64,000 nucleotides of DNA from a bacterium (GTDB lineage: Bacteria; Patescibacteriota; Microgenomatia; UBA1406; GWC2-37-13). Made by a program: the position numbers and the translations under genes. Below are positions 1 through 64,000 of this stretch, piece by piece. The stretch is from positions 112,241 through 176,240 of the forward strand of contig JAKQDR010000172.1 of the NCBI GenBank assembly GCA_029573715.1, in the 5' to 3' direction. The notes beneath the pieces are model-generated. The model was given only the letters and a program-made list of their open reading frames with translations, did no database searches and had not been told where the DNA came from. Every line of letters begins with the position of its first letter. Positions within the stretch are counted from its first letter, which is position 1.

Positions 1-2
1 CG

Positions 3-638
3 CTGGACTATTGTGTCCCGGCGCCCACCCCCACCGCCACTTCGACGCCCACGCGTACGCCGACGACGCCTCCTCCCACGGCCACCGCGACCTGGACGCC
101 CTCCCCCACACCGACGACGCCTCCTCCCACGGCCACCGCGACCTGGACGCCGACGTCAACGGCCACAGCCACGCCGACGGCTACGCCCCCCACCGCGACG
201 CCAACCGCGACGAGCGTACCCCCGACGCCGACGGTCAGCCCTACGACAACTCCGACCACCCCCCCAGTCTGCGAAGGGGTGGTCATCAAGCTTTCCAAGC
301 GATCCGACGGGGGTAGCTGGGTCGCTTTTGGCAATCCGAGCGGCTATCCCTCGGCCGTGTTTTGGTATGGTCTCCCGCCATACCACTACACTTGGGAGCT
401 TCGTTTCGAGTTAACTGGTAGACCGGGAGTTGTCTACCAGTGGACCCATGTAGAGGTGAACGGTGCGGGGCAAGCGCAGCGGCCCAACCCGTTCACCTAT
501 GGTCCGTTCACGCCGTATGGAGCCTACCACTTCCTTTTCACTGGTAGCGCCGACGGAGTCGCATGTGGACAGTGGGATTTCGGCGGCAACGCCGACCCCA
601 TTGTTTACGAGGTATTTCTGCCTATCGTGATAAGGTAG
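3..638 (+). CDS. 3' part of a secreted/surface protein gene: long Pro/Thr-rich linker plus ~120-aa C-terminal domain (5' end outside window)
   Basis: Frame 3 is open from the window edge to TAG 636-638. It reads ...PTPTATSTPTRTPTTPPPTATATWTP... then VCEGVVIKLSKRSDGGSWVAFGN... Track ORF 279..638 is only the tail. Third codon positions are GC-rich. Confidence 0.6.
   Translation: MDYCVPAPTPTATSTPTRTPTTPPPTATATWTPSPTPTTPPPTATATWTPTSTATATPTATPPTATPTATSVPPTPTVSPTTTPTTPPVCEGVVIKLSKRSDGGSWVAFGNPSGYPSAVFWYGLPPYHYTWELRFELTGRPGVVYQWTHVEVNGAGQAQRPNPFTYGPFTPYGAYHFLFTGSADGVACGQWDFGGNADPIVYEVFLPIVIR
60..151 (+). repeat. exact 41-nt direct repeat (60-100 and 111-151, period 51) inside the Pro/Thr linker
   Basis: CCGACGACGCCTCCTCCCACGGCCACCGCGACCTGGACGCC occurs twice, read directly. 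Confidence 0.9.
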
Positions 639-745
639 GCAGGAACGGGGCGCAGGTCCCCGTTATCACCCTGCCTGAAACTTTCTCGGGGGTTCGCCGG
701 AATGGCGCGCCGGCGGACCCCCGTTCATTAGCTCTTCGGAAACCT

Positions 746-771
746 GCCCCTCACCACATGTGGTGAGGGGC
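746..771. repeat. perfect 26-nt palindrome GCCCCTCACCACATGTGGTGAGGGGC (copy 1 of 3 near-identical palindromes)
   Basis: Read directly. It lies ~110 nt after the stop of the GC-rich gene and has no T-tract after it. Confidence 0.9.
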
Positions 772-805
772 GGGCAATCCTTTTACAAACAAACATTGAT
801 TATTG

Positions 806-898
806 TTCGAGCGAAACGAAGCCACGTCAGACGTGGCGAAGTGCAGTCGAGAACCAAACCATTGGGACTTCTCGATTTCGCGTTCGCTCAACTCGAAG
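806..898 (+). repeat. ~90-nt structured intergenic repeat, copy 1 (TTCGAGCG ... CTCGAAG)
   Basis: CTTCTCGATTTCGCG (868-882) and GTCGAGAAC (846-854) are exact reverse complements of 8906-8920 and 8932-8940. The element has terminal TTCGAG/CTCGAA and internal TCGAGAA/TTCTCGA inverted repeats, plus hairpin GCCACGTCAGACGTGGC (821-837). Confidence 0.75.
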
Positions 899-947
899 CG
901 TAATCAAAGTTCAAACAAACGCAGAAAACAGATTCAAACCAAAAACT

Positions 948-2732
948 ATGTTCATATCTATTCGTCATTTGAGCCAAAGGCTCATCCGCCTATGGAGGAT
1001 ACCATTAGCCATTCGCCTATTGTTATTAGTGCTCTTCTTCCATCTCGTTGGCAACGTCGTATGGATTGCGCTCAATCAATCACCTCCTTCGTGGGATGAA
1101 GCAAACCATATCCGACGAAGCGTGCAATACACCTATTTCATCCAAGATCTTTTGGCAGGAAAGCCTGATTGGGGTATGGCATGGGATAGCTTTCAGGATG
1201 GCTATGGGCCACTCGTGCGTATCATCACGGGTATCTTCATGCTTTTTGCTGGTGTCGGTGTGGTGCAGACTCAAATAGTCTCGACACTATTTTTCCTTGC
1301 GACTATCGTGGCAGTGTATTTGCTTGCACGGGAAATAGCGAATAGCGAAACAGAAAACTGGCGAAGACATCTGTTTTGCGCAGTCAACGGGGTTCTCCCG
1401 AGGGGTACGTCGCAAGCAAAACACGGTGTCGAGACACAACAGCACTTCCCATCAACAATTATTGCGATAAGTACAGCACTGGTATTTTCATTCTATCAAC
1501 TTATCTATGCGCATTCGCGCTGGCTTCTTCTGGATATCCCCGTAACTTTATTTACAACACTTTCATACCTTTTCCTCATAAAAAGTGGATGGGGATGCAA
1601 ACGAAAAGAGACCATACTAGCAGGTGTGCTTGCCGCATGCGCAATGCTCACCAAGGCACAGGCTGTGGTGTATTTTGTAATTCCAGCTCTTTATGTTGTT
1701 GTGCGAATAGCGAATGGCGAATGGCGGATCAGATTACTTAATCTAGCTATCTCGCTCATCGTTTGCTTGTTACTCTTCTCCCTCTGGGCGCTTCCTAACC
1801 TTACCCACATGTACGAATACGTCAAAGCAGGCGCAACCATACGGCTTAATCATCCCGATGATCTGCGCTCCATCACGACCTGGACATTTTATCTAAAACT
1901 CATCATTAACAACATTACCACGCTGTGGGGGTTTTTGCTGTGGATACCTGCATGTTTTATCTTTCTGCGAAAGCATAAGAAACACACGCTTTTTATCATA
2001 TCCGTTGTTATTGGATATTATCTTTGGTTTAGCCTAATCTCAAACAAAGACTTGCGGTTCATATATCCCATATTCCCCATGTTTGCATACATTGGTGCAT
2101 ATGGATGGGCTCGCATTCTCATATATCTGCACGACAAGCGAAAAGCAGTATGGATGGGTGTTGCAATTGCAACCCTCTTGGTATTTCTCGTGTTTCAAAT
2201 CACTATGTACACAGTTCTCTCCTTCGGATGGCCATTTCCAAAAAATATTACCTCATATGTATTGGTGCCAGGCATAGATGATATTACGGTGCTTAATACC
2301 GCATCAGATTATCCAGTCAAAGCATACGGGGCGGACAAATGGCCTGTGCAAGAACTCGCGCAAGATCTAAAAGATTATTTCGCGGACAAACCGTTCACCT
2401 ATGTATTTCTTGTTCCGAATTTTGAATACTTTAATAACAACACCATCACATTGGAGCTTACTCGGATCCGCGCGCAAAATGTAGTGCTCATGGGCGGGAT
2501 AAACAAACAATCGTTTGAAAACCCGAGAGAATTGGATGACTTTGTCAAGCAGTATGCGCATTTCATTTATGTTGAAGGGGAATTCGGCCCCTACTTCCAG
2601 TGGGACAGGGCGTTTTATGCACAAGTACAACAGTATGTAGCGGATATCTATTCCCTAGGAAGGTCAAAGACACACAAATCATATCAGTTGCCCAATGGTC
2701 AGATAGTGCATTGGTTCATTATTGATCCATGA
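948..2732 (+). CDS. polytopic membrane glycosyltransferase, GT39 / ArnT-PMT-like (GT-C fold)
   Basis: 594-aa ORF with many hydrophobic segments. The N-terminal loop motif SPPSWDEANH resembles the conserved acidic loop of ArnT/PMT-type enzymes. Its stop overlaps the next start (ATGA 2729-2732). Confidence 0.6.
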   Translation: MFISIRHLSQRLIRLWRIPLAIRLLLLVLFFHLVGNVVWIALNQSPPSWDEANHIRRSVQYTYFIQDLLAGKPDWGMAWDSFQDGYGPLVRIITGIFMLFAGVGVVQTQIVSTLFFLATIVAVYLLAREIANSETENWRRHLFCAVNGVLPRGTSQAKHGVETQQHFPSTIIAISTALVFSFYQLIYAHSRWLLLDIPVTLFTTLSYLFLIKSGWGCKRKETILAGVLAACAMLTKAQAVVYFVIPALYVVVRIANGEWRIRLLNLAISLIVCLLLFSLWALPNLTHMYEYVKAGATIRLNHPDDLRSITTWTFYLKLIINNITTLWGFLLWIPACFIFLRKHKKHTLFIISVVIGYYLWFSLISNKDLRFIYPIFPMFAYIGAYGWARILIYLHDKRKAVWMGVAIATLLVFLVFQITMYTVLSFGWPFPKNITSYVLVPGIDDITVLNTASDYPVKAYGADKWPVQELAQDLKDYFADKPFTYVFLVPNFEYFNNNTITLELTRIRAQNVVLMGGINKQSFENPRELDDFVKQYAHFIYVEGEFGPYFQWDRAFYAQVQQYVADIYSLGRSKTHKSYQLPNGQIVHWFIIDP

Positions 2733-5629
2733 AAAAGTACATGCACCATATTGTCGCACTAGCGATTTTGACGAGCATCGCAGTCTTTGTGCTCACTCGT
2801 AATTATGTGCCAGGCACCACGATTGCCGGATGGGATGATTTGCATCCAGAATTTGATTTCGGCCTCGCATTATCGCGGACTTTTGAAGGTGTGTGGCGTG
2901 CCGATCAGGGGTTGGGCACTGTTGCAGGGCACTCGCATATGGTAGAGATGCCGCGCATCGTGGTCTTGTGGTTGATATCACATTTTGTACCTACAGAGCA
3001 GGTGCGGTTTGCATTTGTTGCATTGAGCATGCTTTTTGGCGTGTGGGGCATGTACGCATTTGTGTACTATATTTCAAGATACTTTGGCACCCATCTCCCA
3101 CACCATCTCACTTATACCCGTTCGGCAGTTGCCGTTATAGCGAGTCTCATATATATGCTCCACATCGGAGTAATACAGCAATTCATATTGCCGTTTGAGA
3201 TGTTTATGGTGCAGTTTGCTTTGACGCCATGGCTCATGCTGGGAGCATTGAGTTATGTTACATCAAGAAACACAATACATCTTCTCATTTTTGCATGTAT
3301 CACATTTTTCTATTCCTCTACTGCATATGCCGCTACTTTGTGGTATGTCTTTTTTGGAATGTTTCTACTTTGGGCTTTTGGGTATGTGCGCAAACGCACT
3401 ATCCGTCCTTTTCTCATATTGTTTATAGTATTTCTTGCGATGAATCTGTATTGGCTGGGTCCTAATATCTACTTTGCAATGCAAAGAGGTCATGAAGTGC
3501 AAACATCAAAAATTAACACCATCTTTTCACCGGATATATTTGCGGCTAACAAGCAGTTTGGAAATCCTGCGGACGCACTTCTTTTGAAAGGGTTTCTCTT
3601 TGATTGGAAAGTGTATGATCATCAGTCGCAGGAACATGTGCAGATCATGCAAGCATGGCGTGACCATCTACAAAACCCATGGGTTCGTACTCTATCTTAT
3701 ACTCTGTCACTTATTGCTCTGCTGGGTATTATTCTCTCATTAGTATTGCGCAATCGTATTGTAGCTTCATTTGCAGTGTTCTTCCTAGTGCCGCTAATGA
3801 TGCTTCTTAATGGAATGTGGCCCATAAGTGGTTGGTATGAAACGCTCTCTCACCATATTCCTCTTGCTAAAGAAGCACTCAGGACACCATTTACCAAGGT
3901 ATCTATTCCCGCTGTGTTTGGCATCGCACTCTTTTTTGCGTATGTGCTTTCTTTTATCTGTCGTTTAAGCAAATGGATGCGATGTGGTTTACTCGTTCTC
4001 TTTGCCATAGCTATACTGTGGGTGGGATGTCCGGCTTTTTACGGCGGATACATTCATAAATCTGTGCAGATACGTATACCTATAGAATACAAAGATGTAT
4101 TTACCTATTTCAGAAGTCAACCACCTCATGCCCGTGTGGCCTTGTTTCCGCTGCATACGTTTTGGAATTGGACACACTATGCATGGGGATACCAGGGAGC
4201 AGGGTTTCTACAGTTTGGGATACCCCAACCAATACTCGACAGAGATTATGACAGATGGAGCAAATACAATGAACAATACAATCGAGAGATGTCGTATGCG
4301 CTGTATGCTCAAAACTCCCTCATATTAGCCCATACGCTCAATAAATATAATGTTGATTACATACTCGTTGACACTAGTGTTTTTGAGCCTTCCCTCCCTT
4401 CTCAACACAGTTTGCTTCATTGGCTTATGCCAGAATATATTGCACAGACACAACTGTTTGAGGAGCCAGTGCAGTTTGGGGACCATATCTTGATATACAA
4501 ACGGCGTATGCAATTATCTCCGCAAGTATCACTCGTGCCAGACGCGATTGAGTTTGCTGCATCAACAGCACAAAGCCCGATGGACGCTCAGTATATTTCT
4601 GTAGGTAACTACTATACAAATGTATCTCATGACACTACCGATAGTACACAAAGTCAAATAGAACGCTCACCCAATTACGTAAATAGCGAATGGCGTGCAG
4701 ATTTCTCACGGGATAATTGGGGCATATGTGCCGAGGTGCATGATGGTCAGTCAAAAAGAGTGCGTGAAAACAATAGAGTATTGTACGAGGCATATGATAC
4801 TAATCTATGTGAAACCGTAGAATTTATAGAAGTAGATCATGCAAAGGCATATGAGCTCTCCATTACTCATGAGAATCTGGAGGGCCGACCTATCATGATT
4901 TGTCTAAAAAATTTGCTCACCGGGCATTGTGACGTAAATGAGCAGCTAACGTCAGGGTCACAAAAGCGCACAGATCGCTTTGCTGTGCAACCTCTTTGGG
5001 ATTATGGGTTCGGATATCAGCTTGAGCTGACCACCATCGCGAGAGGGCGAGGAGTAAGTCGCAACAATCTATATGATGTTGTTTTGCGTGAAGTAGAAAA
5101 AGAAATAGTGATAAGAGATGTTTCAGACAACAATATACAAATTGAATATGAGGATACATCACGGTATTGGAAAGAAGTCAAGGTTCAAACTAATATGAAA
5201 AAATTAGAACCTCAGCTACTTGTTCTCAACCAAGCCTACTCACCGGGGTGGATAGGGCTTTCGGTTCAAAGTTTAAAGTTCAAGGTTCATGGATTTGAGA
5301 TGTACTTACCAACATTAGTATTACTCCCCCATGTGAAGGTGAATGGGTGGGCGAACGGTTGGTCAATCGATAGTACAGAGTACAAAGTACAGGGTACAGA
5401 GCACAAAGAACTCAGCGCTCAGCACCCCGCTGAGATTTCAAAGAGCAAGAAGCAATCTAATCTAAGCACCATGAACCATGCGCCAAGCACCAAGAGCTAT
5501 GCACCAAGCACAAAAGTTCTCCTCCTCTTCTGGCCTCAATATTTGCAGTATGTGGGGTTTGGAATACTCTTGTTGACAATGGGCGTGCTTATCGGAATAC
5601 GCACAGTTAACCTAATAAAGGTCAGATAA
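2729..5629 (+). CDS. large (966 aa) polytopic membrane protein, probable GT-C type glycosyltransferase (AftD/DUF3367-like N-terminus) with extracytoplasmic C-terminal domain and C-terminal TM anchor
   Basis: Long ORF translationally coupled to the upstream GT39-like gene. The N-terminal half has more than 10 hydrophobic segments. The N-terminus GWDDLHPEFDF...W..DQGLG resembles AftD-like proteins by eye only. Confidence 0.5.
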   Translation: MKKYMHHIVALAILTSIAVFVLTRNYVPGTTIAGWDDLHPEFDFGLALSRTFEGVWRADQGLGTVAGHSHMVEMPRIVVLWLISHFVPTEQVRFAFVALSMLFGVWGMYAFVYYISRYFGTHLPHHLTYTRSAVAVIASLIYMLHIGVIQQFILPFEMFMVQFALTPWLMLGALSYVTSRNTIHLLIFACITFFYSSTAYAATLWYVFFGMFLLWAFGYVRKRTIRPFLILFIVFLAMNLYWLGPNIYFAMQRGHEVQTSKINTIFSPDIFAANKQFGNPADALLLKGFLFDWKVYDHQSQEHVQIMQAWRDHLQNPWVRTLSYTLSLIALLGIILSLVLRNRIVASFAVFFLVPLMMLLNGMWPISGWYETLSHHIPLAKEALRTPFTKVSIPAVFGIALFFAYVLSFICRLSKWMRCGLLVLFAIAILWVGCPAFYGGYIHKSVQIRIPIEYKDVFTYFRSQPPHARVALFPLHTFWNWTHYAWGYQGAGFLQFGIPQPILDRDYDRWSKYNEQYNREMSYALYAQNSLILAHTLNKYNVDYILVDTSVFEPSLPSQHSLLHWLMPEYIAQTQLFEEPVQFGDHILIYKRRMQLSPQVSLVPDAIEFAASTAQSPMDAQYISVGNYYTNVSHDTTDSTQSQIERSPNYVNSEWRADFSRDNWGICAEVHDGQSKRVRENNRVLYEAYDTNLCETVEFIEVDHAKAYELSITHENLEGRPIMICLKNLLTGHCDVNEQLTSGSQKRTDRFAVQPLWDYGFGYQLELTTIARGRGVSRNNLYDVVLREVEKEIVIRDVSDNNIQIEYEDTSRYWKEVKVQTNMKKLEPQLLVLNQAYSPGWIGLSVQSLKFKVHGFEMYLPTLVLLPHVKVNGWANGWSIDSTEYKVQGTEHKELSAQHPAEISKSKKQSNLSTMNHAPSTKSYAPSTKVLLLFWPQYLQYVGFGILLLTMGVLIGIRTVNLIKVR

Positions 5630-5643
5630 ACAGCAGATTGCAC

Positions 5644-6630
5644 TCACTTTACCACACGGTCCCTTCCATTTTTATAACGTATACAGTGTAATAGTTCATT
5701 CACTAAGGCGGCGAAATGCTGTTCATAGTTTTTACCCGTCCCACTGGAGGAGTGTTTTTTAAAAGGGATTACTTTTTTCACCTGTATGATGCGCTTTTGA
5801 TAGTTTTCCCCTGGAGCAATTGTGGGGTCAACCTCAAGTGACAAAGTACACACAATATCTCCTTCTTCACTAAGTTCCATTCGGTAGATGGCGCCTGGGT
5901 TATCATTCGGTGTATATGCCACTTCAATATACGGATTGCAGCATTCTGCAGTTTCTAAGATTTGATGAATCGTCGCAGGGTCATGTAGTCCATTCATTCT
6001 GCTCAGTGCAATGCTCGCTTCTTGCTTTGATGCGCCGTCTAGTTCTACAAGTGGTGCACCAGATGGTCTTTCATATTGAATATTTCGTTGAGGGGCGAGT
6101 CTCAGCGTGCACCTATCATTTGGTGGAAAATGAGATGATGGGTTTAGAGGTCGAAGCTCCAATTCATATACAACAGGGAATTTGTATGTGGCACCATATA
6201 CAAGCTCTTCACCGTCGGGGGAATGTTTATATGCACGAGGATTTGAGTTGATGAGTCGTTCTTCGGGGAGAATATTCATGGCACCTAGTTCACCTTTCTG
6301 ACTGCTCCCTGCTGGATTACCTAGTTGAAAAGTACCTTCTATTATATGTATGAGTTTTGACACGGCAGGCGAAAATAATATTTCTGTAATGCCTCGATCG
6401 ATATGAGGCGCGGTGTTATGCAGGGCGAGTGTGGTTTCAAGTGCCAAGGCCTGAGTGATCATTCGGTGCCACTGAGACCGTTGAGGTTCGGACAAGAATG
6501 GAAAGAGGTCAGGGGTTGTTTCAACTTTACAAGGTCCTTCTGGAGCGGGGAAGTCTACCAGTGGGAGTAGCATATCCGGTCGACGGGACAGCATAGGTTC
6601 AAAAGGGAGATTTTGTTCCGAAGGCGTCAT
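5644..6630 (-). CDS. hypothetical protein (328 aa), no motif recognised
   Basis: Long ORF convergent with 2729..5629. Amino-acid composition looks ordinary. The function is unknown. Confidence 0.6.
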   Translation of the reverse strand: MTPSEQNLPFEPMLSRRPDMLLPLVDFPAPEGPCKVETTPDLFPFLSEPQRSQWHRMITQALALETTLALHNTAPHIDRGITEILFSPAVSKLIHIIEGTFQLGNPAGSSQKGELGAMNILPEERLINSNPRAYKHSPDGEELVYGATYKFPVVYELELRPLNPSSHFPPNDRCTLRLAPQRNIQYERPSGAPLVELDGASKQEASIALSRMNGLHDPATIHQILETAECCNPYIEVAYTPNDNPGAIYRMELSEEGDIVCTLSLEVDPTIAPGENYQKRIIQVKKVIPFKKHSSSGTGKNYEQHFAALVNELLHCIRYKNGRDRVVK

Positions 6631-6798
6631 GGATGTATTGATTTTGTAACGATATTAAGATACCAGGGTATAGGGTAAATTACAAACCAAGGCAGTACAT
6701 ATAGCATAGGCTACGTCACACACTTCAAATGCTATAGACGAGGTGCGACACTCATATTCTGAGACATCTGTACCATGATACAACTAAACCTATAGTAC

Positions 6799-6827
6799 TT
6801 GACAAGGGGTTTTAAATCTGGTAATAT
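6799..6827 (+). promoter_or_regulatory. sigma70-like promoter candidate: TTGACA - 17 nt - TAATAT
   Basis: TTGACA at 6799-6804 and TAATAT at 6822-6827, read directly. It lies in a long AT-rich spacer, and the first downstream plus-strand CDS starts at 7530. Confidence 0.4.
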
Positions 6828-7225
6828 GAACCTGTTCAAACATCCCAAACGGACACGTCTGGAGGTTTTTATACCCTAGAAATGTTCGGGATGAAAGGAC
6901 AAAATCGCCCCACGTCGCATAAAGCTATGCGGGGCAAGCACCTTAACAAATCGCTTTGTAAGTAGTGGAGAGACAGAGGATATTCTCATTTCATCGTTAT
7001 GTTTCGAGCGTAGTCGAGAAATCGATGAGCACGAGATATAACACCATAGGTTCATCATACCAATCACGCTTTGCATGTGAACGATATGCTGCCCTATAAC
7101 ATATGAGGATATTCACTCAACTCTCCTCTACCATACAATTTTGCATGATAGATTTTAATTTAGTTAGTATAAGTGAATCCTCCAACAGGATTTGAGAAAG
7201 AATCGAAAGCGCCACGCCACAAAGC

Positions 7226-7352
7226 TTTTTTTGGTGGAAATAAGGATCAAAAATATCAAGTTCAATGTTCATAGTTCAAAGTTCATGGATAAAACCATGC
7301 ACCACGAACCATGCACTATGAACCATACTTTGGTTTTTGTTCCCACCAAAAG
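7226..7352. repeat. long imperfect hairpin built from two opposed heptamer arrays, at the left border of GC island 2
   Basis: The outer arms are CTTTTTTTGGTGGAA (7225-7239) and GTTCCCACCAAAAG (7339-7352). The inner arms are CAAGTTC AATGTTC ATAGTTC AAAGTTC (7257-7284) and CACCACG AACCATG CACTATG AACCATA (7300-7327). Confidence 0.7.
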
Positions 7353-7516
7353 GGCTCGCAGGCCGGCGCAGTGCGCACGACCCCCCCTGGCCAACCGGCC
7401 GGAGCCCAAGCCAAAAATGCCTTCAGTATTTCGGAAGGCACAAGTGCGCGGGCTTAGGTGGCCGCGCGACTCGATTTCTTCAACCGCCGGCCTTAAAAAC
7501 CGGCACACTTCCGTAC

Positions 7517-7521
7517 GGAGG
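7517..7521 (+). promoter_or_regulatory. Shine-Dalgarno GGAGG 8 nt upstream of ATG 7530
   Basis: The sequence is cGGAGGaaagtttcATG. Most native start codons I inspected in this window lack such a motif. Confidence 0.6.
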
Positions 7522-7529
7522 AAAGTTTC

Positions 7530-8546
7530 ATGAACGCGTTCTCGAAGTGGATCCGCCGGGTCTTCCAAACCCGGCCTCTGGCCCTGGCCTTGGTGGTATC
7601 GACCGCCCTGGCCGTCGTGTTCGTCTCGCTCATTGCCGTGGCACCCGCCGCGGCCCAGAACCCCGCCTGCAGCGACCAGATCGTCGGCACCAGGCTGACC
7701 TTACCTGCCATGACGGCAGGACAGGAGGCCGTGGTGCCTTCTGGCCTCTTGAATGGAGCAACCGCACTGTGCGTCGAAGGTATGGAAGCGGCTGAGAGCA
7801 TTGCCTTGAAGTTGAAGGGTACGAACCCTTACACAGCCGAAGGCAACTCAACCGCCCTGACCGTGGACGCCGAGTTTGCTACCAACTTGGCTCTCTCCGA
7901 CCCGTCGTTCAACGGCAGCCTGCTCAAGGCTGCTCCTGGTTTGCCGGCCGTGACGATTATCGCCTTGAGCGACCTGACCGAGGGCGTCACCGTCTGGGTG
8001 GGTAACCCCCGCCCCACGGTGATCGCGAATGTCAAAATCGACCAATGGCAGGACATCAAGATCCCGGGCAACATTTCCGAGCTCGCCGCCGGAACCACGA
8101 AGTGGTCCGGCAACGGAGTCTTGATCGTCATCACGTCTGGTGCGGCCTTTGCGGCCAACGGCACGGCCGTGCTCCCTGAGCCGACGAAGGTCGGCAGATA
8201 CGAGTTCTACGTCGACAGCGCAACTCAGTTGGTGCTGGCGGGCACGGTGCCCGGCCAGCGGTTCTACCTGAGCGTCGACGCTGACACGGTGACCGCTGAC
8301 TCGTGGCTTCAGCGGCGGGTCGAACCCACCACTGCCACCACTACCGGCGCGGCGGCCTCCACGGCAGGCGCCCAGTACACTGATCTCGGCGGCGCGTGCT
8401 TTAGCGCCGCCACCTGTTCGGCCGCCCAGGCCGTCGCCTGCGTCTCGGGGGCTCCCAAGCTCCCGTGCACGCCCGGCGACTCGATCGAGGTCTGGGGGGC
8501 CCCTGCCCCCATGACCTTGTGGGAGGCCTTGCAGCTCGTGAAGTAG
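7530..8546 (+). CDS. secreted protein of unknown function (338 aa), GC-rich foreign-looking gene
   Basis: The N-terminus KWIRRVFQTRPLALALVVSTALAVVFVSLIAVAPAAAQ looks like a signal peptide or anchor. A Thr/Ala-rich linker (EPTTATTTGAAAST) is followed by a Cys-rich tail. A strong SD precedes it. Long ORFs on both strands here are typical of high-GC DNA. Confidence 0.75.
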   Translation: MNAFSKWIRRVFQTRPLALALVVSTALAVVFVSLIAVAPAAAQNPACSDQIVGTRLTLPAMTAGQEAVVPSGLLNGATALCVEGMEAAESIALKLKGTNPYTAEGNSTALTVDAEFATNLALSDPSFNGSLLKAAPGLPAVTIIALSDLTEGVTVWVGNPRPTVIANVKIDQWQDIKIPGNISELAAGTTKWSGNGVLIVITSGAAFAANGTAVLPEPTKVGRYEFYVDSATQLVLAGTVPGQRFYLSVDADTVTADSWLQRRVEPTTATTTGAAASTAGAQYTDLGGACFSAATCSAAQAVACVSGAPKLPCTPGDSIEVWGAPAPMTLWEALQLVK

Positions 8547-8624
8547 CAGGGCCTTGAACCAGCGTCCGCTGCCCGCCAAAGGGCGCGCGGATAAGCCGAC
8601 CCCTATCCAGGGGCACGGGCGCTT

Positions 8625-8651
8625 CCCCCTCACCACACGTGGTGAAGGGGG
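8625..8651. repeat. palindrome CCCCCTCACCACACGTGGTGAAGGGGG (copy 2 of 3)
   Basis: Read directly. It lies ~80 nt after the stop of 7530..8546. Confidence 0.9.
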
Positions 8652-8883
8652 ACTCTATCATGCAAATCACTTCGTGCAACGCGGCGACCCAAGCTGGGGT
8701 CAATGCTTACGCACAGGTGCCTGTATGGTAGAGGGTTCACCTAAATCAATCACAAAACGTAATTGGTTGAGGTGAATGCAGCATACAAGTTCCAAATTTC
8801 ACGATGCGATGAGACATATGGCATACGGAATGCGGAACTTATTTTGGTATAAGGATGAGAGTAGTTGAATATGAAAAACTATT

Positions 8884-8970
8884 CTTCGAGTGTAGCGCTA
8901 TAAGGCGCGAAATCGAGAAGTTTACCTGATAGTTCTCGACTCATGACCCATGCGGTCATTTCACTCGAAC
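8884..8970 (-). repeat. ~90-nt structured intergenic repeat, copy 2 (inverted relative to copy 1)
   Basis: CTTCGAGT...CGCGAAATCGAGAAG(8906-8920)...GTTCTCGAC(8932-8940)...hairpin ATGACCCATGCGGTCAT...CACTCGAAC. It ends 25 nt before ATG 8995. Confidence 0.75.
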
Positions 8971-8994
8971 AATACACAGCATTAAATTGAAACT

Positions 8995-11900
8995 ATGGTA
9001 GAAGCACATGTGGCACGAATGCCACGATCACCATTCCAGATGCGACCGATAGAAAACCCTTTTCGAAGGGTTCTCCCTGCTGTGGTACAAATGCGTGATC
9101 GGGTTGCAGCCGGTGTGCGGGACGTGGGTAATTCGCTTGCCCAGCGAATGCAACGTTCACAAGCGCAGGATGTATCTCGCCTTGCACAGGCGCGCGCGAC
9201 AATCGCTCAATCTGTAGATGCCACTCGTACGTATGTCAACCGTGACAACGCGCGTATGGCCGTACAAATTGGTACACAAGCGGCCCGAGAAGCGACCCAT
9301 TATGTCGCGACTCACAAGATGGAAATAGCCAAAAAAGTTGCACCATCGCTCGCAATAAGTATTACTGCCAAAGTGGCTGGTGCAGCGCTTGCAGCCCCTG
9401 TCATTGTGGCAGGTGCGGTGGCAGGTGGCGCCAATGAAGCACGCCGAAATGTCAGCACGTTAAACGCTACAAAAGCAGATGGAATATTTGCCACATCTGC
9501 AGTACTGCGCAATGGGTTTGAAAGAAATACAGCAAGGGCACAAGCTGGTACACAAGATAACGCTAACTTTTCTTCAACAGAGGGAACATCGGTATTACAG
9601 CGTATCGCCCAATCCAAAGTGGGCCGTGGAATGCGCGCCTACATGCGTGCTGAGAAGTCAGCTGCATCATATGTCGCGTCGCACAATGCACATATCGATC
9701 GCGTCATGGACTTTGCCCCCGATGCAACTGCCCGAGCAAACGCGAGCATTGATATTGACTATCTCAATAGACTCAGGACGGATGCCGCTATGGCACGCAT
9801 GACCGCCACGACAGATGTGGAGCGGGCGGCCGCGCGTACAGTGCACCAGGCAGTACGTGAGCGCATGCGAACGCTTGAGTCTGCGGCAGGTCTTGATTCT
9901 GCGATACCATATATAAATGGTGTTGCGGAACGTCAGATACTTCGTGCCCAAAGGAGCGTACAGTTTGACAAGTCATATAAAAATATTGTCATTGGAAGCA
10001 TTGTTGCATCCTCCGGGGTGCGGGCAGTGAAGTCTGCACTCTCATCGGCAGCGATATTTTTGGGACTTTCGGCGGTAGGGGTCGATGCGGCAAGCCCTCT
10101 GCGCAGTTTGAAAGACACCATGTGGAGAGATGTTTCTGATGGAGTTGGGAATCTGGCCAAATCAGCTGGTTCATATATGGAAAATGCCATTACTCATATT
10201 CTCACAAACACAACTCCCTCAGCAGAAGCGGCAGAAATTACAGTTCCGACTATGCACGATGTGATAAATACCGTGCAAAATACTGCCCATGCAGTTTTCC
10301 AGGATCAACGAAATCAAAAACGTATAGAGGGGAGTTCCTTTAGACCCAATACTATGTCAGATTCATCCGTGCATGTGGGGGATAATCAATACTTTGACCC
10401 CCGCCTCACCACAACAGTACGGGTAGAAAATGGCGAAACAATTATTGAAGGAAAGGGAGTGCTTTCATCTGGTTATCCAAAAGCTGTTGACTCTTCTTAC
10501 GCTGCAGCTCCTCGAGATCCTTCGTTCGTGCGTGGTCCTGTGGCAGATCGTGTGGCCATTGCTCAAGAAGTGAATGCCCCTGTACCTATGCGAGAGGTTG
10601 CGCGGACCGTGCAAGAAGTACAAGAATATACTATTGAAGGTAAAGTGTCATGGACTCAAGATATCTTTGATCGAAAACTCCTTTCAGGCATGCAGGATGC
10701 TGCCCACTCTATGGATTGGTATGGTGCTCCCGGCACTGCAGAGCGCATGGTGAAGGAAGTATTCGCAATAAATTCAGACATTATGGATGCTGATGATATG
10801 CAGAAGATGCAAGAGTATCTTGCCGCACACCCAGACGCATCTTTCGTGCAAATGTGGAAAGATTTGCAACACACGGTATTTTCAGACGATATGGACAAGC
10901 TCACTGATGGAACGGCATACAAAGTGCTCTCGGAGCACACCGTCATGGTGCAAGAACCGGCCGAGTCTGTGGCAGATGCTCATGAGGCAGATGCACTCGT
11001 GATGGGTGCCAGCCGTGCTTCCAAACCTCCGGGGCTTGCCAAATATGTGTTGAACATCGACCAACAAGCAGCGCCTCCAACTTCTATACAATCATCTGGA
11101 ACAAATACTTCAGGGTATCAAGTGGTTAGGCCACCTCAAAGTACAGGAGTTACCAGTGGGGCAAATACAATACAAGGCACATATCAGCAAGTTGCTCCCC
11201 CAGGCGGAAATACTGCAGCCAACGGTACGGTGAATGGTTTTCAACAAGTAAGAAAACCAGGTGAGGTTTTATCGAATAGCGTAACAACAAATGCTCAGGT
11301 GGTTTCATCTCCACAAAATAGCATTGTGCCACCACCCCATCAAATGGGATCTCCAGATACCGGCAGCTCAGTATCAAATACAATGCATGGTTATCAACAA
11401 GTTGCTCCTCCCGGTGCAAATAGTGTAATTAATAACAGTTCTATGGTTGGGACATATCAAGAAGTTGGTCAGCCATCAGCCCCCAGGCCTGTCGTAGTAG
11501 CGCGCTCAAACAATGAGACCTTTCAAATAGTAAGCCCCCCAAAACCACAAGAGGATGTGAGCTTCCAAGTGGTATCACTGCCAAGAGCAGTGTTACCATA
11601 TGAAGTGTCACGTGACACGCAGCTCGCGAGTATTGTTGGCCCCTTTGATTTGAGTAGCGGAAACAATCATGTGGCTTCTATTCAGTCAACAAGTTCTTAT
11701 TTCCCCGCATCAGCTTCTATGCCGATATCTATGTACAGCGATAGAGCACCAGCTATTGGGGGAGGCGCTTATGAATACAATGCACTGGGCGGAACAAATA
11801 TATGGACCCATACCAGCTCATTTAAAGAAGGAGGAAAACAGTGGTTGGAAGACGCCCGAAGATATATGCAGGGGGGGAATGGTCAACCTCGGCTTGGACC

Positions 11901-12420
11901 TGTACAACAGCTTGCCAGAGCACAAGAGCTTATGCGATCAGCACCACACCTATTTATAAATATGGATAATCAGAATCAAGGTGGATTTACGCTCACGGCT
12001 ATTCACCACTTACGATTGAATACCGATGGCAGTCTGGACCTTTCCACCACAAACGGTATTATTGGTGGTGGGCCTGATACATTATCATTTATTGGGTGTG
12101 CCTATGGGCATGTTCAAGGTATCCAAATGATCCTCGATCATGCTTCAGAAGCCCCATCACACCTTGAGCAATGGTTTGATGTGCTCAATAATCCAAATGC
12201 TACAGGTGCGGACGTTGAAAATGCGGTCGATCAAATCGTGAAACAATGGTTTAGTGGTACAGCCTATTACAGTGATTTTTACAACCTGTATGGGTATCTT
12301 TTGAAAGAAATTCCTACCCCAGGTACACCGGAGCACTCGGCATTTCTAAACCAACTAGCAGGTAAAGGGTATATGGCATCTGGTAGGTTGGAGTTTGAGT
12401 TTACTATCGGCGGACAATAA
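8995..12420 (+). CDS. large (1141 aa) hypothetical protein with two hydrophobic segments and a block of degenerate Y/F-Q-x-V-x-P-P repeats
   Basis: Uninterrupted ORF. The repeats are GYQVVRPPQ, GTYQQVAPPG, NGFQQVRKPG, HGYQQVAPPG, GTYQEVGQPS, ETFQIVSPPK and VSFQVVSLPR, encoded at ~11100-11600. A terminator follows. Confidence 0.8.
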   Translation: MVEAHVARMPRSPFQMRPIENPFRRVLPAVVQMRDRVAAGVRDVGNSLAQRMQRSQAQDVSRLAQARATIAQSVDATRTYVNRDNARMAVQIGTQAAREATHYVATHKMEIAKKVAPSLAISITAKVAGAALAAPVIVAGAVAGGANEARRNVSTLNATKADGIFATSAVLRNGFERNTARAQAGTQDNANFSSTEGTSVLQRIAQSKVGRGMRAYMRAEKSAASYVASHNAHIDRVMDFAPDATARANASIDIDYLNRLRTDAAMARMTATTDVERAAARTVHQAVRERMRTLESAAGLDSAIPYINGVAERQILRAQRSVQFDKSYKNIVIGSIVASSGVRAVKSALSSAAIFLGLSAVGVDAASPLRSLKDTMWRDVSDGVGNLAKSAGSYMENAITHILTNTTPSAEAAEITVPTMHDVINTVQNTAHAVFQDQRNQKRIEGSSFRPNTMSDSSVHVGDNQYFDPRLTTTVRVENGETIIEGKGVLSSGYPKAVDSSYAAAPRDPSFVRGPVADRVAIAQEVNAPVPMREVARTVQEVQEYTIEGKVSWTQDIFDRKLLSGMQDAAHSMDWYGAPGTAERMVKEVFAINSDIMDADDMQKMQEYLAAHPDASFVQMWKDLQHTVFSDDMDKLTDGTAYKVLSEHTVMVQEPAESVADAHEADALVMGASRASKPPGLAKYVLNIDQQAAPPTSIQSSGTNTSGYQVVRPPQSTGVTSGANTIQGTYQQVAPPGGNTAANGTVNGFQQVRKPGEVLSNSVTTNAQVVSSPQNSIVPPPHQMGSPDTGSSVSNTMHGYQQVAPPGANSVINNSSMVGTYQEVGQPSAPRPVVVARSNNETFQIVSPPKPQEDVSFQVVSLPRAVLPYEVSRDTQLASIVGPFDLSSGNNHVASIQSTSSYFPASASMPISMYSDRAPAIGGGAYEYNALGGTNIWTHTSSFKEGGKQWLEDARRYMQGGNGQPRLGPVQQLARAQELMRSAPHLFINMDNQNQGGFTLTAIHHLRLNTDGSLDLSTTNGIIGGGPDTLSFIGCAYGHVQGIQMILDHASEAPSHLEQWFDVLNNPNATGADVENAVDQIVKQWFSGTAYYSDFYNLYGYLLKEIPTPGTPEHSAFLNQLAGKGYMASGRLEFEFTIGGQ

Positions 12421-12471
12421 CCCTTTTTCCCTCACTCCCCCTCACTTCGCTCTATACAATGACATACGAAA

Positions 12472-12501
12472 ATACCCGCCTGTTACGGCGGGTATTTTTT
12501 G
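12472..12501. terminator. intrinsic terminator hairpin with flanking A- and T-runs (bidirectional)
   Basis: The sequence is aaaATACCCGCCtgttacGGCGGGTATttttt, a 9-bp stem. It lies 52 nt after the stop of 8995..12420 and distal to the 16S 3' trailer on the other strand. Confidence 0.7.
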
Positions 12502-12555
12502 TTGCAAATTGAGTCGAGATTTTTTCCGCCAAAGGCGGATGCACAGATAGGCAAA

Positions 12556-12628
12556 CCTTTCAATTGAGCTGCAGGTAACATCCTGCAGGTTTCGTAAGTT
12601 TGAATCCCGCAATTAAGCGGGAAACCTG
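12556..12628 (-). repeat. loose relative of the tRNA-associated two-hairpin element, in the 16S 3' trailer
   Basis: The minus strand reads CAGGTTTCCCGCTTAATTGCGGGATTCAAACTTACGAAACCTGCAGGATGTTACCTGCAGCTCAATTGAAAGG. It has the same order as the tRNA-associated copies: GGTT, a CCCGC/GCGGG hairpin, A-rich linker ending AAC, a second hairpin, then TTGAA. Confidence 0.45.
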
Positions 12629-12756
12629 TTGTGTCACAATTCTTGTGACGATAGCCTTGACCGGCATGTCTTTTTCCTTGGATCGTACTTGTGGCGCCTT
12701 ATAAGCAAGCACCAAAAATACGTTTAGCGACTTTCTTCACTAAAAAGAAAAAAAGA

Positions 12757-14572
<1,816 letters not shown>

Positions 14573-14792
14573 GAAATTGCAGGAATACTCTTTTCATTGC
14601 TGAAAAGGTACCTACAGCTCAATTGCTAGGCTTGCTCGCCTCAATGTGCTTAAAGCACTTTGGGCGAGATGTGTGTGCATTCGGGCATCATACGACGCCC
14701 GAAATAATTTCCTCGATTTATCAATGTGCGGGACACTATTTTACTAGATACGAGACTCAAATACAATGGGCATAGCCTCGGGTGATCAGGAG

Positions 14793-15263
14793 CTATTGAG
14801 GTTGGCTTTGCGCACTTGTTTGTGCTTCAGCAAGACGTCTAGCTTCCTCTATAAGCTTTATACGTTGAGCATTATTTGGACAGCTGGAAGAGTAGCACTG
14901 AAGACCGCCTGCCCCCCACAGAACCCGACCCATTGCATAGCCCTGTTCTCGAGGTGGCCATGCGCAATGATAAAGGTCCTGGCCTTGTGGTAACAGATGG
15001 TCCAAAGGCAACTCGCCAGGGTATGTGCAATCGTAAATGGTTGCGTCCGAAGAAGGAGGTAAATAATCAACATGATGCGGGCAGCTTGGAGTAAGACACT
15101 GGTTTCCCAATGGACTCTTGTAAACACATCCATGTGTACCTGTTTCATGAAGTGGAATTGAACATTGAAGGTGAACAGGAATAGTGGCTTCCGTCAAATT
15201 TAATGAAAGATCACCTCCTCCATAAGCACAATTCTGAACAGGAAGACTTATATCAGGACTCAT
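14793..15263 (-). CDS. hypothetical Cys-rich protein (156 aa)
   Basis: The ORF starts 4 nt after the pheT stop (possible coupling). It has about 10 Cys and a C-terminal helical tail NNAQRIKLIEEARRLAEAQ. No motif was recognised. It ends ~220 nt upstream of the 16S gene. Confidence 0.4.
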   Translation of the reverse strand: MSPDISLPVQNCAYGGGDLSLNLTEATIPVHLQCSIPLHETGTHGCVYKSPLGNQCLTPSCPHHVDYLPPSSDATIYDCTYPGELPLDHLLPQGQDLYHCAWPPREQGYAMGRVLWGAGGLQCYSSSCPNNAQRIKLIEEARRLAEAQTSAQSQPQ

Positions 15264-15267
15264 ATTG

Positions 15268-17220
15268 TTATCGGATTATAGCAGAATAGGTTTTTTTTAA
15301 TGTTTCTGCGATAGCCTCAATGAGCACATGCTTATGGGTTGCACCACTTACGGTGCACTTAAGAAGCAAACCAACCATATTTGCATCTTTAGGTTGAAAC
15401 AGTTCATAATCAATATTCTCGACTTCTTTCCACCCATCTTTGACCGTTTGAATAACTACACCAGGCTGATGGGCTTTTGGTAAGTAGAGCGATATATCAA
15501 ATGTATGCAGATGAGGAATGGAGGTATACAGGCGTTTGTCGGCTTTGACTCGTGGGGTTTCAGGGCTCCAATAACGCTCTATTTCAAGTGCCACATAGAC
15601 ACTATTTTTGTCAAGAACACTGATTTGATAAAGGTTGTCGGTTAGGGTGTATCCTAGTTTTGTGCACAAAGAATCAACCACACCTTTCGCGCGCAAGTAC
15701 ACCTCTTGGGTAGGTGCATGTGCGTTATGCAGTATGAAACCAAGTTGTCTGCGCTCAGTATAGGGTGATTTGGGATGATCCGCTTTTTCATACACTTTTC
15801 CAAGCTCAAACAGCCTTACCTCCTCTCTTCCAAACTTTTTCTGATGAGAAAGCGCATGACGCAGCCCTTCTTGCAGGGTCAATCGGAGTGCATCCTTTTG
15901 AGAGTTGAGTGCGTTTTGCAACACCACTTGTCGTGTATCACCATCAGATTTGGTTAGTGGTTCAGTGATATGTTCGTCAAAAGAATGCGCGAGCATAATG
16001 TCTCGAATTTCTTCTTCGAGTGTGAACCAATAAGACGTGATGTTTTTGGGGGGAGCAAATGCCGGAATCACCACAGGTGTTCGTTCATAGCCATACATGC
16101 GCACCACTTCTTCCACCAAGTCTGCCTCACACAATATATCAGTGCGCCAATATGGAATAGAAACCTGAAGGGCTGAAAGTTCAGCGTTTAGGATAGAGAA
16201 TCCTAAGGATTTCAAATAACCAGATGCATCATTTGCAGAAATGGAAACACCCCCTAAACGCGCGAGCTCAGAGATTCTAAGCAAAATCTTAGGTGTCGAT
16301 TCGGGTTTTGGATAAGAATCAGCTTCAGCAACGATTTTCCCATTGCAAATATCAAGCACTAACTGGGCGGCCCGACCGAGTGCGACTTCTGCAAGTTGGG
16401 GGTGTAAAAACTTTTCGTGTCGTGATGACGCTTCGGTGCGCACTGAATGACGAATGGAACTGCGACGGATTGAAGCCTGATTATAAGTTGCAGCCTCAAG
16501 CACTATTTCTGTGGTGTCTGGACCAACTCCACTGTCTGCGCCGCCAATCATTCCTGCAAGTGAGAGTGCGTTTGATTTGCTTGCGACAACCAGGTCATCG
16601 TTTGTGAGCGTAAGGACCCTACCTCCGAGTATGGTAAGTTTTTCTCCCTCATGTGCTCTGCGGAATACCACTTCTCCATCTTCAATAAAACGCATATCAA
16701 ACGCATGCAGTGGCTCTCCCAGCTCTATAGTGACATAATTGGTGATATCAACAAGGGGAGAAATGACTTTAATTCCATACGCTGTTAGCCGATCTACCAT
16801 CCACTGCGGAGTACTTAGCCCTGAATTTCTTTGGGGGAGTTTTATGCGATATGCAATGAACCTGCGACAGAGGTCTGGTGCAGCATTTTCAATATGTAGT
16901 TTGTCTTTTCCATTTGTACTCTGTACAGCGCCTGTCCTGAGCGCAGTCGAAGGATACTGCGCACTTGGTGCTGTCACCAGTTTCCCCGTCACTGCTGCGA
17001 CTTCTCGTGCAACGCCCAGCACCGATAAACAATCAGGCCTATTCTGACGAACTTCCAGATCAATCACCGTATCATTCTCAACCTGCTCCGGCTTTTTGTC
17101 TTGCATGTGGCCAATGGAGGTGAGCTTGTCAGTAAGCTCATTTACAGAAACATCGATATCGACGTATTCCTTAAGCCAATGTAATGGGATTTTCATATCT
17201 TTGATTCTATCGTTCTCCAT
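15268..17220 (-). CDS. pheT: phenylalanine--tRNA ligase beta subunit (short form, 650 aa)
   Basis: MKIPLHWLKEYVDIDVS... is the canonical PheT N-terminus. The gene follows pheS, and B3/4 and B5-like regions are recognisable. The true start may be the internal MKIPLHWL Met. Confidence 0.93.
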   Translation of the reverse strand: MENDRIKDMKIPLHWLKEYVDIDVSVNELTDKLTSIGHMQDKKPEQVENDTVIDLEVRQNRPDCLSVLGVAREVAAVTGKLVTAPSAQYPSTALRTGAVQSTNGKDKLHIENAAPDLCRRFIAYRIKLPQRNSGLSTPQWMVDRLTAYGIKVISPLVDITNYVTIELGEPLHAFDMRFIEDGEVVFRRAHEGEKLTILGGRVLTLTNDDLVVASKSNALSLAGMIGGADSGVGPDTTEIVLEAATYNQASIRRSSIRHSVRTEASSRHEKFLHPQLAEVALGRAAQLVLDICNGKIVAEADSYPKPESTPKILLRISELARLGGVSISANDASGYLKSLGFSILNAELSALQVSIPYWRTDILCEADLVEEVVRMYGYERTPVVIPAFAPPKNITSYWFTLEEEIRDIMLAHSFDEHITEPLTKSDGDTRQVVLQNALNSQKDALRLTLQEGLRHALSHQKKFGREEVRLFELGKVYEKADHPKSPYTERRQLGFILHNAHAPTQEVYLRAKGVVDSLCTKLGYTLTDNLYQISVLDKNSVYVALEIERYWSPETPRVKADKRLYTSIPHLHTFDISLYLPKAHQPGVVIQTVKDGWKEVENIDYELFQPKDANMVGLLLKCTVSGATHKHVLIEAIAETLKKTYSAIIR

Positions 17221-17240
17221 TCAACAACTTTTAAATCTAT

Positions 17241-18239
17241 TTATTTCCAAACCAACTCACCGTTATACAAACTGCGGATGTCGGTGATTCCATAGCGCAT
17301 CATGACGAGCCTATCAAGGCCAAATCCAAATGCAAATCCACTCCACTCTTCCCCATCAATGCCACAAGCTGAGAGCATATTAGGATGCACCATACCGGCA
17401 CCTACAACCTCAAGCCATCCGCGATACTTGCATACGGCACATCCCACGCCTTGGCACAATTGGCACTGTATATCCATCCCCATACCGGGCTCTACCTGTG
17501 GATAATACTTACAGCGAAAGCGGGTAATGGTGTTTTCGCCATACAAAAATCGGGCAAATCCATCAAGCGTCGCTTTAAGATGCCCCATATGGACTCCTTT
17601 ATCAATAAACAACCCCTCAAGTTGATAAAATATAGCATTGTTAGATGCATTGGTGTTTTCATTTCGATAGCATTTGCCGGGGGTGATTATCTTCACAGGG
17701 AGTTTCTCTTGAGTGAGGCAGCGTATTTCAACTGATGAAGTATGTGTGCGAAGTAGGTATTCGGGCTCGAGAATGTAGAGTGTGTCTTGTAGTTCGCGCG
17801 CAGGATGGTCGGGGGGGAGGTTGAGTTTGGCAAAATTGTACTCTTCTGTTTCAATTTCGGGCCCTTCATACACACTGTATCCCAAGTAGGTGAAATACTC
17901 GTAGATCTCTCGCACCACTAAGCTTGTTGGGTGCAAATGTCCAGATTTTTGTTTTATACCAGGGAGGGAGGTGTCAAAATCAGTCAGATGCGATTGTTGT
18001 TCGTTTTGAATTTCATCTTTCTTTCTTTCAAATAGCTCCAAAACATCTTGCTTGAGGGCGTTGAGCTGGGCGCCTTTTTCCTTGCGCTCTTCAGGACTGA
18101 GCTTTTGGAGTGTTCGGGCCAGCGCATTAATGTGGCCGTTTCGGCCCAGGTACTCAATTTCAAGAGCAGCAAGTTGCTCTGCCGTTTTGATTTCTGCGAG
18201 TAGATTTGGCAAAGTAGATATATCACGCATGGTGACCAT
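17241..18239 (-). CDS. pheS: phenylalanine--tRNA ligase alpha subunit
   Basis: Class II core motifs are present (HPARELQDTLY, FRCKYYPQVEPGMGMD, GWLEVVGAGMVHPNML, GFAFGFGLDRL). Confidence 0.95.
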   Translation of the reverse strand: MVTMRDISTLPNLLAEIKTAEQLAALEIEYLGRNGHINALARTLQKLSPEERKEKGAQLNALKQDVLELFERKKDEIQNEQQSHLTDFDTSLPGIKQKSGHLHPTSLVVREIYEYFTYLGYSVYEGPEIETEEYNFAKLNLPPDHPARELQDTLYILEPEYLLRTHTSSVEIRCLTQEKLPVKIITPGKCYRNENTNASNNAIFYQLEGLFIDKGVHMGHLKATLDGFARFLYGENTITRFRCKYYPQVEPGMGMDIQCQLCQGVGCAVCKYRGWLEVVGAGMVHPNMLSACGIDGEEWSGFAFGFGLDRLVMMRYGITDIRSLYNGELVWK

Positions 18240-18289
18240 TATACACGAAGGTATTATTGAGTGAAATTGAGCGAAGAAAACTCAAGCGG

Positions 18290-18640
18290 TTAGGCTTTTT
18301 GTATTTGGGTCACAATACTGGAGAATGCCTTGGGGTGCTCAAGTGCAATCTGAGCGAGCACCTTCCGGTCCAGATCAACATTTTTTTGTTTGAGCGCCTT
18401 AATAAAAAGACTGTAACTCATACCATGTTCTCGAGATGCCGCATTCAGTCGCACGATCCACAGCGATCGAAAGTCACGCTTGCGTAATTTTCTGCCATGA
18501 TATGCATATTGTCCAGCATGAAGCACCGCTTCTGTCGCCTTTTTTATCTGCTTGCGTCGGGTCATTCGATACCCTTTGGCAAGCTTTAATGTTTTTTTAT
18601 GTGCCTTTTTTGTTTGTATACCGCCTTTTACCCGTACCAT
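18290..18640 (-). CDS. rplT: 50S ribosomal protein L20
   Basis: MVRVKGGIQTKKAHKKTLKLAKGYR... is a typical L20 sequence. The infC-rpmI-rplT order is kept. Confidence 0.95.
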   Translation of the reverse strand: MVRVKGGIQTKKAHKKTLKLAKGYRMTRRKQIKKATEAVLHAGQYAYHGRKLRKRDFRSLWIVRLNAASREHGMSYSLFIKALKQKNVDLDRKVLAQIALEHPKAFSSIVTQIQKA

Positions 18641-18680
18641 AAGTTAAAAAGTGAAAAAGATATATTCAACGTAACATTTC

Positions 18681-18881
18681 TTATTGAAGTCCAAGCAACC
18701 TCTTGATTTTCTTGGCATGTACTCCTTCAACTTCTTTCATTTGTTTGAGTCTACGTATTTGGTTTTTGCTCTTGGCTTTTCTTAAATGGCGAATGGTATG
18801 GCTCCGATGGAGCACCTTGCCCCCCGCAGTGACCTTGAATCGCTTTGAAGCGCCTTTATGAGTCCGTTGTTTATTTTTCAT
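18681..18881 (-). CDS. rpmI: 50S ribosomal protein L35
   Basis: 66-aa basic protein MKNKQRTHKGASKRFKVTAGGKVLHRSH... located between infC and rplT. Confidence 0.9.
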   Translation of the reverse strand: MKNKQRTHKGASKRFKVTAGGKVLHRSHTIRHLRKAKSKNQIRRLKQMKEVEGVHAKKIKRLLGLQ

Positions 18882-18915
18882 ACGAAGTGTTTAGGCAGAT
18901 AGTATACCACACAAA

Positions 18916-19458
18916 TCATTTTTTTCGTGCGACAACCGCACGCACCACGCGCGCCTCAAGACGAGGTTCTTTTGACACATTTACTTCGCCCAGTGCTTGA
19001 ATAAAAATGCGCATATGGTCAAGCGCCATAGGGACTCTGCCCAGTTGTCTGCCAACAAGCTTCATATTAATGCGCACTTGATTGCCCTCTTTGAGGAATT
19101 CTTTGGTTTTCTCGATGAGCCTGTTTTTGTCTGCTTCTCCCATAAACAAGGAAATGGGCACATCCTTTACCGTGCTTTTTTTGACTCCCTTTTTTGCTTC
19201 TTTCTCTTTTTTCGACTCCTGATAAAGGAATTTTTTGAAGTCAATGATTTTTGCAACGGGAGGAGTGGCATTTGGGGCGATAAGCACGAGGTCAAGATTT
19301 TTATTTTGCGCGTGTTTGAGGGCATCTGACTTTGAGAGCACGCCAATTTGTCCTTCTTGATCGTCAATGACGCGTAGCTCAGCAGCTTCTATGCGCAGAT
19401 TCACCGCGTAGTATTTGCGGGGTGCTCGTTGGATATGTCTTCTAGGTGCGATTCTCAA
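18916..19458 (-). CDS. infC: translation initiation factor IF-3
   Basis: LRVIDDQEGQIGVLSKSDALKHAQNKNLDLVLIAPNATPPVAKIIDFKKF is a typical IF-3 N-domain. The annotated ATG overlaps the thrS stop, and the real start may be a downstream non-ATG codon. Confidence 0.9.
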   Translation of the reverse strand: MRIAPRRHIQRAPRKYYAVNLRIEAAELRVIDDQEGQIGVLSKSDALKHAQNKNLDLVLIAPNATPPVAKIIDFKKFLYQESKKEKEAKKGVKKSTVKDVPISLFMGEADKNRLIEKTKEFLKEGNQVRINMKLVGRQLGRVPMALDHMRIFIQALGEVNVSKEPRLEARVVRAVVARKK

Positions 19459-21217
19459 TTTCGGAAATTAATTTCTGGACGAATGTGTCAACAGACATCT
19501 GTCCCATGTCTTGCCCAGATCTGCTTCGTAATGAAACAGCATCTGCGCTTACTTCTTTGTCCCCCATTATACCCATGTAGGGCACCTTTTGCAATGTTTG
19601 AAGGCGTATTTTCGCACCGATACTTCGTGCATTACAGTCCACCTCAATACGTACGCCATGTTTTTGCAACACTTCAGCGACATGCATTGCATATGTGTGG
19701 TGGTTCTCGCTTATGGGGAGCAGAGCAACTTGTACCGGGGCAAGCCACAGAGGAAATGCGCCCGCATAGTGCTCGATAAGCACTGATGTGAAGCGCTCAA
19801 TGGAGCCCATAATGGCACAGTGAATCATTACTATTCGCTCCTTCTCTCCCGCTTCATTCGTGCAGTGCAAGTCAAATCGTTCGGGCATATTTACATCAAG
19901 TTGAATAGTTGCAACCTGCCATTGCCTTCCGAGTGAGTCTTTTGCCATAAAGTCGATTTTTGGCCCATAAAATGCCGCTTCACCTGGTGCAACTTCATAT
20001 GTAGCCCCTCTTTGAGTTGCAAGGCCTTCAAGCGCTTGCTCAGCCTCTTGCCAAAGTGCTTCTGTCCCCAAATACGCCGACATATTATTTGGATCATGAA
20101 ATGACAGTCGAATGTGAAGTTCAAAACCAAAGGCGCCATAGAACGTGTCTACGATGTCCCACACCGATGAAGCCTCTGTTGCGATTTGACTTTTTCTACA
20201 AAACACATGGGCATCATCTTGGGTGATGCATCTCACCCGCGATAATCCCGCCAGCTCACCCGATTGTTCATCTCGATACACCATGGTTGTCTCGGCATAC
20301 CGTTGGGGGAGGTCCCGATAACTTCTTGGGAGGTGAGCATAAATCTGTGTGTGATGCGGGCAGTTCATTGGTTTCATGGCGAACGTGTGCCCTTCTCTGG
20401 TTTCTATCTTAAACAACTCTTGTTCGAATTTGGCCCAGTGCCCCGATGTTTCATACAAATCTTTTTTTGTAATATGAGGTATCGTCACCTTTTGATAGCC
20501 TTTTTCTTTGCGTAATTTCCAAACAAAATCATCTAATATATCGCGCACCAACGTGCCTTTTGGCGTCCACAACGGCAATCCTCCACCAACCAACTCAGAA
20601 AAGGTGAATAAATCTAAATCCCTTCCCAGTTTTTTGTGATCTCTCTTTTTCGCTTCCTCAAGCATTGTTAAATAGCCACCCAATTCTTCTTTCGTAAAAA
20701 ATGCAGTGCCATATATTCGGGTAAGCATAGTGTTTTTTTCATCGCCACGCCAATACGCACCCGCAACAGACATCAGTTTGAAATGTAGCAGTGTTTCACG
20801 GGGGTTCTGGATGTGTCCTCCACGGCACAAGTCAACAAATGACCCCGACTGATAGAGCGTCACCACTTCACCTTTGGAAACAATTTCATCAATGAGTTCA
20901 AGTTTGTATTTATTATTTGCAAACTCTTTTCGTGCTTCATCTGCGTGCACTTCCCGTCGTGAAAATGATTCCCACGATTTAACGATTCGCACCATTTCTT
21001 TTTCAATTTTGGTTAAATCTGCATCGGAAATTTTCTCGTCTCCAAAATCAAAATCATAATAAAATCCTTCTGCGGTTGAGGGCCCCAACGTAGGCTGGGC
21101 ATGGGGCCATATTGATTTGACTGCTGCGGCAAGCAGATGTGCGCAACTATGTCGAAGATCAGCAAGTGATGTGTTTTGGTCCATAAGAATAATGTGCAAA
21201 AAAGATGTGACTTTCAA
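19442..21217 (-). CDS. thrS: threonine--tRNA ligase
   Basis: 591 aa. It has a class II core, an HxxxH editing-like N-terminus (RHSCAHLLA) and a C-terminal anticodon-binding domain. It lies upstream of infC as in many bacteria. Confidence 0.95.
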   Translation of the reverse strand: MKVTSFLHIILMDQNTSLADLRHSCAHLLAAAVKSIWPHAQPTLGPSTAEGFYYDFDFGDEKISDADLTKIEKEMVRIVKSWESFSRREVHADEARKEFANNKYKLELIDEIVSKGEVVTLYQSGSFVDLCRGGHIQNPRETLLHFKLMSVAGAYWRGDEKNTMLTRIYGTAFFTKEELGGYLTMLEEAKKRDHKKLGRDLDLFTFSELVGGGLPLWTPKGTLVRDILDDFVWKLRKEKGYQKVTIPHITKKDLYETSGHWAKFEQELFKIETREGHTFAMKPMNCPHHTQIYAHLPRSYRDLPQRYAETTMVYRDEQSGELAGLSRVRCITQDDAHVFCRKSQIATEASSVWDIVDTFYGAFGFELHIRLSFHDPNNMSAYLGTEALWQEAEQALEGLATQRGATYEVAPGEAAFYGPKIDFMAKDSLGRQWQVATIQLDVNMPERFDLHCTNEAGEKERIVMIHCAIMGSIERFTSVLIEHYAGAFPLWLAPVQVALLPISENHHTYAMHVAEVLQKHGVRIEVDCNARSIGAKIRLQTLQKVPYMGIMGDKEVSADAVSLRSRSGQDMGQMSVDTFVQKLISEIENRT

Positions 21218-21243
21218 TCATACTATAAATCCCAATGGGGACA

Positions 21244-22560
21244 TTATGTCTTTGTGCTGTCCCCTTCTTTTCTATGACCAAACTCCTGCAGAATAAGATT
21301 CTTAAGCGTGTCATAATCATCTTCAATTGATGCAAAGCGAGATTTTCTATCTTTGCATCGCTCAAGTACCACCGTGTGATCAACATGTATCCCTGCACTT
21401 TTCTTAATTTCTTCTGCGTATTTATGAGGGGATGATGTGGTTACAATCACAATGTGTTTTTTGGGGGATGCAATCTCATCAGCCACAACCCATGCCCGAG
21501 CGGTGCCCGGCTCAGTAAGATAATGATACTCATGCCACACGGCATGCATCATGTGCATGGCTTTACTGTCACGCACGGCATATGCCTCAAAGAGCTCGGC
21601 AAACCGATGATGTGAATATCCGCAAAAGTGCATTATACGAGGGAAGTTAGTGAAGTTTTGATGTTCTGCTAAGGTGATTTGGTCTGATGAATAGGCTTTT
21701 CCATTATATTTTCCATTTTTCGAATATTCTGGTGCAAAACTCTCTTCCATAGTGGCCAATACAATTTTCTCAAACGGAATTCCCATAAGTTGGGCGAGAA
21801 GGGCCGAAATTGAGTTCCCAAAATTTGCAGTTGGGATGACAAGAGTCGCGAGGTTTGGATACATAAGCGCATACAAGTAGACGAAGTAGATGATTTGAGG
21901 CAGTATCCTCCCAATGTTTATTGAATTGGCCGATGTGAGGCCAAGTTTCTGTATTTCAGGATCTTCAAATGCTTGCCGCACGAGCCTATGGCATTGTGAA
22001 TAAGAACCATCAACCTCAACTGCAAGGACATTATCACCAATCTTAAGAAGCTGCTCTCGTTTCAGTTTATTTTGGAGATGTTTTGAAAATAGCAAAAGCA
22101 CTCGTGCATGTTCAATGTCGGTAAAACTATGTCCTACTGCGATGCCTGTGTCACCCGATGTAGCCATGAGCACATTCACACCTTTTTTCTTTTTTTTGAG
22201 ATATGCCTGCATTGTGTGGGCGAGCACTTTCGCGGCGACATCCTTGTGGGACATGGTTGGCCCATGGAAAAGCTCAAGCACCTTGTATCCTCCTACCTCA
22301 ACAAGGGGTATGGGAAAAGAAACTGCTTTTTGAGCGATGTTTTCAATCTCTTGTTTTGAAAGCTCATCCCCCATCCACTTCTCAAGAGTGAGCATCGCAA
22401 TGTCATGGAGCGTCATGTGGGGTATTTGTTCAAGCTCGCGTTTGGTGAACTGAGGCACATGCTCAGGCACATACATGCCTCCATCAGGGGCAACCCCTAA
22501 AAATATTGCATCTTCCATGCGGACCGGTGGTGATTTTTTTTTGAGACTTATGTATTTCAT
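21244..22560 (-). CDS. thrC: threonine synthase-like PLP enzyme
   Basis: FHGPTMSHKDVAA matches the FHGPT.SFKD PLP-lysine motif of ThrC. The length (438 aa) fits. Confidence 0.75.
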   Translation of the reverse strand: MKYISLKKKSPPVRMEDAIFLGVAPDGGMYVPEHVPQFTKRELEQIPHMTLHDIAMLTLEKWMGDELSKQEIENIAQKAVSFPIPLVEVGGYKVLELFHGPTMSHKDVAAKVLAHTMQAYLKKKKKGVNVLMATSGDTGIAVGHSFTDIEHARVLLLFSKHLQNKLKREQLLKIGDNVLAVEVDGSYSQCHRLVRQAFEDPEIQKLGLTSANSINIGRILPQIIYFVYLYALMYPNLATLVIPTANFGNSISALLAQLMGIPFEKIVLATMEESFAPEYSKNGKYNGKAYSSDQITLAEHQNFTNFPRIMHFCGYSHHRFAELFEAYAVRDSKAMHMMHAVWHEYHYLTEPGTARAWVVADEIASPKKHIVIVTTSSPHKYAEEIKKSAGIHVDHTVVLERCKDRKSRFASIEDDYDTLKNLILQEFGHRKEGDSTKT

Positions 22561-22573
22561 ACAGCGTGAACCT

Positions 22574-22598
22574 AAAAAAAATCCCGCTTTGTGCGGGG
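22574..22598 (-). terminator. intrinsic terminator between trpS and thrC
   Basis: The minus strand reads CCCCGCacaaaGCGGGAttttttttagg, a stem followed by a T8 run. It lies just upstream of the thrC start. Confidence 0.65.
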
Positions 22599-22730
22599 TT
22601 TCTTTGTGCTTATCAGACGAACCCCCCGCTTAGGCAGGAATTTTGCATCGGGTGATAAGATAAATATTCATTGGTATCGCAAACTATTGTATGTCATGAT
22701 ACAGTGCTTGTCAATGTAACATTTTATGCT

Positions 22731-23723
22731 CTATGCATTTATTCCACACGCGCGTTGTACTTTGGAAATGGTCTTTGTGGCAATTTCTCGTGCGCGTTCA
22801 CTCCCCGCTTTGCGAAGCGCAGAGAGTTTCGGTACATCGGCTGCCAATTCGACATGCGCATCTCTATACGGCTTGAAATAGTGCAAAAATTTTTCATAGA
22901 GCATTTCTTTAATCGCAACATCTCCTATCTTCCCTTCTCGATACTGTTCTCGCAATTCTTCCAACTGTTGGGCGTCAAAGTCAAGAAGTTGCAAGTACGA
23001 AAAACACACATTTTTTGCAGGATCTCCAGGGTCAGTTGGACGGATGCGAGATGGGTCTGTAGTGATGCGCATAATGTGCGTATAGAGCTCTTTCTCGTTG
23101 CCAAAGATTGGCAAGTCATTGCCCAATGATTTGCTCATTTTGCGCTGACCATCTGTTCCCAGTATGCGGGCGGTTTCCTTTTGAATCTTTACTTCCGGGA
23201 CAGTCAGCACATTCCCAAATCGGTTGTTAAACGTTCGGGCGATCTCACGTGTGATTTCAACGTGTTGTTTTTGGTCTTCTCCAACCGGCACCAAATCGAC
23301 ATCAAATAGCAATATGTCAGCAGCCATAAGAACCGGATATTCAAATAGTCCTGCAGATATCTCATCAGGACTTACTTCATGAGCAAGTTTATCTTTGTAT
23401 CCGTGCATGCGCTTCAACTCTGCGACAGTCACGACATTATTCAATATCGTCTGCAGATAGGGAATCTCCGGCACATCAGACTCAACAAAAAAGATTGATT
23501 TTTGTGGATCAATGCCGAGCGCAAGGTACTGCAAAAATATGGCGCTGGTGTTGTTTCGGATTTCATCCGGTGTATACACAGTATTAAGTGAATGGAGGTT
23601 TGCAACCAAAAACAAACACTCCCCTTCAGTCTGAAGCTCCACAAACCGCTTGACCATCCCAAAATAATTCCCGATGTGCAAACCCTTGCTTGATGACGGA
23701 TTGATGCCAGAAAGTATTCTCAT
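22731..23723 (-). CDS. trpS: tryptophan--tRNA ligase
   Basis: HIGH-like GLHIGNYFG and KMSKS (RKMSKSLGN) motifs are present. Length is 330 aa. Confidence 0.95.
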   Translation of the reverse strand: MRILSGINPSSSKGLHIGNYFGMVKRFVELQTEGECLFLVANLHSLNTVYTPDEIRNNTSAIFLQYLALGIDPQKSIFFVESDVPEIPYLQTILNNVVTVAELKRMHGYKDKLAHEVSPDEISAGLFEYPVLMAADILLFDVDLVPVGEDQKQHVEITREIARTFNNRFGNVLTVPEVKIQKETARILGTDGQRKMSKSLGNDLPIFGNEKELYTHIMRITTDPSRIRPTDPGDPAKNVCFSYLQLLDFDAQQLEELREQYREGKIGDVAIKEMLYEKFLHYFKPYRDAHVELAADVPKLSALRKAGSERAREIATKTISKVQRACGINA

Positions 23724-23731
23724 AGAATGTG

Positions 23732-24434
23732 TTATGAAATTGAGTAATTGTATACTGCATCAGCAAGTATTTGTAACGTATCATAGGTTTGAATTCCAAT
23801 GCGCTCGTTTTGTAGCGCCAGAGGAAGCTCAGTGCAGCCAAGCACCACTCCATCAACACCCTGCTTATTAGTATCAATGATGGATAGAAGCTCAGCCTTA
23901 GATTGTGGTGTTGGACCGTTATCAAGAACAGATGTTATGACGCCAAACAGTCGTTTTTGATCTGCATTGGTTGGCACCCGAACGCTCACCCCTGCTTTTT
24001 GCAATTTGTTTTGATAAAGTTTGTTTTTAAGCGTGAATGGTGTCCCAAGAAGCAAAACACGTTTCGCATCATGTGCAATTACCGCACGCACAGTTTCATC
24101 AATGATCGAAAGCAAGGGCACAGAAACCGCTTGCTGCATATCATCAAAAAACATATGCACTGTGTTGCAAGCAACAACAATCACATCACCTCCCGCCCGC
24201 TCAAGCGTTTGACAGCCGGATGCAAGTTGAGCGGCGATGAAGGCCCGGTCGATAGGAGCTCTGCCAGGGCATCACTGGATTGATGCTGTTTAAGATAATC
24301 TGTGGGAAATCAGAATCAAACTTCGCCCCGGCCTTGCATTGAAAGTTTCGCACAATGCGCAAAAACAAATCCGCCCCTGCCTGAGGGCCCATACCGCCTA
24401 ATATACCAATAGTCTTACGCGTTTTGCTATTCAT
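23732..24434 (-). pseudogene. aspartate/glutamate racemase-family gene split by a frameshift
   Basis: N-terminal ORF 24201..24434 (IGILGGMGPQAGADLF...) and C-terminal ORF 23732..24184 (..GGDVIVVACNTVH...VLGCTELPL) are two halves of one Asp/Glu racemase fold. The frames meet near 24255-24280. Confidence 0.7.
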
Positions 24435-24576
24435 ACTAAGAATTCAATTTATAAAGTGGGTTAAGGAAGAACAAGAGGAAAGGTCCTGATTAGGACCAAT
24501 AATGCAGAAGAGCCATAGTGATGGCTCTGTAGGGAAGTGATGAGTTTACCTCCTGAAGTTTCATATGGGTATTATA

Positions 24577-25386
24577 TCATGATACGACAATATATTCACG
24601 CGCAAGATTGAGCATTTCAGAGGAACATTCTTTGTTAGAAATGACGATGTATTTGGACGATGTGTATACATCAAGAGGATTACCATGCTCATCAAGCATT
24701 ACTCCTCCTGCGGCACGCACAATAATGTCTGAAGCTGCGCGATCCCACACAAATGCCGCCGGCGTGCATGCGCACTTAAGGTGCCCTGAAGCGACAAGGC
24801 TTGCGTAATAGCAAATAGAATGAATCTCTTCCGTGCGGATTTGTCGTTCATTCAACACGCGTGAAAGTGCAGTGCAATCAAAATGCATGACTGATTCTTT
24901 GATAAATGTATTTATGCCCACCACATCGCCAGCAGTTAAGTCACCTGATCTTGTGGTGATGGCACGATCATTGGCAAACGCCGGCGAACCTTCAAATGCA
25001 TGTAGTAAAATATCTTTGTACGGATCATACATGACCCCAAATATCGGTTGTTTGTTGCGATAGAGTGCTAAGGAAAATATGGAGCATGGTATGCGGATTG
25101 TGTAGGGAATTGTGCCATCTATCGGGTCACAAATCCACTCAAATTCCTCCTGGCCGGTAGAACGACTTCCTTCTTCAGCTACTATACCGTGAGAAGGAAA
25201 ATGCTTTGAAATGGTATCAAGCACAAGTTTATTGATCTGTGTATCGGCGACAGTGAGCGGGGTTGAGTCTTCTTTTATGGATTCTCGCATATCAGTTGCG
25301 AAGTGCGTTCTCATGATATCTCCAGCTTGGTGGGCCAATTTCTTTGCGGCTTCAAACTCTGTAGAGAAATCGTGAGGATTGATCAT
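24577..25386 (-). CDS. inositol monophosphatase family protein
   Basis: It has the WICDPIDGT metal-binding motif and the family's typical length. Confidence 0.8.
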   Translation of the reverse strand: MINPHDFSTEFEAAKKLAHQAGDIMRTHFATDMRESIKEDSTPLTVADTQINKLVLDTISKHFPSHGIVAEEGSRSTGQEEFEWICDPIDGTIPYTIRIPCSIFSLALYRNKQPIFGVMYDPYKDILLHAFEGSPAFANDRAITTRSGDLTAGDVVGINTFIKESVMHFDCTALSRVLNERQIRTEEIHSICYYASLVASGHLKCACTPAAFVWDRAASDIIVRAAGGVMLDEHGNPLDVYTSSKYIVISNKECSSEMLNLAREYIVVS

Positions 25387-25394
25387 ATGTCGAT

Positions 25395-25471
25395 TGGTGA
25401 TCCCGACTGGACTTGAACCAGTGACCTTTTCAATGTCAATGAAACGCTCTAGCCAACTGAGCTACGGGATC
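25395..25471 (-). tRNA. tRNA-Val(GAC), CCA encoded
   Basis: The reverse complement GATCCCGTAGCTCAGTTGGCTAGAGCGTTTCATTGACATTGAAAAGGTCACTGGTTCAAGTCCAGTCGGGATCACCA folds as a cloverleaf. Confidence 0.9.
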
Positions 25472-25512
25472 AATAATAACTGTTAGCTATAAGCGAATAG
25501 CTAATAGCTATT

Positions 25513-25589
25513 TGGCGAGACCAAGGGGACTCGAACCCCCAACCTCCGCCGTGACAGGGCGGCGCTCTGACCAATTGAGCTATGATCCC
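25513..25589 (-). tRNA. tRNA-Asp(GUC), CCA encoded
   Basis: The reverse complement GGGATCATAGCTCAATTGGTCAGAGCGCCGCCCTGTCACGGCGGAGGTTGGGGGTTCGAGTCCCCTTGGTCTCGCCA folds as a cloverleaf (two G-U pairs in the acceptor stem). Confidence 0.9.
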
Positions 25590-25675
25590 TTTCTGTGTAA
25601 TCTTCTACGTTCATTATACCAAAAGAAATCAGGGAGTAATACCTCCAAACCCAGTTTGATATCATTGATAGGAAT

Positions 25676-27469
25676 ATGCACGAAACATCCACACATCAAT
25701 TGTTCGCACATATAGCCGAAACAAAGGCAAGAAAACCTGAAGCACCGCAAGCAACAAAACCAATAGAAGCGTATCAAATTAAGGACACAGTTGTAATGGG
25801 AATGATGCAACGTATTCACCGCGAATTATTCCCGTCAGAGAGCGCAGATGCAAAAATGGTTGCCGAATATGCAAAACAGATGTTTTTTGAGATTACAAAT
25901 GTTGCACAGTGGATACAAAAATTGCCATCAATTGGAAGTTTAGAAGCGTCATTACCATCACTATCCGGAAAATTAGTTCACACAGCACGCATTCTTGCTG
26001 AATCCCCGCAGGTCACTCTAAGAGATCCTGCATTAGCATGGAAGGCGCGACGGATACTCGTCCATATGTTGAATACTCTTGAGATCGCAACAGATAGTAA
26101 GTCGGGGGAACTACGGCAAGGAGTAGGTGGTATATCTGGTGTTCAGTTGGCTCAGCACATTAATGCTGAAGCAACACGTCTCGCTGGCGTCCTCAGGGCA
26201 TTACCTGACACAAGAGACATCAAAGTAGTATGCATTACAGATGGCGTTTACGGATATAGATTTCAACTTCCCCAATATGGGCGTGATTCACTCAATATTG
26301 TAGTGAGTCAGATTGCTGATAATGCATCTGTGCAAAATCCACTCAGAATAGATAAATCTAACATGCGTGATCCCGAGGTGGCACGAGCACTTGTTGCCCG
26401 ATTGCAATCAAAAGCAGTTCGTCCTTTTGCGCAAGTACTTGTGTCGAGCAACGACATCTTTTTGATGCTTGACCCCAAACAATTTGACGGTTTTACACTA
26501 CAGGAACGGGCGACTCCTGTCCATACGCTTTTGCATTCAAACGCCGATATTTCTAAACAAAGTTCGGGTGAAGCATATGGAATTAATCAACCTATTCGCA
26601 GAGGTCCATTTATTTATGATGCACCTCAGAAAGAGCCTATCCCTATGGAATTATCAAAACAGAGTTTGTCAGCGTTGACCAAACAAGCTGAGGCGTCTTT
26701 ATTTTCTCGACTTGACACGAAAAGTAAACACTATATCGAAAGTCATGCGAATAGGGATAAAACAAGGCAACACGTTCAAATGACACTCAACGCTCTTTTA
26801 GATCTTGTGGACTTGCAATTACAAGTAGAACATAGCCGTCGCACACCTGAGTCAGGCAAAGGCTCAGAAGAATATAGCATGAGGGGAAAAGATATTTTGA
26901 GCCTCATTGAGTTGGTAAGTGATACGAGTGAGAATATAGCAGCTTTTGCGTCTGGGAGCAAAAAAGAGAAAGGTGCGTTTCGGCCGTGGGCTCGAGCCAT
27001 CATAGCCGATGTGGTTGAGGGATTTGTAGTTTCATCGGGGAACTCAGAAAAAGCTCAAATAATCGAAAAACTATATGCAGAAGTAATTATGCAGGCTGGC
27101 ATTCGTCGCAACTTATCAATCCTTGAGCCATCTGACGCGCAGGAAGACATGACATCACAGGTAGATTATTGGTTACGAGATGAAAGATCAAATACGCGCA
27201 TACCTGTGCAGATTAAACGTACGCGTGAATATACTGATGGTCCTATTCGAATCCATAAAAATAGCACACCGCTAGATATTGCCGCTAATCAAATAAATGG
27301 CCGCACACTAGCACGAAAGGCAAACACGTTCTTCGGATTACACCCGGGCGGGATGTTCATCATTCTCCCGTACTACATGATTGATCCGGTTAGTTTACGT
27401 ATACATCCTCATTACTGCGCTCAATCAGTCGACGACATCATTGCTCAGCTTAGAGAAGGTATAAAATAA
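25676..27469 (+). CDS. hypothetical protein (597 aa), no family recognised
   Basis: Long ORF followed by terminator 27510-27558. The C-terminal segment VDYWLRDE...IPVQIKRT is vaguely PD-(D/E)xK-like (weak, by eye). Confidence 0.65.
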   Translation: MHETSTHQLFAHIAETKARKPEAPQATKPIEAYQIKDTVVMGMMQRIHRELFPSESADAKMVAEYAKQMFFEITNVAQWIQKLPSIGSLEASLPSLSGKLVHTARILAESPQVTLRDPALAWKARRILVHMLNTLEIATDSKSGELRQGVGGISGVQLAQHINAEATRLAGVLRALPDTRDIKVVCITDGVYGYRFQLPQYGRDSLNIVVSQIADNASVQNPLRIDKSNMRDPEVARALVARLQSKAVRPFAQVLVSSNDIFLMLDPKQFDGFTLQERATPVHTLLHSNADISKQSSGEAYGINQPIRRGPFIYDAPQKEPIPMELSKQSLSALTKQAEASLFSRLDTKSKHYIESHANRDKTRQHVQMTLNALLDLVDLQLQVEHSRRTPESGKGSEEYSMRGKDILSLIELVSDTSENIAAFASGSKKEKGAFRPWARAIIADVVEGFVVSSGNSEKAQIIEKLYAEVIMQAGIRRNLSILEPSDAQEDMTSQVDYWLRDERSNTRIPVQIKRTREYTDGPIRIHKNSTPLDIAANQINGRTLARKANTFFGLHPGGMFIILPYYMIDPVSLRIHPHYCAQSVDDIIAQLREGIK

Positions 27470-27509
27470 CATCACTTGCATTACCTATAGTATGTGGTAC
27501 AATAACACC

Positions 27510-27558
27510 ATCCCTCCTGGTTTCTCGCTAAGGTTGAGAGGCTTCGGAGGATTTTTTT
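27510..27558 (+). terminator. intrinsic terminator candidate after 25676..27469
   Basis: ATCCCTCC ... GGAGGAT stem followed by TTTTTTT. Confidence 0.55.
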
Positions 27559-27634
27559 GTGGGAAAAATATACCGGTGAAATAGTCTTCCCATTTGAAAC
27601 CTTCATAGTACAATAGGTACAAATTAAAATCTTT

Positions 27635-28606
27635 ATGTACACATACACAAAAAAACAACTCCCCAAACACACCGTCGAGTTTACCGTTGAGATCGTGTGG
27701 GATCATGTCGAGAAAATGCGCGATACCACCTTTGCAAAGATGACCGAGAATGTGCAAGCCCCCGGTTTTCGTAAGGGTAAAGCTCCCAAAGAAATCGCAG
27801 CTCGATATATTGATCCGCAAAAGCTGTATGAGCAAGTTGTTCGATCACTGCTCCCCCCCATATATGATGAGCTTGTACAAAAAGAGAGCCTTAAGCCAAT
27901 CACGAGCCCCTCTGTTGAGCTTATTGAAGCAAAAGATAAAGCGCCATGGAAGTTAAAAATGATTGTCGCTCAAGTGCCCGAAGTCAAACTCAACGATTAT
28001 AAAAAGCACGTGAGCAAACTTCACAAAGATGCACAAAAGAAAAATGATGAGACACCCAAAGCATCAGATGAGTCAACGAACGAAAAAGCCACCAACGATA
28101 AAACTAAAAAATCCCCAGAAAAATCGCCCACAGAAACCGATGCAAACAAACCCGCTGCACACGATGACAACACCACCACTCAACAAAATGTTGAAACAAA
28201 AAAAGTTGCTACCTTGTCTGAAGTATTTTCCACATTACTCAAACACACTGAATGCGAAGTTCCTGATTTACTCTTGCAAGAGGAGGTTAATCGAAAGCTT
28301 GCACAGCTTGCCGATGATGTGCGGAAAGTGGGCCTGACAGTTGAAAAATATCTTGAAAGCAAAAAAACTACCGTTGAAGCGCTTCGTACACAATTTGCAA
28401 AAGATGCGCAAGAAATGTATCAAATAGAATTCGTGCTTGCAGAAATTGCCAAGACAGAAAAGCTCGAGGTAGATAAGGCTGAGCTTGAAGGCATATTGGC
28501 AGGTGCACGGACAGATAACGAGCGCGAAGTGGCTCAGGCGAATATGGCGTGGTATGAGACACTTCTTCGAAAACAAAAGGTGATTGACTTTCTGAACGGC
28601 CTATAG
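27635..28606 (+). CDS. tig: trigger factor lacking the PPIase domain
   Basis: The N-terminal ribosome-binding signature APGFRKGKAPKE and a typical C-terminal domain are present. The middle is a K/E/T/D-rich low-complexity linker. Total length is 323 aa. Confidence 0.8.
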   Translation: MYTYTKKQLPKHTVEFTVEIVWDHVEKMRDTTFAKMTENVQAPGFRKGKAPKEIAARYIDPQKLYEQVVRSLLPPIYDELVQKESLKPITSPSVELIEAKDKAPWKLKMIVAQVPEVKLNDYKKHVSKLHKDAQKKNDETPKASDESTNEKATNDKTKKSPEKSPTETDANKPAAHDDNTTTQQNVETKKVATLSEVFSTLLKHTECEVPDLLLQEEVNRKLAQLADDVRKVGLTVEKYLESKKTTVEALRTQFAKDAQEMYQIEFVLAEIAKTEKLEVDKAELEGILAGARTDNEREVAQANMAWYETLLRKQKVIDFLNGL

Positions 28607-28617
28607 TATAATTTAGC

Positions 28618-29376
28618 ATGGCCTCTATGAGCTCGGGTTCAGGCGGATCCAAAAAAAACCGCAATTACAACAATCGCAATACTCTTGAAGTTGAAAAGCA
28701 GTACTCTGCTTCCCCCTCCCGCACTTCAACTACGCGCAGAAAATCATTTGGCGAATCGGTCCAGGATGTGATGTATGGTGCTGCGCGTGCAGCTGGCGAT
28801 GCAATGACAGGCGCTGCCACCGGAGTCATCAATGAAATTTCAGGTTACAACCAAGATACGTATGATTATGGGGATGGTTATGAAAACGCTTCTCAAGCGC
28901 AGTCGCTTGATAGGGGCGGTGTCCGCATTCCAACCTACGCTGAATTTCAAAAAGAACAAGAGCAAAAAAACATGCAATTTTTCATGGAGCAACAGCGTGC
29001 TGCTGAAGCTGAGGCTCGCAAGCGCCTGGATGAGGATAGAAAAAAAATACAAGAAATCCACGACATGCTGCGTAAAGAAATTGAAAAGTACGAAAAAGCC
29101 CAGACCACCATGAATGAAAATTTAGAGAAAATTAAAAAGATACTTCTTTTGGAGGAACAGCAAGCGAAAACAGGCATATATCATATTACCCATGCGGAGG
29201 TGCTGGTGATGATGTTCCGATCATTCGTTGCAAATGTGAGCGAGTCAAACACCTGGCTTGAGGCGATGATATCGCGCAAGAAAAAGCGGGGCAGCCTCTT
29301 TGCAGTGCAAAGCAAATCCAAAGGTACACAATACTCAATGTCGCAAGAACTTGCAATCGCTCGATCGAGTGGATAA
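28618..29376 (+). CDS. hypothetical protein with coiled-coil segment (252 aa)
   Basis: The ORF has a Q/E/K-rich helical middle (FMEQQRAAEAEARKRLDEDRKKIQEIHDMLRKEIEKYEK). No motif was recognised. Confidence 0.6.
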   Translation: MASMSSGSGGSKKNRNYNNRNTLEVEKQYSASPSRTSTTRRKSFGESVQDVMYGAARAAGDAMTGAATGVINEISGYNQDTYDYGDGYENASQAQSLDRGGVRIPTYAEFQKEQEQKNMQFFMEQQRAAEAEARKRLDEDRKKIQEIHDMLRKEIEKYEKAQTTMNENLEKIKKILLLEEQQAKTGIYHITHAEVLVMMFRSFVANVSESNTWLEAMISRKKKRGSLFAVQSKSKGTQYSMSQELAIARSSG

Positions 29377-29444
29377 TGGCCATTGAGAGAGGAGTGTTTT
29401 ACGTTACATCTATAAATGACTATTGAAATATTACCTTAAATAAT

Positions 29445-29771
29445 ATGTATCTTGAAATTAGAAGATGGCCGGATAGTTGTGGTCGGATGCCTGGTTGTCA
29501 AGGTTGTCCTGTTGCTGAAGGTGTAGAGAGAGTTGAAATTGAGGGAGATAGTTTAACTCAAGAATCATATTCAGCTGCCCTGCGTGAGATGTTGGGAGTA
29601 GTTCCTGCGAATCGCCACAGACTGTCAGAGAATGGCCGTTGGGTAAGGGGGGACGTCAAGGCTTTGAGTAATCAGCCTAAAAACCCACGTAATGTTTATT
29701 GTGCAGGGGGCACTGTGGGTTTAGTGTTTATCAGGTCAGCAGCAGCGCAATCGAACGCCACAGCTGAATGA
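29445..29771 (+). CDS. small 4-Cys protein, paralog 1 (108 aa)
   Basis: It has the N-terminal motif SCGRMPGCQGCP (C-G-x4-C-x-G-C) and a fourth Cys near the C-terminus (VYCAGG). Confidence 0.55.
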   Translation: MYLEIRRWPDSCGRMPGCQGCPVAEGVERVEIEGDSLTQESYSAALREMLGVVPANRHRLSENGRWVRGDVKALSNQPKNPRNVYCAGGTVGLVFIRSAAAQSNATAE

Positions 29772-29804
29772 TTGAGTGATAAGATTATTTTTATTTTGTA
29801 AATT

Positions 29805-29963
29805 ATGGCATATAGAGCTGAGTATAGACTTGCAACCCATAAGGCTGATGAGCAGCCACCTTTGAAAGGTGAATGTGGCAAGTATGATGAGTGTTCGGGT
29901 TGTCCTTTACTACCAAGGGGCGGAGTGGTTTGGGTAAGAGGGCTACTGCCTCCGATTTATTAA
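29805..29963 (+). CDS. small Cys-motif ORF, paralog 2 N-terminal part (52 aa; below track cutoff)
   Basis: My translation is MAYRAEYRLATHKADEQPPLKGECGKYDECSGCPLLPRGGVVWVRGLLPPIY. It carries the same C-G-x4-C-x-G-C motif. TAA at 29961-29963 is in frame with the next ORF. Confidence 0.45.
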   Translation: MAYRAEYRLATHKADEQPPLKGECGKYDECSGCPLLPRGGVVWVRGLLPPIY

Positions 29964-29972
29964 GATCATACG

Positions 29973-30194
29973 ATGTTAGATAGAAGGCGGGGCCGCAAAC
30001 CATCGAATGTGCGACGCAACCGAAAGATAATCCATGAGCTTCAAGAAAAGCTGAAATTAACAGCTGTAGCACAAAAACCGGATCGAACACATGATCTAGC
30101 AGATGCTGTGAGAAGGTCGCAAGCTATTGAAACAACTTGTTTGGCGGGAAAACCGGTCACACTTTTTACTGAATGCACTGAGATCACCGGATAA
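29973..30194 (+). CDS. basic 73-aa ORF, same frame as 29805..29963 (possible C-terminal part of paralog 2)
   Basis: It starts 3 codons after the in-frame TAA. The C-terminus CLAGKPVTLFTEC weakly resembles the YCAGGTVGLVF tail of paralog 1. Confidence 0.45.
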   Translation: MLDRRRGRKPSNVRRNRKIIHELQEKLKLTAVAQKPDRTHDLADAVRRSQAIETTCLAGKPVTLFTECTEITG

Positions 30195-30235
30195 GGATAA
30201 TGTTAGGAAAAGATTAAGCAAATAATATAAGTCAT

Positions 30236-30538
30236 ATGCAATTTGAAATCAGCGATACCATACGTGCACTTGTTACACCTGGTGATGGTTCAGATCCGCA
30301 CTGTCACTTATGCGCGCATAGGTTGTGTTATTTAAAGCAAAATGGATTGAGGGGAACGGTGGTTCGCTTGGATCCTCGAGAGAGTGCCGCCAAACAATTA
30401 CGTGAACGATACGGGTTGAAAACTGGATTGCCAGGTGATCAATTTAACCGCAATTGGGCAAGACCAGATGTTGCGGGTGGATGCGTTACTTGTTTCGCAA
30501 ATGAGCGTTGTTTTGTGCAGAGGATAATGAATGAATAA
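30236..30538 (+). CDS. small Cys-rich protein, paralog 3 (100 aa)
   Basis: It has HCHLCAHRLC (C-x2-C-x4-C) near the N-terminus and GGCVTCFANERC near the C-terminus. Confidence 0.5.
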   Translation: MQFEISDTIRALVTPGDGSDPHCHLCAHRLCYLKQNGLRGTVVRLDPRESAAKQLRERYGLKTGLPGDQFNRNWARPDVAGGCVTCFANERCFVQRIMNE

Positions 30539-30599
30539 GGCAGCACTATTTATAACCATTAATTAACGTGGTTTTCAGTTTACAGTAATTATCAGAAAT

Positions 30600-30866
30600 A
30601 TGACAGATACAATAGGTGCGATGTCTGCTGGAAAGTATATTCATTGTGGTGGATGTGACCAAAGAGAAGCGTGTGGCTTATGGAGATTGGGTGGCATGAG
30701 TGCAAGACATACAAGGCCTGCTACAACTGATGAAGCAGGCACACTGTTGCAACGACTGAATTTGACTCCAGAGGCAACCACAGAAGACGTTCTCTTACGA
30801 TTTATATCACCATCAGGTAGTATATTTGTGCGTTGTATTAACAATCATCGTGTCAGGCTTAAATAA
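30600..30866 (+). CDS. small 4-Cys protein, paralog 4 (88 aa)
   Basis: It has HCGGCDQREACG (C-x2-C-x5-C) near the N-terminus and a single C-terminal Cys (FVRCIN). Confidence 0.5.
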   Translation: MTDTIGAMSAGKYIHCGGCDQREACGLWRLGGMSARHTRPATTDEAGTLLQRLNLTPEATTEDVLLRFISPSGSIFVRCINNHRVRLK

Positions 30867-30871
30867 CGTCT

Positions 30872-31060
30872 ATGTCTTACATATATGAACTCAAAATTAT
30901 TGGGCCTGCTCGGTCAGATTGTGGTACGCATCCAAACTGTGCTGGTTGTGGGTTGCGTGCTTTAGGGCCCGGTGAATCCGCCTCAACCACTGTTGAAAGC
31001 CCACTTGAGCCAACAACCAATGAAGCAAATGCATGGCTCAGTAGAGCGATTCAGTTTTAG
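30872..31060 (+). CDS. small Cys-motif ORF, paralog 5 N-terminal part (62 aa)
   Basis: The motif is SDCGTHPNCAGCG (C-G-x4-C-x-G-C). It ends at TAG 31058-31060. Confidence 0.5.
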   Translation: MSYIYELKIIGPARSDCGTHPNCAGCGLRALGPGESASTTVESPLEPTTNEANAWLSRAIQF

Positions 31061-31282
31061 AATGATCCGGATTTAAATTATCCTTTTACAAAAGGTTTAC
31101 GGCGGCTGGGCGTTAGAGCATCTAACTGGTTTGACAGAGCATTAAGAAGAATAAATAAGGCTGCTCCTGAATCTGCTATTGTTATAACAAATGCTTCTGG
31201 ATTTGGAACAGTGTACTCTGCAATGTGTCCGGCAAATAGACAAGTAATTATAGATGCACGTCCAATTGCAGCACAAGAATAA
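31061..31282 (+). other. 73 stop-free codons in the same frame directly after the TAG of paralog 5, with no plausible own start
   Basis: My codon-by-codon translation is NDPDLNYPFTKGLRRLGVRASNWFDRALRRINKAAPESAIVITNASGFGTVYSAMCPANRQVIIDARPIAAQE then TAA 31280-31282. The tail weakly resembles that of paralog 1. Confidence 0.45.
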
Positions 31283-31346
31283 AAAGTGTTTCATCGTTCA
31301 ATCCAGATATATAATGTCGATGCACGTCTTCATCTTTGTTGAACAC

Positions 31347-31952
31347 TTACTGTTTATCTATCTGCCGATACACCCATTCAATTTTTGTTGCCCAGACGCC
31401 ATTGGGGGAGCTTGGTGTGTAAACCTTCATAATGGCGCTTGGTGACGACATACCTTTGTCATAATACTGCTCGCGCAAGCCTCGGCTGATGGTACGTATG
31501 GCCTGCTCATAACTTTCAAAACGGGTGACTTTATTGCCATATATCCCCCACCCCCAACAGTTATATGAGTTGGAGTGAATGTTTTTGCAAAGTGTTGATT
31601 CATTCATGGCGATAGCGGGCAACAGTCGATAGTCAATGCCATACTGCTCTGCTTGCTCAACGATAAGTCGTGCGTAGGGATACAAAGGAGATTCATGCTG
31701 TGCAAAAAACGATTCAAGTTTGCGCACATTCTCCCGCCTTATAATTTGTAAGGCAGATTCACTTGGTGTATATGCCGTCGTCATTTGATGTGCTTGAAGT
31801 GTGTGATGAATGCTTCGCCATGTATATGCAAGTACCGCCACCGATAAACACGTGATGATAAACAATGCAAATAGCGCTATATCAATCGGCGTATGGAGCA
31901 GCGCGTGTAAACGGCGCAGTAATCGCGATTTGTGATTTACTTGATGTTTCAT
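31347..31952 (-). CDS. membrane-anchored lysozyme-like / transglycosylase-like protein
   Basis: It has an N-terminal TM segment. The segment LLPAIAMNESTLCK...NCWGWGIYG resembles catalytic-Glu regions of SLT/glucosaminidase-type muramidases (by eye). Confidence 0.45.
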   Translation of the reverse strand: MKHQVNHKSRLLRRLHALLHTPIDIALFALFIITCLSVAVLAYTWRSIHHTLQAHQMTTAYTPSESALQIIRRENVRKLESFFAQHESPLYPYARLIVEQAEQYGIDYRLLPAIAMNESTLCKNIHSNSYNCWGWGIYGNKVTRFESYEQAIRTISRGLREQYYDKGMSSPSAIMKVYTPSSPNGVWATKIEWVYRQIDKQ

Positions 31953-32007
31953 AGCAGGGATAAGGATAGTATAATAACAGGTGTAAAATCAACATTAAGC
32001 AGTTCTT

Positions 32008-32081
32008 GCGCCTGTAGCTTAATTGGATAGAGCGTCAGTCTTCGGAACTGAAGGTTGCAGGTTCAAGTCCTGCCAGGCGCA
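32008..32081 (+). tRNA. tRNA-Arg(UCG), CCA not encoded
   Basis: GCGCCTGTAGCTTAATTGGATAGAGCGTCAGTCTTCGGAACTGAAGGTTGCAGGTTCAAGTCCTGCCAGGCGCA folds as a canonical cloverleaf. Confidence 0.9.
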
Positions 32082-32112
32082 CAAGTGGATATACGCATCG
32101 AATCCGTGTCAA

Positions 32113-32214
32113 GCAGGTTCCCCGCAATCGTGTGCGATATGCGGGACTAACTGTCCGTAATGCTCGAGTTTCACTCGTCGCAAACGGTCAGTTGAGCAAG
32201 TCCTGCCAGGCGCA
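32113..32214 (+). repeat. truncated second copy of the tRNA-Arg(UCG) T-arm and acceptor 3' strand, split inside the T-loop by a 76-nt two-hairpin element (32121-32196)
   Basis: GCAGGTTC (32113-32120) plus CAAGTCCTGCCAGGCGCA (32197-32214) reproduce the tRNA 3' part exactly. The insert is CCCGCAATCGTGTGCGATATGCGGGACTAACTGTCCGTAATGCTCGAGTTTCACTCGTCGCAAACGGTCAGTTGAG. Confidence 0.8.
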
Positions 32215-32264
32215 CATTGTTGTATCTTAACGATACGAAGTGAGTTTAGATACAACAGTGACAA

Positions 32265-32336
32265 GGGCTCGTAGCTCAACGGTAGAGCAGTTCCCTCTTA
32301 AGGAATTGGTTGAGAGTTCGAATCTCTCCGAGCTCA
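32265..32336 (+). tRNA. tRNA-Lys(CUU), CCA not encoded
   Basis: GGGCTCGTAGCTCAACGGTAGAGCAGTTCCCTCTTAAGGAATTGGTTGAGAGTTCGAATCTCTCCGAGCTCA folds as a canonical cloverleaf. Confidence 0.9.
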
Positions 32337-32381
32337 CAGACAGTATCAGAAACAGCAATTGCCCCCTCGATGACCCACCAT

Positions 32382-32602
32382 AGAGTTAAGAGCAGTCCGC
32401 CAGTGGGCGGATTGGTTGAGAGTTCGAATCTCTCCGGACTCACATACACCAAGGGGAGGGGTTTCCGCCAAAAGCGGACAGGTTTTGAGAGTTCTCCCGA
32501 TAGTCATTAATAGCTATCGGGACAAATCCCGCAAAGCGGGGAAATCTCTCCGGACTCACATAAACCAAGGGGAGGGGTTTCCGCCAAAGGCGGACAGGGT
32601 TT
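32382..32602 (+). repeat. array of tRNA-like 3' halves and 52-nt direct repeats downstream of tRNA-Lys
   Basis: An uninterrupted T-arm plus acceptor strand GAGAGTTCGAATCTCTCCGGACTCA ends at 32442. A second copy (32487-32558) is split after TTC by TCCCGATAGTCATTAATAGCTATCGGGACAAATCCCGCAAAGCGGGG. The repeat CGGACTCACATAMACCAAGGGGAGGGGTTTCCGCCAAARGCGGACAGGKTTT occurs at 32435-32486 and 32551-32602. Confidence 0.8.
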
Positions 32603-32607
32603 GGAAG

Positions 32608-33279
32608 TTACTTCGCCAGCAGATTTGTGACCAGCTCTTCAATGCCAATGCGTTTCTTCGCGGATGTTTTGACGATTAATATATCAGGATTTACATCGTA
32701 GATATTTTGGATGGCTTTTTGTTCATCAAACTCAGCTACTGATGCCAGATCAATTTTAGAAATCACGCATATATCTGCAGAATGAAACATGGTGGGGTAT
32801 TTGAGCGGCTTATCTTCCCCTTCAGTCACTGCCATAAGTACCATGCGCTTTGTTTCTCCCAGATCATAGCTTGCGGGGCACACTAGATTGCCCACGTTCT
32901 CAATAAATAATATGTCAGCATCTCGCCATGGAAGGGTTTTAAGCCCTTGCTTCACCATACGCGCATCCAGATGACAGGCGCCATGCGTGTTGATCTGATA
33001 TGTGTGAGCTCCGCTTGATGCGAGCCTTTTTGCGTCATGGTCGGTTGATAAATCTCCCACAATGGCACAGACATGCAATCCCTTTGTTATAAGTTCGCGC
33101 GACACGACAGTAAGGAGTTCAGTTTTTCCCGACCCAGGGCTTGATACGACATTGATAACGGTGGTTTTATTTTTTGCAAAGTTGCGCCTCAAAATTTGCG
33201 CCCGCCGATCATTCTCTTCCAATATACCTGTCCGAATGGTCATGATTTTTGGATTGTTACTCATAGGTGATGCGGTCAA
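32608..33279 (-). CDS. hypB: hydrogenase/urease nickel-incorporation GTPase HypB
   Basis: It has the P-loop SSPGSGKTELL, CHLDARMV and ENVGNLVCPASYDLGE motifs typical of HypB. Confidence 0.9.
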   Translation of the reverse strand: MTASPMSNNPKIMTIRTGILEENDRRAQILRRNFAKNKTTVINVVSSPGSGKTELLTVVSRELITKGLHVCAIVGDLSTDHDAKRLASSGAHTYQINTHGACHLDARMVKQGLKTLPWRDADILFIENVGNLVCPASYDLGETKRMVLMAVTEGEDKPLKYPTMFHSADICVISKIDLASVAEFDEQKAIQNIYDVNPDILIVKTSAKKRIGIEELVTNLLAK

Positions 33280-33601
33280 TGGTCATTTCGGTTCCCTTAA
33301 TTATGCGAGAAGTGCGCTTCCCACAACTTGCGCATTGTAACCGAAAGCCATTTTTTATGGTGGATTGTCGTTTACAGCTATCGCAATACACAACGAGTTC
33401 ACATTCCTTAATATTGAGCTTGGTAGTATGAAAAAGTGTTTGCTTTGGCATAAGGGAAAAGCTCTCAAGGAGCGCACCCTTCTCAACCCCAGAAAGTACA
33501 CCAAGCGTCACATAAATGCGCGAAACTTTGCGGATATTCTTATTTTCTAGATGCGAGGACACTGTTTGGATTATGCTTTGGGCAACGGCAAGCTCATGCA
33601 T
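33257..33601 (-). CDS. hypA: hydrogenase nickel insertion protein HypA
   Basis: It starts MHELAVAQSII, has two CxxC pairs (CDSC...CASCG) and is 114 aa long. It overlaps the hypB start. Confidence 0.88.
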   Translation of the reverse strand: MHELAVAQSIIQTVSSHLENKNIRKVSRIYVTLGVLSGVEKGALLESFSLMPKQTLFHTTKLNIKECELVVYCDSCKRQSTIKNGFRLQCASCGKRTSRIIKGTEMTIDRITYE

Positions 33602-33678
33602 GATGAACAGTATACTTTATGATTGGTATGACCAGAAATGCAGTAGACTTTCTTTGATGTATACTTGGCGCCAGTAAA

Positions 33679-34605
33679 ATGCTCAATATGAATCGCAGCA
33701 CCTCGAACCTCGCCCTCATCAACGTTTCCCTGTTTTCCTTATTTTGGGCCCTGCAACTGATCGTAAGTAAAATGGCCTTTCAGGCAGGGGCACAACCGGT
33801 ATCCTTTGCACTGCATCAAGGGGTTGTTGCGCTTTTGTTTTTGATGATCCTATTTTTCCGACCTCATGTTAAAAGCATTGTAGTGCTTCCAAAATCGGTT
33901 TTGGTTGGGATCTTAGCTGCTAATGCTATTCACTTTGGCTTTGGTACATTTTTTGGGAATGCAGGTGTGGCGCTCACCTCTGCAGTCAATGTCGGTTTTT
34001 TGGTGAAATTCACACTTGCGACCACCATTCTTCTTGCATGGATTGTACTGAAAGAGCCACTCACTAAACTCAAAATCGGCATTGCACTGTTGATGCTCAC
34101 CGGCTCCTACCTCATTTCAACCGGAGGTAAGTCACTTGTTCCTCACATTGGAGATGTGTTAATTATTATGGCTTGTTTGTCATGGTCGACCGGCAACATT
34201 TTGGTTCGTAAGGCGTTGCATGGTACACATATTAGTGGTGATCTTATCTCCCTTATGCGCCCAATCGCAGGTCTGCCAACTCTTCTTGTGTTTATTGCAC
34301 TATCCCCTCTGTATCCTCCCTCCGTTCAACAAATGTTTGCAATTTCTTATGCTAACTTCCAGTACGCGATATATTTCATCCCCAGCGGTATCTTCACTGC
34401 CCTTTTGTGGATATATCTCAATCGAACGCTTAAGGTTGCGACCGCATCATATATGACCATGATGTCCACAATGACATCGCTTATAGTGCTTGCGCTTGCA
34501 GTTTTGGTGCTTCGGGAATCTGTATCATTGGTGCAAATCGCAGGTGGGGCACTCATTATTATCTCAAGTGTGGTGACGCATTTATTTGGAGAACGTAGAA
34601 AATAA
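33679..34605 (+). CDS. EamA/DMT-family transporter
   Basis: 308 aa with about 10 hydrophobic segments in two similar halves. Confidence 0.65.
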   Translation: MLNMNRSTSNLALINVSLFSLFWALQLIVSKMAFQAGAQPVSFALHQGVVALLFLMILFFRPHVKSIVVLPKSVLVGILAANAIHFGFGTFFGNAGVALTSAVNVGFLVKFTLATTILLAWIVLKEPLTKLKIGIALLMLTGSYLISTGGKSLVPHIGDVLIIMACLSWSTGNILVRKALHGTHISGDLISLMRPIAGLPTLLVFIALSPLYPPSVQQMFAISYANFQYAIYFIPSGIFTALLWIYLNRTLKVATASYMTMMSTMTSLIVLALAVLVLRESVSLVQIAGGALIIISSVVTHLFGERRK

Positions 34606-34619
34606 CATAACGTAACGTT

Positions 34620-36437
34620 TTATTTCGCCAGCACTCCCACAATAAGCGCATCGGGGCCAATATGAATGCCTGCCACCGGCGAGAGGAGTGAATCTTGGAT
34701 AAGAGAAAATGATGTGCCTCCTAAGTATTTGGTGAGTTGTTTCAGTTCTTCGGGATTGTCAGCATGATGCACTATCACATCATATTTTTTACCATCTCCA
34801 TAGGTATCTTTAATATATCGAAATGCCATTTCAGCAAGTGATTCTCTTCGCTTCACAAAACCACGCACCCCAAGTTTTCCATTTTTAACCCCCACTACCG
34901 GCTGTATACCGAGCGCAAGTAGCATGGTGAGTGCGCGCGCCTTGCGCGTGCCAAGCCTCCCCCCCTTAGCAAGCCAATAGGCGTCGCTTCCAAATCCAAA
35001 CACGTCAACACACTCTGCTATCTTTTGAAGTGAGTTTACAAGTTCAGATATTGAACATCTATTTTGGACGCATGCAACTGCCTGATGTACCAAGAGTGCG
35101 TGGCCAGCCAGAGCCTGCTGCAGATCGGGCACAAACACACGATTTTTATGGGCTTGGGAAAGCTGCTCTCGTGCTTGTAGTGCGCTATTAAATGTGCCTG
35201 AAACACGTGATGATGTTGTCAAGCACACCACGTGTTCATACTTTTGCAGATGATCTTTAAATGTTTTGAGAAACGTGTAAATTGAGGGTTGAGATGTTTT
35301 GGGAGCGGGCAGAGTCCCCATCGATTTTCGGACTTGTCGCATTTGTTCATACAGGTGCAAATGTGCCAGCCTTTTATGTTTCCTGATGTGTTCCCATTCA
35401 TATTGAAAAGGTACAACGGCAACATCGTGTTCTATCGCGTATGACAAGGGGATTGATGCGCCTTCATCAGTAATTATCCCGATGGAACCCTCATTTTTTG
35501 CACCCTCTCCCTCATTCATGTCAACGGTCTTGATATGCAAAATAGTGCCGAAATCGCTGAGCATAGTATGGATGATGTGAGGATGATCGGTGTGGATATG
35601 TATTTTCATTTTGTCATGAACACTCACAATGTCGATGGAATCGCCATGGTCAATGAGGCGGGACATAACAGTTGATTGGTCAATGCGTATATCGCCCACG
35701 ATGCCCACCACCTCAAACTGTCTCGAGGTAATTTCGATAAGTGGTTTTTTGTGTGTATATGTTGATTCAGTCAACTCTTGTGTGGCGATACTTTGATTTT
35801 GAATTCCATAGAGAAATCCTTGCAGCATATATACAAATCCCAAACCTCCCGCATCCACCACTCTCGCTTTTTTGTATACGGCCATATGTTTTTGCGTTTG
35901 CTCAAGGGCTTGCTCAGACACCGTAATGATTTGTTCGAGTATGGGCACAAAAGAGGTGTTGGTTTGACTTGAGTGCAGATGATGGGTAACCGCTTGCATC
36001 ACATCCAATATGGTGCCCCTTTTTGGTTCTTGTACAGATTGAAATGCCCTATCTGTGCCCAAGGCGAATGCTTGTATGAATGTTGATGTATTAATGTGTT
36101 CATCAGAGAAAAGATGCAACAATCCCCCCAAGAAACTTGTTGTTATGATGCCGGCATTGCCCGCCGCCGCGGTAAGCGCACCCTCAAGCGCTTCATGGGT
36201 TAGATCAGACATGGTTGCAAACGTTCTCGTATTGAGCGCATCGTACACCCCCCGCAGTGTTCGTGTAAGATTGCTCCCGGTGTCTTGGTCGGGGACAGGA
36301 AACATGTTTATGCTGTTGACTGCCTCCTTATGTGAAGCGACATTGATATATCCACCGATAAGCATGCGTTTCACGTCTTCGGGTGTAAGTGTGTTCATTA
36401 TGAATAGATAAGAACATAAATTCCTTACTTTGTGCAC
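34620..36437 (-). CDS. DAK2 (DhaL) domain protein with DegV-like C-terminal half (YloV-like)
   Basis: It has NSINMFPVPDQDTGSNLTRT (the DAK2 signature VPDGDTG-like) and a C-terminal IGIITDEGASIP DegV-like segment. The real start is probably the internal MNTLTPEDV. Confidence 0.75.
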   Translation of the reverse strand: MHKVRNLCSYLFIMNTLTPEDVKRMLIGGYINVASHKEAVNSINMFPVPDQDTGSNLTRTLRGVYDALNTRTFATMSDLTHEALEGALTAAAGNAGIITTSFLGGLLHLFSDEHINTSTFIQAFALGTDRAFQSVQEPKRGTILDVMQAVTHHLHSSQTNTSFVPILEQIITVSEQALEQTQKHMAVYKKARVVDAGGLGFVYMLQGFLYGIQNQSIATQELTESTYTHKKPLIEITSRQFEVVGIVGDIRIDQSTVMSRLIDHGDSIDIVSVHDKMKIHIHTDHPHIIHTMLSDFGTILHIKTVDMNEGEGAKNEGSIGIITDEGASIPLSYAIEHDVAVVPFQYEWEHIRKHKRLAHLHLYEQMRQVRKSMGTLPAPKTSQPSIYTFLKTFKDHLQKYEHVVCLTTSSRVSGTFNSALQAREQLSQAHKNRVFVPDLQQALAGHALLVHQAVACVQNRCSISELVNSLQKIAECVDVFGFGSDAYWLAKGGRLGTRKARALTMLLALGIQPVVGVKNGKLGVRGFVKRRESLAEMAFRYIKDTYGDGKKYDVIVHHADNPEELKQLTKYLGGTSFSLIQDSLLSPVAGIHIGPDALIVGVLAK

Positions 36438-36482
36438 ACGTACCGCATACGTGCATAAAGTAAGGACAAAAGGTATCCCGCG

Positions 36483-37070
36483 CTAGATGGCCAGTTTCTT
36501 TTCATTGCCCGTGCGCAGTCGAGCAATATTTTCTCGATGAGCCCACCATATGATAAGAGCAACAAATGCACTGGCGATCGTATATGCAAGCGACTGGGTC
36601 GTGGCATATACATAGACGGGAAGAAGTGCAAAAAGCACCAAATTAACCAAGCTCATTATCTTAATGATTTTTAATGCTACTATCCATATGGCAATGCTCA
36701 CCACTGCAAACAGTACACCAAGTACATACATCAGTCCTCCAAATGCGACACTCACTCCTTTTCCTCCCTTGAAATTAAGCCACACGGGATAGATATGTCC
36801 CACAATGGGGGCAAGCAATAAAAACCACTGTAAAGTCGTTTGTGTGGGAGTTAATGTGTCGAGTAGGAATATGAACACCAGACCTTTAGCTAAATCAAGC
36901 ATGCCGGAAAGCGCGGCCCAGCGTATACCGAGGGCCCGATATACGTTGGTGCCCCCCGTGCTCCCACTTCCAACAGTGCGCAAGTCAACGCCGTGCATTA
37001 TTCCTGCAATATATCCAAACGGAATGCTCCCGATTAAATATCCGACAATTGCAAGGACCATGATTTCCAT
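36483..37070 (-). CDS. plsY: glycerol-3-phosphate acyltransferase PlsY
   Basis: It has GSIPFGYIAG and VGSGSTGGTNVYRALG motifs and is a 195-aa membrane protein. Confidence 0.9.
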   Translation of the reverse strand: MEIMVLAIVGYLIGSIPFGYIAGIMHGVDLRTVGSGSTGGTNVYRALGIRWAALSGMLDLAKGLVFIFLLDTLTPTQTTLQWFLLLAPIVGHIYPVWLNFKGGKGVSVAFGGLMYVLGVLFAVVSIAIWIVALKIIKIMSLVNLVLFALLPVYVYATTQSLAYTIASAFVALIIWWAHRENIARLRTGNEKKLAI

Positions 37071-37078
37071 AAGGTGGG

Positions 37079-37987
37079 TTAGCCGGTGTGTAAAAAGCGA
37101 ATAAATAGCTCTTTAACTTTCTCCGGATTCTTGGTTTGTATCATATCATAGACCAGCTGTGCGAGTGGCAATTTCACTCCGTAGTGCAAGGCAATCTTGG
37201 GGACTGAAAGCGCAGTATTATATCCTTCAACAGTCGAGGCAATGCGATTGAGCGCATCCTGCACGCAGTAGGTGGCGAGTGCTTTTCCAAAGCGATAATT
37301 TCTACTTTCTTCACTGTAAGTGGTAAGCACCAAATCACCTACGGTGCCGGCCAGTGATGTGCGTTGTATGGCAAGATGTGATATGCGCATCATCTCATAC
37401 AACTCTTCAAGAGCGAGGATGAGCAGCTTTGCCTGCGTATTTGCCCGCATACCCATTCCGTGTGCCAGTCCGGCGGCGATTGCATAGACGTTTTTGAAAG
37501 CAGCAAAAAGTTCAATTACTGCAACATCAGGAGTAAGTCGCACATGAAACGCACTGGTTTTAAATAAGGCCTGCACCGAATGTGCATAAGTGTCATCATG
37601 ATATCCGATGTTTACCATGGTGGGTGTTTGTGTGGCGACTTCTGCCGCAAAGCTGGGGCCAATGAGTGTGAAATAGTGGGCATGGGGGGCAAATTTTTGC
37701 ACCATTTGATACGGAAGCAGTATTGTCTTTTGCTCGATACCTTTTGATGTATTTATGATGATGGCATGTGGGTTGAGTGTCGGGTTGGAAAGCACCTGGG
37801 ATAATGATGCGGTAGGAACGGTAAGCAATACAATATCAAATTGGTCCAGTGACGAAACCCTATCCCACATAATCACATGTTGATGATTGTTGCGCACCAC
37901 TGTATGAAGTGCCTTTCCCCATGCGCCATCCCCGATAATTACCATAGGGCGGTTGGGGATATTTTTTTTGTGAGTTTGAGTGCTCAT
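37079..37987 (-). CDS. gpsA: NAD(P)H-dependent glycerol-3-phosphate dehydrogenase
   Basis: It has IIGDGAWGKAL (Rossmann), NTSKGIE and GDLVLTTYSEESRNYRFG motifs. Confidence 0.9.
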   Translation of the reverse strand: MSTQTHKKNIPNRPMVIIGDGAWGKALHTVVRNNHQHVIMWDRVSSLDQFDIVLLTVPTASLSQVLSNPTLNPHAIIINTSKGIEQKTILLPYQMVQKFAPHAHYFTLIGPSFAAEVATQTPTMVNIGYHDDTYAHSVQALFKTSAFHVRLTPDVAVIELFAAFKNVYAIAAGLAHGMGMRANTQAKLLILALEELYEMMRISHLAIQRTSLAGTVGDLVLTTYSEESRNYRFGKALATYCVQDALNRIASTVEGYNTALSVPKIALHYGVKLPLAQLVYDMIQTKNPEKVKELFIRFLHTG

Positions 37988-38769
37988 ATAGTGAAAAGAT
38001 TTAGAAGCTTTTGGATATATTGTTTATCTTCTGAACTACACTGAACCTCAAAAGACAGCTCGGCTGGCTGTATTAATGCTTGGCTTATCTCAGTATGACG
38101 GGAGAGATATGCTGAAAGTGTATCAGCAATTATGCTCGATTGATGGATGAGCTTTGCGAGTGGTCGCTCTTGCTGCAACAACTGTGCAGCCCATGCATAG
38201 TGCGTACATGCAGTGTAAACGTATATGGGTTTATCATAAGGTATTGGTTGAGTATAGAGTTTGCAATAGTGACTGACCTGCGCGTCTGACAGGTAATTTT
38301 CGCTTTTCTCAATAACTTCTGCGAGTTTAGGACAAGCAATCTCAAAAAAATGTGCAACTTGGTTTATTTTTGCAAGCTCTTTATCATATGCACGCGAGGC
38401 AACGGTGATGGGGGTTGCGAGTATATATACCTCATGTTCGTGCGCGTGCATTGCTATATCTTCTGCGGTCGGACGTATTATGCCTAATACTTTTTTACCT
38501 GGAAAGTGAGCAGGAAGCCATTCTTGTTGAATGCGCGGAAGCACGGTGCTTGCTGAATTACAGGCGAGAATTACCAGTGTACATGAATGTTCAAACATGC
38601 GTGTTAGTGCGTGAGTGGTAAGCGCAAACACCTCATCGGGCGATCGTTCTCCATACGGCATGTGTGCGTCATCAGCAAAGTAGAGATAGGAAAATGAAGG
38701 ATTATTCCTAATGAATGTTTTTGCAACAGATACACCACCGATTCCAGAGTCAAAAAATCCGATACGCAT
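37984..38769 (-). CDS. murI: glutamate racemase
   Basis: It has FFDSGIGGVSV, ILACNSAST and ACTHYAW motifs. Confidence 0.9.
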   Translation of the reverse strand: MRIGFFDSGIGGVSVAKTFIRNNPSFSYLYFADDAHMPYGERSPDEVFALTTHALTRMFEHSCTLVILACNSASTVLPRIQQEWLPAHFPGKKVLGIIRPTAEDIAMHAHEHEVYILATPITVASRAYDKELAKINQVAHFFEIACPKLAEVIEKSENYLSDAQVSHYCKLYTQPIPYDKPIYVYTACTHYAWAAQLLQQERPLAKLIHQSSIIADTLSAYLSRHTEISQALIQPAELSFEVQCSSEDKQYIQKLLNLFTI

Positions 38770-38771
38770 GG

Positions 38772-39524
38772 TTAAGGTATGGTCACGAAATGCTCAACCA
38801 CCCAGGCGAGCCCATCATCTTCAAATGAAGGAGCGATATGTTGTGCCAGCTCTTTAAGCCTGCTGGTTGAGCTTCCCATGGCAACTTTGATACCGCAAAA
38901 GTTTAGCAGGGTAATGTCTGCTGCCGCATCTCCAACCCCAATGCATTGCTTTGGGTCGAGCTTTAATAATTTCGCTATAGTTTGCAATGCCATAAATTTG
39001 GTTGCATGGATATGCTTGATGTTGATAAGCGACATGCCTTTAGTTGCAGAAGGCAACACCTCAACATTGAGTAGGGGTATCTTTTTAATGAGCTTTACCG
39101 CACTTTGCGCCTCTTTGTCGGCGACTTGAAGTACCACAATTGGTTCCACCGATTTAACCTTATATGATTTGGGGGATACGAATTTATTGTGATCATAGTC
39201 GTAGACTTTTGCCTTAATTTCTTTTGCGATTTCAATAAGCTTTGCAGGGACGCCCGGATCAAGATCTTGCTCCCATATTACTTTATTATTGGTAGGGTCA
39301 ACCACCTGAGAACCGCCGAGTGTGACACAAGGGCTGGTAATGTTCATTAGTTTTGCGTAGTCTTTTGCCGTTTTCCAGCTTCGATTTGTGGCGAATATGA
39401 CAAATGCGTGCTCATGAGCTTGTGTAAGGGCAGCAAGCACTTTTTTTGATGGTTTTGATTTGGGTTTTTTCGGCAATGCAGTGCCGTCCAATTCAAAAAT
39501 GAGGGCTTTGTTTATGGTATTCAT
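38772..39524 (-). CDS. HAD-superfamily (Cof-like) hydrolase
   Basis: It has the FELDGT motif I and the GVGDAAADI motif IV. Confidence 0.7.
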   Translation of the reverse strand: MNTINKALIFELDGTALPKKPKSKPSKKVLAALTQAHEHAFVIFATNRSWKTAKDYAKLMNITSPCVTLGGSQVVDPTNNKVIWEQDLDPGVPAKLIEIAKEIKAKVYDYDHNKFVSPKSYKVKSVEPIVVLQVADKEAQSAVKLIKKIPLLNVEVLPSATKGMSLINIKHIHATKFMALQTIAKLLKLDPKQCIGVGDAAADITLLNFCGIKVAMGSSTSRLKELAQHIAPSFEDDGLAWVVEHFVTIP

Positions 39525-41164
39525 ACGATTTCCTCCTTTTTATTGCGGGTGAAGCTTATCCATTCCTCGACAACTTCAATGATTAATTTATAGGGCGCCT
39601 CAATTAGTATGTCGAACAAAAATGTAAAGAAGTTGAGTTTGGCAAGTTCACTCGAGAAAAATTTCCCCATTGCAAGCATGGGCATAAAGAAAAAGTCGGC
39701 AAATGGGGTGAAGAATGAATCTTTTTCGATCAGTTTATATTCGTTAGTCACTTGTTTAATGCGATGTGCGAAGAAAGCGATCGTTGATACGAAGAATAAG
39801 AATATTGCTTGACTAATAATGTTAAACTTGAGTGCTGAAAGTACCAACCACATGAGGTAGAGGGTGACAATAAATGTTGCAACATAGAAAAATGAAAAAC
39901 CAATCTGGAGTGCCGGTCGGCGCGGTTTAACTTTCTGTGCGAGCATTGCAACTTTGTTTTCAAAGCTGGGGTCGGTGTCAAGAATGTCGATGATACGGGT
40001 ATAAATCCGATTAGTGTTTTCTTCATCAGGAATGCGGTTAAACAGGATGATTACGAGCATGAACAAAGGAGGAAAGAGTGAGTTTATGATGATAGATATC
40101 CACTCTACTTCTCCAAAAAAATACTGAGAAAGAGGTCCCTCCAATATGATCGCGAAAAGCATTTTTGTGATAAACACATAAATAAGCGATCGAACGGCAA
40201 GCGCACGCAGTCGTTTTTGTACAGCGGCGTACTTTTGTCTGCACAGCAAATCGACTTCGGACCATAATTTTGCTTTATCAGATAGTATTGCTTTCAGATC
40301 TGCCCCCTCATGGTTTTTAATGATGTCAAACAAAATGAGAAAGGGCGGGAGTTGTTTTTTCACAAATTTTTTAATCTTGTCGACCAAGGGGTTTTTCAGC
40401 GTATCGTCAATCTTTTCAAAAATCTTTGGGAATTTAGGCGCAAGCTCTTTCAGCTCCTGGGGTGTGTATTGCGCTATAGGTTTATAAAACACATTGAAAA
40501 GATGAAAGCGCTGATACGCGATGTCTGATTTACGATATGATTTTTCAATAGTAGTAAGCAGAAGTGCATTTTGAACATCGATACTCAAATCGGCAACTTT
40601 CACTTTATTTTTCAGGAGTTGAAAAATAAAGTAGGTGAATATATTTTCGCGTTGTGCGACGTCGGGGCTGAGGTATTCTTCTATCTCGCATGTCAGTAAG
40701 TCATAAAGAAATTCATCAAGAAAATTTGCAGTATCCTTTGGTCTACCTGTGGTGAGTGAGGCTTTCAGGCCTACATATATATCGATAATTTTTTGAATCT
40801 CGTTTGAATCGACGTCTGAAAAAGAGTCCGCGGGAAAATAGCGAGCCCATAGGAGTTCGCGAATAATGTGCGCACCTTCTCCAGTGCCTAGTGGGTTCAT
40901 AGAAAGTCGACGCTTGGCAATGCGCTCTATTGCAGCTCGACGCATGAGGTGCTCCTCTCGAAACTCTATGGTGTTTCGGACTTTTTCATACGCAATCGCA
41001 AAGAAGCTTACCGCTCGCGATACGGTTATTTTGGTATATTCGTCCGGCTTTTTCTTGGGTGCAATCGACTTGGTAGCTTGCAGAAGAGCTTGAGTAACCT
41101 GAGAAAGCTCTATAGCACCCTGAGGCCCATTTGTATCGTCAGTCATGCGTGTATTATACCCCAT
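39521..41164 (-). CDS. conserved-looking hypothetical multi-pass membrane protein (547 aa)
   Basis: The N-terminal half is soluble and the C-terminal half has several TM segments. The gene overlaps its downstream neighbour by 4 nt. Confidence 0.6.
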   Translation of the reverse strand: MGYNTRMTDDTNGPQGAIELSQVTQALLQATKSIAPKKKPDEYTKITVSRAVSFFAIAYEKVRNTIEFREEHLMRRAAIERIAKRRLSMNPLGTGEGAHIIRELLWARYFPADSFSDVDSNEIQKIIDIYVGLKASLTTGRPKDTANFLDEFLYDLLTCEIEEYLSPDVAQRENIFTYFIFQLLKNKVKVADLSIDVQNALLLTTIEKSYRKSDIAYQRFHLFNVFYKPIAQYTPQELKELAPKFPKIFEKIDDTLKNPLVDKIKKFVKKQLPPFLILFDIIKNHEGADLKAILSDKAKLWSEVDLLCRQKYAAVQKRLRALAVRSLIYVFITKMLFAIILEGPLSQYFFGEVEWISIIINSLFPPLFMLVIILFNRIPDEENTNRIYTRIIDILDTDPSFENKVAMLAQKVKPRRPALQIGFSFFYVATFIVTLYLMWLVLSALKFNIISQAIFLFFVSTIAFFAHRIKQVTNEYKLIEKDSFFTPFADFFFMPMLAMGKFFSSELAKLNFFTFLFDILIEAPYKLIIEVVEEWISFTRNKKEEIV

Positions 41165-41307
41165 CTTAGCCCCCCGACTAACCCGAACTGATTACGAGGT
41201 TTAACTACTTATATATCAAATAGTAACAAAATGTATCATTTTACTATCCAATTTACTGAGTTTTTGACATATGAAAAGAAAGTGTGATACTCTAAGATCG
41301 TATTTGT

Positions 41308-41865
41308 ATGAAAAATGCCATTATTCTTCACGGCATAAGCTCCAAGCCAACTGATTTTTGGTTCCCTTATGTGGGCGAACAACTTCGATCACGGGGATAC
41401 AATGTGTGGACGCCCAATCTGCCCCAACCCGATGCGCCAGACATAGACGTTGTCGTCCCTTTTCTTCTTCAAAATGGCACGTTCACCTCTGAAACCGTTG
41501 TCATTGGGCATTCATCAGGTGCATCACTCATCTTGGCACTATTGGAAAAACTCTCTTCCTCTGTCGATTGCGCACTACTCGTTGCAGGATTTGTAGAGCG
41601 CGGGGGTACTCGTCCAAAAGAAGCAGTGAAACCAACGGTTGATTCTTACGCGTGGGACAAGATACGTGGTAACGCTCATAGAATTTTCATCATCAATTCA
41701 GTGAATGACCCGTGGGGGTGTGATGAAACGCAAGGACGCATTATGTTTGATCGGCTCGGAGGGACTATGATTACCAATCATGATGGTCACATGGGATCTC
41801 AATACTACAGCCAACCTTATCGTGAATTTCCTCTTCTTCTTAGTTTAGTTGATACAGTGGCCTAA
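41308..41865 (+). CDS. alpha/beta serine hydrolase, YdeN/RBBP9-like
   Basis: 185 aa, with the nucleophile elbow GHSSGA. Confidence 0.6.
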   Translation: MKNAIILHGISSKPTDFWFPYVGEQLRSRGYNVWTPNLPQPDAPDIDVVVPFLLQNGTFTSETVVIGHSSGASLILALLEKLSSSVDCALLVAGFVERGGTRPKEAVKPTVDSYAWDKIRGNAHRIFIINSVNDPWGCDETQGRIMFDRLGGTMITNHDGHMGSQYYSQPYREFPLLLSLVDTVA

Positions 41866-42626
41866 ACGCTCAAGAATTCTTCAATCTCTTGTGCGAGATT
41901 GGGATGAGCACAAATGTAGAGATCGTAACCATTGAGCAGATGATGTCGTACGACGGCTCCGGCTTCCTCATGTAAAAGGAATCGAGGAGCGATATCATAG
42001 AGGTGGTTTGGTCCATTGTAGTAACGTATGTACGCTTGAATGGTGTTTGTCAGAAGGTATGGGGCAAGTAATGTTGAAACCATCATGAGCCGATTCACAC
42101 CCGATGCAATTTTTTGAGCAAATGCAATGTGGGGGCCATTGGCAGGAAGTTTTCCTATCTCAAGCCCCACCAGGCTTTGAGCGAGTGGGCCATCATAATG
42201 CACTGTCATTTTTTGACTATTAAGGAATGCCCCCATTCCTTTTCCGGCCCAAAAGAGTTGCTTAGAAACAGGCGTGTATATTGCGGCGAAAATCACCGCA
42301 TCGGCTTCCATGAGGGCTATTTGAGTGAAATAGACGGGGTAGTGTGTGGAGAAAAACTTGGTGCCATCAATCGGGTCGATGACCCAATTGTACTGCGCGC
42401 TTTTTATCGTTTCTCCTTCTTCAACGATAAATCCCGCACCAGGCAAAATTGCAGAGAGTTTTTGGCGGAGCATCACTTCTGCCTGGACATCTATGTCTGT
42501 CTGAGGATTTTTTACCCCCTTCATTTTGAGCTCTCCAATATGATCTTGAGATTTTGCGACATAATCTCCCACCGCTACAACGGCGCTCAATGCAGCGTCT
42601 TTGACTAAATCAAGTTGAAATGCCAT
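41862..42626 (-). CDS. inositol monophosphatase family protein (second paralog)
   Basis: It has the WVIDPIDGTKFF motif. Confidence 0.75.
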   Translation of the reverse strand: MAFQLDLVKDAALSAVVAVGDYVAKSQDHIGELKMKGVKNPQTDIDVQAEVMLRQKLSAILPGAGFIVEEGETIKSAQYNWVIDPIDGTKFFSTHYPVYFTQIALMEADAVIFAAIYTPVSKQLFWAGKGMGAFLNSQKMTVHYDGPLAQSLVGLEIGKLPANGPHIAFAQKIASGVNRLMMVSTLLAPYLLTNTIQAYIRYYNGPNHLYDIAPRFLLHEEAGAVVRHHLLNGYDLYICAHPNLAQEIEEFLSV

Positions 42627-42631
42627 GATAA

Positions 42632-44125
42632 TTATAAGAATCCAAGTTTTCCGGTCGGCGATGCAACCTCATGACGATTGAGCTTTTCTTCTATCTCAAC
42701 TATCGGGTCAAGCACATCAGCAAACTCATTTTTGATGTGCAAGACTTCATCTGTGGTGAGTCCTTCTATCCGTATAGTCAGATAGGGTGACGTGTTGGAC
42801 GCCCGTACAAGGCCCCATGATTTCTCCGTGAAATTGATGCGAACACCATCAATTGTCGTGCCCGAATATTTCTTGAGTAATAATTCTTTTACCTTGTCTA
42901 CCACTGCAAACTTTACTTCATCCTTGCAGGGGAGCTTAATTTCGGGCGTACGGACACGAGCAGGGATAAATTTCATAACTTCAGAAAATGGCTTATCTTG
43001 TTCTGACAAAATTTTCAAAACCTGCGCTATCGCATAGAAACCATCATCTGATCGGGTATAGTTTTCAACAAAATAAAAGTGTCCCGACACTTCTCCACCA
43101 AGTGCAATGTCAGTGTCTTTGCGCAACATGTCTTTGATTGGTGCATGGCCGGTTCGATGCATAAGCGGCTTCATGCCAAATTCAGGCAACATTTCCTCCA
43201 TAAGCTGTGAACATTTCACATCAAAAAGCACCTGGTGTCCGGGGAGGCGTTTTGCAACATCTCGAGCTAAAAGGAGCAAAATGTCATCGCCACTGATCAT
43301 TTCTCCTTTTTCATTTACAAATCCTGCTCTATCACCGTCTGCATCAAGCGCCACTCCAACATCTGCACCAGTCTCCTTGACTGCCTGTTGCAAGAAGCGC
43401 ATATTCTGGGGTTGCTCAGGATCGGGTACATGGTTGGGAAAATGTGCGTCGGGCTCGAGGAACAATCCCTTCACCACCTGTGCGCCAATTGCTTCAAGAA
43501 AATCTACAATATACATGCCCGGTGTGCCATTTCCGGTATCAACAACCACTTTAAGGGGGCGTTGTAACTTCGTTTGTCCAGCGACGTAATCGCGATATGT
43601 TTCATAGGGGTGCTCGACCAGAGTGAGTGTGCCCGGAGTTTGTGCCACTTCATAATCGTCTTTCACCACCATCTCATATAAGCTTTGCAACTCTTCACCA
43701 TAAATGGGCGTTGAATTAAGCCCCATCATTTTAAACCCATTGTAAAAGTAAATGTTATGACTGCCGGTGATGTTCACTCCTCCATCGTAATTGAGTCGAG
43801 CAGTAAGGTAGTAAATAAAAGGAGTCGGTGTTTTCTCAACTGAGTCAACATGCACACCCGTTGAAAGTACACCTTTAACAAATGCATCTCGCAGATCAGT
43901 GGCGTATGGCCGATATTCATAGCCCACAAGCACTTTTTTCCCTCCCTTTCTGCGGATAATACTCCCAAAAGCTTTCCCAATCGCTTCAGAGATGTTGGGT
44001 GTAATGTTTATGCCGGGGAATTTGCCGTACCATTTTTCATATTCGGCGACGAGCTCCGGCTCAAATTTCACGCCGGCAATTCCTCGGATGTCGTATTCTC
44101 GAAATATTGATTGAGTTACCTGCAT
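42632..44125 (-). CDS. phosphomannomutase/phosphoglucomutase
   Basis: It has the active-site loop VNITGSHN and the metal loop ALDADGDR. Confidence 0.9.
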   Translation of the reverse strand: MQVTQSIFREYDIRGIAGVKFEPELVAEYEKWYGKFPGINITPNISEAIGKAFGSIIRRKGGKKVLVGYEYRPYATDLRDAFVKGVLSTGVHVDSVEKTPTPFIYYLTARLNYDGGVNITGSHNIYFYNGFKMMGLNSTPIYGEELQSLYEMVVKDDYEVAQTPGTLTLVEHPYETYRDYVAGQTKLQRPLKVVVDTGNGTPGMYIVDFLEAIGAQVVKGLFLEPDAHFPNHVPDPEQPQNMRFLQQAVKETGADVGVALDADGDRAGFVNEKGEMISGDDILLLLARDVAKRLPGHQVLFDVKCSQLMEEMLPEFGMKPLMHRTGHAPIKDMLRKDTDIALGGEVSGHFYFVENYTRSDDGFYAIAQVLKILSEQDKPFSEVMKFIPARVRTPEIKLPCKDEVKFAVVDKVKELLLKKYSGTTIDGVRINFTEKSWGLVRASNTSPYLTIRIEGLTTDEVLHIKNEFADVLDPIVEIEEKLNRHEVASPTGKLGFL

Positions 44126-44166
44126 AGGGGAATAAAAAAAACGAATAACGATGAAAGATCATTGTA

Positions 44167-44898
44167 TCATAATGCCATCATGATAAGCACCTCAAGCTGT
44201 GCTTGCAAGCTCAAAGGGGTTTTTCTACCCGTCTTAACGTTTATGTCAATGGAAAGAAGTCGCTCATATAATTTTAACGCTTGTTGTGGGGTGAAATGGG
44301 AGAGGGATATTCGCGCAAGCCGGATTAAAAAGGGATTGTCTTTTGGAGTCAGCCCCGCGGCAAGCTGTGTGATGAGGCGAACGTGTCGAAGGATCATGGC
44401 GAATGTCACTTCAATCGGTTGATGAGCAGATAATGATCGAAGCGCTTTAAGGCACGCGTTCTTGTGACCGGGGATGAGAGTGGGAAGCAGTGTGAATGTC
44501 GAGTGCGGGAGTTTGTATTCCTTAAGAAATGAGAATTTATCTTTATCAATGCCCAAATCATATGCAGACTTATCTTCCCAATCAAGAAGGAGCATGGCCT
44601 GGTCCGCATGCAAGTCGCGCAGTTGCTGTTTAGCCTTCCTCCCATAGATTTTTTTACATGCAGAAACGAGCCCGGTCGTTTCATATACGGACATCTCGCC
44701 AAACAAATTCACGACATCCGCACCAGTAGACTGGACAATGTCGGCGACTGCACTGGCTTCAATTGGAATGACTTCTCTTCCACTCTGGGTGAGCTGAGCT
44801 CGCTTGGATATATACGCAGCTCGGGATGAGGCAGTGTCGTCGCCACAGAAAATATGAAGCATGGAGATATTGTACACATTCCATCCCAGATTGTGCAT
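44167..44898 (-). CDS. possible DNA polymerase III delta subunit (HolA-like)
   Basis: The size and a weak by-eye resemblance (LFGEMSVYE..., helical C-terminal half) support this. The assignment is uncertain. Confidence 0.4.
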   Translation of the reverse strand: MHNLGWNVYNISMLHIFCGDDTASSRAAYISKRAQLTQSGREVIPIEASAVADIVQSTGADVVNLFGEMSVYETTGLVSACKKIYGRKAKQQLRDLHADQAMLLLDWEDKSAYDLGIDKDKFSFLKEYKLPHSTFTLLPTLIPGHKNACLKALRSLSAHQPIEVTFAMILRHVRLITQLAAGLTPKDNPFLIRLARISLSHFTPQQALKLYERLLSIDINVKTGRKTPLSLQAQLEVLIMMAL

Positions 44899-45239
44899 TA
44901 TTCTCGGCCCGACTTTCTATGTGGTATTTTGTGACTATACAAAATTCTGGGACCTGCTTTAAGATCAGCGGTTTTTTGATTTATGGGCAAGCCAAGGGCA
45001 CAGGCTTTTTTTCGTGGCCGGTGGAATATACAGCCAGCGCAATCATACTGAGACTTCGATTTTAACCATCCCTTTTCTTTATATATACAACATACTTTTG
45101 ATGGTAGATTTGCCACCTCTCTTTTGATTGTAGTAATATTAGCCCCAAAACGTTCAACCAAGCTTTCAACCATGACAGGCTGTTTTTTTTTGGCGAACAT
45201 GCTGGACAATATTTCCAAGAAGACGGTGCTGCGTTTCAA
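44898..45239 (-). CDS. hypothetical small protein (113 aa), possible N-terminal HTH plus Cys cluster
   Basis: The ORF abuts the downstream gene by a 1-nt overlap. It contains CC...CAGC...C residues. Confidence 0.45.
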   Translation of the reverse strand: MKRSTVFLEILSSMFAKKKQPVMVESLVERFGANITTIKREVANLPSKVCCIYKEKGWLKSKSQYDCAGCIFHRPRKKACALGLPINQKTADLKAGPRILYSHKIPHRKSGRE

Positions 45240-45265
45240 TTCTAAAGCCCATAATTTTATGGAAC

Positions 45266-48250
45266 TTAATGAGTAACATCTTTCGAACTTCCTATGTAAT
45301 TCTTCTCAAACAAATACTCTCTCGTATACGATTGCTTTTCCTTCGCAAGGCCTTCACGCTTTCCCTGATAAAGAATATAGCCTCCCGCATCTCCTCCCTC
45401 AGGCCCCATATCAACGACATATTCACAATGTCTTATGATATCAAGGTTATGTTCAATGACGACCACAGTGTTTCCTTGCTCAACAAGTTTCGTGAGTGCG
45501 GTAAGCAACTTTTGCACATCGGCAAAGTGGAGCCCTGTTGTGGGCTCATCAAGAATGTAGAGCGTTCGACCGCTTCCCCCACGTGAGAGTTCATCGGCAA
45601 GTTTGATGCGTTGTGCTTCACCTCCGGAGAATGTTGGAGCAGCCTGACCGAGCTCAATATAGCCAAGCCCCACTTCTTGGAGAAATTGCAATTTTGGATA
45701 AATCTGGTGAAAGTTGACAAAGAACTCTGCCGATTCATCTACTGTCATTTTTAAAATGTCATAAATGCTTTTTCCTTTAAATCTCACCTCAAGCGTTTCA
45801 TGATTGTAGCGATGTCCTTTACACACATCGCAAGTGATATACACATCAGAGAGAAACTGCATTTCAATTTTTATCATCCCGGCACCTTGACATTTCTCAC
45901 ATCGCCCCCCCTTCACATTAAATGAAAATCGTCCCTTGTCAAACCCTCGCGCTTTAGCATCTTGTGTGTTGGCAAAAAGTTCTCGTATCGCATCAAAAAA
46001 CCCGATATATGTTGCGGGGTTTGATCGTGGAGTGCGACCAATGGGCGATTGATCAACCAAATACACTCGATCTACATAATGAAATCCCTCAAGTTTTTCA
46101 TATGCGCCCATAAATCCGCCATAGTGCCCGTCGAGATGATATTTAAGGGCAGGATATAGCGTTTCGGTGATAAGGGTGGATTTCCCCGACCCCGAAACTC
46201 CCGTGACCGCGATCAAATTGCCCAAAGGCAGGTTGAGTGACACATCTTTAAGATTAAATTGAGATGCACGACGAAGCACAATTTCCCCTTTGCTGTCCTC
46301 CAGCGTACGTGTTGGCACGGAAACAGACTTCTTCTTTGATAGATAAGCACCGGTCAGTGATTTTTTGGTTTTTTGAATAGCACTAACTGTTCCATCAAAC
46401 ACCATCTCTCCTCCCTGCTTACCGGCGCCTGGGCCGAGTTCAATGATATGGTCGGCAGATCGTATTGTCTCTTCATCATGCTCCACAATCAACAATGTGT
46501 TGCCTATGTCACGCAAATGCTTGAGTGTTTCAATCAGAGCAGCAACATCACGGGGATGAAGCCCGATAGAAGGTTCATCAAGTACATACAGGACTCCTGT
46601 GAGTCCGGTGCCGATTTGGCTGGCGAGGCGAATGCGTTGAAGCTCACCTCCCGATAAGGTTTTGCCCTTGCGGCTTAAGGTGAGGTATCCCAGTCCAACA
46701 TTGGTGAGAAATTGCAAGCGGGTGATGATTTCTTTGAGGATGGGTTTTGAGATTTGTGATTCATAATCATCCAACACCTGAGGGAGGTTTGTTTGAAAGT
46801 ACTCAATAATGTCTTTTACCGATAAGTCTCCAATTTGTGCAATATTAAAATTATCAATGGTAATGGCGAGCACTTCGGGCTTGAGTTTATCACCTTTACA
46901 ACTTTGACAAATTTCTTCGCGCATATAGCGCCCAACATCGTGCCATCCATCCTCATTTGATCCTGAAGAATTGTAGTATCTTCGCTCAAGCTCGGCAACG
47001 ATGCCATCGAATTTTTCTTGGATAATGGTGTCTTTTCCAAATCTGTTCTGTCCATTTACCCGGTATATTTTTCCGGTTCCATGCAATATAGTTTTCATTT
47101 GGTCTGAAGACAGTTTTTCGATTGGCTTATTCAGATTGATTTTCTCTACGTCGCACACTGTTTTTACCAGTCGTGTGTACCAGGTTTCTGCAAAAAAGAT
47201 TTTGGTAAAAGGAAGAATACCCCCTTCATTAATAGAGAGCTTGGGAGCAAACAGCAGGTCTGGATCTACTTTGTTCACGACACCCAGCCCTCGACATGTC
47301 TCGCATGCACCTAAGGGTGAATTAAATGAAAACATGCGCGGTTCAATCTCGGGAAGAGAAAAACCACAAACAGAACACGAGAATTTTTCGGAATATAATT
47401 GTTGTCTTATGGTGGGAGCGTATTTTTTACGACCGTCTTTACGCACCGCTTCAACATCAGATTCTTGTGTGAGTGTTTCGTGATATTGCAATATCGTAAG
47501 CCCATCTGACAATTTTGCAGCTTGTTCAACGGCTTGAGTCACTCGAACACGGAGTCCATCGGTAAAATAGGCGGCTTTCAGCTCTTTATTACTCGCATGT
47601 ATCACATCGATATATACAGAAATGGAATGCTTGTTTGTTTTAAGAAGCGGAATGTCCTCTTCAAGTGATCTCACCTCATCATCAACGATGACGGTGCGAT
47701 ACCCTTTTTGTTGAAGATTGTTAAAAAGATCAAGGAACTCGCCCTTTTTTTGTCTGACAACGGGGGAAAGTATGGTGAATTCATGGGGAGCTAATTTATT
47801 GGTAGCACATACTCGTTTCATCTCATCAAGTATTTGTCCCACAACCTGATCGACCGACAAACGTTTAATGGTTGAACCATCTTTGGGACAATGCGGCACC
47901 CCAACGCGTGCAAAGAGCACACGCAAATAGTCATACACTTCAGTGATGGTGCCAACCGTCGAGCGGGGGTTGTGACTGACCGTCTTTTGATCGATGGAAA
48001 TGCTGGGAGAAAGCCCCTCAATCATATCTACATCAGGCTTGTCCATGATGCCCAAAAACTGACGGGCATAGGCTGAGAGGCTTTCAACATATCGGCGTTG
48101 ACCTTCGGCATATACGGTGTCAAATGCAAATGAAGACTTTCCGGACCCAGACACTCCCGTCACGACCACAAAAGTATTTTTGGGAATATCAACATCGATG
48201 TTTTTGAGGTTGTGTTGGCGCGCACCACGCACCTTAATGGCCGAAAGCAT
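45266..48250 (-). CDS. uvrA: excinuclease ABC subunit A
   Basis: 994 aa, with two ABC ATPase modules ([23 protein letters not shown] signatures) and zinc-finger Cys clusters. Confidence 0.97.
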
Positions 48251-48273
48251 AGGGGGGCGTAATTATACCTCAA

Positions 48274-49230
48274 ATGCTACACAGAGACAATCCATGTATC
48301 GTTATGGTGCTGCTGCTCCTGTGCACTCCTTATGGCCTCATGGCGGCATCCCCGTATGTTATACTCCCAGCCATGATTTGGATACTTCTTGTGGTTACCC
48401 ACTTGATAGGGCTTACGGCCTATACGCTCCTTTTACGAAAACAAACGTCTTCACCCTCAAGCAAACTATTCATCGCGTTTTTGATGCAGGTTGGTTTGTT
48501 TGTTCCCGCCTTGCTGTATCTGCCACTAAACATGATAACGTTTAGCCATTCTTTCGTATCATGGGTTGGTCTTGGTGTGGGCGCCCTTCTTCTGGCAGGA
48601 TACATGGTGTTTAACGTCATGGCACTTTCAAAGCTTGATGCATCGGTCTTTACGATTCTCTTTAATGTCCGTATCTTTGTGGTAACGCTCTTGGGATATG
48701 TGCTTTTAGGAGAGTTGCCAACCAGTGCTCAAGTGGTTGGTGGCATTGTAATTTTTGGGAGCATTGTGTATTTGTATATGGGTAAACAATCTCATTGGAA
48801 TACGCGCTCAACATATTTGGGTATTGTGACGATGGGGTGGTTTAGTATGCATGCACTACTTGAGAAATATAACCTACGGTCATGGAGCCCTGAAAACTAC
48901 TTATTTTTCATAAATTTACTCGTGCTTCTCATATTATTGTTTGTGGTTCTTTTGAGACGAATACTAATAGTTCAAGAGCTTAAGCGCTCTTGGAATAAAT
49001 CTATGTTACTGCTTATGATTGCTCGCTCGCTTTCTGCATATGGCTATGTGTATGCGCTTATGTATGGATCTTTAGCAGTGACCAGCTATATATCAAGCAT
49101 GAGTGTGGTACTCATTGTCGTTTTCGGTATTTACATTCTCAAAGAACATGATCATAGGCTTCGAAAAATTGGAGCTGCGGGCATTGCACTTATCGGAATG
49201 ACCATTATTTTTTTGTCTCAGTTGATATGA
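48274..49230 (+). CDS. EamA/DMT-family transporter (second)
   Basis: 318 aa with about 10 hydrophobic segments. Confidence 0.55.
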
Positions 49231-49263
49231 TTATGACTCAATTATCAATGTGCTGACACCACT

Positions 49264-49974
49264 ATGAAAGTAGCTTATGAGAACATGCCCTCACACGTTG
49301 CCATAATTCCCGACGGAAACCGGCGGTGGGCCAAGCAGAGGGGTTTATCATCCATTAAAGGGCACCGACGTGGATACGAGGTTACTCGAGTAATCACCAA
49401 AGAAGCCTTTAAGCACGGCATTAAAGTGATGACTTGGTGGGGATTTTCAACCGAGAACTGGAAACGCGCATCAGATGAAGTCGAATCCATTATGGATATT
49501 TTTGTAAGCGGAATAGATGCGGTCATGCAAGATAACAGTGAGAATAAGGCGCGGTTTGTGAATATTGGCCGAAAAGACAGGCTCAGTGGTGCGCTTGCCC
49601 GCAAACTATCGCAGATGGAGCATGACACCGCTCACTATACCGACCGATTTCTTGTTGTGGCAATAGACTATGGAGGACGTGATGAGCTTACTCGCGCTGT
49701 AGAACGTCTGATGAGTGCGCATGTAACAACCGAAGCTAATGTAATTTCATCGCCGGACATCTCACTCCATCTTGACACCGCGGTTCTCCCCTACCCCGAC
49801 CCCGATTTGATTATTCGCACCGGTGGAGAAAACCGCACATCGGGTTTTATGATTTGGCAATCTGCTCATAGTGAGTGGATATTTCTCGACACACTCTTTC
49901 CGGATTTTACTGCGGATGATCTTCACGCGTGTTTGCGTGAATACGCATCGCGTCAGCGTCGACTGGGAAAATAG
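49264..49974 (+). CDS. uppS: undecaprenyl-diphosphate synthase
   Basis: It has HVAIIPDGNRRWAK and the C-terminal RRLG. Confidence 0.95.
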   Translation: MKVAYENMPSHVAIIPDGNRRWAKQRGLSSIKGHRRGYEVTRVITKEAFKHGIKVMTWWGFSTENWKRASDEVESIMDIFVSGIDAVMQDNSENKARFVNIGRKDRLSGALARKLSQMEHDTAHYTDRFLVVAIDYGGRDELTRAVERLMSAHVTTEANVISSPDISLHLDTAVLPYPDPDLIIRTGGENRTSGFMIWQSAHSEWIFLDTLFPDFTADDLHACLREYASRQRRLGK

Positions 49975-50018
49975 TGTAAATCGCTTTACTCCCTCAACTT
50001 ATGCATTACAATTGAGGT

Positions 50019-50174
50019 ATGAAAAAGGCCGTCCGCACTGTTACTGTTCGTATTCAAAATCTCTTTTCCAAAAAGAGGGCTACTGAATTGTCGCATCAAG
50101 ATAAACTTCGTCAGTCGGCCCGTGCAACACTTAAAAAATATCACACCACATTTCGTAAACTTGCTCAAGAATGA
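50019..50174 (+). CDS. small ORF (51 aa) overlapping the doc start; candidate antitoxin
   Basis: My translation is MKKAVRTVTVRIQNLFSKKRATELSHQDKLRQSARATLKKYHTTFRKLAQE. Its TGA overlaps ATG 50171 (ATGA). GAGG lies just upstream. It is too short for the ORF track. Confidence 0.45.
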   Translation: MKKAVRTVTVRIQNLFSKKRATELSHQDKLRQSARATLKKYHTTFRKLAQE

Positions 50175-50665
50175 AATCTGTACGCTACCTGACCTTTGAA
50201 GATTTTGCGATTATCATTGAAGAATACCGGAATCACTTCAAAAACTTCTCCGATCCACTTCCTGACATGACTTCGTGCCATACAGAAAAACTCGAATCGA
50301 TCATTGCAATTCCTCAAAAGACATTTAGCGGCAAGGATTTATATTCCAGCTTATATGAGAAAGCAGCTTGTTATTTTTACTTCATCAATAAACTCCATCC
50401 GTTTTACAATGGAAATAAGCGCATGTCTGTCTTTGTAACAACCATTTTTCTTATGATGAATGGAATGGAGTTGAAGTATGACAACGAGCAAATGTATGCG
50501 CTTGCAAAGTCAGTCACGTTGTCCGATCATGACCAAACTAAAAAAATGAAAGCGTTAAGCCACGATCTCAAAAAACATGCCCGGCGCATGGGTGATCCGT
50601 GGGCCCCGCTCAGAAACACATGGTATTTAGTAACAAGCTTATTTAAATCTACTCATCGGAGATAA
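50171..50665 (+). CDS. doc: Fic/Doc-family protein, Doc-type toxin
   Basis: The motif HPFYNGNKR matches the Doc variant (H-x-F-x-[DN]-[AG]-N-K-R) of the Fic motif. Confidence 0.8.
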   Translation: MKSVRYLTFEDFAIIIEEYRNHFKNFSDPLPDMTSCHTEKLESIIAIPQKTFSGKDLYSSLYEKAACYFYFINKLHPFYNGNKRMSVFVTTIFLMMNGMELKYDNEQMYALAKSVTLSDHDQTKKMKALSHDLKKHARRMGDPWAPLRNTWYLVTSLFKSTHRR

Positions 50666-50714
50666 ACATTCGAGATCTTGAAAACATGAGTACACCTGGT
50701 ATAAAGGTTGTGCT

Positions 50715-51011
50715 ATGGATATTGAAAAAAGAAAATTCGGACAAGCCGTAAGACTCACACGCGACGAAATAGCGGCTTTTACAGATGAAAGTATTGTCCG
50801 AGATACGATTTTTGATAGGGATGGCAAAATGCATAGACATTGGAAGTCAGACAAAGCTCATCATGGTGCAATTGTTATGCAAGTATGCCCGTGGCAACTC
50901 ACAAGAAGAGCACAAACCAATCTTCTCGAAGAAGCAGCCATTAATGATGGCTTTCCAGTAAACAGAACCGGTTTTTCTCGCCCAGCAGCAGGAACTATTC
51001 ACATTAAGTAG
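50715..51011 (+). CDS. hypothetical protein (98 aa)
   Basis: ORF only; no motif was recognised. Confidence 0.4.
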   Translation: MDIEKRKFGQAVRLTRDEIAAFTDESIVRDTIFDRDGKMHRHWKSDKAHHGAIVMQVCPWQLTRRAQTNLLEEAAINDGFPVNRTGFSRPAAGTIHIK

Positions 51012-51017
51012 TTGCTA

Positions 51018-53105
51018 TCAGGCGAGTGATTTGATCTTCTCGCGTAGCGCGATGGCCGCTTCAAAATCCATAGCTTCTGCTCTTCTTTTCATCTCGCGCT
51101 CAAGGCGCCTAATCAACTTTGTTCTATCATATGGCGTAAGCCCACTGGGGTTTATGTTTTTGAGTTTTCCGAAATCAAATGCCGTTTCTTTGGTTTGTCG
51201 TGGGTCAAGTAGATCTGCAGGATTCTCTTCTTTCACAATTATCTTTTCTCTGATGGCTTTTTGTATTGATTCTGGTGTGATGCCATGAGTTTTATTATAT
51301 TGCATTTGATAAGTACGACGTCTGTCTATTTCTGCAAGCGCTTCTTCCATGCTGCGCGTCATCTTGTCTGCATACATTATCACTTCACCTCGTATATTGC
51401 GCGCTGCCCTCCCCATGGTTTGAATGAGTGAGGTACGAGAGCGCAAAAAGCCCTCCTTATCCGCATCGAGAATGGCAACTAAAGTTACTTCTGGTAAGTC
51501 TAACCCTTCACGAAGCAAGTTAACGCCGATAAGCACATCGTAGGTGTTGTTTCGCAAACTATCAAGCACATCAGAACGCTCCAGCGTGTGGATGTCAGAG
51601 TGCAGATATGCCGCATTGATCCCTTTATCTTTGACATACTCGGTAAGATCCTCAGCTGTTTTTTTCGTGAGAGTGGTGATAAGCACTCGCTCTTTGCGCT
51701 TCGCGCGTGTTTGCACCTCAGCAATGACATCGGGAATTTCCGAAGATGCCGGCCGAACCACTACCATAGGATCAATAATGCCCGTGGGCCGTATTAGTTG
51801 TTCGACAATGCCGTTGTTCGCCTTGCTTTCTACCTTTCCATCGTGCGCGTGAGATTTGGCATGCGCTTGAGTGAGGCTCAGCTCCCATTCGTGAGGAGTT
51901 GCTGAAATATAAACGATATGCGGTGCTTTTGGATAAAACTCGTCAAATGTGAGTGGCCTGTTGTCAAGCGCTGATCTAAGGCGAAAGCCGAAATCAATAA
52001 GTGTATTTTTGCGTGACTTATCTCCGTTGTACATACCGCGAATTTGCGGCACAGTCATATGGCTTTCGTCAATACATACAATGAAATTCTCACCATATGC
52101 TGCATGAAAATAATCAAGCAAACTATAAGGAGCATCACCTGGCTTTCTGCCATCAAAATATCTGCTGTAGTTTTCAATGCCATTCACGTACCCCACTTCT
52201 TTAATGATCTCAAGATCATAATTTACTTTTTGAGTGAGTCTGCGTGCTTCAAGTTCTTTCCCCGCACGTCGGAGTGCGTCAGATTCAACAGCCAAATCAT
52301 GACGGATTTGGGCTTCGGCATTTGCGAATGCCGGGGAGCTCGTGATATTGTGTTTGGCGGGCGAAACTATGATTGATTCGACCACCTTTTGATCTATGCG
52401 TTTCCCAGACATGGGGTCGACTATTTCAATAGTGCTTATCTTCCCCCCCTGGTCGATAAGTCGGTAACAATAATCTTCATACGCCGGATATATATCCATG
52501 TATGATCCTCTCACTCTGAATGTACCCCGCTTAAACTCAAACTCAGATCGCTCATATTGCAAATCAACGAGCTTGACGGCAAGTGCACGCCAATCCGCAG
52601 GCTCCCCAACCCGTATGGGGAGCATCATGTTTTCCCATGAACTTGGATCACCGATGTTATAGATACAACTGACTGATGCAACAACAATCGTGTCTTTACG
52701 AGTGAGTATATTTGCGGTCGATTGAAGGCGCAACTTGTCGATTTGGTCATTAATTTGGGCCTCTTTTTCAATGTAGGTGTCGGAGCTGGGAATGTAGGCT
52801 TCCGGTTGATAATAATCATAATATGAAACGAAATATGAAACGGCATTATTAGGAAAAAAGTCTCGAAATTCCTGATAGAGCTGGCCCGCAAGTGTTTTGT
52901 TATGTGAAATGACAAGCGCGGGCATCTGAAGTTTTTGGATGACATTGGCGATGGTAAACGTTTTGCCCGAGCCTGTTACACCTAATAACACCTGGTTTTT
53001 GAGTCCCACAGATATGCCATGTGCGAGCTTTTCAATGGCCTGAGGCTGATCGCCAGTGGGCTTGAAGGGAGAACGAAGAACAAACATAAAGGTATTATAT
53101 GCCAT
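51018..53105 (-). CDS. uvrB: excinuclease ABC subunit B
   Basis: It has GVTGSGKTFT, the helicase motifs and a C-terminal UVR domain (EMKRRAEAMDFEAAIALREKI). Confidence 0.97.
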   Translation of the reverse strand: MAYNTFMFVLRSPFKPTGDQPQAIEKLAHGISVGLKNQVLLGVTGSGKTFTIANVIQKLQMPALVISHNKTLAGQLYQEFRDFFPNNAVSYFVSYYDYYQPEAYIPSSDTYIEKEAQINDQIDKLRLQSTANILTRKDTIVVASVSCIYNIGDPSSWENMMLPIRVGEPADWRALAVKLVDLQYERSEFEFKRGTFRVRGSYMDIYPAYEDYCYRLIDQGGKISTIEIVDPMSGKRIDQKVVESIIVSPAKHNITSSPAFANAEAQIRHDLAVESDALRRAGKELEARRLTQKVNYDLEIIKEVGYVNGIENYSRYFDGRKPGDAPYSLLDYFHAAYGENFIVCIDESHMTVPQIRGMYNGDKSRKNTLIDFGFRLRSALDNRPLTFDEFYPKAPHIVYISATPHEWELSLTQAHAKSHAHDGKVESKANNGIVEQLIRPTGIIDPMVVVRPASSEIPDVIAEVQTRAKRKERVLITTLTKKTAEDLTEYVKDKGINAAYLHSDIHTLERSDVLDSLRNNTYDVLIGVNLLREGLDLPEVTLVAILDADKEGFLRSRTSLIQTMGRAARNIRGEVIMYADKMTRSMEEALAEIDRRRTYQMQYNKTHGITPESIQKAIREKIIVKEENPADLLDPRQTKETAFDFGKLKNINPSGLTPYDRTKLIRRLEREMKRRAEAMDFEAAIALREKIKSLA

Positions 53106-53114
53106 CTATTGAAT

Positions 53115-53702
53115 TTAATTACTCAAACGAAGCTTCGCATAATTTATCATAGTAAGAACAAGTGCTGCGCTGCCATAAAAGAGGGTAACAATAATCGCAG
53201 TAGGATCTGTAAATGTGCTCCACACATCTGCGACGACCCGCCAAGGCTGAGAAAATACATACCACGAATTAGTTCGATGCAGCCGTCCCATGGCAATGGC
53301 AAACCCAACAGCATACGAGAAAAGCAAAAAGATAGTCAGTCGCATCAGTGGAGATACTCTCACAAGTGATGAGTGAAATACGCGCAAAACCGGTTGTGTC
53401 GCGCGCCAGAAAGTGAATGGTCCCAGAACAATAATCGTGGCATAGAGCCCAATGCCAAGCATGATAAATGGACCAGTCATTTGTATGAATCGATAGTTAA
53501 AGACATGAATTACGTCTGTGACGAGATATAACGTGTTTGGCACAAATAATATCCAGAGTCCTAAAAGCGCCATGCGCTTCCACACGTTGTGCGTTCTTTT
53601 CACCTGGTGACCGAGCGCTATGGCAAATGTTGCCAGCAGAATATTCCACCCCATCCACACACAGTTAAACAGAAAATATGATAATGACTGGGCGTGATCC
53701 AT
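53115..53702 (-). CDS. integral membrane protein, DUF1361-like
   Basis: 195 aa with 5-6 TM segments and the motif LFVPNTLYLVTDVIH. Confidence 0.5.
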   Translation of the reverse strand: MDHAQSLSYFLFNCVWMGWNILLATFAIALGHQVKRTHNVWKRMALLGLWILFVPNTLYLVTDVIHVFNYRFIQMTGPFIMLGIGLYATIIVLGPFTFWRATQPVLRVFHSSLVRVSPLMRLTIFLLFSYAVGFAIAMGRLHRTNSWYVFSQPWRVVADVWSTFTDPTAIIVTLFYGSAALVLTMINYAKLRLSN

Positions 53703-53777
53703 GAAAATGTAGGAATAATAGCTGTGTGGGTATGCATTCTACCATATCCCTTGCCTTTCATATCGTAACACCTTATT

Positions 53778-54710
53778 ATGAAGTATATGGATGCGCATAT
53801 CACGTGGCTCACAGACTACCACGACTCTGACATAGATCCGTATGCGAAGGCGCTCGATCTTGGCCTACCCCTGGCCTATGGATTTGTCATACCACGTGCG
53901 CTTATGCATAGCACATTTCTGCCAATTGGAGTGCAGCAAAAACTTATCCCTCTTTTCGAGCTCGCCCAGCATCACAGTGCTCATGAGATTGAGCATTCTC
54001 AAAAACTTATCCATAAGATAATTGAGGGTATCAAAATATTCCCGATATTTCTGCGTCAAATACACACATCATACGAATCCTTGCTGGAGCATGAACGCAA
54101 GTATTTACGTTTACATGTCACCGATTTGCATCGAGCTCATCATATTTTGCGACATGTGTATGCTCCGCCGCCCGTATCTGTGCGCTTTCTCCCCAATACT
54201 CCCGCCACGCTTCATTGTGCAGGAGAGCAAAGTTTGGTGCACACCATAGCGCTTTTGGTGATAGAAAGTCTTAAAAAAAACCTGATATCTGGCGCCTCGC
54301 CTCATGTGCAAAGTGTGCTCGTACAGCGGATGTATAACGGTCAATATTCTGGATATTGTGACACCACAAATACAGTACGATCTATGCAAAATCAGCTGGT
54401 CGTGTATGGCAACGCAGGGGCTCGGATGCTTGATGAGGCCGGCGACATGTATATCGTTGATAAAGAAAACATGCAAATTATTGACAAACATGTGCTTACT
54501 CAGCCGTTCAAATACACACTCAAAGGAGCAGAATATAAAAAAATCGCACTTCACGAACAAGATGGAGACAGACAAACGTTGCCCGATTCGCTTGTATTAA
54601 AAGTCGCTTACACCGCAAAAGATGTTGAAAAAAAGTTGTATTTCCCCCATCGAGTACATTGGACATTTGAAAATGGATTGCTATACATTACAAAATTACG
54701 TCCTTTGTAA
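53778..54710 (+). CDS. PEP/pyruvate-binding (PPDK N-terminal, ATP-grasp-like) domain protein
   Basis: The resemblance is weak and by eye (GLPLAYGFVIP..., C-terminal LLYITKLRPL). Confidence 0.35.
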   Translation: MKYMDAHITWLTDYHDSDIDPYAKALDLGLPLAYGFVIPRALMHSTFLPIGVQQKLIPLFELAQHHSAHEIEHSQKLIHKIIEGIKIFPIFLRQIHTSYESLLEHERKYLRLHVTDLHRAHHILRHVYAPPPVSVRFLPNTPATLHCAGEQSLVHTIALLVIESLKKNLISGASPHVQSVLVQRMYNGQYSGYCDTTNTVRSMQNQLVVYGNAGARMLDEAGDMYIVDKENMQIIDKHVLTQPFKYTLKGAEYKKIALHEQDGDRQTLPDSLVLKVAYTAKDVEKKLYFPHRVHWTFENGLLYITKLRPL

Positions 54711-54727
54711 CTTATTTATCCCATTTT

Positions 54728-55294
54728 ATGATTGGAAAAATAAAGGGCGCATTGGTAGAAGTGGACGGGAGCGAGGGCTTGATAGCAACACCTGGTGGGG
54801 TGAGTTATCGGGTGCATATACCACAGAGTATGCGCCGGCCTGATGAAGTGCAGATGATTGACGTATACACATACTTGCACGTTCGAGAAGACCAACATGT
54901 GCTGTATGGCTTTGAAACCAAACAGCACTACACTATGTTTCTTATGTTGCTAGATGTTGACGGCGTCGGCCCAAAAACAGCACATACTATCGTGGGGAAG
55001 CTAAGCATGCAAGAGCTCATGGATGCAGTACGCACAAAGAGTGTTGATATTCTCACTCAAATTCCGGGATTGGGGAAAAAAACTGCGCAAAAAATAATTC
55101 TTGAGCTTTCAAGTAAACTGAAAACAGATCTTGATGTCGCTTCTCTTATTGAAGATCCTGTTAATAATGAAGTTCTTGAGGCGCTCGTTGCGTTGGGCTA
55201 TAAAGCAAGTGAGGCGCGAAAATTACTTAAAGGAGTTGATGTTAAATCCTCAACGGAAGATCAGATTAGATTCGCATTACAAAAGAAAACATAA
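54728..55294 (+). CDS. ruvA: Holliday junction DNA helicase RuvA
   Basis: It starts MIGKIKGALVE, has HhH motifs (GVGPKTAHTIV, IPGLGKKTAQKI) and is 188 aa long. Confidence 0.9.
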   Translation: MIGKIKGALVEVDGSEGLIATPGGVSYRVHIPQSMRRPDEVQMIDVYTYLHVREDQHVLYGFETKQHYTMFLMLLDVDGVGPKTAHTIVGKLSMQELMDAVRTKSVDILTQIPGLGKKTAQKIILELSSKLKTDLDVASLIEDPVNNEVLEALVALGYKASEARKLLKGVDVKSSTEDQIRFALQKKT

Positions 55295-55299
55295 CCTCT

Positions 55300-55947
55300 A
55301 TGGGGAAAGTAAAGTTTCTTCCAATCTTGCTCGTACTGGGCATGGTGATAGGATTGTCAGCATTAGGAATTACATACTTGATGAAGGCCGGACATGTGGT
55401 TGATAGTGTAAAAATCAAGGGCGTGCGTGCGTATGGTGGATTTTTGCAACAGTCTGAAGCAGATGTTCTCGGTACACAAGCAAAAACTGAAGCGGGAGAA
55501 TATCATACGTATATTTATTATTTTAATGAAGACAAGTTCAACACATTGGGAGCAAATGACTATACGAGCTCAATCACTCGGACGACTCCGCGTACCGATC
55601 TTGCAACTTTTTCAATTGAGCAAATAGTGCGCGGCCCTGTGGAAGATGAAATGCTTCAGGGTTTTCGACCAACATTTGGAACAGGTGCCATTGCACAATT
55701 TGCTGGTGAATCACGTTGTGGTATAAAACAGTTTTTCGTGACGCTCGACCCTGAAAACTATTTTGCACAGGTTACGTTTTGTAAGCCGATCACAACAGAT
55801 GTAGACTGGGGTTATCGATTTATCACCCAGCAGATTCGAAAAACCCTCATTCAATTTGAACGCATACACAAAGTGCGAATTGTTACTATTGATGATACGT
55901 GTCTGGATGGATCCCCATCACTTGAACCAACTGATTGTGTCTACTAG
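55300..55947 (+). CDS. membrane-anchored hypothetical protein, possibly GerMN-like
   Basis: It has an N-terminal TM segment. The segment EQIVRGPVEDEMLQGFRP is weakly GerMN-like. Confidence 0.4.
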   Translation: MGKVKFLPILLVLGMVIGLSALGITYLMKAGHVVDSVKIKGVRAYGGFLQQSEADVLGTQAKTEAGEYHTYIYYFNEDKFNTLGANDYTSSITRTTPRTDLATFSIEQIVRGPVEDEMLQGFRPTFGTGAIAQFAGESRCGIKQFFVTLDPENYFAQVTFCKPITTDVDWGYRFITQQIRKTLIQFERIHKVRIVTIDDTCLDGSPSLEPTDCVY

Positions 55948-55968
55948 CAGTATCTCTGATAGCGCGTT

Positions 55969-56985
55969 GTGCATTTTTGGCTCGTATCTTCTATAATGCG
56001 AATCATGAAACAACAGCAACCGCTGACTAATAATCTGCGCCCTCATACCATTAAAGATTATATCGGACAGGAATCGGCAATCAAAACACTCAAACTATTT
56101 TTAGAAGGGGTGCGCAGACGAGGCTTTGCTTCAGAACATGTATTGTTTTATGGCCCCCCGGGCATCGGGAAAACCACCCTTTCCTACATCATTGCGAAAG
56201 AGTTAAAAGGCGATCTCAAAGTAGCCACCGGCGCCACTCTCACCAAAACGGGTGACTTGGCAGCGATCCTCACCAATTTGAAGGATAACGATGTGCTTTT
56301 TATTGACGAGATACATCGTATGCCCAAAGCCGTTGAAGAAATTTTGTACCCAGTAATGGAAGAATACTCACTTGATATTGTCATTGGCAAGGGGCCTTCA
56401 GCTCGAACTATGCGCCTGCCTGTTCCTCGCATTACCATTGTGGGGGCTACTACCAAATTGGCACTCTTGTCTGCGCCACTTCGCGATCGATTTGGCCTTG
56501 TGCTTCGTCTTGATTTTTATCATCATCATGAAATGACAAGCATAATCAAACGATCCGCCCAACTTATCGGCATCAGTATTTCCGATACTGCAGCTGCCAA
56601 TGTTGCAAAACGGAGTAGGCGTACGCCTCGAATTGCGAATCGCATTTTGAAGCGCGCACATGACGTTGCCCAATCCCAAGGCGCCGACACCATAGATGAG
56701 GCGCTGCTTGAAAAGTTGTTTGGCCTTCTGGAAATTGATTCAGTCGGACTGACGGATATTGATTTGCAGTATTTGCGTGCTATAGCCCTCACGTTTGAAA
56801 ATAAGCCGGTCGGAGTTGACACCTTGTCATCATCGCTTGCCGAAGACAGACGAACCATTGAGGAGTTTATTGAGCCGTATCTTTTGCAAATTGGCTACAT
56901 TCGAAAAACTCCACGTGGGAGGGTGGTTACAACAGCGGGCCTTATGCATCTTAAGACACATAACAACGATACATTGCCTTTTTGA
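55969..56985 (+). CDS. ruvB: Holliday junction DNA helicase RuvB
   Basis: It has LRPHTIKDYIGQ, Walker A GPPGIGKTTL and Walker B LFIDEIHR. The real start is probably the internal MKQQQPL. Confidence 0.95.
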   Translation: MHFWLVSSIMRIMKQQQPLTNNLRPHTIKDYIGQESAIKTLKLFLEGVRRRGFASEHVLFYGPPGIGKTTLSYIIAKELKGDLKVATGATLTKTGDLAAILTNLKDNDVLFIDEIHRMPKAVEEILYPVMEEYSLDIVIGKGPSARTMRLPVPRITIVGATTKLALLSAPLRDRFGLVLRLDFYHHHEMTSIIKRSAQLIGISISDTAAANVAKRSRRTPRIANRILKRAHDVAQSQGADTIDEALLEKLFGLLEIDSVGLTDIDLQYLRAIALTFENKPVGVDTLSSSLAEDRRTIEEFIEPYLLQIGYIRKTPRGRVVTTAGLMHLKTHNNDTLPF

Positions 56986-57026
56986 AGATGATTTATTCGT
57001 GTTAAAATAGTGATAATGCATTGTGT

Positions 57027-57126
57027 GCCGCGGTGGTGGAACATTCAACTCGGACTTGCCGATACGTAAGTACGGCTTAGAGCGAGTGAATCCCCTCACC
57101 ACGTGTGGTGAGTGGGGGCAGACACG
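57027..57126 (+). repeat. 5' fragment of tRNA-Leu(UAA) (acceptor 5' strand plus D-arm) split in the D-loop by a 74-nt two-hairpin element in inverted orientation (57043-57116)
   Basis: GCCGCGGTGGTGGAAC (57027-57042) plus GGCAGACACG (57117-57126) equal positions 1-26 of the intact gene at 57183. The reverse complement of the insert is CCCACTCACCACACGTGGTGAGGGGATTCACTCGCTCTAAGCCGTACTTACGTATCGGCAAGTCCGAGTTGAAT. Confidence 0.8.
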
Positions 57127-57182
57127 ATGCGAAGCATCGCTATAATGACAAGATGAATTGATAGTGACAAATGTGAGAGTAC

Positions 57183-57266
57183 GCCGCGGTGGTGGAACGG
57201 CAGACACGCAGGACTTAAAATCCTGTTCCTGTATAAGGAGTGAGGGTTCGACCCCCTCCCGCGGCA
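57183..57266 (+). tRNA. tRNA-Leu(UAA), long variable arm, CCA not encoded
   Basis: GCCGCGGTGGTGGAACGGCAGACACGCAGGACTTAAAATCCTGTTCCTGTATAAGGAGTGAGGGTTCGACCCCCTCCCGCGGCA. Confidence 0.9.
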
Positions 57267-57335
57267 CTTGCAAAGGGATGGGGGGAGAAGTTTGTCGAAG
57301 GACAGCGAGGATGTATTAAGGCTCAAGCCCGTAAC

Positions 57336-59051
57336 ATGGAGGGCAATACTCGTATGCACGACTCACCACCGTCATCAAAACAATCATTGCAATGGCCACA
57401 GATACTCTTGTATGGCCTGGTCATACTCGGCACTGTGCTTAATCTACTCTATATTATTCCCAATGGCCATGTTACATGTGTTGATGCAACATGTGGCATT
57501 CGAATTGGAGAATGGCATTATCACGATGCACTCTGGCATATCGCCGTAGCGCGCAATTCATTTACCTCATTTCCACTACTCTTCCCTTCTGCATCTGGCT
57601 TTGAACTTACATCATACAACTACCTGTTGGGCTTCATAATATTTCTATTTGAGTGGACAAAGCTCGATCCATTTTTTGTATATTTTAAACTACTACCACT
57701 AATTGGCAATGTGCTCCTAGTTTACACACTTTTTCGATATTTTAGTCATACGCAAAAGACAAGATGGCAACAGATATGGATTACATTTTTCATGTACTTT
57801 GGATCCTCGCTTTCGTACCTGCTCATATGGTATCGAGGTAATCTTGTTGAATTTAGCATACTTAAAGGTTTTCCGGTCGTTGCAACCGTGCAGCCTGCAT
57901 TTGTACTTTCGAATGTGCAGTTTTTTCTCACCATACCTATCATCCTCTATATTTTCACCGATATCGTGACCAGAAACAGATCCCCCCATACACGTCTTAT
58001 CCACGCATCTCTACTCGCTCTTTCTATTGGTCTTAAAATCTATAGCGGGCTATTTGTCGGACTTATTCTTCTTATTGGCCTTATAGACGAATTCATTTCA
58101 AACAATAATTTTAAAAGTACATTGATATCGGGAGCCACCTATTTGTGTGTATCAATTGTTTCCGTACTAATCTTTTATCTTCCATTTCGCATGAGTTCTT
58201 CAGCATTTCCATTTGTGTGGGCTCCCTTTGCCATACCTCATGTCATCACAGAATCGCCCGGCTTGTTCTATCATAAAGATTTTACGCTCGGCAGATATTT
58301 TATGTATGGGCTCGGCACGATTTCTCCACGTCTAATCTTCTATGAACTTCTAAGCACCATGTTTTTTATTTTGTGGAATTTGGGGAGTCGTGTCATTGTG
58401 TTTGTCATCGTGCCCCTTTTAATCTTTCGTAAGGCAATACATCGAGAACACAGCATATTGTTTGCACTCGGATCTATAGGGCTCATCCTCCCCATACTGT
58501 TTATTCAATCAGGTGGTGGATGGTACAACACCATTCAATTTGCATACGTAGGGGTGTATTTGCTGGGTGTTCTTGCGGGTCTTTGTCTAGCTGTAATGAC
58601 TCAAAGTCGATTCTTATTGATGCGTGTATTTGTCATTTTCTTCGTGATAATTACTATTCCCAACAATCTACTCATGTTTTCATTGCTCGCGAAAGAAAAA
58701 TTACTTATTTCAAGTGAAGAAATACACGTGTTGACGGCCCTCAAGCAGGAGCCGCGCGGAGTTGTCTTGTCGTTTCCCGATGATAAAAATTCATCTTATG
58801 TCCCCGCTTTGTCAAACAAAATTGGTTACATGATTGACTACGAGCAGGCTCGATTGCTTGGACTACCGGTAGAAGAGCGCATTAAAAAAGTTGAGGCAAG
58901 AGATTGTTCAGTGCTTGCTGACGTTCGGTATGTGTACGTGAATTCTATCAAAGGGACAGAATATCTTGAGTGTCCCGGATTTATTGATGTGTTTAGATTG
59001 CGTCATACAAAGGGTGAGATAAGCCTGTACATGAAAATTGATTATCTTTAG
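57336..59051 (+). CDS. large polytopic membrane protein (GT-C / O-antigen-polymerase-like), function unknown
   Basis: The track ORF starts at 57240 inside the tRNA gene. I moved the start to the first ATG after the tRNA (MEGNTRMHDS...). The protein has more than 10 hydrophobic segments. Confidence 0.6.
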   Translation: MEGNTRMHDSPPSSKQSLQWPQILLYGLVILGTVLNLLYIIPNGHVTCVDATCGIRIGEWHYHDALWHIAVARNSFTSFPLLFPSASGFELTSYNYLLGFIIFLFEWTKLDPFFVYFKLLPLIGNVLLVYTLFRYFSHTQKTRWQQIWITFFMYFGSSLSYLLIWYRGNLVEFSILKGFPVVATVQPAFVLSNVQFFLTIPIILYIFTDIVTRNRSPHTRLIHASLLALSIGLKIYSGLFVGLILLIGLIDEFISNNNFKSTLISGATYLCVSIVSVLIFYLPFRMSSSAFPFVWAPFAIPHVITESPGLFYHKDFTLGRYFMYGLGTISPRLIFYELLSTMFFILWNLGSRVIVFVIVPLLIFRKAIHREHSILFALGSIGLILPILFIQSGGGWYNTIQFAYVGVYLLGVLAGLCLAVMTQSRFLLMRVFVIFFVIITIPNNLLMFSLLAKEKLLISSEEIHVLTALKQEPRGVVLSFPDDKNSSYVPALSNKIGYMIDYEQARLLGLPVEERIKKVEARDCSVLADVRYVYVNSIKGTEYLECPGFIDVFRLRHTKGEISLYMKIDYL

Positions 59052-59106
59052 TGTCGCACTACTTATAGTATGTTTGGCCTCTCGATGATAAAATATGAGG
59101 GTTGTC

Positions 59107-59178
59107 GCCGCCTTAGCTCAGTGGTAGAGCACTCGCTTTGTAAGCGAATGGTCGCGGGTTCGAATCCGGCAGGCGGCT
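59107..59178 (+). tRNA. tRNA-Thr(UGU), CCA not encoded, one G-G mismatch in the T-stem
   Basis: GCCGCCTTAGCTCAGTGGTAGAGCACTCGCTTTGTAAGCGAATGGTCGCGGGTTCGAATCCGGCAGGCGGCT. The acceptor stem is perfect, while T-stem GCGGG/CCGGC has a central mismatch. Confidence 0.75.
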
Positions 59179-59197
59179 CATAGCTTGGAGTAACAAC

Positions 59198-59225
59198 AGA
59201 TATGAGTTGGTAGATATGAGTTGGT
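59198..59225 (+). repeat. exact 14-nt tandem duplication AGATATGAGTTGGT x2
   Basis: Read directly. It lies inside the decayed tRNA-Thr copy. Confidence 0.9.
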
Positions 59226-59230
59226 CGATC

Positions 59231-59326
59231 GGGTTCCCCGCTTCGCATATTGCTTTGCGGGATAAACTGGCAGGTAATGCTCATTGCATTCGCAAACTGC
59301 CAGTTGAACGAATCCGGCAGGCGGCT
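59231..59326 (+). repeat. truncated copy of the tRNA-Thr T-arm and acceptor 3' strand, split in the T-loop by a 72-nt two-hairpin element (59237-59308)
   Basis: GGGTTC plus CGAATCCGGCAGGCGGCTCATAG reproduce the tRNA 3' end and 5 trailer nt. The insert is CCCGCTTCGCATATTGCTTTGCGGGATAAACTGGCAGGTAATGCTCATTGCATTCGCAAACTGCCAGTTGAA. Confidence 0.8.
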
Positions 59327-59336
59327 CATAGTTCAA

Positions 59337-59413
59337 GGCCTCATAGCTCAATTGGACAGAGCAACTCCCTTCTAAGGAGTAGGTTGGCCGTTCGATTCGG
59401 CCTGAGGTCACCA
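59337..59413 (+). tRNA. tRNA-Arg(UCU), CCA encoded
   Basis: GGCCTCATAGCTCAATTGGACAGAGCAACTCCCTTCTAAGGAGTAGGTTGGCCGTTCGATTCGGCCTGAGGTCACCA. The final A is also the A of ATG 59413. Confidence 0.9.
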
Positions 59414-60675
59414 TGAATTCAGTAAGTAGTAACAAAAAGAAGTATCTATTCTTCCCTATCGAGATCGGACTTGCCCATATTTGCCGTTCTCTCGCTGTTG
59501 CCGAGGAGCTTGTTGCGCGGGGTCACACGGTGTATTTTGCTCTCCCTAAGCGCAAATGGAAGTTGTTTTCTCATACCACCGTTACTTTAGTTTCGATTGA
59601 AAGTTATGTAGCTGCTGACGATTTCGGCATGAATGTGAAACTGTTTCGAGATCCAAAACTTATCGATCGGGTGGTATCAGAGGAATTAGCGCTCATTGAC
59701 AAGTACAATCCTGATGCAGTAATTGTTGATTTCCGTATTTCTGCTTTTGCGGCAGCTACCATACGAGGTATATGCACGTTTGCTATTTTTGTGGGCGACG
59801 GCCTCCCTTATGGTGCTCATTTGCCTAATCCCGGCCTGCCTCGATGGGCATATCGATTGTTTCGTAATGTCTTTCCAAAATTGTATGATGTGGCATCACG
59901 CTGGTACCTCAACCCGTTTATCAAATATATGCGAAATCATGGGGTACACACATCATTTGATGCGTGGATGCGTGCAGTTACCTATATCGTCCCTGAAGCG
60001 CCGTTTTATATGCCTCCTGCCTCATCAACACTCCAGGTGCATCACACAGGTACCCTCGGTTGGTATGCATTTGATAATCCAATACCCCCATGGCTTGACA
60101 AGATGTGCCCGGATGGACGCACCGTGTATGTAAGTTTTGGAGGTACCGGGTTTGATAAAAACAAACCAATCGAAATCTGCATGGCCCTTGTGAAGAAGGG
60201 TTATCGTGTAATTGTCACAACAGGATCAATTTCAAACCCGTCCGACTATCCATCACATCCCAATCTTTTTGTCACGACTTTTTTGCCAGGCAACACAATA
60301 TCTAAAAAAATTGATGTGCTTGTGTGTCATGGGGGGTATGGCACGATGATGGATGCGATTCAATGTGGGGTACCGGTTGTTGCAATTCCTTTTAATCCCG
60401 ATCAGATATTACACGCAGCACGCATGCAGGAGCTTGGGCTTGCCAAATCTCTTCTGACGCTTTCCGCCCGTGACACATATAATGCGTTTACGTTTCAATG
60501 GAAACATATTGAGGAAAAAGGCAAGCAAATACCATCAAGCACCATTGTCCAGGCAGTGGATGAGTTGATAAAGAAGAAAGATTTGTATCAAACCAATATT
60601 CGAAACTTTAACGCGAAATATCCCAGCACCAACGGCGCATCAGAAGCTGCTGATATAGTTGAAAAGGGCCGTTAG
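59413..60675 (+). CDS. GT1-family (MGT/UDP-glycosyltransferase-like) glycosyltransferase
   Basis: It has the C-terminal nucleotide-sugar signature VCHGGYGTMMDAIQCGVPVVAIPFNPDQ. Confidence 0.75.
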   Translation: MNSVSSNKKKYLFFPIEIGLAHICRSLAVAEELVARGHTVYFALPKRKWKLFSHTTVTLVSIESYVAADDFGMNVKLFRDPKLIDRVVSEELALIDKYNPDAVIVDFRISAFAAATIRGICTFAIFVGDGLPYGAHLPNPGLPRWAYRLFRNVFPKLYDVASRWYLNPFIKYMRNHGVHTSFDAWMRAVTYIVPEAPFYMPPASSTLQVHHTGTLGWYAFDNPIPPWLDKMCPDGRTVYVSFGGTGFDKNKPIEICMALVKKGYRVIVTTGSISNPSDYPSHPNLFVTTFLPGNTISKKIDVLVCHGGYGTMMDAIQCGVPVVAIPFNPDQILHAARMQELGLAKSLLTLSARDTYNAFTFQWKHIEEKGKQIPSSTIVQAVDELIKKKDLYQTNIRNFNAKYPSTNGASEAADIVEKGR

Positions 60676-60708
60676 TCCCGCGGAGTCTTGACGAACCGGG
60701 AAACCTCC
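60671..60708 (-). repeat. truncated copy (T-stem strand plus hairpin 1 plus ACTAAC) of the tRNA-Leu(GAG)-associated element, overlapping the GT1 stop codon
   Basis: The minus strand reads GGAGGTTTCCCGGTTCGTCAAGACTCCGCGGGACTAAC. Compare GGAGGTTCCCCACTTCGTCAAGACTTCGCGGGACTAAC at 61032-60995. Confidence 0.75.
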
Positions 60709-60935
60709 ACCAGCTTCCTTATTTACTATGAACACATGTGGGTGGCCCGCCACAGTTCGGGCTTTCGGCTTAGGTCGCATATCTGCGACACAAGAATCGT
60801 ATTTCTAACTATCTTGCAATAGTTAGAAACGATCTCTATGCATATTTTCGCTGCGCCTCATGCGCTCACTTATCGGCGGGCATTGATATACCTAACCTCG
60901 CCATATGTTGCTTTGCTCGCTAAGGTATATCAATG

Positions 60936-61032
60936 TGCCCGAGAGAGGATTTGCTCAACGGGCAGTATACGAATGCAATGAGTAGTACCTGCCCGTTAGT
61001 CCCGCGAAGTCTTGACGAAGTGGGGAACCTCC
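60936..61032 (-). repeat. truncated copy of the tRNA-Leu(GAG) T-arm and acceptor 3' strand, split in the T-loop by a 71-nt two-hairpin element (60954-61024)
   Basis: The minus strand reads GGAGGTTC [CCCACTTCGTCAAGACTTCGCGGGACTAACGGGCAGGTACTACTCATTGCATTCGTATACTGCCCGTTGAG] CAAATCCTCTCTCGGGCACA. Confidence 0.8.
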
Positions 61033-61079
61033 AGGTGATAAGGTAATAAAAAGTGTTGCTGCGTGACTCAGATTATATG

Positions 61080-61161
61080 TGCCCGAGAGAGGATTTGAAC
61101 CTCCACTTCTTACGAAACACGCCCCTCAAGCGTGCGCGTCTGCCAGTTCCGCCACTCGGGC
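61080..61161 (-). tRNA. tRNA-Leu(GAG), long variable arm, CCA not encoded
   Basis: The reverse complement is GCCCGAGTGGCGGAACTGGCAGACGCGCACGCTTGAGGGGCGTGTTTCGTAAGAAGTGGAGGTTCAAATCCTCTCTCGGGCA. Confidence 0.9.
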
Positions 61162-61178
61162 AACGAGCTCATATTATA

Positions 61179-62555
61179 TCATTTGTTGCGCGTGACCGTA
61201 AAGATATATGGGTAGTAGAGAAATACCGCAGGCGCATCATCTACGATTTTATTTTGAAATTCAATCAGTAGCTCCTTTTGCATAGAGGCACTATCTGTTG
61301 CTCGATAATCTTCCAAAAGTTTATCAACCTTCGGATTTTCATAACGGGTTATATTAGAGCGTCCTTTCTGACTTGAGTGCCACATGAAATATTGATTAAC
61401 ATCAGAAGGGATGTCCCACATTCCCAATATCATGTCGGCACGCTCACCTGGTCGAAGTCCCTCCACATCTACCGTGATTGTGCCACTAGCGCCCTCCACG
61501 ACATCTTTAATAGTGTGTGCCAAGTTGATGAGTTCTAACGATGTTGCAAGTTTAAGATGAGCAGATTCGGTTGCTTCCGAAAAGAACTTCTTTAAAATTG
61601 CTCGGTTCACTTCAGGGTTTTCAGCAATACGCGGTATTGTAGGGTCATAGTTGACAGATAGAGGAGATATTGGTGAAACTGCGATATTTCCATATTGTTC
61701 AAGAAGAGTAACCGGTATGCTCCCATACAAAGCCATACGCGCATCTCGCTCTTTCAGTATCGGGTGCTCCATATCAAAAAATAGTGCGAGCACGCGTTTG
61801 AAATCACTTGTTTGAGTTGTCTTTGTGTCACTCCACTCACTAAATGTTTCTGTAACAATACTGCCCGTGGTAGAAAATGTGTCAATTTCTCGAAGCTTAT
61901 ATGCAGTAATAAGATCTGCTTCTGATCGATAAAATCGAAAAACCAACTTAGGTTTATTGACCATAAGAGGTGATAAAACGATCTTCTCTAGTCTGTCTCC
62001 TCCCCGCACATAGCGAACCTGAGTGAGGATGTATTCCCCCTTCACTCCTCGAAATGGATTAGTGCTATAAACCGGTTTGGCTAAATACGAGATAAAAAGA
62101 GGAAAAGGTTTGGATAGTTCAAAAAGAATCTTCTCAGGTGTGGGATAACTAATGGTCACATCTTTAAACACAAATGGAATATCATGCGAGGTAAACGGTG
62201 TTCCGTCGGTGTAGACAAGATCACGATGAAGAGTAAGTTCATACTTCGTAAAATCACTGTTATAGCTGTAGGATTTGACGATATCGCTTTCATAGGTGCC
62301 ATCAACTTTTTGTACAAACAAAGGAACAGTAATCACATCAATTACTTCACGGGGCAGATTATCAAGCGTGTATGCTCCACTGAGCCCGACGCGTTGAGTA
62401 TTGGTTGCAAAAAGCTGAATGATTTCTCGTGAGAAAAAGATGTAGAGCGCTATTACGATTGAAGTTATAAAAAACGACCCGATGACATAAAGTGCATACT
62501 TCTTGAGGAAAGCAAGAACGATCCAGTAGTACAAGCGAAACTTCTTTTGGGGCAT
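61179..62555 (-). CDS. membrane-anchored solute-binding protein, family 5 (peptide/nickel ABC type)-like
   Basis: It has an N-terminal TM segment followed by a ~420-aa soluble domain. The resemblance to SBP family 5 is by eye only. Confidence 0.5.
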   Translation of the reverse strand: MPQKKFRLYYWIVLAFLKKYALYVIGSFFITSIVIALYIFFSREIIQLFATNTQRVGLSGAYTLDNLPREVIDVITVPLFVQKVDGTYESDIVKSYSYNSDFTKYELTLHRDLVYTDGTPFTSHDIPFVFKDVTISYPTPEKILFELSKPFPLFISYLAKPVYSTNPFRGVKGEYILTQVRYVRGGDRLEKIVLSPLMVNKPKLVFRFYRSEADLITAYKLREIDTFSTTGSIVTETFSEWSDTKTTQTSDFKRVLALFFDMEHPILKERDARMALYGSIPVTLLEQYGNIAVSPISPLSVNYDPTIPRIAENPEVNRAILKKFFSEATESAHLKLATSLELINLAHTIKDVVEGASGTITVDVEGLRPGERADMILGMWDIPSDVNQYFMWHSSQKGRSNITRYENPKVDKLLEDYRATDSASMQKELLIEFQNKIVDDAPAVFLYYPYIFTVTRNK

Positions 62556-62560
62556 ACGTC

Positions 62561-62779
62561 TTATTTTAGCAGAAGGGCTGCGATTGAGACGCCCAGAAAC
62601 ACCACGATAAAGACCACAGTTAGGCGCATCATGATAAGCTCAACACCGCGTCGTGTTTGAAACGTCTCTCCCCCACCCCCCCATGCGCTCCCAAGGCCAG
62701 CGCCTCTTCCTTGTATAAGGATAAACGTCACAATGAGCACAGACAATAATATGGTAGCTATAGCGGCAACTTGATGCAT
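62561..62779 (-). CDS. secG: preprotein translocase subunit SecG
   Basis: 72 aa with two TM segments flanking the Gly-rich loop LIQGRGAGLGSAWGGGGETF. Confidence 0.85.
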   Translation of the reverse strand: MHQVAAIATILLSVLIVTFILIQGRGAGLGSAWGGGGETFQTRRGVELIMMRLTVVFIVVFLGVSIAALLLK

Positions 62780-62792
62780 ATGTGTGTAGGCA

Positions 62793-64000
62793 TTATACCA
62801 AAGATTTCGTCTTATCTCTCAAATACGTGTGGTATTTTTTCGCAAAACGATGGGCTTCATCGCGCAAGTGTTGTATCAAACGAAAGCCGCGGTGATGTCT
62901 TAGTGGGCGCAGTGTCGGAAATCCCGGAACTCCGATGATTATCCTGTCAGGATGCTTCGCAATGCCGATATATGGAACTTGTGTAATTGGGGAGGGAGTG
63001 CCCATTTGATGTGCAAGCTGACTCATCACCTTTTCAACGGCTTTAAGCTGTGGTTTTCCTCCGTCAATAACGATAAGATGCGGCTTGCTCCACTTTGTGT
63101 TTTGATTGCGTCGTATCATAACTTCTTGCATCATTTCAAAGTCGCTGGTGTGCGAAAGCTTTAATTTAAAACGCTTGTACTCTTTTTTATCGATACGTCC
63201 ATCAGTAAACACAACCATACTTGCGGTAGCATGGTCAAAGTCCAGTGTTGAATTGTCATAGCACTCAATACGATGTAGTTTCGTAAGAGTAGGAAAGAAA
63301 GGGGTGATGAGCTCTTTGAGCTCATGGAGCGCTTTTTCAGGAGTGCTTGCCATCTGTGTTGTAGTATGAATGAAAGATCCATGTGTCAGAAGCTTTTCAA
63401 GGTGATAAAGTGAATCTCGTAACTTCATGGCGTGTTCATATTCTTGTTTTTGGGTATGAAGGCGTATTTCTTTTTGCAGATATCGAGAAACCAGTTCAGT
63501 TTTTCCCTCCAAAATCTTCACAATAAGTCGGATATTTGCGCGATATGTGCGCTTGAGTTTCTCTTGAATTATTTTATTTTCAACTGAGTGAATTGCACTA
63601 GGACAGGGATCACAGAGTCCAAGTTTGTGATAGAAGCAGGCTCGTTTTTGGAGTGATTTCTGCATGCAAAATGGCACTACCCTGCGCACTCCACGCAGTA
63701 CCCCCTCAACAGACTTCATTGAGTCAAATGGACCAAAGTATTTTGCCTTGTCGTCATATTCCTTTCGTACAATAAGCACTTTAGGATATGGCTCTTTCAC
63801 GGTGATTTTAATATAGAGATAACTCTTATCATCGCGCCAGCGCACATTATATTTTGGCTTGAAGTGGGAAATAAGTTCTGACTCAAGCACCAGAGCAAGA
63901 AATTCAGATTCGGTGTATACGACATCTATGGCATCGGCAAGTTCCTGGATTTGAGCTTCCTTAAGATCGGTCTTTGCGTTTTGTCGATGTGAGGCTAGAC
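62793..64000 (-). CDS. uvrC: excinuclease ABC subunit C (5' end beyond window)
   Basis: The frame stays open upstream of the track start (..VVYTESEFLALVLESELISHFKPKYNVRWRDDKSYLYIKI). A UVR-like segment and the C-terminal endonuclease/RNase H-like region IDGGKPQL are present. Confidence 0.9.
   Translation of the reverse strand, partial: LASHRQNAKTDLKEAQIQELADAIDVVYTESEFLALVLESELISHFKPKYNVRWRDDKSYLYIKITVKEPYPKVLIVRKEYDDKAKYFGPFDSMKSVEGVLRGVRRVVPFCMQKSLQKRACFYHKLGLCDPCPSAIHSVENKIIQEKLKRTYRANIRLIVKILEGKTELVSRYLQKEIRLHTQKQEYEHAMKLRDSLYHLEKLLTHGSFIHTTTQMASTPEKALHELKELITPFFPTLTKLHRIECYDNSTLDFDHATASMVVFTDGRIDKKEYKRFKLKLSHTSDFEMMQEVMIRRNQNTKWSKPHLIVIDGGKPQLKAVEKVMSQLAHQMGTPSPITQVPYIGIAKHPDRIIIGVPGFPTLRPLRHHRGFRLIQHLRDEAHRFAKKYHTYLRDKTKSLV

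Follow-up and report, generated by a model that had tools for sequence, protein, structure and literature searches.

A 5′ fragment of tRNA-Leu(UAA) split in its D loop by a putative member of a structured element family in Microgenomates bacteria

Introduction

PATEs, which derive from IS200/IS605, and REP/REPINs are short non-coding hairpin elements mobilised by Y1 (HUH) transposases. PATE and REP elements have neither terminal inverted repeats nor target duplication, lie in fixed orientation beside a short motif, and their structure matters as single-stranded DNA. Other selfish DNA is found at RNA genes. Integrase-mediated integration of phages, ICEs and genomic islands leaves partial tRNA duplications, attL and attR (Reiter 1989 and Williams 2002, as cited in PMC9897764), and free-standing GIY-YIG homing endonuclease genes are known, such as segB in a tRNA gene cluster of phage T4 (PMC2330249). 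Mobile introns occur at non-canonical positions of archaeal tRNAs (Fujishima et al. 2010, as cited in PMC10714607), and rRNA genes of CPR bacteria carry insertion sequences and introns with homing endonucleases (PMC11270868).

Here, we describe a locus in a 64,000-nt stretch of a Microgenomates contig (the window) at which a dead copy of nucleotides 1–26 of tRNA-Leu(UAA), split by a 74-nt two-hairpin element, adjoins the live gene. The sequence comparisons below support assignment of the insert to a family, which we call E, as a diverged and inverted member. The locus is one instance of a wider and apparently undescribed pattern of selfish DNA entering tRNA genes without destroying them; full-text literature searches found no account of the E arrangement in CPR bacteria.

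The locus shares features with each of the described systems. As in att duplications, a complete and a partial copy stand side by side, the invader keeps the gene intact by supplying or duplicating a gene end, and repeats of the type seen in the window, ~26–35 nt, have the usual length of an att identity block. However, it is the 5′ end that is duplicated here, the stub is split in a loop by a structured 74-nt element, the 156-nt unit is without an integrase, and E is found in D, anticodon and T loops. At tRNA-Leu(UAA) there is no uninterrupted tRNA 3′ repeat flanking an integrase-encoding element; the repeat is the interrupted 5′ end of the gene, and the original prediction was right that this is no plain 3′-end att duplication. 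With the T4 segB type, the relatives of the window share small GIY-YIG genes wedged by tRNA genes, patchy among close relatives, and co-transfer of flanking sequence would be expected in both. Their putative nuclease ORFs differ in encoding just 80–100 aa and in lying between 30-nt, hairpin-interrupted tRNA 5′ duplications, whereas the copy in the window has no ORF at all, GIY-YIG or other.

E is like PATEs in its subterminal hairpins, its lack of terminal inverted repeats and target duplication, and its oriented insertion by a short target, but no cognate transposase was recognised for it in the loci fetched, it targets loops of tRNA fragments rather than generic intergenic DNA, and its hairpins form no inverted doublet. 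The missing terminal repeats and target-site duplication also separate it from classical MITEs (DDE derivatives). Like archaeal tRNA introns, E consists of short D-, anticodon- and T-loop insertions spreading between different tRNAs of a genome; unlike them, it lies in a truncated, dead bacterial fragment, often antisense, with an intact gene alongside, whereas the archaeal introns interrupt a functional gene and are removed by a splicing endonuclease at a bulge–helix–bulge (BHB) motif. The interrupted copy at tRNA-Leu(UAA) ends at nucleotide 26 with the element antisense, which fits neither a group I nor an archaeal BHB intron, and a search of the element region gave no Rfam match even at E ≤ 10. 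The CPR rRNA insertions belong to the same lineage and are likewise selfish elements colonising essential, conserved RNA genes; the 16S gene of the window itself spans 1820 nt. As group I/II introns or other insertions they lie within functional rRNA genes and are removed or tolerated, whereas E is not an intron, has no Rfam match and is located in duplicated gene ends.

Results

A split 5′ copy of tRNA-Leu(UAA) precedes the live gene

The tRNA-Leu(UAA) unit is flanked by ruvB and the ORF of a membrane protein. The stub begins 41 nt past ruvB and the live gene 156 nt beyond the start of the stub. Its features are as follows.

56986–57026, plus strand: spacer from ruvB (ORF end at 56985) to the stub, in the place of a native tRNA leader
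57027–57042, plus strand: dead copy, outer arm, tRNA-Leu(UAA) nucleotides 1–16 (acceptor 5′ strand, D stem, start of D loop); exact 16-nt match to 57183–57198
57043–57091, minus strand: putative element E, linker ATTCAC, long hairpin 2 and terminal GTTGAAT (model R1 match at 57043–57096, minus strand; fold)
57092–57116, minus strand: putative element E, hairpin 1, CCCAC TCACCACACGTGGTGA GGGG (fold; inverted repeats I8, I12, I13)
57117–57126, plus strand: dead copy, inner arm, tRNA-Leu(UAA) nucleotides 17–26 (GGCAGACACG); exact 10-nt match to 57199–57208
57127–57182, plus strand: 56-nt spacer from stub to gene, with a small hairpin (GATGCGAAGCATC)
57183–57267, plus strand: intact tRNA-Leu(UAA), CCA not encoded (ARAGORN; Rfam RF00005, 56.9 bits)

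The first 26 nt of the intact gene, GCCGCGGTGGTGGAAC followed by GGCAGACACG, are those of the outer arm (GCCGCGGTGGTGGAAC) and the inner arm joined together. In a k-mer scan, both pieces are exact and collinear, nucleotides 1–16 lying on diagonal 57027 and 17–26 on diagonal 57101, which bounds the insert at 57043–57116 (74 nt), with the live gene beginning 56 nt past the inner arm. The predicted 5′ fragment split in the D loop holds at single-base precision, and the break falls between C16 and the GG equivalent to G18–G19, directly 5′ of that pair as had been proposed. By our own arithmetic, an exact 16-mer within 1 kb together with a collinear 10-mer within ~100 nt has a chance expectation of ~1e-11. 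A promoter-like match (10/12) comprises a −35-like CAGACA at 57119–57124, overlapping the inner arm, and a −10-like TATAAT at 57141–57146 in the spacer. To judge from its sequence, the acceptor 5′ strand of the stub, being the same as that of the tRNA, could conceivably pair with the tRNA 3′ strand.

The element family and its structure

Element E consists, in order, of a GC hairpin, an ACTAAC linker, a covarying 11 + 3-bp hairpin and a GTTGAG end, in all ~65–80 nt. We found 75 copies in Microgenomates genomes and metagenomes, almost all in the D, anticodon or T loop of a partial tRNA copy beside the intact gene; E also occurs abutting the acceptor ends of an intact tRNA. Across the family, the stem of hairpin 2 is 97.8% paired with 55 compensatory cells, a value reached by 0 of 500 shuffles, and in the RNAalifold consensus this stem reaches 11 bp and is joined by an inner, covarying stem of 3 bp. 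The aligned sequences thus indicate that the structure of E is under selection. The ends, YCCCGC... and ...GTTGAG, are unrelated to each other, and terminal inverted repeats and a target-site duplication are absent. On both sides E is bordered by continuous tRNA sequence, ambiguous by no more than 1 nt and free of repeats, so that a long target-site duplication around E can be rejected as well. No ORF-bearing (autonomous) copy was found; hairpin 1 spans just 13–27 nt in nearly all copies.

Several observations bear on mobility. The Thr and Leu(GAG) copies of the window are 79% identical, the Leu(UAA) and Leu(GAG) copies of a sister genome (L085; loci and genomes of relatives carry L numbers) 89%, and each pair are mutual nearest neighbours despite residing in different tRNAs. 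Copies therefore group by genome and not by site, which argues that E spreads within genomes. Nested or tandem copies in the window (60626–61025), L085, L143 and L107 (tandem units of 120 nt) indicate repeated invasion. At L133 and L155, E sits between arms that have no counterpart in the resident tRNA-Val, and given this mismatch arms and element may travel together or be of great age.

Searches for related sequences returned little. Rfam, at the gathering threshold over the window and at E ≤ 10 over two element regions, gave just tRNAs, 16S and one chance CRISPR-DR match, and when run on five loci with antisense T-loop copies it found no upstream RNA gene in L128, L108 or L183. Of 28 matches to the E DNA pattern in IMG/VR viral contigs none passed the covariance model, and we reject a phage origin of E. 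A hammerhead ribozyme was likewise discarded: in the antisense T-loop class, the GAAA core is missing from the GATGAGAACC...GGTTCG hairpin. The abutment of the element on tRNA sequence had suggested a TnpB/IscB omega-RNA-like scaffold with guide; such a 'guide' would be directed at the live gene next to it, no TnpB/IscB gene was seen, and we rejected this too. E also recalls the core sites of integron attC, GTTGAGC fitting GTTRRRY and (G)ACTAAC fitting RYYYAAC but for one base. The tRNA junction lies after GTTGAG and not inside G|TT, and no integrase was seen; the crossover point does not fit attC, and the likeness is probably fortuitous.

The 74-nt insert is the most diverged copy seen

Read on the minus strand, the insert folds into two hairpins with a DNA ΔG of −19.1 kcal/mol (z = −5.6), a stability that none of 200 shuffles attained. 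Its linker is ATTCAC against the consensus ACTAAC, its end GTTGAAT against GTTGAGC, and hairpin 1 is replaced by a local 24-nt palindrome found also at 747–770 and 8626–8649, in repeat family D7 (747–773 and 8626–8652), as had been noticed from the sequence. A covariance model, R1, was built from 13 other E copies with the window tRNA-Leu(UAA) copy left out. It matches the insert at 14.7 bits over its full length (model positions 1–53), ending exactly at the insert boundary, and this is the top non-training match in the window. The E-value is 0.082 for the 64-kb window and 2.5e-4 for the 197-nt ruvB–tRNA spacer alone; nhmmer on the insert gave an E-value of 2.1 over 2.3 Mb. The copy at the orthologous site of L085 scores 29.6 bits (E = 4e-6). 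The predicted kinship with the T-loop inserts thus holds in a full-length and boundary-exact, though weak, match, and the window tRNA-Leu(UAA) copy is the most diverged copy of E seen. Its GTTGAR end adjoins the target motif within the partial tRNA copy, beside which stands the intact gene.

Orientation follows a DNA target motif

The GTTGAG end of E always faces a DNA motif, C-R-W-N-Y-C-C, that lies 3′ of the element. Among 54 distinct flanks, 48 have C at +1 and 47 have C at +6, and all 54 have A or T at +3. At the locus in the window, the flank TGTTCCACC has T at +1, a minority base found in 5/54 flanks, G at +2, T at +3 and C at both +5 and +6. Relative to the tRNA, E runs antisense where it occupies a D or an anticodon loop and sense in most T-loop cases, where both orientations occur. 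The motif is fitted by the antisense D loop of tRNA-Leu, CATTCCACC, and by the sense half of the T loop (CAAATCC); it is because the two carry the same motif that E is inverted at tRNA-Leu(UAA). The original prediction had noted a fragment in the leader rather than the trailer, with the element inverted. The inversion is real and no exception: antisense insertion into the D loop of tRNA-Leu is one of the two commonest classes of E. The 75 copies include at least 19 D-arm, antisense ones; counted by fragment, at least 19 tRNA-Leu 5′ fragments besides that of the window carry a canonical E inverted in the same way. On these sequences, the placement by G18–G19 is best explained by the DNA target motif rather than by the structure of the tRNA elbow. 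RNA-level insertion at the elbow (G18–G19/C56) was rejected, as orientation tracks the DNA motif and is frequently antisense.

Further scars in the window

Five of the eight tRNA genes in the window bear scars of this kind. Further copies of E in the window are listed here.

32120–32197, plus strand: E interrupting a 3′ partial tRNA-Arg(TCG) in its T loop, with arms GCAGGTT at 32113–32119 and CAAGTCCTGCCAGGCGCACA from 32197 (R1, 56.7 bits)
59236–59309, plus strand: E interrupting a 3′ partial tRNA-Thr(UGU) in its T loop (R1, 60.2 bits)
60953–61025, minus strand: E interrupting a 3′ partial tRNA-Leu(GAG) in its T loop (R1, 60.7 bits)
60626–60709, minus strand: older, degenerate second copy, GGTGGAGGTT, hairpin 1 and CTAAC... 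(D8; R1, 13.8 bits, E = 0.14)

The degenerate copy overlaps the 3′ end of a glycosyltransferase ORF. None of the window's five scarred tRNA loci has a nuclease, transposase or integrase gene beside it.

The same locus in relatives

An independent Logan assembly from another sample (L081, DRR438461) is 91.6% identical to the window over 5.9 kb and has the same fragment, insert, spacer and tRNA. The inserts differ only at 57072 and 57092, making two differences over the 156-nt unit, and the 56-nt spacer is identical. Since L081 carries the structure with SNPs of its own, the stub is no artefact, and the assembly duplication that had been named as a possible refutation of the finding is not what we see. 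The stretch from ruvB to tRNA-Arg is 96–100% identical overall between L081 and the window; this is comparable to the 2/156 divergence of the unit, and we therefore drew no case for selective constraint from the strain comparison.

Comparison of orthologous tRNA-Leu loci, which the original prediction had called for, found the interrupted stub in L081 (RuvB 98% identical) and L085 (82%) and not in L001 (80%) or L083/L084 (83%). In L001, the tRNA itself begins ~35–45 nt past ruvB. An exact empty/filled pair at close distance was not found, the nearest insert-free genome being 80% identical in RuvB. Seven of 52 tRNA-Leu(taa) loci near ruvB have an interrupted 5′ fragment and none of the 52 an uninterrupted one. 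The latter is unexpected if stubs precede E and suggests a tighter coupling between them. In diverged sequence, the interrupted tRNA fragment structure is carried by more than 20 other genomes or metagenomes.

GIY-YIG genes at the tRNA loci of relatives

Small ORFs at tRNA genes of the relatives match Pfam PF01541 (GIY-YIG). They lie within 150 nt of a tRNA in 14 of 17 cases, against 5.9% of bases, and all are co-oriented with that tRNA. The predicted proteins, 80–100 aa (88–98 aa in L083, L085 and L154), comprise the catalytic domain with no recognisable DNA-binding domain. The ORFs are flanked by 30–32-nt tRNA 5′ duplications interrupted by hairpins (L007, L022, L056, L085, L154), and in L154, L143 and L101 they stand beside E-bearing fragments. 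L154 has the full series: a fragment with E, a fragment with a palindrome, a GIY-YIG ORF and the intact tRNA-Leu(tag). In L083/L084, a GIY-YIG ORF sits exactly between ruvB and tRNA-Leu(taa), and the 56-nt spacer of the window stands where relatives have such an ORF; in the window, uvrC is the only GIY-YIG ORF. Palindromic inserts with inverted flank copies at nucleotides 24|25 of tRNA-Leu (L022, L154) look like repair scars. E and a GIY-YIG ORF lie within 300 nt of each other in just ~4–5 of the 75 cases, and both may simply favour tRNA genes.

Discussion

We read the locus, with confidence a little above even, as a footprint left by selfish DNA passing through an essential tRNA gene present in single copy, in which cassettes duplicated the gene end and E inserted into the dead copy. 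Small cassettes would invade tRNA genes by recombination, duplicating ~26–35 nt of the gene end; in relatives, the putative cassettes still bear stand-alone GIY-YIG nuclease genes and occasionally HNH genes. Each cassette would supply or regenerate a complete gene while the former end stays behind as a dead stub, so that an event can survive only if an intact tRNA is kept. Loss of the nuclease ORF would since have left the window with the 56-nt spacer. E, presumably non-autonomous, would insert on the 5′ side of its target motif, the receiving DNA being probably single-stranded or extruded as a hairpin, and only its insertions into dead stubs would persist, because the tRNA genes are presumably single-copy (no second intact copy lies nearby). 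Candidate mobilisers are the tRNA-linked GIY-YIG nucleases, through break-induced copying, and an IS200-like Y1 (HUH) transposase. With no enzyme gene adjoining the loci of the window, this explanation assumes that the mobilising activity is supplied in trans.

A larger claim can be built on this one, and we offer it tentatively: that Microgenomates (CPR) harbour a novel mobile system colonising essential tRNA genes at their loops without splicing. It would consist of a ~70-nt element, devoid of ORF, terminal inverted repeats and target-site duplication, that recognises C-R-W-N-Y-C-C in hairpin loops of tRNA DNA and spreads together with cassettes that replace gene ends and are driven by minimal, tRNA-linked GIY-YIG nucleases. 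If true, it would amount to 'homing with a spare part instead of an intron' and leave nested arrays of split tRNA stubs.

Alternatively, E might be a miniature derivative of an IS200/IS605-type (HUH, Y1) single-strand transposon, PATE- or REP-like, whose insertion is strand-specific and takes place in single-stranded DNA beside a short target; the tRNA duplications would be unrelated background. We consider this possible but somewhat unlikely. It accommodates the two different subterminal hairpins kept by covariation, the lack of terminal inverted repeats and target duplication, the oriented insertion beside a short conserved motif, the sites in loops of hairpin-forming DNA on either strand and the grouping of copies by genome; in addition, L052 has a Y1_Tnp ORF (PF01797, 27.5 bits) at a distance of 34 nt from its E-bearing fragment. 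Yet there is no E on the other side of that gene, and Y1_Tnp is rare, with three tblastn matches in ~1.6 Mb of fetched loci, one of them near E and none in the window. Complementarity of guide and target of the IS608 type is not demonstrable, the variation between GTTGAA and GTTGAG ends being independent of the target. Nor does a transposon of this type explain why the loop insertions are always in duplicated gene ends or why uninterrupted Leu fragments are absent (0/52).

The tRNA pieces might instead be attL/attR remnants of larger integrase-borne elements (phage or ICE) stripped of nearly all their DNA, CIME-like, with E as part of the former att arms. A partial tRNA copy beside a complete gene is the classical signature of integration (PMC9897764), the direct repeats of ~26–35 nt are within the range of att identity blocks, and an ORF beside the E-bearing fragment of L101 resembles by eye the C-terminal zinc ribbon of a serine recombinase, with no Pfam match. 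We nevertheless regard this origin as improbable. The repeat at tRNA-Leu(UAA) is a 5′ gene end interrupted within a loop, the entire inserted unit measures just 92–160 nt in many independent genomes, and there are nested and tandem units of 120 nt (L107). One ~70-nt element occupies three different loops, in both orientations in the T loop, no integrase flanks the five loci of the window, and no copy was found in IMG/VR viral contigs.

Selection rather than mobility would keep the fragment and E if they were a functional RNA or regulatory device, be it a leader that pairs with the 3′ strand of the tRNA, a signal for processing or termination, or a decoy for factors that bind tRNA. The strong covariation of hairpin 2 with its conserved internal loops, the identity of the stub's acceptor 5′ strand with that of the tRNA, and the mere two differences in 156 nt between two strains would suit such a role, although the last is unexceptional where ruvB to tRNA-Arg is 96–100% identical. 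We think this very improbable. The orientation of E relative to the tRNA differs among loop classes and takes both forms in T loops, so that E cannot act in one transcript context; and because the promoter-like −35/−10 lies between stub and tRNA, the stub is possibly outside the tRNA precursor. Moreover, no Rfam family matches, and close relatives manage without fragment and E. Assemblers do struggle at such tRNA loci, since contigs of relatives often break or hold N-runs there (L001, L023, L087–L089), but a chance match or an assembly artefact such as a mis-joined repeat is refuted by the exact collinear 16 + 10-nt identity, by L081 and by the diverged versions in more than 20 other genomes or metagenomes, and its probability is negligible.

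If the footprint reading holds, E and its scars are a major shaper of tRNA loci in genomes deemed streamlined and poor in mobile DNA, because five of the eight tRNA genes of the window are scarred and the family recurs across many Microgenomates genomes. Selfish DNA would then have a third route into essential RNA genes, besides splicing, as in introns, and integrase att duplication. The definition of a precise DNA target and a covarying structure opens E to biochemical testing, and a huge and functionally obscure class of 80–100-aa GIY-YIG proteins is now linked to tRNA genes. In practical terms, split stubs break assemblies and can mislead tRNA annotation.

The split 5' copy of tRNA-Leu(UAA)

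The first 26 nt of tRNA-Leu(UAA) occur twice at 57027–57267, once in the intact gene and once upstream in a dead copy that is split in two:

57027–57042: outer piece of the dead copy, GCCGCGGTGGTGGAAC, tRNA nt 1–16
57043–57116: insert of 74 nt, reading as an element of family E on the minus strand
57117–57126: inner piece of the dead copy, GGCAGACACG, tRNA nt 17–26
57183–57267: intact tRNA-Leu(UAA) (ARAGORN and Rfam)

E is a family of structured, apparently mobile elements with a GC hairpin, an ACTAAC linker, a second hairpin and a GTTGAG end. Sequence readout and a k-mer scan gave exact, collinear matches of nt 1–16 and 17–26 to the two pieces, at the coordinates and with the 74-nt separation of the original prediction, and the break lies, as had been proposed, immediately 5' of the GG equivalent to G18–G19. 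On the minus strand the insert forms two hairpins (DNA dG −19.1 kcal/mol, z = −5.6; 0 of 200 shuffles equally stable), the first of which is the palindrome that had been noted in both GC-rich islands and is indeed present at 747–773 and 8626–8652. The same structure, with two substitutions within the insert, is found in L081, an independent Logan assembly of another sample (DRR438461) that is 91.6% identical over 5.9 kb, and both chance and an assembly artefact, including a duplication made in assembly, are therefore excluded.

The insert had also been claimed to be related to those found in T loops. A covariance model was built from 13 E copies, leaving the Leu(UAA) insert out, and the window was scanned without filters. 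The model's own three window copies scored 57–61 bits. Next, and first after these training copies, came the minus-strand Leu(UAA) insert with 14.7 bits over model positions 1–53, ending exactly at 57043; its E-value is 0.08 for the 128 kb searched and 2.5e-4 for the ruvB–tRNA spacer alone. At the same site the sister genome L085 (one of the fetched loci of Microgenomates relatives and metagenomes, here numbered with an L) has an E variant scoring 29.6 bits. The interpretation of the locus in the original prediction is thus supported.

The E family

Partial 3' copies follow four further tRNAs of the window (Arg-TCG, Lys, Thr and Leu-GAG). The T-stem 5' strand before each insert is specific to its own tRNA, and these are therefore true partial gene copies. 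In three of the four the T loop is interrupted by an insert of 73–78 nt with the form (Y)CCCGC...GCGGGA / CTAAC / long hairpin / GTTGARC; the insert in the tRNA-Lys copies differs from this plan. The covariance model confirmed 14 E copies at ruvB loci. Among the metagenome loci fetched by DNA pattern it confirmed 39 copies in the first 80, and an nhmmer profile built from the aligned copies added 18 from the other 39. None of 28 DNA-pattern matches in viral contigs was confirmed by the covariance model. Over 45 distinct sequences, pairing in the outer stem of hairpin 2 amounts to 97.8% and 55 cells are doubly changed, which 0 of 500 shuffles reach; RNAalifold lengthened this stem to 11 bp into the TAAC/GTTG motifs and added an inner 3-bp stem, also covarying. 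No Rfam family matches E.

Contexts of the 75 E copies
T loop of 3' partial copy, E sense: at least 20 copies
D loop of tRNA-Leu (taa, caa, tag) 5' partial copy, E antisense: at least 19 copies
T loop, E antisense: about 10 copies
Anticodon loop of tRNA-Thr 5' partial copies, E antisense: 4–8 copies
Adjoining acceptor ends of intact tRNA-Thr, E in either orientation: 4 copies

By these counts the Leu(UAA) insert falls into one of the two commonest classes of E. The bases following GTTGAG in 54 distinct flanks were C (48), A/G (45), A/T (54), any, pyrimidine (45), C (47) and C (31), that is, C-R-W-N-Y-C-C. Both CAAATCC of the sense T loop and CATTCCACC of the antisense D loop in class II tRNA-Leu fit this motif; thus a DNA motif sets the position and orientation of E, and tRNA three-dimensional structure was rejected as the determinant. 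The copies have neither terminal inverted repeats nor a target duplication, and have no room for an ORF since hairpin 1 spans only 13–27 nt.

Copies cluster by genome. The window Thr and Leu(GAG) copies (79% identical) are each other's nearest relatives despite their different tRNAs, as are the Leu(UAA) and Leu(GAG) copies of L085 (89%). Such similarity across tRNAs speaks for transfer between non-homologous sites, by movement or by gene conversion.

Some copies have unusual surroundings. In L107 (1–360) three identical tandem 120-nt units, each a tRNA-Leu 3' end, trailer, T-stem stub (dead partial copy) and E, imply that a single T loop was hit several times or that unequal recombination took place. 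In L133 (2150–2310) and L155 (2530–2700) the T-stem and acceptor arms around E (GGGGGTT ... AAGTCCCTCAACGGCCACC) pair mutually but mismatch the adjacent resident tRNA-Val(CAC); this stub is either very old or imported with E. Antisense T-loop copies in L128 (1480–1610), L108, L183, L094 and L101 have in common a further conserved hairpin, GATGAGAACC-N4-6-GGTTCG, with a terminator ahead of it, and ARAGORN and Rfam placed no intact tRNA upstream of those in L128, L108 and L183.

The locus in relatives

The 80 best RuvB relatives were Microgenomates MAGs throughout, among them Roizmanbacteria and Woesebacteria. The gene order ruvB, tRNA-Leu(taa), tRNA-Thr, tRNA-Arg ... tRNA-Leu(gag) is conserved. 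The split fragment is patchily distributed among relatives. In L001 (RuvB 80% identical) the tRNA starts 35–45 nt after ruvB with no fragment; in L083/L084 (83%) a 98-aa GIY-YIG ORF flanked by 35-nt direct repeats lies between the two; and L085 (82%) has the fragment, the E variant, GCAGACACG and a 64-nt spacer. An interrupted fragment was present at 7 of 52 tRNA-Leu(taa) loci and an uninterrupted one at none.

Identity between window 53000–59413 and L081 is mosaic, ~84% over the PPDK-like gene, ruvA and the next ORF and 96–100% over the ruvB-to-tRNA-Arg stretch with its tRNA cassettes, except for an 87-nt intergenic stretch (57268–57350) at 66%, which suggests a recent recombination tract that would include the cassettes. 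Runs of ~100 N or contig ends at expected stub positions (L001 4320–4418, L023 11044–11147, and the ends of L087, L088 and L089) suggest that stub repeats break metagenome assemblies.

Selfish genes at tRNA stubs

In L007, L022 and L056 an interrupted 5' fragment is separated from the intact tRNA by an ORF with a GIY-YIG domain (Pfam PF01541, E 1e-12 to 1e-17). Of 17 GIY-YIG matches in the 1.9 Mb of cellular DNA that was fetched, 14 are no more than 150 nt from a tRNA gene, against 5.9% of bases, and all 14 are on the strand of the neighbouring tRNA. These ORFs are flanked by tRNA 5'-end duplications of 30–32 nt, the outer copy being split by short GC palindromes with inverted copies of the flank (GGCAGAC|CTGCC...), which look like templated repair scars. 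In L154 the stubs are nested: the first is fragment 1–18, inverted E and GCAGACG, then 9 nt, and the second is fragment 1–24, a palindrome and CGCGCAG, leading to a GIY-YIG ORF and intact tRNA-Leu(tag). The nesting is the same at tRNA-Leu(gag) of L085. An HNH gene adjoins an E-bearing stub in L022, as does an IS200-like Y1 transposase gene, rare in the fetched loci, in L052; no GIY-YIG, HNH or Y1 gene adjoins any of the five affected tRNA loci of the window.

GIY-YIG ORFs of 80–100 aa, consisting of the catalytic domain alone, occur in L007, L022, L030, L056, L062, L083, L085, L101, L107, L143 and L154. Several read into the first ~30 nt of the tRNA gene, so that their C-terminal residues (...AELADAHA) are tRNA-encoded.

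Possible mechanism

In the mechanism that we infer in part, cassettes would enter tRNA genes by recombination that duplicates 26–35 nt of the gene end, thus keeping the complete gene and leaving a stub behind. E, as a non-autonomous element, would insert 5' of its motif, probably into single-stranded or extruded hairpin DNA, and would persist only in stubs, because insertions in the live gene are presumably lethal. The window spacer 57127–57182, which supplies a promoter-like −35/−10, would hold the position of the ORF in relatives. As candidate movers of E, an HUH Y1 transposase fits best with the anatomy and GIY-YIG nucleases with the neighbourhood. A simple two-step model does not account for the complete lack of uninterrupted Leu stubs, which hints at a closer coupling.

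Several known systems are similar in arrangement: integrase att duplications (PMC9897764), free-standing homing endonuclease genes of the T4 segB type in tRNA clusters (PMC2330249), hairpin elements derived from IS200/IS605, CPR rRNA insertions (PMC11270868) and mobile archaeal tRNA introns (cited in PMC10714607). Each has defining features that are missing here. Literature searches gave no description of the arrangement, a variant within tRNA-targeting selfish DNA that may be a class of its own. The T55/C56 junction is also used by other insert families (L008/L021, L007 and the window tRNA-Lys locus), and the phenomenon is therefore broader than E.

Other features

At 32338–32610 two extra T arms lie downstream of tRNA-Lys(CUU), first an uninterrupted copy of its own (32411–32448) and then one interrupted by a two-hairpin insert of another kind (TCCCGATAG..CTATCGGGA CAAA TCCCGCAAAGCGGGGA); the 67-nt trailer with a terminator-like hairpin is duplicated 116 nt apart (32427–32493 and 32543–32609, 93% identical). 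The 24-nt palindrome CCCCTCACCACRYGTGGTGAGGGG, of the same kind as the first hairpin in the Leu(UAA) insert, occurs by itself at its two sites in GC-rich intergenic islands rich in other GC hairpins; it may be an independent small module, either mobile or a terminator, that was swapped into E. Downstream of tRNA-Arg(TCT) in L004 (11326–11410) and L073 (2441–2510) is a near-complete second copy with its 17-nt anticodon arm swapped for a 17-nt perfect hairpin, TCCCGCC-NNN-GGCGGGA, the same module as E hairpin 1.

None of the five window tRNAs that have a partial copy (Arg-TCG, Lys, Leu-UAA, Thr and Leu-GAG) encodes CCA, and the three that do (Val, Asp and Arg-TCT) have no such copy, in a small sample of eight genes; tRNA-Thr of L001, without a cassette, encodes CCA. 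The 16S rRNA gene (12756–14575, minus strand) is 1820 nt against a 1533-position bacterial model and must hold about 290 nt of insertions, which are typical of CPR bacteria. Positions 1–250 are GC-rich with 51-nt tandem units (CCCACNGCCACCGCGAC...) roughly 80% identical, probably repetitive coding sequence at the edge of the window.

Follow-up and report, generated by a model that had tools for sequence, protein, structure and literature searches.

The window analysed here is the whole 64,000-nt stretch of DNA (64 kb). In this window a tRNA-Thr(UGU) gene, a 148-nt repeat unit, a tRNA-Arg(UCU) gene and a glycosyltransferase (GT) gene follow one another on the plus strand. The features of the locus are as follows.

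59086–59094, plus strand: extended -10 promoter-like box TGATAAAAT, 12 nt before tRNA-Thr, found by inspection
59107–59179, plus strand: intact tRNA-Thr(UGU) (ARAGORN; Rfam tRNA, 66.1 bits)
59161–59183, plus strand: first copy of a 23-nt repeat, from C56 of the T-loop to the discriminator plus a 5-nt trailer (repeat search, 100% identity)
59184–59331, plus strand: 148-nt repeat unit consisting of spacer X, a mimic of the T-stem 5' half, module E and an exact tRNA 3' end (period-148 tandem array in the contig L006)
59198–59225, plus strand: exact 14-nt tandem duplication, twice AGATATGAGTTGGT, in spacer X (repeat search)
59223–59236, plus strand: GGTCGATCGGGTTC, imperfect copy of the variable loop/T-stem 5' half and TTC, corresponding to GGTCGCGGGTTC in the gene (local alignment, p = 2e-4)
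59237–59308, plus strand: module E, 72 nt (fold z = -4.8, two hairpins; family covariance model, 106 bits), composed of hairpin H1 (CCCGC-loop-GCGGG, 59237–59261), the linker ATA, the long hairpin H2 (59265–59305) and the end GAA
59309–59331, plus strand: second copy of the 23-nt repeat, the tRNA-Thr 3' end with CATAG (repeat search)
59337–59413, plus strand: tRNA-Arg(UCU) with an encoded CCA (59411–59413), the last A of which is also the first base of the GT start codon (ARAGORN, Rfam)
59413–60675, plus strand: GT1/GT28-type GT gene, 420 aa (Pfam Glyco_tran_28_C, EryCIII-like_C, UDPGT)

Both tRNA genes were called by ARAGORN, as tRNA-Thr(TGT) and tRNA-Arg(TCT), and Rfam agreed (approx. 66 bits each). 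In the tRNA-Thr gene the CCA is not encoded and the trailer is CATAG. The G51-G63 mismatch of the T-stem was confirmed in the gene as well as in the downstream copy, as the original prediction had it. Since the orthologous tRNA-Thr of the relatives has the same sequence, mismatch included, this is a normal trait of the tRNA, and the score of 66 bits together with this conservation leaves the functional status of the gene in no doubt. Upstream, TGGTAAAAT is found at equal distance before tRNA-Thr in the relatives L001, L012 and L036; a consensus promoter scan, requiring both hexamers, did not report the TGATAAAAT box. The transcript of tRNA-Thr, the unit, tRNA-Arg and the GT would start from this box.

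The sharing of a single A at 59413 by the CCA of tRNA-Arg and the ATG of the GT gene was verified. It had been noted that this junction leaves no room for a promoter or ribosome binding site, but the arrangement proved to be ordinary here: an extended -10 box precedes tRNA-Thr, and Shine-Dalgarno (SD) sequences are rarely used, the core being present in only 5 of 43 genes. Comparison of the locus among the relatives indicated that tRNA-Thr and the tRNA-abutting GT starts are conserved, while the unit is absent in many of them. The same CCA/ATG overlap occurs in L026, the gap is 7–9 nt in L001, L012, L027 and L036, and the N-terminus of the GT is conserved in its homologues. Starts of this kind recur, with tRNA-Val before an inositol monophosphatase gene in the window and tRNA-Arg or tRNA-Val before the GT in relatives. 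Co-transcripts of tRNA and mRNA are familiar from the E. coli tRNA-tufB operon and from the tRNA punctuation of mitochondria. The present case resembles such co-transcripts with leaderless or near-leaderless mRNAs; since tRNA-Arg abuts the GT start codon, its 3' processing would make the 5' end of the GT mRNA. It differs from them in that the overlap is a single base and the arrangement is a conserved, regular feature of a CPR genome poor in SD sequences. The conserved tRNA/start-codon junctions and the near absence of SD sequences point to tRNA processing as a possible route to leaderless mRNAs in this clade.

The region after tRNA-Thr had been described as a decayed tRNA copy. A partial copy of tRNA-Thr does exist, but only positions ~44–76 are represented in it and the likeness to the 5' part is due to chance. 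Local alignment of the spacer with tRNA positions 1–43, covering the supposed remnants TAGCT and TGGTAGA, gave p = 0.08; TGGTAGA is made by the junction of the 14-nt duplication, and with the duplication collapsed the value rose to p = 0.97. The T-stem 5' piece GGTCG(AT)CGGGTTC, on the other hand, is a significant tRNA remnant (p = 2e-4). The further repeats reported earlier were found as claimed: the two copies of AGATATGAGTTGGT are exactly tandem, the 23-mer CGAATCCGGCAGGCGGCTCATAG, i.e. the tRNA 3' end with five trailer nucleotides, is identical at its two positions, and the 72-nt element splits the T-loop, being situated between GGGTTC and (C)GAATCC of the partial T-arm. The AGATATGAGTTGGT duplication, found in all units of all arrays, is able to pair with GGCGGCTCATAG at the 3' end, and this pairing was seen in minimum-energy folds. 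No tRNA was called in 59184–59331 by ARAGORN or Rfam, and a promoter/terminator scan gave no sites within the 148-nt unit. A coding role was rejected because, at a length of 148 nt, every added unit shifts the frame. An archaeal-type tRNA intron or a split or permuted tRNA was also discarded: the 5' exon is absent and an intact gene is present anyway, and the junction sequences, as judged by inspection, cannot form the 4-bp central helix of a bulge-helix-bulge intron.

The 72-nt element is not unique to tRNA-Thr. Exact and 3-mismatch searches of the window for both hairpins matched the Thr copy alone, and the family of module E came to light by sensitive BLAST; it takes the same position at tRNA-Arg(TCG) and tRNA-Leu(GAG), and variant forms occur at tRNA-Lys and in the relatives. 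The members in the window are the following.

32083–32216, plus strand: sister unit after tRNA-Arg(TCG) (covariance model, 84 bits), with a 29-nt spacer, GCAGGTTC, E at 32121–32196 and the exact 20-nt tRNA 3' end CAAGTCCTGCCAGGCGCACA
32338–32600, plus strand: array after tRNA-Lys(CTT) (covariance model match on the minus strand at 32486–32549, 17.6 bits)
60665–60710, minus strand: truncated unit (GGTGGAGGTT, H1, ACTAACGG) that abuts and overlaps the GT stop codon (same arrangement in the relative L026)
60933–61078, minus strand: sister unit after tRNA-Leu(GAG) (covariance model, 93.6 bits), with a 44-nt spacer, TGGAGGTTC, E at 61024..60954 and an exact 21-nt tRNA 3' end

Four parts make up a 3' unit: a non-conserved spacer of 28–53 nt, a short and often imperfect copy of the T-stem 5' half and TTC, E, and an exact 3' end spanning from the T-loop to a few bases beyond the gene. 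The length is about 90–150 bp across the family. At the Thr, Arg(TCG) and Leu(GAG) genes of the window E always lies between TTC and RAATCC of the partial 3' copy. In the tRNA-Lys(CTT) array the first partial 3' copy is uninterrupted, with an acceptor strand that is foreign; the T-loop of the second copy contains a reversed 46-nt insert with two hairpins. The GT stop codon lies inside the truncated copy of E on the opposite strand. Among the relatives, T-loop copies of E occur also in L027 and L044–L046, and L027 and L044 hold units at the same tRNA-Leu(GAG) site. E is further found within partial 5' tRNA copies, mostly in mirrored orientation: in the D-loop upstream of tRNA-Leu(TAA) in L040 and L044, and at the acceptor/D-stem junction upstream of tRNA-Leu(GAG) in L040. 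The consensus of E is a CCCGC/GCGGG hairpin, the linker AYWAA, a covarying long hairpin and the end GTTGAR. In the 13 copies the H1 stem is invariant, whereas H2 has compensatory changes in 8 of its 9 pairs, with 94% of the cells paired and G-U pairs essentially absent. Counted by eye, the tRNA-Leu(GAG) E of L044 differs from the tRNA-Thr E of the window at approx. 5 of 73 positions, while identity between the flanking proteins is only ~60% and the spacers show no conservation.

The H2 21-mer had no match in the genome contigs and, among the metagenome contigs, gave that of the same species alone; scans of viral contigs with the tRNA 3' 18-mer and with a degenerate H1 pattern returned unrelated coding DNA only, and BLAST of the units against phages and plasmids yielded chance matches only. 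No copy of a unit was found in the phage, plasmid or viral contigs searched. With Rfam only tRNA and 16S rRNA passed, and nothing was reported over E at an E-value ≤ 10 at any of the three loci. In the literature searched no description was found of T-loop-splitting hairpin elements in CPR. The units are an undescribed family of short, hairpin-bearing sequences at tRNA ends, with a copy number that varies between strains.

This variation is best seen at tRNA-Thr, where the original prediction had noted a copy; the copy is real, but it is the unit of a tandem repeat. Near-identical contigs have one unit (the window and L005), two (L006), three (L032) or at least three (L007 and L008), and the period-148 array of L006 was measured as 2.2 copies. 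The units are identical except for 2 SNPs, and the arrays are polar: two identical A units are tRNA-proximal and a diverged B unit is always distal. The unit is absent in the relatives L001, L012, L036, L040 and L042–L047; the flanking genes, the GT and that of a conserved unknown protein, are also present where the units are missing. At tRNA-Leu(TAA) strains of this species differ cleanly by the presence or absence of 87 nt in the T-loop frame, with direct repeats of 43 nt at the borders. That the tandem arrangement is an artefact of assembly is hardly credible. Several contigs do break inside the tRNA-Thr array, and the single A-type unit of the window, lacking a distal B, could be a collapse. 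However, the junctions are identical and the SNP patterns consistent among independent assemblies (JGI, ENA and Logan, from different samples) that span 1, 2 and 3 units.

These data bear also on the explanation implied by the original prediction, namely that a tandem tRNA-Thr duplicate lost its 5' half by decay and then received an insertion in the T-loop, the relics having no mobility. The T-arm and the 3' end truly derive from the tRNA, and the region after tRNA-Lys resembles a fuller decayed tRNA copy. Nevertheless we regard this explanation as improbable: no similarity to the 5' half is left (p = 0.97), the same geometry is repeated at several tRNAs and mirrored at 5' ends, the 3' copies are always 100% identical yet the spacers are unrelated, and both copy number and presence differ between strains.

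The units might instead be remnant att sites of islands or prophages whose tyrosine integrases cross over in the T-loop, the interior having been deleted and E being a separate palindromic element that landed later in the dispensable attR copies. The direct repeats are indeed the tRNA 3' end from the T-loop past the gene (23 nt for Thr, 21 nt for Leu(GAG), 20 nt for Arg(TCG)), and this block of identity together with the imperfect T-stem 5' mimic has the look of a T-loop att site, of which the Ms6 attB in the T-loop of tRNA-Ala is one example (PMC1762012). The partial copy at tRNA-Lys, uninterrupted and with a foreign acceptor strand, would fit as well. Tycheposons come with partial tRNAs, remnants and tandem junctions (bioRxiv 10.1101/2020.12.28.424599). 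The units thus share with tRNA-targeting integrative elements (T-loop tyrosine integrases, tycheposons and CIME-like decayed forms) the direct repeat, the element-borne sequence that regenerates the gene, and strain-variable arrays of partial tRNAs. They differ from these in a gene-free interior, with only 125 nt between the repeats at tRNA-Thr and neither integrase nor cargo. As remnants they seem unlikely: there is no integrase near any unit, the interiors are uniformly tiny (28–64 nt in all cases), the mirror-image 5' units in D-loops are atypical of integrases, and in nearly all copies the conserved hairpin module E lies just where the crossover is presumed, contrary to what an independent later insertion predicts.

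A functional structured RNA was considered as well, in which E and the partial tRNA end would form, in the tRNA-Thr/tRNA-Arg/GT precursor, a three-way junction closed by a T-stem-like helix and serving as a processing, decoy or regulatory element. The unit lies within the transcription unit, the helices covary, E at the tRNA-Leu(GAG) site is highly conserved across genera, loop sequence included, and it shares the orientation of the tRNA in the six T-loop cases. The Thr unit of the window and the L027 unit fold into the junction (z about -3), but the fold of the whole unit is not conserved, since z is -0.75 for the tRNA-Leu unit and the unit at tRNA-Arg adopts another fold. One stem SNP changes G-C to G-U on the sense strand, whereas a mismatch in H1, A-C on the sense strand, would be G-U on the antisense. 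Considering also that Rfam gave no match at an E-value ≤ 10, that G-U pairs are almost absent, that E is reversed at tRNA-Lys and in the 5' partial copies and that the copies range from 0 to at least 3 with no visible compensation, this role is quite unlikely. Known RNA families (ribozymes, tmRNA, Y-RNA-like RNAs, riboswitches) were excluded by the lack of an Rfam match over E.

Several classes of small repeats and mobile DNA were compared with the units. A DDE-type MITE was rejected: the repeat search found no inverted repeats in 58900–59600, and, with the junctions read by eye, CCCCGC... and ...GTTGAA at the two ends do not form an inverted repeat and the TTC/RAA flanks are a contiguous T-loop in which nothing is duplicated. 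REP/REPIN, RPE and GC-cluster repeats are likewise short, GC-rich, hairpin-forming, non-coding and multi-copy, with stem covariation, and Rickettsia palindromic elements can insert in RNA genes; our units, in contrast, are low-copy, strictly in tRNA-derived loops and coupled to a duplicated tRNA end, and no RAYT-like gene was seen. The integron attC site was considered because the unit ends resemble RYYYAAC...GTTRRRY, and was dismissed because the junction is 3 nt off the G/TT crossover and H2 is shorter than in known attC sites. A serine recombinase was ruled out because the two junctions do not both retain the central dinucleotide. Guide or antitoxin arrays (CRISPR, TIGR, type III toxin-antitoxin) do not apply: these call for repeats interspersed with variable spacers or followed by a cognate protein gene, whereas the units are identical bar 2 SNPs and the flanking genes (GT and conserved unknown) persist where units are missing.

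A likeness was also seen to the ends of the IS91 family (IS91, IS801, IS1294, ISCR). Their ori ends have no target-site duplication and no terminal inverted repeats but two subterminal palindromes, and the elements insert beside a GTTC/CTTG-type tetranucleotide, co-mobilise flanking DNA and form single-strand circles (PMC13181058). The units similarly have neither target-site duplication nor terminal inverted repeats, and have two imperfect subterminal palindromes at one end; co-mobilisation of flanking DNA and single-strand circles would permit a unit of 120–150 nt. As to the target, E is preceded by GGTTC wherever it lies in a T-loop, thus next to GTTC, and by GGAAC in the D-loop cases; since every T-loop contains GTTC, however, the target match is confounded, and the D-loop and position-8/9 junctions do not fit a single tetranucleotide. 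Further differences from the family are that no transposase gene was seen for the units, which are 10 times smaller than any IS91 member, that E is without demonstrated similarity to any oriIS, and that the units target tRNA loops and carry a replacement tRNA end. No HUH (Y2) transposase was present in the 64-kb window. More broadly, Pfam analysis of the 50 window ORFs revealed no transposase, integrase or reverse transcriptase in the window or beside any unit.

Taken as a whole, the units look like tiny mobile DNA rather than broken tRNA genes. That they are lineage-specific, non-autonomous DNA which enters the DNA of tRNA loops and carries a replacement tRNA end is the reading we prefer, and it comes close to an even chance. 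The family sits at tRNA gene ends in a Woesebacteria-like (Microgenomates, CPR) genome, and in the T-loop frame a unit would be an insertion at TTC^RAA bringing its own substitute for the displaced tRNA end. Because the unit carries this replacement, the gene would remain intact and a T-loop-split pseudo-end would be left downstream. The units would be selfish, with E as their cis-acting hairpin end. At tRNA-Thr the unit has been amplified in tandem, new copies presumably arising tRNA-proximally, and unequal exchange between the 23-nt repeats would delete or reshuffle units. They would be transcribed as passengers between tRNA-Thr and tRNA-Arg/GT. We infer mobility and an action at the DNA level; since H1 is invariant, H2 covaries, G-U pairs are nearly absent and the orientation is reversible in palindromic loop DNA, the units would act as DNA hairpins. 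As to the enzyme class, our favoured guess would be single-strand, HUH-type transposition (IS91-like, one-ended rolling-circle), by an enzyme presumably encoded elsewhere.

In the relatives, GIY-YIG cassettes have the intact tRNA on one side and, on the other, a partial 5' tRNA copy (in L040) or a duplicate of the tRNA leader (in L036), and for this reason the tRNA ends of the clade are regarded as active insertion sites; a motif search of the window found no small GIY-YIG ORFs. Against mobility it can be argued that the strong conservation of E, loops included, and its fixed orientation in the six T-loop cases would be compatible with a functional RNA as well, that slippage alone can alter the copy number, and that the window may show a single unit through collapse of the assembly.

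For the first unit at a given tRNA, the source of the T-stem 5' piece is not explained by the mobile model.

It is a doubtful but not negligible possibility that the units represent a new class of minimal tRNA-loop-targeting element: a circle or single strand of ~120–150 nt, with a hairpin recombination module and a replacement tRNA end, which enters T- or D-loop DNA while sparing the gene, and whose polar arrays grow tRNA-proximally. In that case no gene-preserving integrative elements smaller than these would be known, and the units would offer a system of markers with which to trace the history of CPR strains. In practical terms, short-read assemblies break at the units, which also give rise to pseudo-tRNA ends and interrupted contigs and could lead tRNA annotation and binning astray. 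The genomes of CPR bacteria are tiny; most of their tRNA genes are single-copy, and recognised mobile elements are few. Gene-sparing units of 90–150 bp in tRNA loops would be a new route of survival for selfish DNA in such streamlined genomes.

The tRNA-Thr(TGT) gene (59107-59179) and the tRNA-Arg(TCT) gene (59337-59413) were both called by ARAGORN and Rfam. The 3' end of tRNA-Thr is repeated exactly as the 23-mer CGAATCCGGCAGGCGGCTCATAG, the copies lying 148 nt apart, and the 14-nt duplication AGATATGAGTTGGT is exactly tandem. The element said to split the T-loop of the second copy was also present: 72 nt, folding into two hairpins (z = -4.8), stand between GGGTTC and (C)GAATCC. The original prediction had interpreted the region as a decayed tRNA-Thr copy; its observation was confirmed, while this interpretation was supported only in part. 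Similarity to the tRNA is significant for the T-stem 5' piece (p = 2e-4). The claimed 5' tRNA remnants are not real, the spacer matching tRNA positions 1-43 at chance level (p = 0.08, and p = 0.97 with the 14-nt duplication collapsed), and TGGTAGA arises at the junction of this duplication. The G51-G63 mismatch is there as described, but since the orthologous tRNA-Thr of the relatives has the same one, it is a normal trait of a functional gene.

The contigs encoding either the identical GT1/GT28-type glycosyltransferase (GT) or the identical protein upstream were compared, and the number of 148-nt units was found to differ among them.

Number of 148-nt units (window 59184-59331) in the near-identical contigs
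window and L005: 1
L006: 2
L032 (448-kb contig): 3
L007 and L008: at least 3

The array interior is the end point of several contigs. Two unit types, A and B, are 2 SNPs apart; the B unit is the most distal in every array, the proximal A units are identical, and L005 carries an A/B hybrid. No unit was seen in the relatives with 77-60% GT identity, where a short spacer or tRNA-Arg itself directly follows tRNA-Thr. At tRNA-Leu(TAA), L006 and L032, both of the same species as the window, have 87 nt extra (L006 620-710, L032 2345-2435) which are lacking in the window (57267-57300), and the aligner puts the insertion in the T-loop. This polymorphism is flanked by 43-nt direct repeats starting in the T-loop and is devoid of the two-hairpin module (E) found at tRNA-Thr (59237-59308). 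Since it occurs between strains of the same species, partial-end units are gained or lost at the strain level.

A sensitive BLAST with the unit as query, together with direct reading, revealed the same architecture after two further tRNAs of the window.

Further copies in the window
32083-32216: unit after tRNA-Arg(TCG)
61078..60933, minus strand: unit after tRNA-Leu(GAG)
60710..60665: truncated copy over the GT stop codon, the same in the relative L026

After both tRNA-Arg(TCG) and tRNA-Leu(GAG), the intact tRNA is followed by an unrelated spacer of 29-44 nt, 8-9 nt of the T-stem 5' half with TTC, a homologous two-hairpin E, and the exact tRNA 3' end, copied over 20-21 nt including 2-3 trailer bases. 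Two partial copies stand after tRNA-Lys(CTT): the first is uninterrupted and has a foreign acceptor strand, and the T-loop of the second contains an oppositely oriented two-hairpin insert of 46 nt. Such appendages are borne by 4 of the 8 tRNAs in the window, none of which encodes CCA, and the three CCA-encoding tRNAs are without them.

A covariance model built from five copies of E gave strong matches after tRNA-Leu(GAG) in the relatives L027 and L044-L046. The weaker matches were partial 5' tRNA copies upstream of intact genes, with E mostly mirrored. E lies in the D-loop of the partial 5' tRNA-Leu(TAA) copy in L040 and L044 (both relatives), and between the acceptor stem and the D stem in one partial tRNA-Leu(GAG) copy of L040. 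The model had no matches on more distant Patescibacteria loci. By manual count, about 5 of 73 positions separate E at tRNA-Leu(GAG) of L044 from E at tRNA-Thr of the window, although the neighbouring proteins share about 60% identity; the tRNA-Leu(GAG)-site spacers have diverged.

Across 13 aligned copies the stem of the first hairpin (H1), CCCGC/GCGGG, is invariant. In the second (H2), 8 of 9 pairs show two-sided changes. Of the cells, 94% pair, and G-U is essentially absent; all these figures are biased towards structure by the fitting of the alignment to the model. Compensatory changes are visible by eye (AACTGGCAG/CTGCCAGTT, AACGGGCAG/CTGCCCGTT, AAGCAGCAG/CTGCTG.CTT). The strong sequence conservation of E would suit a functional RNA. 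The same holds for the co-transcription of the unit with the tRNAs, predicted from an extended -10 (TGnTAAAAT) that lies 12-13 nt upstream of tRNA-Thr and is conserved in relatives, and for the predicted folds of the Thr and L027 units, three-way junctions with a T-stem-like closing helix. However, the fold of the whole unit is not conserved, E is found also in reverse orientation, its helices lack wobble pairs, and the copy number varies freely from 0 to at least 3.

As mobile DNA, the 3' unit in its T-loop frame would represent an insertion at TTC^RAA, the left end of the unit substituting for the displaced tRNA 3' end, and the 5' units would be the mirror image in the D-loop. The units share this gene-preserving logic with tRNA-targeting integrative elements, whose identity blocks begin in the T-loop; Ms6, with its attB in a tRNA-Ala T-loop, is one example (PMC1762012), and partial tRNAs, remnants and tandem junctions are known from tycheposons (bioRxiv 10.1101/2020.12.28.424599). 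Unlike in those elements, the interiors are tiny and gene-free and E stands at the crossover point. In the one-ended rolling-circle transposition of the IS91 family, flanking DNA is co-carried as single-strand circles (PMC13181058). The units resemble this family in the lack of target duplication, the two subterminal palindromes and the GTTC-adjacent junction, the last being a confounded match because every T-loop contains GTTC. They differ from it in that some junctions misfit and a transposition enzyme was not seen in the window.

By an IS91-like route, which we infer from these comparisons and which leaves the first unit at each tRNA outside its account, a bottom-strand unit would run from E through the adjacent DNA to the tRNA end and terminate in the T-loop. 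If a circle of this kind inserted into an intact T-loop, exactly the observed order would result, and failed termination or repeated insertion would add units tRNA-proximally, which would fit the A-A-B polarity. Slippage between the 23-nt repeats, or unequal exchange between them, surely plays a part as well; it accounts for the hybrid unit of L005 and possibly for the single unit of the window.

Neither integrase, transposase nor reverse transcriptase was found in the window or adjoining any unit. Two relatives have small GIY-YIG ORFs (88-98 aa) inserted at the 5' ends of tRNAs. In L040 (14081-14660, minus strand) the ORF lies between a partial 5' tRNA-Leu(GAG) copy and the intact tRNA, into which it runs, its TGA stop falling in the anticodon loop; in L036 (1850-2290) it lies between direct repeats of about 40 nt of the tRNA-Leu(TAA) leader. 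This partial copy in L040 is dotted with solo CCCGC-NNN-GCGGG hairpins.

Other identities of the unit were also considered. It has no Rfam match to a known RNA family, and a coding reading was ruled out because 148 is not divisible by 3. A bulge-helix-bulge intron, a split or permuted tRNA, tmRNA, and a guide or antitoxin array do not fit it. Phages, plasmids and viral contigs yielded no copy of the unit, and terminal inverted repeats and target duplication are absent from it.

The overlap noticed at the tRNA-Arg/GT junction is real, the last A of the CCA being the A of the GT start ATG, but it is ordinary for this organism. A Shine-Dalgarno core (GGAG/GAGG/AGGA) precedes only 5 of 43 genes in the window, that of the GT falling within tRNA-Arg, and several genes have a TATAAT-like box 6-12 nt before the ATG (e.g. 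28618; 41862-42626 and 45266-48250, both minus strand). These sequence features suggest that leaderless mRNAs are widespread. One more start codon in the window abuts a tRNA: the inositol monophosphatase gene begins 9 nt past the encoded CCA of tRNA-Val(GAC) (25386-25471, minus strand). In relatives the GT starts 0-9 nt past tRNA-Arg, and in a 47%-identical one a GTG start stands 2 nt after tRNA-Val. It is likely that tRNA-Arg and the GT are co-transcribed, that tRNA 3' processing yields the mRNA 5' end and that initiation is of the leaderless type.

The window comes from the chromosome of a candidate-phyla-radiation (CPR) bacterium; it encodes RuvA, RuvB, UvrA, UvrB, UvrC and aminoacyl-tRNA synthetases, and contains a 16S gene. 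Woesebacteria, Roizmanbacteria and other Microgenomates are the nearest named relatives of the GT and of the 571-aa protein encoded upstream (57336-59051, plus strand). This protein, encoded between tRNA-Leu(TAA) and tRNA-Thr, is conserved and syntenic clade-wide, and no Pfam domain was found in it. The 16S rRNA gene (12756-14575, minus strand) has 1820 nt versus 1533 nt in the model, thus CPR-type insertions are present, one of them at about 13120-13230. Directly downstream of its 3' end, an H1-like hairpin (TCCCGC TTAATT GCGGGA) lies within CAGGTTTC/GAAACCTG (12585-12629, minus strand).

About 900 nt at 6631-7529 are non-coding, unusually long for a CPR genome, and have no match in Rfam; a solo hairpin homologous to H1 of tRNA-Thr (CCCCACGTCGCATAAAGCTATGCGGGG) occurs at 6903-6956 (plus strand) with AAATCG on each side. 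A second conserved module after tRNA units, a variable long hairpin followed by TGCCCGCCGATAA..GAGCGC.TGA..CGCAGCG..AATATG, is common to the tRNA-Leu(GAG) region of the window (60720-60932, minus strand) and the tRNA-Leu(TAA) region of L036 (2379-2470). The former, about 210 nt of non-coding DNA, stands where relatives have HTH, hypothetical or RadC genes between the GT and tRNA-Leu(GAG). In the Woesebacteria record L012, exactly 100 N (4123-4222) directly follow tRNA-Leu(GAG), the site of the E unit in other genomes; they are either a repeat-caused scaffold gap or a masked stretch. A GC-rich 51-nt tandem repeat of 2.6 copies at the window edge (24-155) is probably inside a coding region.

The feature at 59184-59331 thus belongs to a lineage-specific, hitherto undescribed family of tRNA-end units sharing a conserved hairpin module. 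The units are most likely non-autonomous mobile DNA, a known general kind in a new miniature form, this kind most likely being either tRNA-targeted insertion that preserves the gene or single-strand transposition with hairpin ends.

Follow-up and report, generated by a model that had tools for sequence, protein, structure and literature searches.

Split copies of tRNA 3′ ends behind tRNA genes of a Patescibacteria genome: candidate miniature insertion cassettes that restore the tRNA

Introduction

Why should a bacterium with a genome of roughly 1 Mb (Candidatus Woesebacteria, Patescibacteria) carry, behind an intact tRNA-Leu(GAG) gene, an exact copy of the 3′ end of that tRNA that is split in the centre of its T-loop by a two-hairpin element? 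The question is raised by a 490-nt interval within a stretch of 64,000 nucleotides, referred to here as the window. Fragments of tRNA genes that originate from integrative elements are reportedly widespread, a view associated with Williams (2002). The units described below have the look of selfish DNA of a kind not described before, which settles in tRNA genes and leaves them unbroken. The best explanation at present is that they are miniature, tRNA-restoring insertion cassettes, two of which are stacked behind tRNA-Leu(GAG) to form the 490-nt interval; this explanation is tentative, and we consider it somewhat likelier to fail than to hold.

A split tRNA end behind tRNA-Leu(GAG)

The first-pass annotation of this interval had listed an intact tRNA, a copy of its 3′ end, several hairpins, and two copies of a repeat, all of which are present where it placed them. 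The parts of the locus are as follows.

61079–61161, minus strand: intact tRNA-Leu(GAG) (ARAGORN; Rfam tRNA, 49.4 bits)
61034–61076, minus strand: spacer of putative cassette 1, about 43–45 nt, with TATAAT at its start, immediately after the tRNA
61026–61033, minus strand: h5, a copy of the T-stem 5′ strand plus TT(C) of tRNA-Leu, TGGAGGTT; C61025 is common to h5 and element E
60954–61025, minus strand: element E, copy A, 72 nt (nhmmer E = 2e-23; CM R1, 79.8 bits; covariation)
60933–60953, minus strand: h3, an exact copy of tRNA-Leu from C56/A57 to the discriminator plus CAT (repeat family D2, 100% identical)
60881–60935, minus strand: H0, a 13-bp hairpin and the first part of trailer module Y (inverted repeat I1)
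60710–60880, minus strand: Y core (CCCGCC...GGCGGGC domain) and linker to the next h5 (alignment; nhmmer matches)
60774–60839, minus strand: nested 66-nt insertion within Y (BLAST break between 60840 and 60773, L001 versus the window)
60669–60709, minus strand: h5 and truncated element E, copy B (direct repeat family D1; CM R1, 21.6 bits)
59413–60675, plus strand: convergent GT1-type glycosyltransferase ORF (Pfam; homologue comparison)

CCA is not encoded in tRNA-Leu(GAG), where CAT directly follows the discriminator. Copy A has the form TGGAGGTTC, element, CAAATCC.., with the 3′ part of the tRNA split between C56 and A57, and its distal half, h3, is an exact 21-nt copy (CAAATCCTCTCTCGGGCACAT, 60933–60953) of 61077–61097. 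The element itself consists of hairpin 1 (CCCAC..GCGGG), ACT, hairpin 2 (AACGGGCAG..CTGCCCGTT), and GAG. Copy B contains hairpin 1 and ACTAACGG only and ends at 60669, so the element does occur in a full and a truncated state, as had been proposed. The two copies share a 41-nt direct repeat (60669–60709 versus 60993–61033, 90% identity), the 25-nt core of which occurs twice in the window versus not at all in 100 shuffles; the proposed tie between the element and a T-loop-split tRNA 3′ copy is real and non-random.

Copy B had also been noticed to stop near the end of the GT1 ORF, with the TAG (60673–60675) inside the repeat. The overlap amounts to 7 nt and takes in the last two codons. Truncation of GT1 by the element was ruled out: the length of its C-terminus is normal compared to homologues, and therefore the ORF is full length and copy B simply abuts and overlaps its end. 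The whole Leu(GAG) locus is identical across at least five independent assemblies. Among its minor features are a promoter-like TTCAAA-16-TATAAT at 61099..61072, in which the T-loop supplies the −35 box and whose count of such matches is at the level of chance, and a 12-nt repeat (61067–61078 and 61168–61179) returned by a repeat search of the locus. The start of the spacer weakly resembles the region upstream of tRNA-Leu(GAG).

The same design behind four other tRNA genes

The layout found at tRNA-Leu(GAG) is not peculiar to it. A unit that comprises, after the intact tRNA, a spacer of 15–215 nt, the T-stem 5′ strand plus TTC, the ~71-nt two-hairpin element E, and then the remaining T-loop, T-stem, and acceptor strand plus CA(T) is present behind five tRNAs of one genome: Leu(GAG), Thr, Arg(TCG), Lys, and Leu(TAG). 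The flanks of E are specific to each tRNA, and the units end in 2–5 trailer bases after the acceptor strand. The Thr, Arg(TCG), and Lys units lie in the same window as that of Leu(GAG).

59180–59331, plus strand: unit behind tRNA-Thr(TGT) (59107–59179), made up of spacer, CGGGTTC, E (59236–59308), and CGAATCCGGCAGGCGGCTCATAG (CM match)
32083–32262, plus strand: unit behind tRNA-Arg(TCG) (32008–32082), made up of spacer, GCAGGTTC, E (32120–32196), CAAGTCCTGCCAGGCGCACA, and an H0-type hairpin (CM match)
32338–32610, plus strand: array behind tRNA-Lys(CTT) (32265–32337), made up of an uninterrupted partial copy (32411–32445), then GAGAGTTC, an apparently inverted short E (32492–32541), and GAAATCTCTCCGGACTCACATA

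In the Lys array, GAAATCTCTCCGGACTCACATA is followed by a repeat of the spacer, which breaks off where the convergent ORF has its stop codon. At Leu, Thr, and Arg, exact copies of 20–23 nt of the tRNA 3′ segment are found, such that direct repeats flank the inserted DNA and the tRNA is restored. Each candidate cassette ends in a mimic of the tRNA T-arm and 3′ end. The tRNA halves that flank E are 100% identical to the adjacent tRNA, while the copies of E differ from one another by 20–40%. In the window, a partial copy or a Y-core trailer is carried by all five of the tRNAs without encoded CCA versus none of the three with it. No E was found outside tRNA contexts in the ~140 kb scanned, and this 3′ form is carried by a single species-level lineage in the data examined.

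Position and folding of element E

E is invariably placed between positions 56 and 57, where TTC|RAA marks the centre of the T-loop, and its copies at the different tRNA loci are homologous according to nhmmer and CM searches. E follows GTTC at Leu, Thr, and Arg, whereas the Lys and D-loop copies do not, and no target motif is consistent across all copies. The Lys copy matches the CM on the minus strand at 16.8 bits (E = 0.09); since this match is weak, its inversion rests mainly on a direct reading of the sequence.

Hairpin 2 shows compensatory changes in seven of its eight pairs, and 93.9% of its cells pair versus ~40% when the partners are slid. Hairpin 1 (CCCGC/GCGGG) was called invariant; copy A is written CCCAC..GCGGG. 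The Thr, Arg, and Lys units fold as three-way junctions closed by the T-stem, with z-scores of −4 to −5 as RNA and −3.6 to −6.6 as DNA; copy A of the window, at Leu(GAG), shows no advantage in folding over shuffled sequence (z = −1.3). E does not have inverted repeats at its ends (CCCCGC.. and ..GTTGAG), and a single ambiguous C is common to both flanks. A cut-and-paste MITE was rejected on the grounds that E has neither terminal inverted repeats nor a clear target-site duplication. A T-loop intron or a split or permuted tRNA gene was likewise rejected: just 7–10 nt of tRNA sequence lie upstream of E, and ARAGORN calls no gene there. When four stretches were searched against Rfam 15 in the gathering and E ≤ 10 modes, only tRNAs reached the threshold, and no ribozyme or relevant family was found.

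The second trailer module

Between the two copies of E at Leu(GAG) lie some 215 nt which, judging by sequence comparison, belong to a second trailer module, Y. Its homologues follow tRNA-Ala, tRNA-Leu(TAA), and tRNA-Leu(TAG), as found by alignment and nhmmer, one of them in the window.

57268–57350, plus strand: Y-core copy directly behind tRNA-Leu(TAA) (nhmmer E = 2e-17; alignment)

At Leu(GAG), the H0 hairpin (arms 60881–60893 and 60923–60935) begins at the CA after the discriminator, and an H0 hairpin starts exactly after the discriminator at three tRNAs; H0-like hairpins with compensated stems are seen behind tRNA-Ala (L002) and tRNA-Arg(TCG). The nested 66-nt insertion, which contains an 11-bp hairpin (arms 60802–60812 and 60819–60829) and the GTCGCA/TGCGAC hairpin (60774–60789), is absent from the tRNA-Leu(TAG) copy of Y. 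A decayed, full tRNA pseudogene in the 215-nt interval was rejected: an alignment of the 5′ 60 nt of the tRNA scores about as well as shuffles do (z about 0.6).

What had been read into this interval fares unevenly. The hairpins are there, with the qualification that part of their density (60774–60839) is due to the nested insertion missing from the sister copy. The suggestion of a structured RNA does not stand, in that the interval is not a conserved one: Rfam yields no match to Y, and the module is missing from the relatives examined, including at their syntenic sites. The suggestion that the interval is the remains of a larger inserted unit comes near the truth, in that the interval and the second copy form one candidate cassette (Y plus h5-E-h3), which is intact behind tRNA-Leu(TAG) in the same genome. 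Finally, the possibility that the two copies belong to a common dispersed repeat unrelated to the tRNA is half right: they do belong to a repeat family, but one that is strictly bound to tRNA genes and tRNA fragments.

Variation among assemblies and relatives

The number of units varies between assemblies of the same organism. Independent assemblies have one, two, or at least three tandem units at the tRNA-Thr locus, and other assemblies have one or three identical tandem units at tRNA-Arg(TCG). The Y-plus-E cassette is 93–99% identical between the Leu(GAG) and Leu(TAG) loci, and in another sample, modules of the Leu(TAG) type sit at the Leu(GAG) locus. The contig L001, considered as a possible second strain, is the tRNA-Leu(TAG) locus of the same genome. 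In relatives (L005–L014), identical tRNA-Leu and tRNA-Thr 3′ ends occur with no copy downstream, that is, as empty sites. These empty sites, the range of one to three units, and the cassettes common to both tRNA-Leu loci are the basis for concluding that the units are inserted DNA rather than a conserved trailer. No excised form, within-species empty-site allele, or enzyme was seen in the data examined.

As regards the enzyme, Pfam reveals no recombinase or transposase among the 30 ORFs of the window, where the neighbours of the loci are housekeeping genes; no Y1 transposase was seen in the window, and no integrase or cargo is present between the repeats, which enclose 45–215 nt of non-coding DNA. 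This lack of a locally encoded enzyme is consistent with non-autonomous elements. An integrase-bounded island at tRNA-Leu(TAG) was rejected because no distal att copy lies within 6 kb, and no distal att site was found near the recombinase of L029.

Relatives offer a mirror image. In their 5′ tRNA-Leu fragments, a homologue of E is found in inverted orientation, and the loops of tRNA 5′ fragments in L009, L011, L031, L032, and at tRNA-Ser hold CCCCGC..GCGGGR hairpins or an inverted E; in L032, mini-hairpins are multiplied in tandem. The units of the window contain no ORF, an endonuclease ORF being found only in these 5′ analogues. In three genomes, the hairpin-laden 5′ fragments adjoin a gene for a small GIY-YIG nuclease, the last codons of which are the tRNA itself, and the fragments are conserved along with this gene across divergent genomes. 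The 88-aa GIY-YIG proteins lack a DNA-binding domain. A small GIY-YIG ORF lies in a 23S insertion of the present genome, and a related ORF in the 5′ tRNA-Leu cassettes of relatives. The tRNA-Leu(GAG) gene is also a variable spot in relatives: L005 has RadC/HTH genes there, and in L031 a truncated tyrosine integrase immediately follows the tRNA. The 25-nt core has no match in GTDB representative genomes or in viral contigs, and in JGI metagenomes it occurs in two contigs only, both from this genome; a degenerate E pattern gave two chance matches without tRNA context in genomes and none in viral contigs. No description of T-loop-split tRNA copies or of tRNA-fused GIY-YIG genes was found in the literature searched.

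How the units might arise

A cassette with the order tRNA-end copy, spacer, T-stem strand, and E might recombine with a resident tRNA over ~20 bp of terminal identity. The tRNA would then be rebuilt from the cassette's own copy, and the displaced original end would be left distally, with E now before it. Such logic would be that of attL/attR formation by tRNA-targeting integrative elements, operating at 100–300 bp with no recombinase encoded. Folded as a three-way junction that the T-stem closes, E could act in cis as a structured site in DNA, and possibly in RNA. Unequal crossing-over or re-integration would multiply the units, recombination would carry cassettes between the two near-identical tRNA-Leu genes, and the distal copy B may have been trimmed to the end of the GT1 gene, where selection would halt further loss. 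The enzyme might be a small GIY-YIG nuclease acting in trans, like that of the 5′ analogues, or else an Xer-like tyrosine recombinase. In favour of such cassettes are the recurrence of one design at five tRNAs, the fixed site and compensated hairpin 2 of E, the junction folds at Thr, Arg, and Lys, the empty sites in relatives, the shifting unit numbers, the cassettes common to both tRNA-Leu loci, and the mirror-image 5′ fragments.

A bolder version, which we regard as quite doubtful, is that the units are miniature mobile elements of a class not yet described, which specialise in tRNA genes. Here, a tRNA-arm mimic (the acceptor strand together with a D- or T-stem around E) would guide a nuclease or recombinase acting in trans, perhaps a tRNA-Leu-fused GIY-YIG, to the matching loop of a live tRNA, and integration would rebuild the tRNA; the homing would be guided by structure or homology and retargeted by swapping tRNA-derived flanks of ~30 nt.

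Several points weigh against insertion cassettes. Unequal crossing-over alone, or tandem repeats collapsed in assembly, could account for the variation in copy number, and simple att-type recombination gives no reason for the T-stem 5′ strand before E. The same side is taken by the missing excised form, within-species empty allele, and enzyme, by the inconsistent target motif, by the unremarkable fold of copy A, and by the single lineage with the 3′ form in the data examined. Moreover, one partial copy at Lys is uninterrupted, and therefore E could be a separate small element that inserts secondarily.

Alternative origins

This last idea is central to an unlikely, though plausible, alternative in which the partial 3′ copies are decayed att remnants (attR) of integrase-borne islands, and the T-loop sequence of these dead copies was later invaded by a small, unrelated transposon with hairpins, of the REP/RAYT or IS200/IS605 PATE type; insertions into live tRNAs would kill the cell, which would explain why none is ever seen. 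Integrative elements are well known to leave partial tRNA copies, and tRNA fragments of this origin are widespread (PMC9897764). The uninterrupted Lys copy, the RadC/HTH genes and truncated integrase at tRNA-Leu(GAG) in relatives, the tandem mini-hairpins of L032, and an element with subterminal hairpins, GTTC before it at three loci, and neither terminal inverted repeats nor a clear target duplication would all fit. However, almost all partial 3′ copies contain an interruption, which falls at one and the same nucleotide; the 5′ piece retained is always just the T-stem strand (7–10 nt); the flanking halves are identical to the neighbouring tRNA while the copies of E differ; and neither an integrase nor island-sized cargo separates the repeats. 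The confinement of E to tRNA contexts over ~140 kb and the maintenance of 5′ hairpin fragments together with a GIY-YIG gene in divergent genomes are also at odds with this history.

A functional role is improbable. According to this proposal, the h5-E-h3 units and Y are transcribed with the tRNA or just after it and serve as tRNA-half mimics or as processing or termination structures for CCA-less tRNAs. The strong compensatory variation in hairpin 2, the conserved closing T-stem, and the restriction of insertions to loops are what a constrained fold would produce, and the modules of the window are found behind CCA-less tRNAs only; H0 begins exactly after the discriminator at three tRNAs. The promoter-like site at the start of cassette 1 would point the same way, except that such matches are no more numerous than expected by chance. 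Against it are the relatives that have the same tRNAs without the modules, a copy number that varies freely, the lack of an Rfam family, and single-base variants that fit pairing on different strands in different copies. E also appears to be present in either orientation with respect to the tRNA, which an RNA role does not predict, the Lys case being a weak match. As for an assembly error or a single decayed local tandem duplication of the tRNA gene, contig breaks within the arrays, N-runs in NCBI MAG scaffolds, and the weak likeness between the tRNA upstream region and the spacer start might be invoked. This explanation has a next-to-negligible probability and is already largely refuted by the identity of the Leu locus in at least five independent assemblies, the recurrence of the design at five tRNAs, each with its own flanks, the homology of E across species, and the failure to detect the 5′ part of the tRNA in the interval.

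Relation to known systems

If the units are insertion cassettes, their closest counterparts are the att remnants of tRNA-targeting tyrosine integrases (T-loop sublocation class; CIME-type remnants and tandem accretion), where the tRNA is also rebuilt, a distal direct repeat of its 3′ segment is left, related genomes have empty sites, and several units may be stacked at one tRNA. The present units differ from these in their size (100–300 bp) and lack of integrase and cargo, in a distal copy that a conserved two-hairpin element divides in mid-T-loop and that retains exactly the T-stem 5′ strand, in affecting at least five tRNAs of a roughly 1-Mb genome, and in having mirror-image 5′ versions. 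E itself resembles the hairpin-based repeats of 60–80 nt, such as those moved by single-strand (Y1/HUH) transposases, namely REP/BIME with RAYT and the PATEs derived from IS200/IS605, and the Rickettsia palindromic elements found inside RNA genes, which similarly lack terminal inverted repeats or a clear target duplication, have a short adjacent motif (here GTTC at Leu, Thr, and Arg, though not at the Lys or D-loop copies), nest in loops, and keep their structure by compensatory change. Unlike them, E is confined to tRNA-derived arms that lie beside the cognate live tRNA, no transposase was seen, and the tRNA-specific flanks either travel along or are kept the same as in the neighbouring gene.

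Homing-endonuclease genes in CPR rRNA insertions and in phage tRNA clusters (T4 SegB, PMC2330249) also use structural-RNA genes as landing sites, and GIY-YIG ORFs occur in the 23S insertion and in the 5′ cassettes of relatives. However, the window cassettes have no ORF, the 88-aa proteins have no DNA-binding domain, and no cleavage site or immunity logic could be made out. With the integron attC, E shares a folded site that is conserved in structure, its hairpin 2 being bracketed by ..TAAC and GTTGAGC/GTTGAAC, which fits GTTRRRY. An attC was nevertheless rejected: E has two hairpins rather than one long, imperfect one, its inverse core fits RYYYAAC imperfectly, and there is no integrase nearby, nor any IntI, attI, or ORF cassettes.

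Were the units merely decayed att sites plus a hairpin transposon, they would amount to a neat but ordinary accumulation of repeats. If they are insertion cassettes, a minimal-genome CPR bacterium tolerates, or cannot shed, selfish units of 100–300 bp, each fitted to its own tRNA, at roughly half of the examined tRNA genes, and attL/attR logic extends to a non-autonomous, miniature scale. This would point to an enzyme that recognises the sequences at the centre of the T-loop and D-loop, and to a testable link with the small GIY-YIG genes that read into tRNA-Leu across Patescibacteria. At a practical level, such arrays break assemblies, leave N-gaps in MAGs, and can mislead the annotation of tRNAs and pseudo-tRNAs; contigs end within them in L015, L018–L020, and L001, and NCBI MAG scaffolds show N-runs at these places.

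The Trailer of tRNA-Leu(GAG)

A family of units of fixed design is bound to tRNA genes in this genome: the intact tRNA is followed by a spacer, a copy of the 5' strand of the T-stem with TTC, a two-hairpin element of about 71 nt (E), and a distal copy of the tRNA 3' end. At tRNA-Leu(GAG), the features that the first-pass annotation had listed from the sequence alone were all found where it had placed them.

61079-61161, minus strand: tRNA-Leu(GAG)
60669-60709 and 60993-61033: 41-nt direct repeat, the two copies 90% identical

On the minus strand, the tRNA is followed by a spacer of about 45 nt and then by TGGAGGTTC, a stretch of 71-72 nt, and CAAATCCTCTCTCGGGCACAT; the last is, as had been claimed, an exact 21-nt copy of tRNA-Leu(GAG), beginning midway through the T-loop and extending three bases beyond the discriminator. 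The second, truncated copy of E is indeed present, borne by the direct repeat, the 25-nt core of which occurs twice in the window versus in none of 100 shuffles, and the hairpins of 13 bp, 11 bp, and 6 bp are there too. The TAG stop codon of the convergent glycosyltransferase ORF GT1 (59413-60675) lies inside the repeat as described; a shortening of this ORF by the element is ruled out, since its C-terminus ends no more than one residue from the ends of its homologues.

The Same Design at Other tRNA Genes

When the window was searched with BLAST and with profiles, the design turned up behind three more of its tRNAs; a fifth case is a metagenome contig piece (L001) carrying tRNA-Leu(TAG).

tRNA-Thr(TGT) unit: spacer, CGGGTTC, 73-nt relative of E (about 80% identical), CGAATCCGGCAGGCGGCTCATAG
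tRNA-Arg(TCG) unit: spacer, GCAGGTTC, 77-nt relative of E, CAAGTCCTGCCAGGCGCACA
tRNA-Lys(CTT) array: one uninterrupted partial tRNA copy, then GAGAGTTC, 46-nt two-hairpin insert, GAAATCTCTCCGGACTCACATA
tRNA-Leu(TAG) cassette: tRNA, H0 hairpin, Y core, TGGAGGTTC, E, tRNA 3' end

The last of these is the complete version of the cassette whose second E copy is truncated in the window, and behind it stands a shorter one built alike. L001 belongs to the same genome and not, as it first seemed, to another strain, the genes of both tRNA-Leu loci being on one 448-kb contig. The tRNA-Lys(CTT) array ends in a repeat of its spacer, cut where the next convergent gene has its stop codon. Its uninterrupted partial copy (32411-32445) has the acceptor strand CGGACT versus CGAGCT in the live gene and is preceded by AGTCCG, complementary to the altered strand, which suggests a mini tRNA-like helix or the remnant of a foreign tRNA-Lys. 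Trailer modules are absent at the three CCA-encoding tRNAs of the window (Val, Asp, and Arg-TCT); the A that closes the CCA of tRNA-Arg(TCT) (59337-59413) also opens the called GT1 start codon (59413).

The Hairpin Element

E is structurally constrained and occupies one T-loop position, between 56 and 57, at the centre of TTCRAA (after TTC); in tRNA-Thr and tRNA-Lys, the sequence here is TTCGAA, a palindrome whose dyad falls on this site. The first hairpin of the element (hairpin 1, CCCGC..GCGGG) is invariant; a short A-Y-W linker leads to hairpin 2, whose stem varies by locus, and the final bases are GAG or GAA. All E copies are recovered by a covariance model trained on five divergent ones. 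Both-sided changes occur in seven of the eight pairs of hairpin 2 in the model-derived alignment, 93.9% of cells pair versus 29-41% with slid partners, and the observed score lies above those of all 500 shuffles, all of these counts being biased toward the model to which the alignment was fitted. The Thr, Arg, and Lys units with their flanks are predicted to form a three-way junction closed by the T-stem, with z-scores between -4 and -5 for RNA and between -3.6 and -6.6 for DNA; the 5' strand of the T-stem, kept in every unit, may serve to close this stem. In the full E copy behind tRNA-Leu(GAG), hairpin 1 has one G replaced by A, and the predicted fold is not better than that of shuffled sequence (z = -1.3). 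The Lys insert matches the model weakly on the opposite strand (16.8 bits, E=0.09), and its reverse complement begins CCCCGCTTTGCGGGA; this match suggests that E occurs in both orientations at the same site.

Just 3' of the 16S rRNA gene, at 12545-12632 (minus strand), is an E-like stretch, AGGTTT CCCGCTTAATTGCGGGA TTCAAAC.. CTGCAGGATGTTACCTGCAG, which folds well (z = -3.8) and has no covariance-model match at E<=1. Positions 6908-6937 resemble hairpin 1, and the stem of an intrinsic terminator of typical form (CCCCGCACAAAGCGGGA followed by T8; 22582-22598, minus strand) has the same sequence as that hairpin.

The 215-nt Interval and Module Y

The interval between the two E copies had been proposed as a possible structured RNA or as the remains of a larger inserted unit. 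The latter proposal comes close, in that the complete cassette stands at tRNA-Leu(TAG). As to the former, the interval is a copy of a second module, Y, rather than a conserved RNA standing by itself; Y has no match in Rfam and is missing in all related genomes examined. Y begins with a 13-bp hairpin (H0), starting from the CA after the discriminator, and continues with a CCCGCC...GGCGGGC domain. Y or its core also stands behind tRNA-Ala (in the tRNA-Ala/23S spacer), tRNA-Leu(TAA) (57268-57350), and tRNA-Leu(TAG), and at tRNA-Arg(TCG), the last unit has an H0-type hairpin behind it. The H0 stems, as read from the sequence, differ while keeping their complementarity. Two of the three hairpins first noticed in the interval come from a nested insertion.

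60774-60839: 66-nt insertion in the window copy of Y, missing at tRNA-Leu(TAG)

An exact 16-mer is common to the loop of this H0 hairpin at tRNA-Arg(TCG) and the hairpin-2 loop of an E relative from a different species, and H0 and Y are probably relatives of E in the other orientation. Further repeats lie in a non-coding region of about 900 nt (6631-7530), with counterparts at 1640-2020 of L002, a piece of the same contig beyond the window: 6923-6954 matches L002 at 1893-1924 (94%), and 7293-7326 matches a tandem array past the window end.

Insertion, Probable Exchange, and Origin of the Units

Syntenic loci were those of relatives whose neighbouring protein, SBP, is 59-67% identical. In the closest ones (L005-L009), the tRNA-Leu(GAG) and tRNA-Thr genes have identical 3' ends, and no downstream tRNA copy was found at the syntenic loci of L005-L014; by this comparison, the units are insertions relative to the related genomes. 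Their copy number varies: the Thr unit (148 nt) is present once in the window, twice in one other assembly (L017), and at least three times in another (L018), and the Arg unit (133 nt) is single or in three identical copies across assemblies. NCBI MAGs have N-gaps at the positions of both arrays, and assembly collapse may cause part of this variation. Cassettes are also common to paralogous tRNAs. In two Logan contigs (SBP 100% identical), tRNA-Leu(GAG) carries the modules found elsewhere at tRNA-Leu(TAG), including a 5' module, from which we infer that the two tRNA-Leu genes, which are nearly identical, exchange cassettes.

The explanation we lean towards, at a little under even chances, is that the units are non-autonomous cassettes: each would recombine with the tRNA gene over the last 20 bp or so of that gene, the tRNA being rebuilt from the cassette's own copy and the displaced end remaining distal. 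A circle of the order h3-spacer-h5-E (h3, the tRNA 3' end; h5, the T-stem strand with TTC) with a crossover within h3 would give exactly the order seen; were the crossover to fall on the h5 side, E would end up inside the live tRNA, and such products would be non-viable. It is rather doubtful that the units constitute a distinct homing system, guided by structure or homology. Among the nearest known systems, homing-endonuclease insertions in structural RNA genes and the attL/attR tRNA fragments of integrase-borne islands each resemble the units in some features, but the units lack at least one trait that defines each system. REP/PATE-type hairpin elements also resemble them in part; GTTC, a candidate insertion motif, stands before E at the Leu, Thr, and Arg loci but not in the Lys or D-loop copies. 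No recombinase or transposase gene is encoded beside the window loci.

Remnants of ordinary att sites, into which a hairpin transposon later inserted, are an unlikely source, though the strongest of the competing ones. That the units are functional tRNA-half-like or trailer RNAs seems less probable still. An artefact or simple duplication is very improbable; the tRNA-Leu(GAG) locus is unchanged in five assemblies. The literature searched, of limited coverage, contained no description of T-loop-split copies of tRNA ends or of GIY-YIG genes reading into tRNA-Leu.

Mirror-Image 5' Cassettes and GIY-YIG ORFs

In L009 and L011-L014, a piece of the tRNA-Leu 5' end precedes the live gene. A two-hairpin element of 63 nt splits this fragment, either behind position 9 or within the D-loop, and matches E on the opposite strand (profile E about 1e-3 with nhmmer; 67-72 bits with the covariance model). 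In the window genome, hairpin-bearing 5' fragments occur at tRNA-Leu(TAG) and tRNA-Ser(GGA). In L009, L031, and L032, the 5' fragment contains the mini-hairpins CCCCGC..GCGGGG and TTTATCCCGCTTTGNGGGA, tandemly multiplied in L032; there (1340-1480), 19-nt units, two copies of CCCCGCAGAGCGGGGCAAG and about four of TTYATCCCGCTTTGAGGGA, form what looks like a hairpin minisatellite inside a pseudo-D-arm. In these three, the fragment is followed by a GIY-YIG ORF of 88-89 aa.

GIY-YIG ORFs reading into tRNA-Leu(GAG): L009, 1763-2029; L031, 1501-1767; L032, 1501-1770

The final 12 or so codons of the ORF (..ARVAELADAHA) are the 5' half of tRNA-Leu, whose anticodon loop supplies the stop codon. This C-terminal sequence, with the motif ..AR(V/M)A(E/K)LADA.., is found in 9 of the 12 homologues retrieved (from a search that gave 15 clusters), so the arrangement is old and widespread, and wherever checked, the ORF has the SBP gene on one side and tRNA-Leu on the other. 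In L031, a distant relative, tRNA-Leu(GAG) is directly followed by a truncated tyrosine integrase (1910-2635, minus strand; 241 aa, ending just past the HxxR region), with no second att copy in the 3.2 kb covered.

The window genome has a related 88-aa GIY-YIG ORF (L002, 2323-2589) in an insertion near the 5' end of its 23S rRNA gene. This gene (L002, 2024-5397, past window position 64000) is 3374 nt long versus a 2925-position model; tRNA-Ala is 535 nt upstream, with a Y module in the spacer between. The 16S rRNA gene (12756-14575, minus strand) has 1820 nt versus a 1533-position model and so carries about 290 nt of inserted sequence, a common feature in CPR bacteria.
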